Assembly (NCBI GenBank): GCA_036339735.1
Contig: JAYZAL010000037.1
Location: 1-19,931 of the forward strand
DNA from: Candidatus Poribacteria bacterium
GTDB lineage: Bacteria; Poribacteria; WGA-4E; UBA9662
Reading direction: 5' to 3'
DNA length: 19,931 nt
Position 1 is the first letter of the stretch. Each line of letters opens with the position of its first letter. Below the pieces are notes generated by a model. That model was not told where the DNA came from. It was given only the letters and a program-made list of their open reading frames with translations, and made no database searches. Below, in pieces: positions 1 through 19,931 of the stretch. A program made the position numbers and the translations under genes.

Positions 1-3
1 TAA

Positions 4-1284
4 TTAGAAATCAAGACTCGCAGCTCCTATCCACCAATCGCTCTGTAGGTTGCTATATCGGGCAATTTCCAGATGGATGAATTTTAGTAAACGAAGATCC
101 CCCCCCATGGTTAAAAAACCCTGATTATTACCAACTCGCAAGCCAGCCTCAATAAACTGGTCAGGCAACAAACGGACCTCAGCCCCTAAATGAAGGTTGT
201 CACTTAGCTGATCTAAGGCATAACCACCCAAGGCATCGTCACCATTAGGGTCATCATATGTAGCTGCAAGGGTCATATCTAACAGAGTATTGGTTTTTTT
301 TAGCAAGTTCAAAGGTCGTACCGCCATTGAAATAGCGACATTGGGTGGAAATGTCTCTTCACCACCAATACCTCCAACTAAGTTCCGACCAACCACACCC
401 AAATTCAGCCCATCAAATGGTATGACAATTGTACCGAAGTCAATACTATAGCCAAACTTGCGGTCAATATTTTCTTGAATGAAATCGGCAACACTTTGGT
501 TGGGACCTAGATCGAAATATTCTTCCGTAAATTGCTTAGGGTTAAGAAGATCTGAAATCGTAAAAGGATCATCTACATCGCTAAATTCGCCCCTACCAAT
601 TAGGCGGGCTGTAGTACCAAAATGAACAGATTTGAGAAACGGCTGGTTTAAATCTACACGATAAGCTAGAGAAGTAGCCAAAGCACCTTGACCCACTGAT
701 CGGTAGATAATTTCATCATCCAACATCTGTAGGATTGGATCCGGCCAAGGAACTCCTTTTTTAGCTAAACGAAACTCAGTCAAGGTTTGGAAGTAGAGAG
801 ACAAACCGAGAGCCATCTGTTTATCAACCATAGGAACAGATAAACCAAAACCGAGAAAATCGATGTTAACTCCTAGATGCTTTGAAGACAAATTACCAAC
901 TTCTTCTACTAATTTTGACCTAGCTGATGCTACTGTTGGGTCAAACAGTGGGTTAGTAGAATTGGTTAACGGAGAAACAACATCATCGAGAAAGTTTTCC
1001 ATACTCAATGCTTGGTCGAAAATATCTTGTGTTATTCCTCCTCTAATTGGTAACAACTGAAAGGAAAATTTGTTGATTTGCGTTAAACCTGCTGGGTTAT
1101 AATGAATAGCTGAAAGGTCATTAGCAATAGCTTCATAGGCATTTCCCAAACTAGCAGGTCTCAATCCTCGATACAAAAACAGTGGTGTTTCACCGGCTGA
1201 AACTAGACCTGGCAAACATAGAAAAAAAATAGAGAAGCCTAAAACTGTTAGTCTCAAAAAGGCTGCTAATTTTTGATAGCTCAT
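4..1284 (-). CDS. Outer-membrane beta-barrel protein, TraF/PorV/FadL-like family
   Basis: Signal peptide (…FFLCLPGLVSA). N-terminal GLRPASLGNAYEAIANDLSAIHYNPAGL matches the 'R..gmG.a..a.a.d.sa..yNPAGL' signature of TraF/PorV/FadL-type barrels. Alternating amphipathic strands at the C-terminus (LHLGAEVRLL, EAGLRVG, FLTMGGDLRL) and a terminal Phe. AAGGAG RBS overlaps the upstream stop codon. Confidence 0.8.
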   Translation of the reverse strand: MSYQKLAAFLRLTVLGFSIFFLCLPGLVSAGETPLFLYRGLRPASLGNAYEAIANDLSAIHYNPAGLTQINKFSFQLLPIRGGITQDIFDQALSMENFLDDVVSPLTNSTNPLFDPTVASARSKLVEEVGNLSSKHLGVNIDFLGFGLSVPMVDKQMALGLSLYFQTLTEFRLAKKGVPWPDPILQMLDDEIIYRSVGQGALATSLAYRVDLNQPFLKSVHFGTTARLIGRGEFSDVDDPFTISDLLNPKQFTEEYFDLGPNQSVADFIQENIDRKFGYSIDFGTIVIPFDGLNLGVVGRNLVGGIGGEETFPPNVAISMAVRPLNLLKKTNTLLDMTLAATYDDPNGDDALGGYALDQLSDNLHLGAEVRLLPDQFIEAGLRVGNNQGFLTMGGDLRLLKFIHLEIARYSNLQSDWWIGAASLDF

Positions 1285-1297
1285 GTTCTACAACTCC

Positions 1298-2245
1298 TTA
1301 TTGACTCACCAGTTGACGGATTCGAGCTTCAACTTCGTCTCGGTTACCGATCGAAAAGCCCCATTTACTGACTTTGTCGAGTAACTTGTTTGTAAATATA
1401 TCAGCCACATTTTTATTTAGATTTTGAATTGATGTCGCCAAATCGGGTGCCAATTGCTTCGCCATTTTTAGACCTTGGTCTAAATGGTATAATGCGTCTT
1501 GCCTACTAATTCTTCGATCTATTAAAGTCGCCTGGTTTTGAATTAACTTCCCGTATATATCTTTGGTACCTGGTTGTTCTATAACTCTAATTCTAGCACT
1601 AGTCAAAAGTGTTACAGCATCAATAATGACTTGCCGCTGTTTCATACTAAATTGAAGAAGGTATTCTTCGGGCTGCAAATTATCAAATTGTTTTTTTGCT
1701 GATTCACTCAGGTGAAAATCGTATTGCCCCTCAATAAAGTCAATCTCGAACAGATCTCCTTTTTCAGTTTGTAACTTACGTAAGGCATCTGACAGATAGA
1801 AATGAGCTAAATTGACGTGCATCAAAATTTGATCAGTCTTGGAAAGAATGGAGTTATTTACTACTTGAAATGGACTAGCTGTTATCGCGACATCAGTCAT
1901 AATAGGTGTTTCATCGCCCGAAGCATCTAGTACCAAATACATCGCAGCTATCGCATCTTGAATGGCAGGCTCAGGGATGTTCTCAAGCTCTTCTGGACTG
2001 GCTAAAATGGTTTCCAGATTACCTAAATCACCAAGTTCTGACAGATCAATACCTAAACCCGTTTTATCTATGGCCGACTGTGCTATAGAAAATGCCTCTT
2101 GCACCTCGACTTCTCTGGGATCTTCATCTCCTAAGATTGGTCGTTCGACTCGGTCTTCTGGGCTGGCACACCCTAAGCATAAGCCTACCAGTAAACAACC
2201 AACGAAAAGTTTAAGTTTTCGAGGCCATTTGTTGATTTGGGTCAT
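1298..2245 (-). CDS. Hypothetical lipoprotein (acidic, probably helical)
   Basis: 315-aa ORF. Basic N-terminus, hydrophobic stretch and lipobox-like CLG-C. GGAG RBS. Lies 13 bp from the barrel gene and 32 bp from the M23 gene on the same strand. Confidence 0.7.
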   Translation of the reverse strand: MTQINKWPRKLKLFVGCLLVGLCLGCASPEDRVERPILGDEDPREVEVQEAFSIAQSAIDKTGLGIDLSELGDLGNLETILASPEELENIPEPAIQDAIAAMYLVLDASGDETPIMTDVAITASPFQVVNNSILSKTDQILMHVNLAHFYLSDALRKLQTEKGDLFEIDFIEGQYDFHLSESAKKQFDNLQPEEYLLQFSMKQRQVIIDAVTLLTSARIRVIEQPGTKDIYGKLIQNQATLIDRRISRQDALYHLDQGLKMAKQLAPDLATSIQNLNKNVADIFTNKLLDKVSKWGFSIGNRDEVEARIRQLVSQ

Positions 2246-2277
2246 ATTACTTTCTCCCTGGAGTAATTAAAATTGGG

Positions 2278-3405
2278 TCAACGTTCTAGGTGATCAATCG
2301 GGTTTAGAACTTTTTGGCCTTTTCGTATTTCAAAGTGAAGGTGTGGACCTGTGGAAAGACCAGTACTACCAACTTGTGCGATTTTTTGTCCTTGTCGAAC
2401 ATGTTGACCTTCTCTGACCAAAATTCGAGAGTTATGAGCATATCTTGTTTCATATCCACCAACGTGTTCGAGAATTACTAACTTTCCATATCCACCCATA
2501 ACACCACTGAAGGCAACTCGACCACTGGCTGAGGCCCGAACGTTAGTTCCGGTCTTAGCAGCTATATCTAACCCTTTATGCAATCGCCTACGTTTCAAGA
2601 CAGGATGAATACGATAGCCATACCCGTCAGACATACGCCCCTTAACGGGCAAAATAAACCTAGGGTTGACAGTTTTTCCCGTCAAACGTCTCTTAAGCCT
2701 TTCTCTTACTTGGCGATTAGTTAATTTTGCTCCCGGCAAGAACAAATCGGTATTAGCTTGAATAAAGTCAGGGTCCTGAATAGAATTAGCTGAGATAATT
2801 ACCGATAATCCAACTTGGTAACGTATAGCTATATCTTCTAGTGTTTCGTTCTTGACGACCGTATGTAAAATACCTCTGGTACTGGGAATACGAATTTTTT
2901 GCCCTTTTTTAATTAAGTTAGCATTTTTGAGTTTATTGAAAGTTAATAGTGTATATATGTCTAAGTTATTTCGGTCTGCAATTTTCCACAGACTATCGTT
3001 CTCTTTGATATGATAGATTTTTGGTGCGACAGAAGGTCGATTAGCTGGGGATTCAGTAATTGATTTGGTTATTCTTTCTGAAGGGTTAACATCCTCCTGT
3101 CGGTTTCCTTCCGGGATGTTTTTTACGTCGAATGTTTTTTGAGGGGCAACTTCAGGTACAACGTCTAGAGGACTAGGAAATGTAGAGCTATTTGACACTT
3201 CTGGTGTATTGTTACCGGTACTCGAATCCAATTCAAATTTTGACCTAAAGTTGGTCTCATTACCCAATATAGTAGCTAAATCAACCTGGTCAGTTGTATC
3301 GATCGTCTGGTCGATAGCCGAAGTGTCTCTAACTTTAGAGATAAGAATTAAGCTAAGTGCTATAATTACGGACGCCCAAACCAATAGTTGACGACGAGTG
3401 GACAT
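2278..3405 (-). CDS. LysM-domain M23 metallopeptidase (NlpD/MepM-like murein endopeptidase)
   Basis: N-terminal TM/signal segment, low-complexity linker, two LysM repeats (YHIKENDSLWKIA…IRIP; HTVVKNETLEDIA…LFLP). M23 Zn motifs HKGLD (HxxxD), RYAH and STGPHLHFE (HxH) are intact. AAGGAG RBS. Confidence 0.93.
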   Translation of the reverse strand: MSTRRQLLVWASVIIALSLILISKVRDTSAIDQTIDTTDQVDLATILGNETNFRSKFELDSSTGNNTPEVSNSSTFPSPLDVVPEVAPQKTFDVKNIPEGNRQEDVNPSERITKSITESPANRPSVAPKIYHIKENDSLWKIADRNNLDIYTLLTFNKLKNANLIKKGQKIRIPSTRGILHTVVKNETLEDIAIRYQVGLSVIISANSIQDPDFIQANTDLFLPGAKLTNRQVRERLKRRLTGKTVNPRFILPVKGRMSDGYGYRIHPVLKRRRLHKGLDIAAKTGTNVRASASGRVAFSGVMGGYGKLVILEHVGGYETRYAHNSRILVREGQHVRQGQKIAQVGSTGLSTGPHLHFEIRKGQKVLNPIDHLER

Positions 3406-3642
3406 ACACTCGGACTCCTTTAAAGTACAATTAACTTAGTTTAGTGAACCAAATCATTGGTTTAATATGGTGTAATGTACAGACAAATCTCTGTGTAGTC
3501 GGTCTTTGTACAAAATAGAGCAACAGAGACAGCGATAAATACGATGATTGATGTTCAGAGTTACACTAAATTATCATTTGATTTGACACAGCTTGGTGCT
3601 GAATCAGCGGAAAAATTGAATTTTCAAGAATAATTTACAGTA

Positions 3643-6600
3643 ATGAAAACTTATACCCAAATGCCGAAGATTGTTTCGAGAGAAAGCAAGAATCAGATAT
3701 TTTATCCTTATTATTCGGTCATCATTTTTATTTTTTCGTTGGCGTTATCAATCAGGGTCGATGGAGCTATCGATCCGGTGTTTGTTTGGAAATTTAACCA
3801 AAGTTCTGGAACGGTAGCAATTGAATCAAAAACAGGACATGATGGGATAATTTTAGGTAGTCCTCAATGGGTAGACAGACCAGTTGACGATGATGTTGGT
3901 AATAAGGCCCTTCGATTTGATGGTATAAACGACTATGTGTCAGTACCTAATCATAATTTGATAAATACAGGAGGCCCTTGGTCTAGTAAAACCATTGTTA
4001 TCATATTTAAAGCGGCTGATACTTCAATAGCCAATAAGCAAATCCTTTATGAGCAAGGAGGCAATATTCGTGGTTTGAACATTTATATAGAAAATGGAAG
4101 ATTGTATGCTGGAGGATGGAATCAAAATCCAAGTGAAAGTAACTGGTCTGGAGAATGGGCTTCTACTCCAATTGAGTCTGATGTTTGGTATGAAGTTGCA
4201 CTGGTGTTAAGAAAGACTACTGATATTGTATCTTCGGACAAATTAGAATTATGGTTGGATGGTGAACTGAGAGCAACCGCTGCCGGCGGTAAACTATATA
4301 GTCATAGTGGAAACATTGGGATCGGAAATATCAATCAGTGGACAGAATTTCCCGACGGTGAATCCAACGACAACAAATTTTTTCAAGGTCAGATTGATGA
4401 AATTCGTCTTTATAATGATGTCTTGTTTGCAATTAGAGTTGAACCGACGTCTCTCACATTTACAGAAACGGTCGGTTTTGCTAATACATCATCGATTTCT
4501 ACAAACCTGCCTCCCAATTTAGACAGCGATTATTCACCTAACGAAGTGATTATAAAAATTGTGAATAACTCCTTGATTAGTAACCCAGAACAGTCGAATG
4601 GGACTAATTTCACGAACTCACCATCTCTCAACCAGCTTTGTGAAGAATTATCGGTAAGTCGAGTAACATCTGTTTTTGGTACACGACTTGGCTCATTAGG
4701 AAGTTTCTACCGGCTGGAGTTCGATTTGAACCAACCCTTATCAGATGTAATTGAGACCCTAGTGCAACACGAGCTGATTGAATTAGCACAACCCAACTAT
4801 ATCTATCGTCAGAAATTGATTCCCAATGATATCAATTATTCAAGCCAATGGGGATTGGCGCAAGTTAATGCTACCGACGGCTGGGATTATGAAACAGGTT
4901 CTTCCAATAATATAGTGGTGGCTATCATTGATTCAGGTATAGATTATAACCACGCAGATTTAACTACTAACATATGGAAAAACCTTGGGGAAATACCAGA
5001 AAACGAGATTGATGATGACGGAAATGGGTATATCGACGATGTATATGGTTGGGATTTTCATTCAATTCCTGAAGATAACCAGCCCAACGAAGGTGAGCAT
5101 GGTACTCACGTTGCTGGGATTGTAGGTGCTATATCTAACAATAATCAAGGTATCGCCGGAGTTATGTGGAGTTGTCAACTGATGGCAGTTCGGGTACTTG
5201 GAGATCAAGGTTCTTCAGATGAAGGTGGTTATACAAGTAATATTGCCAAAGGAATCACTTATGCGGTTCATAATGGAGCTAACATCATTAATATGAGCTT
5301 AGGCGCAGATTCGAATGATTTCACGCTTAAGCAAGCCATTGATTATGCTTACTCTCAAGGTATAGTACTTGTGGCAGCCGCTGGTAACGATAACACCACG
5401 ATAGAGAGTTACCCAGCAGCTTACGATAATGTAATATCTGTAGGTGCGACTGACACCAATAATAGTAGAGCTAATTTTTCTAATTATGGTAGTTGGGTTG
5501 ATATTGTCGCACCCGGAGTTGATATTCTCAGTACCGTAAATGGTTCTGATGGATATGGAAATAAAAGTGGTACTTCAATGTCTACTCCATTCGTCAGTGG
5601 TTTAGCTGGCCTTATTTTGGCTAAGAACCCATTGCTAAGTCCTAATCAAGTAACTAATACTATTCGGCAAAGCGCAGACCAGATCGAATGGATGACCGGC
5701 GAATTCATTGGTAGAATCAATGTTGAATCAGCTCTAAAGTATCAGGGTAATATTATAATATTCAACGATAGTAATGAAGGATTAAACATTTCAAGTATTT
5801 CTCTTGACAGCGGAAACGACTGGTTAGACCCAAGTATATCCTCCACTTCTATCCCAGCAGGTGGGTCTGTATCGGTTGGATTATCTTTAATATTAGGTGG
5901 AATGGATACTGGTACTTATAGTGATCAACTCATAATTCAATCCAATAATAGTCTTCCCTCAGTTTCATTTATTGATGTTTCGCTACAATTACAGAATTCC
6001 GCCCCGGTTATCACTTCTTTAACGGCAGAGACCAACCCATTACCAGAAAACCAAACTACTAATTTATCAATAGTCGCTCATGATAGTGACAACCATACAC
6101 TAAGTTTTGACTGGTCAGCTAGTCAAGGTCAACTCAGTAGTACAACTGGTCAATCAGTTACTTATACCCCACCGGATGTAGATCAAAATATAGCAGTTAC
6201 TATTGCTGCTACGGCAACTGATGGACATGGTGGAATAGCTACAGAAACACTGATTTTGAATATACAAACGGTCGATATTAATATCACCCCAGATCTGTTT
6301 GTTGGCTTTAATCTTTTAGCATTCCCAATTGACTCCAATACCAATCATACTGCACACACTTTACTAAATGAGATTACTAATGCTAGCTCAATTATGGAAT
6401 GGAAAGCCGACACTCAAAGCTGGAGTCAATCTTTTAAGGCTGGAAATAATAATCTGGGTGAAGATTTTAACATCCAACCCAACCAAGGATACTTGATAGA
6501 AATCGAGGAACCAACGGACTGGAGTTTTACTGGAGACCCCATTGTTACTCCGGCAACACTACAGCTCAAAGCGGGATTGAACTTAATTAGTATCCCTTAC

Positions 6601-7764
6601 CCTACTAGTTTGACAGCCAGTGGGGTCTTATCTACTATTCCAAACGGCCAAGTCTTGACCAGTTGGGAGTCATCTACCCAATCGTGGCGCTCTGTTTTTA
6701 AGACAGATGGTACGGTTCAAGGTAACGATTTCCCACTACATGGCGATAGAGGCTATTTTATTGGCGTTCCTCAGGATGTTTCTTGGACTCCCACGTCCCT
6801 CAGCGCCCCAGCAGTAGATCGGTATACCCAAACTGTCCTCAATCAGATATTACTTTCAGGTAATATTAATAAAATACAGGACCTAACTGTGGGGAATTTA
6901 ACGGCGTCCTCAGCCACGTTAGTTTTTCGCACAGACGCAGCTGGGAAAAGCCAACTTAAGTGGCGATCAATAGACGATAAGGTTTGGCACACAAAAACTG
7001 TAGACCAAGTTAGCAGAAGACAAAACCACTACCTGAATCTATCGGACCTAAGGCCAAATCATACCTATCTGATTCAAGCTGAAGTTTTTGGTCAAAATGA
7101 ACAAATCAAAAGAAGTGAAGTTATAAATTTCACGACTACATCCATCAACACTGGTCGACCAAAGGTGATTTTTGGTCAAGTTCTGTATCCTAATGGCCAG
7201 CCCAAAGTTGACGAACTAGTCATTTTAACAGCAAAAAAAGCACAGTTAATGATATCCAAGACAGACAAAAATGGATATTGGAACCTTAATCTTGGTAATA
7301 TGAAAACGCTAACCGGTCAGGCCTTCACGGACCTTAACGAAGTTTATTTTTCGCTATTGGGTAGCAATAAAATTTACCGACAAGTAGTCAAGGATTTGAT
7401 AATACAACAATCATCCACCATGTATTCCAATAGATACGAAGCAAATCAAGTGATGACGCAGGTTCAGCCTAACAAAACTAAAGTTGACCAAAACTACCCT
7501 AACCCTTTCAATCCCGAAACATGGATTCCCTTTCAATTACATACACCATCAACAGTTTATATAGAGATTTACAACTCGATTGGGAATATCGTTCGTCGGT
7601 TAGAATTGGGTCATTTACCCAGCGGCCTCTATCATAATAAGAAACGGTCCGGCTATTGGGACGGTTTGGATCAGACAGGAAAACCAGTGGCAAGTGGAAT
7701 ATATTTCTATATTTTGAAAGCGAACGGTTACCAAGAAAGCCGAAAAATGGTGGTTTTGAAATGA
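3643..7764 (+). CDS. Secreted multidomain S8 (subtilisin-like) serine protease: LamG-like domain, prodomain, S8, Ig/PKD-like domains, two ~80-aa repeats, FN3-like domain, C-terminal FlgD-Ig/T9SS-type-A-like sorting domain
   Basis: Catalytic triad IIDSGID (D430), HGTHVAG (H486), GTSMSTP (S645) and oxyanion AAGND. Ca-loop DDDGNGYIDD. LamG hallmarks ALRFDGINDYV and FFQGQIDEIRLYN. Tail NYPNPFNPETWIPFQL…WDGLDQTGKPVASGIYFY…RKMVVLK. The start could instead be the ATG at 3661. Confidence 0.93.
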   Translation: MKTYTQMPKIVSRESKNQIFYPYYSVIIFIFSLALSIRVDGAIDPVFVWKFNQSSGTVAIESKTGHDGIILGSPQWVDRPVDDDVGNKALRFDGINDYVSVPNHNLINTGGPWSSKTIVIIFKAADTSIANKQILYEQGGNIRGLNIYIENGRLYAGGWNQNPSESNWSGEWASTPIESDVWYEVALVLRKTTDIVSSDKLELWLDGELRATAAGGKLYSHSGNIGIGNINQWTEFPDGESNDNKFFQGQIDEIRLYNDVLFAIRVEPTSLTFTETVGFANTSSISTNLPPNLDSDYSPNEVIIKIVNNSLISNPEQSNGTNFTNSPSLNQLCEELSVSRVTSVFGTRLGSLGSFYRLEFDLNQPLSDVIETLVQHELIELAQPNYIYRQKLIPNDINYSSQWGLAQVNATDGWDYETGSSNNIVVAIIDSGIDYNHADLTTNIWKNLGEIPENEIDDDGNGYIDDVYGWDFHSIPEDNQPNEGEHGTHVAGIVGAISNNNQGIAGVMWSCQLMAVRVLGDQGSSDEGGYTSNIAKGITYAVHNGANIINMSLGADSNDFTLKQAIDYAYSQGIVLVAAAGNDNTTIESYPAAYDNVISVGATDTNNSRANFSNYGSWVDIVAPGVDILSTVNGSDGYGNKSGTSMSTPFVSGLAGLILAKNPLLSPNQVTNTIRQSADQIEWMTGEFIGRINVESALKYQGNIIIFNDSNEGLNISSISLDSGNDWLDPSISSTSIPAGGSVSVGLSLILGGMDTGTYSDQLIIQSNNSLPSVSFIDVSLQLQNSAPVITSLTAETNPLPENQTTNLSIVAHDSDNHTLSFDWSASQGQLSSTTGQSVTYTPPDVDQNIAVTIAATATDGHGGIATETLILNIQTVDINITPDLFVGFNLLAFPIDSNTNHTAHTLLNEITNASSIMEWKADTQSWSQSFKAGNNNLGEDFNIQPNQGYLIEIEEPTDWSFTGDPIVTPATLQLKAGLNLISIPYPTSLTASGVLSTIPNGQVLTSWESSTQSWRSVFKTDGTVQGNDFPLHGDRGYFIGVPQDVSWTPTSLSAPAVDRYTQTVLNQILLSGNINKIQDLTVGNLTASSATLVFRTDAAGKSQLKWRSIDDKVWHTKTVDQVSRRQNHYLNLSDLRPNHTYLIQAEVFGQNEQIKRSEVINFTTTSINTGRPKVIFGQVLYPNGQPKVDELVILTAKKAQLMISKTDKNGYWNLNLGNMKTLTGQAFTDLNEVYFSLLGSNKIYRQVVKDLIIQQSSTMYSNRYEANQVMTQVQPNKTKVDQNYPNPFNPETWIPFQLHTPSTVYIEIYNSIGNIVRRLELGHLPSGLYHNKKRSGYWDGLDQTGKPVASGIYFYILKANGYQESRKMVVLK
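6289..6792 (+). repeat. Two tandem ~80-aa protein-level repeats inside the S8 protease
   Basis: Repeat 1: LFVGFNLLAFP…WKADTQSWSQSFK…GEDFNIQPNQGYLIEIEEPTDW. Repeat 2: LKAGLNLISIP…WESSTQSWRSVFK…GNDFPLHGDRGYFIGVPQDVSW. Confidence 0.8.
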
Positions 7765-7771
7765 TCTGTCA

Positions 7772-8671
7772 TTACCGAACAAGTTTTTGAGCTATTCGAA
7801 TAGCTCCACAGACCGGTTCTTGCCGAATTAATTGAATAATTTTCTCTGGAAGTTGCTCTTGTAAAAAATGGACGAAACTCGGCTGGTTTTGGAAGACGCC
7901 TCCACTCAAAAACACTTCAGAATTGGTGGATAACTCAAGGCGACGTATGGCTGTCCGAATAGCAATTACTAAGGCTTTACCGGCTTTTTCGATGATCGAT
8001 TGTGCTACTTCATCACCTGTTTCCGCTGACTCAAACACCGAAATAGCTAATGCTGATATTTGGCTTTTACTTGCCGTACTGACCCATCTTACGAGCTGAT
8101 CCACTCTATCCAACGAGATTTGGGCTAAGATAAATTTTCGCAAAGTAGTTGGCCGTCGTCTACCATCGCTCATTTGAGTAATAGCTTTTAGACCTCGATG
8201 ACCAATATCATAGCCACTACCTTCGTCCCCGAGTAGGTGCCCCCAACCACCAACTCGAACCGATTCCCCTTCTGAATTTTGACCGTACACCATTGACCCT
8301 GTACCAGAAATTGTTAGGACACCTACACCTGATCGAATACCTGCAGTTAAAGCGATTTCTGCATCGTGTGTTAGAACAAATTGTTCAGGAACTCCGATTC
8401 TTTCACATAAACGATAGATCTTCTGATGATCTTCTGCTCGGCCAATGCCTGCCAAACCGAAACAAGCCGCCTGACAGTCAGTTGCGCGGATACCAATATT
8501 CTGTAGTAGTTGCTTCAGAATTGAACCTAATGTTGCTTCTACTTGTTCAATACCTACCACATGGTAATTTGTTGATGTGTCAGCTACTTTGGTTAAGTGA
8601 TTACCATTAATGTCAGCAACCACACCAATAGTTTGTGTACCACCACCATCAATACCAATTAGATAACTCAT
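7772..8671 (-). CDS. BadF/BadG/BcrA/BcrD ATPase-family sugar kinase (N-acetylglucosamine/N-acetylmuramate kinase-like)
   Basis: IGIDGGGTQT phosphate-1 motif, GLAG, THDA, ISGTGS, RVGGWGHLLGDEGSGYDIG and LSGGVF, all characteristic of NAGK/MurK/GspK-type kinases. Confidence 0.88.
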   Translation of the reverse strand: MSYLIGIDGGGTQTIGVVADINGNHLTKVADTSTNYHVVGIEQVEATLGSILKQLLQNIGIRATDCQAACFGLAGIGRAEDHQKIYRLCERIGVPEQFVLTHDAEIALTAGIRSGVGVLTISGTGSMVYGQNSEGESVRVGGWGHLLGDEGSGYDIGHRGLKAITQMSDGRRRPTTLRKFILAQISLDRVDQLVRWVSTASKSQISALAISVFESAETGDEVAQSIIEKAGKALVIAIRTAIRRLELSTNSEVFLSGGVFQNQPSFVHFLQEQLPEKIIQLIRQEPVCGAIRIAQKLVR

Positions 8672-8699
8672 TGACAGCTCATTATAAGTCAGATAGAAT
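8671..8699 (+). promoter_or_regulatory. Sigma70-type promoter for the YCF48-like gene
   Basis: TTGACA (8671-8676), 17-nt spacer, TAGAAT (8694-8699), 49 nt upstream of ATG 8749. Confidence 0.65.
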
Positions 8700-8748
8700 T
8701 AAGAACTCCGATCTTTTCCTATCCTACCATGGATGTCCTAACCTACCA

Positions 8749-9684
8749 ATGAGAATTTTTCGTGTTACTTCTGCTTTATTGTTGATTATGTCCTATATCT
8801 TGAGTGGGTGTGAGTCAACCTCTTCTATTTCGGATGTTCCAACTCAAGCCCACTTACATCATATACATTTTGTTGATCAAAATAATGGCTGGGTAGGAGG
8901 TTCAGGTGGAACATTATTCCAGACTACAAATGGTGGACAATCTTGGCTTCTCTTAACTAACAATGGTGATTCATCCAATTTACCAGAAAAAATTAATAGT
9001 TTCTTCTTCACCAGTCGTAAACACGGTTGGCTTGTCAGCTTACGGGGGGAAATTTACTACACTAATAATGGTGGACAAGTGTGGAGACAGCAAGCGGGTG
9101 GGTTGTCAAATGGTTTAACCGATATTTTTTTAACAAAAGAATCCTTAGGTTGGGCTGTCGGTGGAGGTGGATTGATTTTGCACACAACAAATGGTGGTTC
9201 AAATTGGGAAAAGCAAGACACCCCGGATACACATCATCTGTGGGCGACTCATTTTGTGAGTCGGCAAAAAGGGTGGGTCGTTGGTGAGAAAGGAGCAATA
9301 TGGATGACTAAAAACGGTGGCCAAAAATGGCAGTCGCAAAAGTCTGGGGTTGATGTACCATTACTTGATGTTTCTTTTAGTGATGAGAAAAATGGCTGGG
9401 TCGCTGGTGTTGATGGTATTGTCTTAAGAACGACTAATGGTGGTCAGCTTTGGCGTTTGCAAAATACCCCAGAACAAAGAACTTGGCGAAGCATAGTTGC
9501 TGTCAGTCAATCAGAAGTATGGATAGCAGGTGAGGATGGGATGCTACTCCACTCCAGGCAAGCTGGGGATAATTGGCAAGTGAAAGAACCCAACTCGGCA
9601 AACCATCTGATGAATCTATGCGTCCAAAAAAGATGGGTCTGGGCTTGCGGTGCTAACGGTACGATTCAGCGTTTACCACGATAA
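8749..9684 (+). CDS. YCF48/HCF136-like (BNR/WD40-YVTN-type) beta-propeller repeat lipoprotein
   Basis: Start re-assigned to ATG 8749 (MRIFRVTSALLLIMSYILSG-C, lipobox LSGC) because the track's 8635 start overlaps the divergent kinase gene. About 7 repeats of F.d...GW..G..G.i..T.NGG..W. Confidence 0.85.
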   Translation: MRIFRVTSALLLIMSYILSGCESTSSISDVPTQAHLHHIHFVDQNNGWVGGSGGTLFQTTNGGQSWLLLTNNGDSSNLPEKINSFFFTSRKHGWLVSLRGEIYYTNNGGQVWRQQAGGLSNGLTDIFLTKESLGWAVGGGGLILHTTNGGSNWEKQDTPDTHHLWATHFVSRQKGWVVGEKGAIWMTKNGGQKWQSQKSGVDVPLLDVSFSDEKNGWVAGVDGIVLRTTNGGQLWRLQNTPEQRTWRSIVAVSQSEVWIAGEDGMLLHSRQAGDNWQVKEPNSANHLMNLCVQKRWVWACGANGTIQRLPR

Positions 9685-9703
9685 TCATAACTGATTTGGG
9701 GGG

Positions 9704-10750
9704 TTATGGCTCATTCCCATGGCGATTGGCAAAAGATTTAGGAGTCAGGTCAAAGTATGTTTTGTGACCATCAAAGAAACGTTCCAACTCATCTACCATT
9801 AAAACAAAGGATTCCCGAAATTGATTTCCGGTAAAGTAGCCGAAATGTGGGCTGAGAAAGACATTTTCGAGATGGATGATCTCACTACTTGACGGAATTG
9901 GCTCAGGATCGAAAACGTCGAGACCCGCGACGATATCACCTCGTTTCAGTCGTTCGATAAGTGCTTGAGAGTCAATGACAGCTCCACGAGAAACATTGAC
10001 TAAAACGCAACCCGAAGGGATTTTATTAAGCTCTTCCGGTCCTATCATACCCCTTGTTTTTGGAGTTAATGGAGCTAGGCAGACAATGACTTCACACTGT
10101 GCAAGGACATTATCTAATGACGTTTGTGTGAAACCAATGGCTTCAGCCATCTCATGAGGCAAGTAAGGATCATACACCCAAATCTCGGTTTCGAAAGGAC
10201 GAAGATATTGGATCAAACGACGCCCCATATGTCCACAACCAATCAGTCCCACTCTCTTACCGGTTAAAACACCACCAGCATACTTAAGAGCTGGATGGTA
10301 TCTTTTTGTGTTTCCATCGATTATACGTCGGAATTGAGCTCCCGCGTTTCTCAGTGAAATTAGTATTAAAGCTAATGCCCACTCAGCTACTGGGTACGAA
10401 GATCCATTAGTCGTATCAACAGTACGAACGTTTCGCTCCCAAGCTGCTCTCAAATCGATTCGATTATTAAATCGATCGTCTTCCAATTCACCAATAAACC
10501 TCAACCGAGTTGCCGAGTCCATAATTTCAGCTCCGATTGGGGGTGAACCATGACTAATAACCAAAGCATCTACATCTTCGATAGCTTCAAAAAAGCTTTT
10601 TGGCAATTGGGCATCAATATTTGCATGATCAAGATTGAACCAATCCCAACTGGCGAATTTTTCTAGGCGTTTTACTTCGTTTGGCGAAATATAGTTTTTA
10701 TATATGTTACTGTTACAGACTAGTAAAACTTTAGGGTGTATAGCCGACAC
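9704..10750 (-). CDS. D-isomer-specific 2-hydroxyacid dehydrogenase (SerA/GhrB-like fold)
   Basis: GLIGCGHMG Rossmann motif, VYDPY, catalytic R (NVSRG), E (DVFDPEP) and H (SPHFG). GTG start with AAGGA RBS. Confidence 0.9.
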   Translation of the reverse strand: MSAIHPKVLLVCNSNIYKNYISPNEVKRLEKFASWDWFNLDHANIDAQLPKSFFEAIEDVDALVISHGSPPIGAEIMDSATRLRFIGELEDDRFNNRIDLRAAWERNVRTVDTTNGSSYPVAEWALALILISLRNAGAQFRRIIDGNTKRYHPALKYAGGVLTGKRVGLIGCGHMGRRLIQYLRPFETEIWVYDPYLPHEMAEAIGFTQTSLDNVLAQCEVIVCLAPLTPKTRGMIGPEELNKIPSGCVLVNVSRGAVIDSQALIERLKRGDIVAGLDVFDPEPIPSSSEIIHLENVFLSPHFGYFTGNQFRESFVLMVDELERFFDGHKTYFDLTPKSFANRHGNEP

Positions 10751-10770
10751 AGTCTCGTTTCCTTAAATTG

Positions 10771-10779
10771 TGATATAAT
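10771..10779 (+). promoter_or_regulatory. Possible extended -10 element (TGnTATAAT) upstream of the FliL-like gene
   Basis: TGATATAAT in the divergent intergenic region, about 120 nt before ATG 10899. Confidence 0.35.
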
Positions 10780-10898
10780 TTTGCGACAAACATGAATTAC
10801 GTTAGTTCACCGATGGAAATTCAATTTTTTACATTCTAACGAGCTAGGTTAATTAAAGCAAACCACAATGCTGAGAACTTATACTCAATTCAATTGAA

Positions 10899-11570
10899 AT
10901 GGTAGCTCGCATCCTTCTCTATATTATCTTATTAGCAATTATCCCTGCTGCTCTTTATTTCTTATTTACTTCTTCTTTTTTTGTCACATTACCCTTTTCA
11001 CGCCAGAAAATACAAGAAGAACGACAAGAACGAATATACGAAACTGCACTTACACAGAAATACTTGAGTACAAAGGAAGAAGTTTCCGATCCTTTTGAGG
11101 AAGCAAAAAAGTTTAAGTATAAATTCGCGGAAGGATCTGGCTTAGTCCTAGTCGATATTATGGAATTGCTTTGGCCCGAAGAGGGCGACCTAAGGTATGG
11201 TATCCGCCTAACCCCAATGGCACAACCAACGGAGTGGATATTTCCAAATCAAACGAATACAGAAGCCGTAATCATACATCACACTTTTGCTTGGCGAATT
11301 GCTGCTGTCATGGAGGGAGATGAAGAATCCATCAAACAAGAAATCTTGGGGACAGATACCAGTGAGGTAGCGAGTAAGATTGGCGACCGTGGTCAAGCAA
11401 TCTATTTACGCACTGAGCTTGAACGAATCATGGGTAGCAAAACTGTCGAAGAAATCATCCCGGAGATGGGGAAACAACAATTGAAACAACAGCTACTCGA
11501 AAAACTAAGGTCAGTTTTTGGGGATCAAAAGGTCAAATCCATTTACATTGACACTTTAATTTTCCAATAA
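10899..11570 (+). CDS. fliL: Membrane-anchored FliL-like protein (flagellar basal-body-associated family)
   Basis: Single N-terminal TM helix. C-terminus LRTELERIMGSKTVEEIIPEMGKQQLKQQLLEKLRSVFGDQKVKSIYIDTLIFQ matches the FliL pattern 'iRd.i...lssK..eel....Gk..Lk.ei......l....V..vyf..fiiQ'. The middle part is divergent. Confidence 0.6.
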   Translation: MVARILLYIILLAIIPAALYFLFTSSFFVTLPFSRQKIQEERQERIYETALTQKYLSTKEEVSDPFEEAKKFKYKFAEGSGLVLVDIMELLWPEEGDLRYGIRLTPMAQPTEWIFPNQTNTEAVIIHHTFAWRIAAVMEGDEESIKQEILGTDTSEVASKIGDRGQAIYLRTELERIMGSKTVEEIIPEMGKQQLKQQLLEKLRSVFGDQKVKSIYIDTLIFQ

Positions 11571-11592
11571 CATTGACATTGGTAATTGTAAT

Positions 11593-12993
11593 TTAACTAA
11601 CACTAGCTAAATAAGCCGTTAAATCACCTAATGCCCGCTGCGAATAGGCTTGGGCACGTTGTCTTTTTCTCATCCGTCTCCCTTTAGTTTTAGTTTCAAT
11701 TTGTAGAGGAGGAAGCAAACCAAAGTTAGCTTTCATCGGTTGAAAATCAGCAAGGCTAGCGTGTGTAACATAATGACAAAGTGCCCCAAGAATAGTAGTT
11801 ACTGGCAAAACCATCAACTTACGGCCAGTTAGCAAGTGAGCCATATTGTAGCCAGCCAAAAGACCCGTTGCTACATTGCCTACATAGCTTTCTACACCGG
11901 TGATCTGGCCAGCAAAAAATAAGTTCTCTCGTTTCCGGAACTGCATGGTTGGATGCAGTAGTGTAGGGGCTGATATGAAAGTATTACGGTGCATTTGACC
12001 AAAACGTACAAATTCTGCTTTATTTAATCCGGGGATTAACTGGAATACTCTTTTCTGCTCCGAAAACTTAAGGTTTGTCTGAAACCCAACAATATTGTAC
12101 AACGTACCAGCTATGTTATCTTGACGTAACTGGACCACAGCATGGGAACGGTGGTTAGTACGTGGATCCGTCAGCCCGACAGGTCGCATTGGTCCATAAG
12201 CGAGTGAATCTATACCTCTCTCAGCCATAATTTCGATTGGCAAACAACCTTCAAAAAATTGGTGAGCGCCAGCCTTGACGCCTGACTTGATAGCTTCCTC
12301 AAAACTATGTAACTCAATTCGATCGGCAGATATCAGGTTACAAACAAAATGTTCATATTGGTCTTTATCCATTGGACAATTTATATAATCTCCGACATCT
12401 AATTCGCCTTTCCCGTAACGTGACCCTCGGAATGCGATTTTCATATCAATCGATTCTTGACTAACTATAGGTGAAATAGCATCGAAAAAATAAAGGTGAT
12501 CTTCTCCTGAAATTTTTCCAATTGACTCAGCTAAAGGTGCAGATGTCAATGGACCTGAAGCAATAATTGTCGGACCATCAGGTATTTCGGTGATTTCTTC
12601 ACGTATTAAACGTATATGAGGTTGTGAGCGAATACGTTGGGTAATTAACTTCGAAAACTGTTCTCGGTCGACGGCTAAGGCTCCACCAGCAGGCACTGAT
12701 GTCTTGTCAGCACAATCCATCAGCATCGAACCTAGCTGACGCAATTCGGCTTTCAGGACTCCAGATGCTCTATCAGGCAAATCTGATCCCAGAGAATTCG
12801 AGCAAACGAGCTCACCTAGATTAGATGTTTGATGGGCTCCAGTTTCTACCGTGGGCCGCATTTCGAATAGATCTACACTAATGCCTTGTGAAGCTAGCTG
12901 CCAAGCAGCTTCACTTCCAGCTAAGCCTCCACCAATTACTGTAACGGTTGGTACTGATACATTATTTATCGTTTCTGACAACTGTCTTCTCAA
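11593..12993 (-). CDS. trmFO: FAD/folate-dependent tRNA (uracil-54-C5)-methyltransferase TrmFO (Gid)
   Basis: [88 protein letters not shown] start; exact start uncertain. Confidence 0.96.
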
Positions 12994-13041
12994 CTTCCCA
13001 CAATCTATAACAATTAATTGCAGTACTGACTACTAAATACA

Positions 13042-13578
13042 CTAGTTGCCTATCGGGGCAGAATTTCTCTCTTTGACGATATAATCTAAGATCTCTTCTG
13101 CATGTGAATTTAGGTTCATTCCAGTGTATATTTTCTCAATGATACCATCTGGATTTACTATAAATGTAATGCGTTTTAGCCAAAGCAGACCGTTAGCGCC
13201 ATACAAACGAGAGACATGTTTGTCTTTATCAGATAAGAGATGGAATGGTAGTTTATGCTTTTCCTTGAACGCCCTCAGTGATTTAGGGGAATCGTAACTG
13301 ATGCCAAGAACTATAATTTTTTCTCTTTCGTATGCTTGATAGATGTTGCGGAACCCGCAAGCTTGTTTAGTTCATCCAGGCGTATCAGCCTTTGGGAAAA
13401 AATAAATAACCACAGGTTGGCCTAGGAATTCTTTTAATGAGATATTCTCGTTGCTGTCTGATATTAGTGAGAAATCTGGCCCCTCTTGCCCTGCGACCAA
13501 AAGGTTTCTTTGGCTTTGATTCCGACTGATCAAAGCGGTACTTACAAGTACACAAATAGCGATAATTCCAATTTTCAT
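13042..13578 (-). CDS. bcp: Selenocysteine-containing peroxiredoxin, BCP/PrxQ subfamily (UGA at codon 69), with N-terminal hydrophobic signal/anchor; 178 aa
   Basis: Manual translation through TGA 13372-13374: …GQEGPDFSL…ISLKEFLGQPVVIYFFPKADTPG-(TGA)-TKQACGFRNIYQAYEREKIIVLGISYDSPKSLRAFKEKHKLPFHLLSDKDKHVSRLYGANGLLWLKRITFIVNPDGIIEKIYTGMNLNSHAEEILDYIVKERNSAPIGN-TAG (13042-13044). The TGA aligns with the peroxidatic Cys of the BCP motif FYPKA.TPGCT.EAC.FR. Confidence 0.9.
13345..13362 (-). promoter_or_regulatory. Putative bacterial SECIS element (mRNA hairpin 3' of the Sec UGA)
   Basis: mRNA reads UGA-ACUAAACAAGC-UUGCGG-GUU-CCGCAA-C. A perfect 6-bp stem (13346-13360) starts 11 nt after the UGA, its apical loop begins GU, and it extends by one G-C pair across a bulged C. 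Confidence 0.75.
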
Positions 13579-13952
13579 TTTATATATAATCCAATGAAAC
13601 TAAATATCTAAAGGTTTTATAGAGTTGCATCACCAGAGGCTTAAGGTGATGGTATTATTTGTTTGGTTCAGTGGTATGTGGAGGAGCTATTTACCACACC
13701 ATGTGGCATACTTCTTTCCGAATAACAAACAGACCTAACGTATATTTCCACTAACATGTTTTACATCCATTACTCAGGGGATACCCACAAAATGTACGTC
13801 CTGAACTCTACCGATTAACTTCTAATTAAGATTGAGATCTAGTTGTTCAAACTTCGTTCTTTATCTCTTAATTACGATAATTGTGTAGTGATTGTTTTCC
13901 CATGGTTACGTCTACAGACTGCTGTATAATGAACATTATGGAAAAGGTTACT

Positions 13953-14897
13953 TCAGCTTTTTAGATAGGATAAAGACTCAGAGTTAAACGGTGTGGGAAT
14001 TAGGTTAAACATTTCATACACACCGTCAGACTGACAAACATTTCCTTCAATTAGCATAGTAATTTGATCCTTAGTTATAGGAAACCAAGGAAACCCCCCT
14101 AGCAGAGCGCCAAGGGTTTTGATAGCAAAAACGGGGGCTGGAATTGTCCATTTTTTCTTGCCGTAAGCTCTAGAAATAATTGATATAATATCTTTCCAGT
14201 AATAGGTCTCTCCTCCAAGATGATAAGTTTTTTTGATTGTTTCTTCTTCGGTTAGTGATTTGACAAATACTTTTGCTACGTCTTTGACATGAATAGGTGA
14301 TAGTGCGAAATTACCAGCGTTAAACGGATTTAGACCTTTATGGAAATTTGGAGCTGGAATAGGTAAACTTAGCATGTCTTTTTTTAATTGTGAGCAAAAT
14401 TCTGGCCGACCTCCACCTCTTGGGTCTCCAAAAATGAGAGAAGGTCTAAAGATCGTATAGTCTAAGCCAGATTCCTTCAGATATTCTTCTGCTAACATTT
14501 TTGTGTTTTGATAACCCGTTCCTTCCTTTTTCACACCGTTAGCTGACATCAGGATAAACCTACTAACATTTAGCTCTTTCGCTGCATCAATACACCATTT
14601 TGCGGCATGAAAGTGTAAGTTTTCATATGTTAAGCCTTTAGACGGAAATTCTCGGATTACACCGACGTTGTAAATCACAGCATCACAACCTTCCAGCACT
14701 TCCAAAATCGCAGGTACCGAAGTACGATCATGATGATGGGACAAATCTCCGTAGACAATTTCACATTTCTCTGGTTGGAGTATCTTGGATTCAGATCCTT
14801 CCCTGATAAGAAGGCGCGGGACCATGTTATGACTAATTAGCTCATCTGTGATGTACGAGCCCACAAAACCTGTACCACCAATCAGTGCAACTTTCAT
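13953..14897 (-). CDS. NAD(P)-dependent epimerase/atypical SDR, complex I NDUFA9-like family
   Basis: MKVALIGGTGFVGSY, YQNTK (YxxxK), SGLDYTIFRPSLIFG, PIHVKDVA, FPITKDQITML. Confidence 0.88.
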   Translation of the reverse strand: MKVALIGGTGFVGSYITDELISHNMVPRLLIREGSESKILQPEKCEIVYGDLSHHHDRTSVPAILEVLEGCDAVIYNVGVIREFPSKGLTYENLHFHAAKWCIDAAKELNVSRFILMSANGVKKEGTGYQNTKMLAEEYLKESGLDYTIFRPSLIFGDPRGGGRPEFCSQLKKDMLSLPIPAPNFHKGLNPFNAGNFALSPIHVKDVAKVFVKSLTEEETIKKTYHLGGETYYWKDIISIISRAYGKKKWTIPAPVFAIKTLGALLGGFPWFPITKDQITMLIEGNVCQSDGVYEMFNLIPTPFNSESLSYLKS

Positions 14898-15071
14898 TCG
14901 AAATTCCCTCTCAAATTTAGATATTTAATTTTCATATATTTTGGGTGGTATACCGAGGCATACTTCTGGGTACTCAAATTCTGTACTATAGTTACTCAAT
15001 AGCATATCCAAACAGACCTGATTGGATTTTTTCGGAATCCATGAGTGGAATACTAGAATCATGGTGGTATA

Positions 15072-16424
15072 TTACTCAGTAACCACAACCGAATTTATTT
15101 TTTGAATATACGAACGGACATCAAACTTACTTTGACACCCTTTATAACTCATGTAGCGTATTTTGCCAAATACTGGCCGTTCGAACCATGCTCTATCATG
15201 TAGACCACCAATACTCCAAGCAATTCCCGTATATCCATTGGGATCTCTACCATCTAGCTCATATTTATCGTTTAAGTCGATAGCGGTTTGGAGTGCAGTT
15301 TCCGGACTTGAACTCCACTCAAGGATTTTTTTTGCCCAATACATGCGCATGTAGGTATGCATCTTACCAGTAATAACCATTTCATTTTGAGCTGCATTCC
15401 ACAAATCATCGTGGGTTTTACCACGTTCAAACTGGTCTGGACTATACACATACTCGCGTTTATCTTCTCTGTGTTCGTCCAAGCTTTTTTTTGCCCATTT
15501 TGGGAATCCTTCGACCTCATCGTACTGACAGTTGTAATAACAAAAATTATCAGCTAATTCTCGTCGCACAATGAGTTGCTCTAATATACCCTTGTTCTCT
15601 ATTTTATCACAGTCCCATAAGGATAAAGCTACTCGTTGCGGGGAAATCTGGCCAAAATGTAGGTATGGGCTTAGGTTAGTTAATACTTTTCTGTTTGGGT
15701 CGTTACGATGATTCATGTATTCTTCTATGGGTTGTTTCTTAAAGTGATTTAGTTGTTTATGGGCCTCATATTCTCCGGGTATTACCCCCCCTGTAACTGG
15801 CTTTACAGTTTTATCAATTTTTAATTTGTTGTAGGCTAGTTGCCAATCAACACTAGGAAACGGTTGGTTGAGTGGGAAAGGGTGTGTGGTTATTTCAGGG
15901 AAGTCAACCAAAAACTCCGGTAACTTCGATAAAATTTTTGGTCTTATTGTATAGGCGCTCCACTCTTGCTTATTACTGGTTTCCCAAACGGGAATGATAT
16001 TATGGGCGTCTACTTGGTGAAAAGGAATGTTGATTTTTGCAGCTACAGATTCGGTCCGGCGTCTATATACTTTTAGGGGTGAAAAGTCAGTAACTAAGGT
16101 GCCGATGCTGAACTGTTTAATCAGTTTAGGAATTTGATATATTGGATTACCCTGTACCAAAAGGAACGGTATATTCTTTTTCAATAATAAACTGGCAGTT
16201 TCTTTAAGTCCTTCAAACATGAATGAATACTGACGCAAGTTAGCCTCAGTGTATTGTCCAATGTATGTAAAAGCAACAACCAAGGAACTTTTGGATTCTA
16301 TTGCTAGATTTTGCGCACGCAGCAAAGCCCAATTATCTGCAAATCGCTTTTCACGCTGCATCCAATAAAGGACATTACCACTATTATTCGGTCTGTTCGT
16401 GAGGTTTTTGCTTCTAGAAATCAT
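15072..16424 (-). CDS. phrB: Deoxyribodipyrimidine photolyase, class II CPD photolyase
   Basis: VLYWMQREKRFADNWAL, QVDAHNIIP, LSPYLHFGQISPQR, EQLIVRRELADNFC, GKMHTYMRMYWAKKILEW and YELDGRDPNGYTGIAWSIGGLHDRAWFERPVFGKIRYM are class II signatures. Confidence 0.95.
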   Translation of the reverse strand: MISRSKNLTNRPNNSGNVLYWMQREKRFADNWALLRAQNLAIESKSSLVVAFTYIGQYTEANLRQYSFMFEGLKETASLLLKKNIPFLLVQGNPIYQIPKLIKQFSIGTLVTDFSPLKVYRRRTESVAAKINIPFHQVDAHNIIPVWETSNKQEWSAYTIRPKILSKLPEFLVDFPEITTHPFPLNQPFPSVDWQLAYNKLKIDKTVKPVTGGVIPGEYEAHKQLNHFKKQPIEEYMNHRNDPNRKVLTNLSPYLHFGQISPQRVALSLWDCDKIENKGILEQLIVRRELADNFCYYNCQYDEVEGFPKWAKKSLDEHREDKREYVYSPDQFERGKTHDDLWNAAQNEMVITGKMHTYMRMYWAKKILEWSSSPETALQTAIDLNDKYELDGRDPNGYTGIAWSIGGLHDRAWFERPVFGKIRYMSYKGCQSKFDVRSYIQKINSVVVTE

Positions 16425-16517
16425 TTAGAATTTGTATATGAACTTTACCCTTATTTCGCTAGATAGTTGACGATTCGAGCTATAGTGAGTAAAAAAGGTT
16501 TTTCGTGTTAACCAATC

Positions 16518-17237
16518 TCATTTCTTTGTAGTCGATAACCCTCCATCTATAGTGAATACTTGTCCCGTAATCCATTGATTATTCGAGTTGAGCAAAAATT
16601 GGATCATATTGCTGATATCTTGTGGTGCTCCAATCTTCCCAGTGACGTGTAATTTTTTACTGTATTCCAAACTCGAAGGGGTATTTATAATATTATGTGA
16701 GAGAGGTGTATCCACCAGTCCTGGGGCAATTGCGTTAAAACGAATAGACTTACGCGCATAGGTGGCAGATGCTGATCGTACCATGGCTTCTATTCCAGCC
16801 TTACTTGCTACGATGGCTTCATGATTAGACAATCCGAGGTGAACAGCTGCAGTAGACATCAAAATAGTGCTACTGTTTTTTAATAACTTACCCACGGCCC
16901 TAATAACTGAAAATGCAGTTTTGAGATTGGTTTCAACTAATTTGTCGAACTCAGATTCACTTACTAGATGTGGAGATTTGAGTAATATAGCCCCTGGCAA
17001 ACTAACTACACCGTCAATATTACCTAATCTTTGCTTGGCATCTGTGATGAATTTGATAGTCCTTTCAAAGGATCTTGCATCGACCTGTGAATAATGAGCA
17101 TTTTCAAGTAGTTGATCTGGCGGTTGATTACTATAGTAACCAAGAAATAGGTTAGCACCCTGGGCTTGGAGGTCTAAGGTCAACCGTCTTCCTATACCGC
17201 CACTAGCACCAATGATAACGTAGTTATTATTATTCAT
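16518..17237 (-). CDS. Short-chain dehydrogenase/reductase with non-canonical catalytic motif
   Basis: IIGASGGIG, NAIAPGLVDTPL, WITGQVFTIDGG. The active-site segment NHEAIVASK has Ile in place of Tyr in YxxxK. Confidence 0.88.
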   Translation of the reverse strand: MNNNNYVIIGASGGIGRRLTLDLQAQGANLFLGYYSNQPPDQLLENAHYSQVDARSFERTIKFITDAKQRLGNIDGVVSLPGAILLKSPHLVSESEFDKLVETNLKTAFSVIRAVGKLLKNSSTILMSTAAVHLGLSNHEAIVASKAGIEAMVRSASATYARKSIRFNAIAPGLVDTPLSHNIINTPSSLEYSKKLHVTGKIGAPQDISNMIQFLLNSNNQWITGQVFTIDGGLSTTKK

Positions 17238-17416
17238 ATTTAGAAAATATCTCTACTTCTTGTTTTAGTCACTTCTATTGCTAGTTTATTACTTGTATCG
17301 AATTTTTTAATGTGTTGGTAGCTGGTTATTGTAGTGAAACGGCAAAGGAATCTTGAACAGGTTAAGTGGAGTTTTCTTTTCATTTGTTGACTTAGTGTTG
17401 TTCTGTTTGCTTCGGA

Positions 17417-17731
17417 TCATGATTGCCGATCGATAATTTCGATGGAGTTTGAATCAAGGTCTTCAGTATAAACATAACCTATGCCGTCGCGATGGTATTT
17501 GATTTCGGTATTGAGTGATAATTTGGTATCTACAATAGCAAAGTGATTGGGATGTTGTGTTTTTGTCACCAGTGCTAAGTTTATATTCTGAAATGAAAGT
17601 AAAGCCCACGTCTCGTCTTCATACTTAAGATTGCAGTTGAACCGTTTAAGATAGTATTGAGCAGACTCTTTCACATTCTCTACTTGGATAGCGATGTGAT
17701 CAACAATTGATAAGTTACTTTTCATTTCCAT
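17417..17731 (-). CDS. VOC/glyoxalase-family protein
   Basis: IVDHIAIQVENVKESAQYY…F, HPNHFAI, YTEDLDSNSIEII give the H/H/E metal-ligand pattern of the VOC fold. Confidence 0.85.
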   Translation of the reverse strand: MEMKSNLSIVDHIAIQVENVKESAQYYLKRFNCNLKYEDETWALLSFQNINLALVTKTQHPNHFAIVDTKLSLNTEIKYHRDGIGYVYTEDLDSNSIEIIDRQS

Positions 17732-17830
17732 TCTGATCTAGGCTCCCAGTGAAATAAGTTGATTACCAATGAATGTTTGGCATTTTAACGAGGGCATCTT
17801 ACAAAAAGTTAGCTTCACTAGACTGATAGG

Positions 17831-19297
17831 CTAAGACGGTTTATCCGTTGTATTGAGTCTTAATTCGGAATTAGCTTTTAATTTTCCGATTAAGCCTCGA
17901 AAAATTATCTTATGAATCGGATACAGTAAATACCAATACAAAAGGCCCGGAAGGCCTCTAGGCGCAAAAAAAGCTGTTTGTGATAATAAGGATTGTCCAC
18001 TTGACAAGGCATTGATATGGAATTGCAACCAAGCTTTACCCGGAACCTTCATTTCTGCTTTTAGCCGTAATGACAAGTTTGTTTGTAAATCTTCAACACG
18101 CCAAAAGTCTAGGCTATCTCCAACACGTAGAGCCGTTTCATGCCTTCTACCTCTCCTAAGCCCAATACCACCAATTAGTCGGTCAATAAATCCTCGAATT
18201 TGCCACAACCAGTTGCCGTACAACCACCCCCTATTTCCTCCCAAAGAAGTTATTTCACTGAACACAGAAGTGGGCTCAGCATCAATTAAAATTGTTCTTT
18301 TTTCTATGATCATCCCTTCAGAAGAGCCTAAAGTAACATAATCTTGGATATCTGGCTGGCTTGACGACAATGCATCTGTCCAAGATGTTGGTACTATACC
18401 TGCATCAAGTCTTTCTAATGTTCTATCTAAAGCTGATTTATAATCCATTGGGTGAATATTTGGGAAAATCGTACGTGCTGAAGAATCTTTTACAACAACT
18501 TCAGTTTTTAGGCCGTCGATTAGAGGACGAGCAATGGTACTAGAAACAGGTGTGACGAAATGTATCCAATATGACGATAAACGAGGTGTCAAAACTGGTA
18601 CATTAATGATAAAACGTTTGAGACCTCTAGCTTTCGCATAGCCTGACATCATTGACTTGTAAGTCAGTACGTCTTTGCCACCAATTTCGATGATTTTTCC
18701 TTTGCTACTTTGATTATCTAATGCTGCCACAAGGTAATCTATGACATTCTTAATTCCAATAGGTTGAATGCGGTTGTTTACCCATCTAGGTGTAACCATT
18801 ACAGGCAATCTTTCAGTTAGATGGCGTATCATTTCAAAAGATAGGCTTCCAGATCCAACAATTATTGCGGCCCGGAACTCGGTTACAGGTACTCCATATT
18901 CAGCTAACATAGCACCAGTTTCTTGTCTTGATTGTAAGTGAGCTGATAATTTCGTGTCGTGGTCGCCTAATCCTCCTAAGTAAATGATGCGCTTCACTCC
19001 CTGCTCATGGGCTGCCATACCGAAATTTTGAGCTCCAGTACGGTCGGCACTAGAAAAATCTTCTTGACCAAGCATACTATGAACCAGGTAGTAGGCAGTC
19101 TCGATTCCCACTAATGCGTCTTGTAAAGAACTCTGATCTAACACATCACCTGTTGTAATTTGAACTTGATCTTTCCAATTTCTTCCATTAAGACGTTCTG
19201 GATTTCTAACAAGCACACGCACGTCGCGGTTTTCACTTAGTAAGCGATTTATGAGACGACCACCGACGTAGCCGGTTGCACCAGTTACTAATATCAT
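17831..19297 (-). CDS. YbjT-like atypical SDR (NAD(P)-binding Rossmann domain plus C-terminal DUF2867/SRPBCC-like domain)
   Basis: MILVTGATGYVGGRL, AYYLVHSM, IIYLGGLG, SAHLQSR, FRAAIIVGSGSLSFEM. C-terminal GGNRGW…W.IRG.IDRLIGG.GLRRGRR…GDSLDFWRVE…L.AEMKVPG.AWL.F…GLLYWY.L.P.H..IF. Confidence 0.9.
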   Translation of the reverse strand: MILVTGATGYVGGRLINRLLSENRDVRVLVRNPERLNGRNWKDQVQITTGDVLDQSSLQDALVGIETAYYLVHSMLGQEDFSSADRTGAQNFGMAAHEQGVKRIIYLGGLGDHDTKLSAHLQSRQETGAMLAEYGVPVTEFRAAIIVGSGSLSFEMIRHLTERLPVMVTPRWVNNRIQPIGIKNVIDYLVAALDNQSSKGKIIEIGGKDVLTYKSMMSGYAKARGLKRFIINVPVLTPRLSSYWIHFVTPVSSTIARPLIDGLKTEVVVKDSSARTIFPNIHPMDYKSALDRTLERLDAGIVPTSWTDALSSSQPDIQDYVTLGSSEGMIIEKRTILIDAEPTSVFSEITSLGGNRGWLYGNWLWQIRGFIDRLIGGIGLRRGRRHETALRVGDSLDFWRVEDLQTNLSLRLKAEMKVPGKAWLQFHINALSSGQSLLSQTAFFAPRGLPGLLYWYLLYPIHKIIFRGLIGKLKANSELRLNTTDKPS

Positions 19298-19643
19298 ATT
19301 TTGTTCTTTAAGGTTGTAAGTATTGCAGGAGTGTTGAAAGGATGATTGATGTAAGAGGCATATATGGTTACTCTAATGCTCTCTCTATTTCTTTGCAATT
19401 AGCTGATTAATTTGTTTTTTGTTCGATTAGGGATTGGTGCTAAATCTTCTTTCCATAAGGGAATATGATTAAAATGACCATTGCTGCGGCTATATAAGGA
19501 AGGTGTTAGTGCAGCTGCGTAGCTTTCTTTTTCGCTAAGTTTGTATGAAGAATGCTTCGCAGGTGCACTTTTCAATTCTTGACTTTTAGCTATACATAGA
19601 AAATGGAATCATACTTCACTTTGAAATTGTTAAAATGACTTTC

Positions 19644-19853
19644 TTAAGAACCTTCACGGGTTTTGATCTTAACCACACCATCTACTTTCCAAGGTGTATG
19701 GTCAGTATCTGGTGTTGCGGTCACCGGTACGTGTATGACGAATTTCTCAAATTCATATGCGATTTCTGCATTCCTGCCAGTTAGTTTGTCATACAGACCA
19801 ATAGCTAGGTCTGGCCAAGTTGGATTGTCTGGTGATTGTGTTGTTTCTGTCAT
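19644..19853 (-). CDS. Small conserved-looking hypothetical protein
   Basis: 69 aa with a GGAGG RBS upstream. Protein-like composition (TWPDLAIGLYDKLTGRNAEIAYEF…W.VDG..KI). Function not recognised. Confidence 0.65.
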   Translation of the reverse strand: MTETTQSPDNPTWPDLAIGLYDKLTGRNAEIAYEFEKFVIHVPVTATPDTDHTPWKVDGVVKIKTREGS

Positions 19854-19931
19854 AATTAAGCCTCCATAAGATGAATTAAGTTAAAACATTATTTTCGTTG
19901 ATTCAGATCAACAGATTTAAATGTATAACTT

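Follow-up and report, generated by a model that had tools for sequence, protein, structure and literature searches.

An intact gene for a probable selenocysteine-containing PrxQ/BCP-type peroxiredoxin in a marine Poribacteria-related bacterium

The locus and its reading frame

The window, i.e. the whole stretch of 19,931 nucleotides that was analysed, belongs to a draft assembly of 107 contigs that is 92% complete (G000); the other two genomes of its genus are denoted G001 and G002. Its reverse strand contains a frame of 178 residues (13578..13042) with a single TGA, at codon 69, and with no frameshifts or further stops when this TGA is translated as selenocysteine (Sec, U). The main features are listed in Table 1. 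With translation table 11 the open reading frame (13372..13578, reverse strand) comprises 68 amino acids and terminates at ...FFPKADTPG-TGA. The 109 codons past the TGA supply the remainder of an AhpC/TSA domain. The TGA stands in the context FFPKADTPG-U-TKQAC. The orthologues in G002 and G001 have the same length as the focal gene. These results agree with the original prediction of a gene with an in-frame TGA and no other lesion, and we conclude that 13042..13578 is a real, intact Sec peroxiredoxin gene. It had also been anticipated that annotation pipelines would split such a gene or call it a pseudogene. Indeed, public records of the family consist of 68-aa stubs, C-terminal pieces, 'hypothetical proteins' of 80-100 aa, and full-length proteins with Trp at the catalytic site.

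Table 1. Coordinates of the focal gene, its functional elements and its downstream neighbour in the window.
Feature	Position	Strand	Details
Complete selenoprotein gene, 178 codons	13042..13578	-	ATG 13578-13576, Sec-UGA codon 69, TAG 13044-13042
N-terminal extension, residues 1-24	13507..13578	-	K2, hydrophobic I3-I17, polar linker RNQSQRN
Peroxiredoxin domain (AhpC/TSA) over residues 30-149, with T66 and R136 of the catalytic site	13132..13491	-	Pfam PF00578, 3e-34
UGA codon 69, Sec at peroxidatic position, motif P62-x3-T66-x2-U69	13372..13374	-	Aligns with the peroxidatic Cys of BCP 2cx3
Codon 74, resolving cysteine (U-x4-C)	13357..13359	-	Second Cys of 2cx3 aligned here
Candidate SECIS, hairpin UUGCGG-GUU-CCGCAA, 6 bp	13346..13360	-	Predicted fold, begins 11 nt past the UGA
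GIDA-family flavoprotein gene, 48 nt past the focal stop	11593..12993	-	Pfam GIDA, 2.3e-93

The GIDA-family neighbour, which we take from its length to be TrmFO/Gid-like, also follows the orthologue in locus L038. A scan for promoters and terminators around the focal gene yielded sites no more numerous than in shuffled sequences, and a 'terminator' on the forward strand at 13346-13360 was the candidate SECIS hairpin read from the opposite strand. A second candidate selenoprotein in the window, the open reading frame 17417..17731, was rejected: read-through of its TGA adds 59 residues that are not coding-like, and the codon is probably an ordinary stop.

Family, active site and N-terminus

The PF00578 match runs across the TGA, and a genome search gave the identical range. 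The best NCBIfam match was the equivalog model of thioredoxin-dependent thiol peroxidase (PRK09437, NF006960). Scored with C substituted for U and the additional N-terminal segment included, the protein reached 132.6 bits, narrowly below the cut-off of 140, and hence does not earn the equivalog label. The PrxU model NF040737, whose cut-off is 270, gave 39.5 bits, which shows that the protein is not PrxU, and the ResA subfamily model of thiol-disulfide oxidoreductases gave 59 bits. The best solved relatives by sequence were BCP/PrxQ proteins. The predicted structure (pLDDT 88.1) likewise found BCP/PrxQ proteins as its top Foldseek matches throughout, with a TM score of 0.89 and an rmsd of 1.8 to Bcp1 (3drn), and it places U69 and C74 in the same helix (67-78). 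T66, P67, C74, R77 and R136 were invariant in an alignment of 28 sequences and P62 nearly so; the C74 column was invariant in alignments A1 and A2.

Judged by sequence and predicted fold, the protein is of the PrxQ/BCP type and of its CP-x4-CR subclass, with the domain, the PxxxTxxC(U) plus Arg signature and the spacing of the resolving Cys all in place. This confirms the prediction of a BCP/PrxQ protein with UGA at the peroxidatic site, followed after five residues by the resolving Cys, in which Pfam, the alignment with 2cx3 and the fold concur.

The N-terminus forms a low-confidence helix (residues 3-21) and a disordered linker in the predicted structure. Solved cytoplasmic BCPs align only from focal residue 25-29 onward. 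The hydrophobic N-terminus is kept among the closest Sec forms, and an N-terminal export segment is present in Cys homologues too. Judging by sequence, residues 1-24 may function as a signal peptide or a signal anchor, and the enzyme is probably exported.

Such an export-like segment would also suit a genuine selenoprotein that mainly serves as a thiol/selenol-disulfide oxidoreductase or in an envelope redox relay instead of removing peroxide. The match to the ResA model and the narrowly missed peroxidase cut-off point in the same direction, and G000 also encodes several TlpA/ResA-like paralogues that are exported and have a UxxC or CxxC motif. We nevertheless consider this role unlikely, because P62, T66, U69 and R136 are conserved, because C74 follows at the x4 distance that typifies PrxQ, in contrast to CxxC, and because the nearest relatives in both sequence and fold are all peroxidases.

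Conservation of the TGA codon

The TGA is retained in the orthologues of G002 (92% amino acid identity) and G001 (74%) and in a paralogue (56%). Among 80 metagenome homologues, all of which could be classed, the codon equivalent to codon 69 was TGA in 16 and TGT or TGC in 64. Together with four genome loci, this brings the related genes with TGA at the active-site codon to 20, against 64 with TGT or TGC. Hence, the homologues alternate between TGA and TGY at this codon as had been expected, and the TGA of the focal gene is well beyond chance.

Past the TGA (codons 70-178), dN/dS was 0.080 between G000 and G002 and 0.065 between G000 and G001, compared with 0.124 and 0.065, respectively, upstream of it. 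Relaxed selection on the downstream half, which the original prediction had named as contrary evidence, was thus not found; values of 0.065-0.080 indicate strong purifying selection. These data bear on the possibility that a recent nonsense mutation has left a pseudogene, from which only a 68-aa stub or nothing at all is made. The end of the table-11 frame at codon 69, the stubs and C-terminal pieces in public records, and an assembly in which tRNA-Sec is lacking (see below) speak for a pseudogene. However, the TGA is shared with both orthologues, the paralogue and 16 metagenome homologues, the downstream part is under strong constraint with no further lesion, and R136 and C74, which both lie past the TGA, are invariant. 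We therefore regard a pseudogene as highly improbable.

The TGA was also intact in the contigs of the DNA runs X9 and X12, and a 294-nt contig of the RNA library X15 covers 13247-13539 and bridges it. The RNA runs X16-X20 yielded only parts of the stretch; X16 extends over 13392-13677 and is therefore uninformative on the TGA. As a separate observation, the contig of RNA library X15 may stem from contaminating DNA. An assembly or sequencing error at a TGT or TGC codon might be suspected in a draft of 107 contigs, but two DNA runs and one RNA-library contig read only TGA at 13372-13374, and this TGA recurs in both G001 and G002, which were assembled separately, as well as in contigs from metagenomes. 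The chance of such an error is negligible.

In the 17 closest database clusters the site of codon 69 is given as W, and TGA underlies this W in the three that were matched to DNA. In G000, TGA closes 369 of the 1661 open reading frames of at least 300 aa, and this use as an ordinary stop disfavours a change of the genetic code. A contig search with the single focal protein returned three loci, among which a Gracilibacteria contig was excluded as evidence for Sec, since its many TGAs reflect another genetic code.

The history of the codon was assessed in a Sec/Cys tree from a quick search, rooted at the midpoint, in which any in-frame TGA in a match was labelled 'Sec'. Three loci with TGY at the active site (L059, L062 and L078) were mislabelled in this way, and consequently the five Cys/Sec changes in the tree are an inflated number. 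The quick, midpoint-rooted tree fits at least two independent switches from Cys to Sec.

Candidate SECIS hairpin

Bacterial SECIS elements are stem-loops just 3' of the UGA, with a G in the apical loop. A hairpin just 3' of the UGA was predicted at the outset and is present, although its covariation is weak. It overlaps the codons for A73-C74-G75-F76-R77-N78, so that the codon of the resolving Cys lies within the stem. The hairpin is invariant in the three orthologues despite saturated synonymous sites. All six stem pairs were found in 13 of the 20 Sec forms versus one of the 64 Cys forms. Sixteen Sec forms contain the peptide ACGFR, and their codon choice was nearly uniform (TGC 16/16, GGG 15/16, TTC 16/16, CGN 16/16), with rare codons fixed. 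The GC content is 24-46% in most of these loci; the corresponding codon frequencies in G000 are TGC 0.32, GGG 0.14, TTC 0.31 and CGC 0.10. Compensation of a stem pair from G-C to A-U occurred in loci L060 and L091, and in locus L095 the hairpin is shifted with its GUU loop unchanged.

Formal measures were less pronounced. One stem pair was counted as covarying, and 78 of 500 shuffles reached the observed paired fraction. The folding energy had a z-score of -0.65, with 50 of 200 shuffles folding equally well, and the chance of pairing at six of six positions was about 15% as estimated from the codon usage of G000. The peptide A-C-G-F-R-N/D itself dictates much of the pairing. Rfam at gathering thresholds gave zero matches in the whole window, and hence no curated SECIS family applies.

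One possible interpretation, which we put forward tentatively and hold to be rather more doubtful than probable, is that a single set of nucleotides serves as both recoding signal and catalytic motif, in that the codons for A-C-G-F-R would make a minimal 6-bp SECIS with a GUU loop. In combination with the Sec-encoded AhpC/TSA paralogues found across the order, this would mean that the thiol-peroxidase defence of pelagic Poribacteria, an exported arm included, is mostly based on selenium. If true, a dual-use hairpin would explain why G75-F76 is frozen in Sec forms and free in Cys forms. PrxQ proteins of the CP-x4-CR type would then be pre-adapted to the change from Cys to Sec, which would take one TGY-to-TGA change and a few synonymous changes. 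At least two independent Sec switches in the tree would fit this idea of pre-adaptation.

Selenocysteine machinery and lineage

The genome G000 encodes selA (579 bits), selB (362 bits) and selD (359 bits), all above curated cut-offs, and its selD itself contains an in-frame TGA (U31 in SCAGUASK). A tRNA-Sec was not found in the G000 assembly: the best match to RF01852 had 45.2 bits against a cut-off of 47 and was a tRNA-Ser, the other near-threshold matches being tRNA-Ser and tRNA-Leu, and ARAGORN reported no tRNA-Sec among 34 tRNAs. The tRNAs for Cys, Glu, Lys and Ile are likewise missing from the assembly. Of the 21 genomes of the order, 20 have a tRNA-Sec above the cut-off, among them both others of the genus, and contig C90 of G000 stops 2.5 kb short of the position that is syntenic to selC in G002. 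The absence of selC from G000 is best explained by this contig break. Hence, the prediction that the organism carries the Sec trait was supported for selA, selB and selD, while selC was missing from the assembly. At the level of the order, our results show that the Sec trait runs through the whole of this group related to Poribacteria.

Four further AhpC/TSA loci in G000 have a TGA at the active site, so that five of its ten AhpC/TSA loci require UGA recoding. The closest named relative is a Candidatus Poribacteria MAG, which fits the initial guess of a poribacterial origin. The host is a marine Poribacteria-related bacterium in which half of the AhpC/TSA-fold proteins are Sec-encoded.

These findings also weigh on the alternative that near-cognate decoding or a reassigned code puts Trp or Cys at the UGA, to give an ordinary or inactive peroxiredoxin. 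Some gene callers do place W at the site, and the hairpin evidence is moderate. In opposition to this, many genes of G000 end in TGA (see above), Trp at the position of the catalytic Cys would abolish activity, G000 has selA, selB and a selD of the Sec type, selC occurs in nearly all genomes of the order, and four other TGAs in G000 lie in redox motifs. Read-through by another amino acid is accordingly very unlikely.

Proposed mechanism

Taken together, we assign a probability of about 0.88 to the reading that the gene encodes an atypical 2-Cys peroxiredoxin of the PrxQ/BCP type with Sec as its peroxidatic residue. In this mechanism, a ribosome arriving at UGA-69 would meet SelB and Sec-tRNA(Sec) bound at the hairpin that begins 11 nt downstream, and from the anatomy of the gene and established bacterial Sec decoding the outcome should be insertion of Sec instead of termination. 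By analogy with the family, T66 and R136 would activate the selenolate of U69, which would reduce H2O2 or an organic hydroperoxide and turn into a selenenic acid. C74 on the same helix may then attack the selenenic acid to form an intramolecular selenenylsulfide, which a reductant of the thioredoxin fold would re-reduce. The hydrophobic N-terminal segment suggests export to, or anchoring in, the cell envelope, where the reductant could be a thioredoxin-like protein fed by DsbD/CcdA. One DsbD_TM gene is present in G000.

Comparison with known peroxiredoxins

The solved Cys-containing PrxQ/BCP proteins (Bcp1 of S. solfataricus, 3drn; PrxQ of A. pernix, 2cx3/4gqf; PrxQ of X. campestris, 5iiz) share the fold (TM 0.84-0.89) and the PxxxTxxC...R site with the focal protein, with the CP-x4-CR arrangement as in 2cx3. 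They differ in having Cys for Sec and in lacking both the N-terminal hydrophobic extension and a recoding hairpin. PrxU, the Sec peroxiredoxin of Eubacterium acidaminophilum that was reportedly described by Sohling and colleagues in 2001, provides another comparison. It resembles the focal protein in that it is bacterial and has Sec as its peroxidatic residue, but belongs to a separate subfamily with a longer model (233 positions) and a strictly anaerobic host.

Within the order, Poribacteria have AhpC/TSA paralogues of the form 'YPKDFTGGUT...', which occur in tandem pairs (e.g. G000:C11:46668-47570) and have a TGA at the same aligned position (U in 20 of the 20 loci examined). These paralogues are just 28-37% identical to the focal protein, and in many of them the x4 Cys is missing (UTAELQS). 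The SECIS of these paralogues differs and is of a more classical form, with a UCGCUC/GAGCGA stem and CGGGAUAAAUU as its 11-nt loop, about 17 nt past the UGA.

A Tara member of the cluster that contains the 56% paralogue is tagged COG1225 K03564. We take COG1225 to be the Bcp COG. Prx (TxxU), assigned to pfam00578/COG1225, is listed among the most abundant marine selenoprotein families in the relevant passages of the papers on the Sargasso Sea (2005) and the GOS expedition (2008). The former gives 43 sequences under COG1225, and the latter 253 Sec sequences versus 7,348 Cys homologues. As described in these passages, the marine family shares with the focal protein Sec at the peroxidatic T-x-x-U, the AhpC/TSA domain, occurrence in marine bacteria and abundant Cys homologues. 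In contrast to the focal gene, it is represented there by read-level catalogues, in passages that describe no organism, export signal or SECIS. On the motif, the Pfam/COG label and the habitat given there, the focal gene most likely belongs to this family, and it adds a member to a group of Sec peroxiredoxins known from marine bacteria since 2005.

The original prediction had sought the novelty in the lineage and the exported form, noting that Sec peroxiredoxins were known from other bacteria. The latter point holds (TxxU, 2005/2008), but Cys homologues, too, have an N-terminal export segment. The focal gene leaves the knowledge of Sec peroxiredoxins as such unchanged, and offers a genome-resolved, probably exported example of a family so far known mainly from anonymous marine reads. 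Because records of the family take the form of stubs, hypothetical proteins or proteins whose catalytic residue is given as Trp, counts of antioxidant enzymes in these marine bacteria come out too low.

Reading frame and active site of the peroxiredoxin gene

Under translation table 11, the minus strand holds a 68-aa ORF (13578..13372) that ends in ...FFPKADTPG followed by TGA (13374-13372). When TGA was translated as selenocysteine (Sec, U), the frame continued as a single product of 178 residues with one U, at position 69, and a terminal TAG, and no further stops or frameshifts were found in 13578..13042. This confirms as written the original prediction of a frame that stays open past the TGA without other lesions.

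Locations of the peroxiredoxin gene and other features in the window and elsewhere in its genome (G000)
Feature	Location	Strand	Remarks
Peroxiredoxin gene	window 13578..13042	-	TGA at codon 69
Candidate SECIS hairpin	window 13360-13346	-	UUGCGG-GUU-CCGCAA, 11 nt past UGA
GIDA-family flavoprotein gene	window 11593-12993	-	same strand as peroxiredoxin, 48 nt downstream
NmrA-like NAD(P)-binding protein gene	window 13953-14897		upstream of peroxiredoxin
Gap before next gene	window 13579-13952		374 nt from peroxiredoxin start, no ORF >=60 aa
Subtilase gene	window 3643-7764	+	1373 aa, Peptidase_S8 8.6e-63, Laminin_G_3 and Ig-like domains
Adjacent ORFs	window 4-1284, 1298-2245	-, -	426 and 315 aa, no Pfam family at E <=0.001
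Tandem AhpC/TSA pair	C11:46668-47570		FTGGUT and MTPGUT
TlpA/ResA-like thioredoxin-fold gene	C16:43894-44259		WUGSC, export-like N-terminus
Thioredoxin-fold gene	C87:70979-71404		LUPVC, 371-aa protein
Cys paralogue	C87:71583-71948		WCQPC, adjoins LUPVC gene
selD	C70:27515-28441		L009:1441-2500

The read-through product matched the Pfam families AhpC-TSA (3e-34, residues 30-149, a match that therefore spans the TGA) and Redoxin. Its top NCBIfam model was NF006960 (thioredoxin-dependent thiol peroxidase), matched with 132.6 bits, which is below the cut-off of 140; the PrxU (Sec-peroxiredoxin) model gave 39.5 bits against a cut-off of 270. By sequence, the solved structures closest to it are those of BCP/PrxQ enzymes (3drn, 5.7e-33; 2cx3, 6.7e-24). 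U69 aligns with the first and C74 with the second Cys of 2cx3, so that the solved enzyme has two Cys where our protein has Sec and Cys; the deposited chain of 3drn has Ser at both positions. An AlphaFold model built from a 28-sequence alignment (mean pLDDT 88.1, Prx domain >90) places U69 and C74 in the same helix (67-78), and Foldseek ranked Bcp1, BcpB and PrxQ on top (target-normalised TM 0.84-0.89). T66, P67, C74, R77 and R136 are invariant in the 28 homologues, and P62 is nearly so. The site is that of a PxxxTxx(C/U)...R peroxiredoxin in the CP-x4-CR arrangement of one PrxQ subclass, and the product is a predicted enzyme. The 2cx3 alignment, Pfam and Foldseek hence support the proposed BCP/PrxQ-type peroxiredoxin with UGA at the peroxidatic position and a resolving Cys.

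The GIDA neighbour is kept beside the orthologue in L038. A photolyase, an SDR and a DUF2867/NmrA protein are also encoded in the window. Nothing points to a functional tie between the neighbouring genes and the peroxiredoxin. The gap before the next gene gave no Rfam match at gathering score. In the subtilase, C-terminal sorting domains of type IX secretion (CHU_C, Por_Secre_tail) are matched weakly and below threshold.

Nature of the in-frame TGA

We considered whether the TGA might be a lesion, a sequencing or assembly error, or a sign of a changed genetic code. Orthologues in both same-genus genomes (92% and 74% identity) each have 178 codons with TGA as codon 69, and one of these genomes also holds a 56% paralogue with TGA. 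Downstream of the TGA (codons 70-178), Nei-Gojobori dN/dS was 0.080 between G000 and its relative G002 and 0.065 between G000 and the relative G001, compared with 0.124 and 0.065, respectively, for codons 1-68. A lesion was rejected, because the TGA is kept in the orthologues and the paralogue and dN/dS downstream is low.

The TGA was also checked in sequencing runs. One 3626-nt contig of DNA run X9, possibly a source of the window DNA, crosses the whole stretch with a single difference at 13055; contigs of DNA run X12 show no differences over 13315-13375 and 13346-13700; and a 294-nt contig from RNA library X15, which may derive from DNA in the library, has a single difference (13453) over its span of 13247-13539. 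None of these contigs reported an alternative letter at 13372-13374, and an error was therefore rejected. A code change was rejected as well, since TGA terminates 369 of the 1661 ORFs of >=300 aa in G000 (40.6% GC).

Homologues alternate between TGA and TGY at this codon: when metagenomes were scanned with the closest proteins as seeds, the active-site codon was TGA in 16 of 80 loci and TGT/TGC in 64. The 17 closest protein-collection clusters have W at the Sec column, more distant clusters have C, and W corresponds to TGA in all three clusters matched to DNA (L019, L020, L041). Public records of the gene (clusters of P0003, P0007, P0010 and P0023) consist of 68/69-aa stubs, 80-123-aa C-terminal pieces and full-length sequences in which W is TGA translated as Trp by the gene caller. 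We conclude that the locus is very probably a genuine selenoprotein gene.

Selenocysteine machinery

The G000 assembly (4.32 Mb, 107 contigs, 92% complete) contains selB (362 bits, cut-off 242), selA (579, 268) and selD (359, 125). The selD gene is itself a selenoprotein gene, with one in-frame TGA (U31 in SCAGUASK) at what is presumably the Cys/Sec position of SelD. The expected Sec trait was thus found in its protein-coding genes, but tRNA-Sec was not found in this assembly: the best RF01852 match (45.2 bits, cut-off 47) is tRNA-Ser(tga), and ARAGORN called 34 tRNAs and no SeC. The tRNA set is incomplete, as tRNAs for Cys, Glu, Lys and Ile are absent too. Of 21 genomes of the order, 20 gave an RF01852 score above the cut-off, among them the two genus members (73.6 and 72.8 bits), for which ARAGORN called tRNA-SeC(tca). 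The first 2.5 kb of the G002 selC locus match G000 contig C90 to 2 nt from the contig end, which leaves C90 2.5 kb short of the syntenic position of selC. The two relatives have their selC at 581 and 25 nt from a contig end (L128 5001-5094; L129 3001-3094). Because C90 ends within this synteny and the relatives' selC genes lie near contig ends, the missing selC is best read as a probable assembly break. Something adjoining selC interrupts the assemblies of all three genomes.

A candidate SECIS element

The predicted hairpin just 3' of the UGA is present, but its MFE z-score is only -0.65. It overlaps the A-C-G-F-R-N codons, so that the peptide all but dictates four of the six pairs, and from G000 codon usage we estimate full pairing by chance at ~15%. 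Its 17-nt region is identical across the three orthologues, with 50 of 69 synonymous sites changed (saturated) relative to G001; in the paralogue, CGC to CGT turns a G-C pair into G-U.

Comparison among homologues pointed to Sec-specific pairing. The complete six-pair stem is present in 13 of the 20 Sec forms and in a single one of the 64 Cys forms (5.4 and 4.06 pairs on average). Sixteen Sec forms, most of them from loci of 24-46% GC, have the ACGFR peptide; in these, free third positions give TGC (16/16), GGG (15/16) and TTC (16/16), and Arg is CGN in all 16; codon frequencies in G000 are 0.32 for TGC, 0.14 for GGG, 0.31 for TTC and 0.10 for CGC. In L060 and L091, GAG...TTT replaces G-C with A-U, and in L095 (peptide ACSLRD) the GUU loop is retained in a hairpin displaced by one base. 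Against the assignment, a formal count gave 90% paired cells versus 38-72% in slid controls, with one covarying pair only, and 78 of 500 shuffles reached the observed paired fraction. The hairpin is probably a SECIS, and we treat it as a candidate element.

Related genes share a core conserved at nucleotide level, 13346-13410, which spans the active site through the hairpin's 3' foot. Two marine DNA runs contain additional contigs, from relatives, that align at 90-95% identity to 63-65 nt of this core only and diverge on both sides.

Related Sec-encoding genes, lineage and evolution

Ten AhpC/TSA loci were found in G000, five with an in-frame TGA at the redox motif (the peroxiredoxin gene, the tandem pair and the WUGSC and LUPVC genes) and five with Cys. 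Tandem AhpC/TSA pairs with TGA at each T-x-x-U recur across the order (L021-L037 in relatives) and have a classic SECIS, in which a UCGCUC/GAGCGA stem carries the 11-nt loop CGGGAUAAAUU ~17 nt past the UGA. The ORF at 17240-17731 (-) is probably not a second selenoprotein gene: its 104 aa have no Pfam match, and the 59-residue tail that read-through would add between its TGA and the next gene is unlike coding sequence, so we regard the TGA as an ordinary stop.

Across the order (41 genomes: G000 and 40 relatives), every match with E <3.3e-12 among those listed to the protein has one TGA, and by our own count 22 of those listed have none. U occupied the active-site column in all 20 loci fetched. 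In a quick, midpoint-rooted IQ-TREE of 84 sequences, 18 of 20 Sec forms, including our gene, form one group (90% SH-aLRT), with the long-branch Cys sequence L085 unresolved alongside. The Sec forms L060 and L072 fall apart from these 18, within a Cys clade (96% support), which suggests at least two Cys/Sec switches.

The nearest named record (L038, 92% identity) is from a Candidatus Poribacteria MAG, and one paralogue-cluster fragment is named hypothetical protein [Candidatus Poribacteria bacterium]. Fourteen DNA runs with marine or seawater metagenome labels each contained at least half of the stretch's sampled words; six of the 14 (four studies) were not flagged as possible sources, and the two of the six that were compared contig by contig cover the stretch.

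Probable export and relation to known selenoproteins

Residues 1-24 (K2, hydrophobic I3-I17, RNQSQRN) precede the start of the alignment to solved BCPs and were modelled as a helix (3-21) of low confidence and, after it, a disordered linker. The segment is kept among the closest Sec forms, with similar segments in some Cys homologues, and we infer a putative signal peptide or anchor. The products of a single DsbD_TM gene in G000 and of several TlpA-like paralogues that look exported could pass electrons to an envelope peroxiredoxin; a comparable arrangement has reportedly been described for a Caulobacter cell-envelope peroxiredoxin.

The gene belongs to a known kind, the TxxU Sec-peroxiredoxins, which are an established prokaryotic selenoprotein family (PMC13188914) and among the most abundant selenoproteins in GOS, with 253 Sec sequences in 34 samples versus 7,348 Cys homologues (PMC2398784). 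Two further papers report an enrichment of SelA and SelB in bins of sponge symbionts from various phyla (PMC5649159) and a Sec-containing hydrogenase in Poribacteria (PMC13582414). Literature on Sec and selenoproteins in Poribacteria or, judged by title, on Sec-BCP yielded no description of this protein in Poribacteria, although supplements may list it. Assigning a Sec-PrxQ to this lineage is a modest addition, as are its probable export and a minimal candidate SECIS embedded in the catalytic motif.
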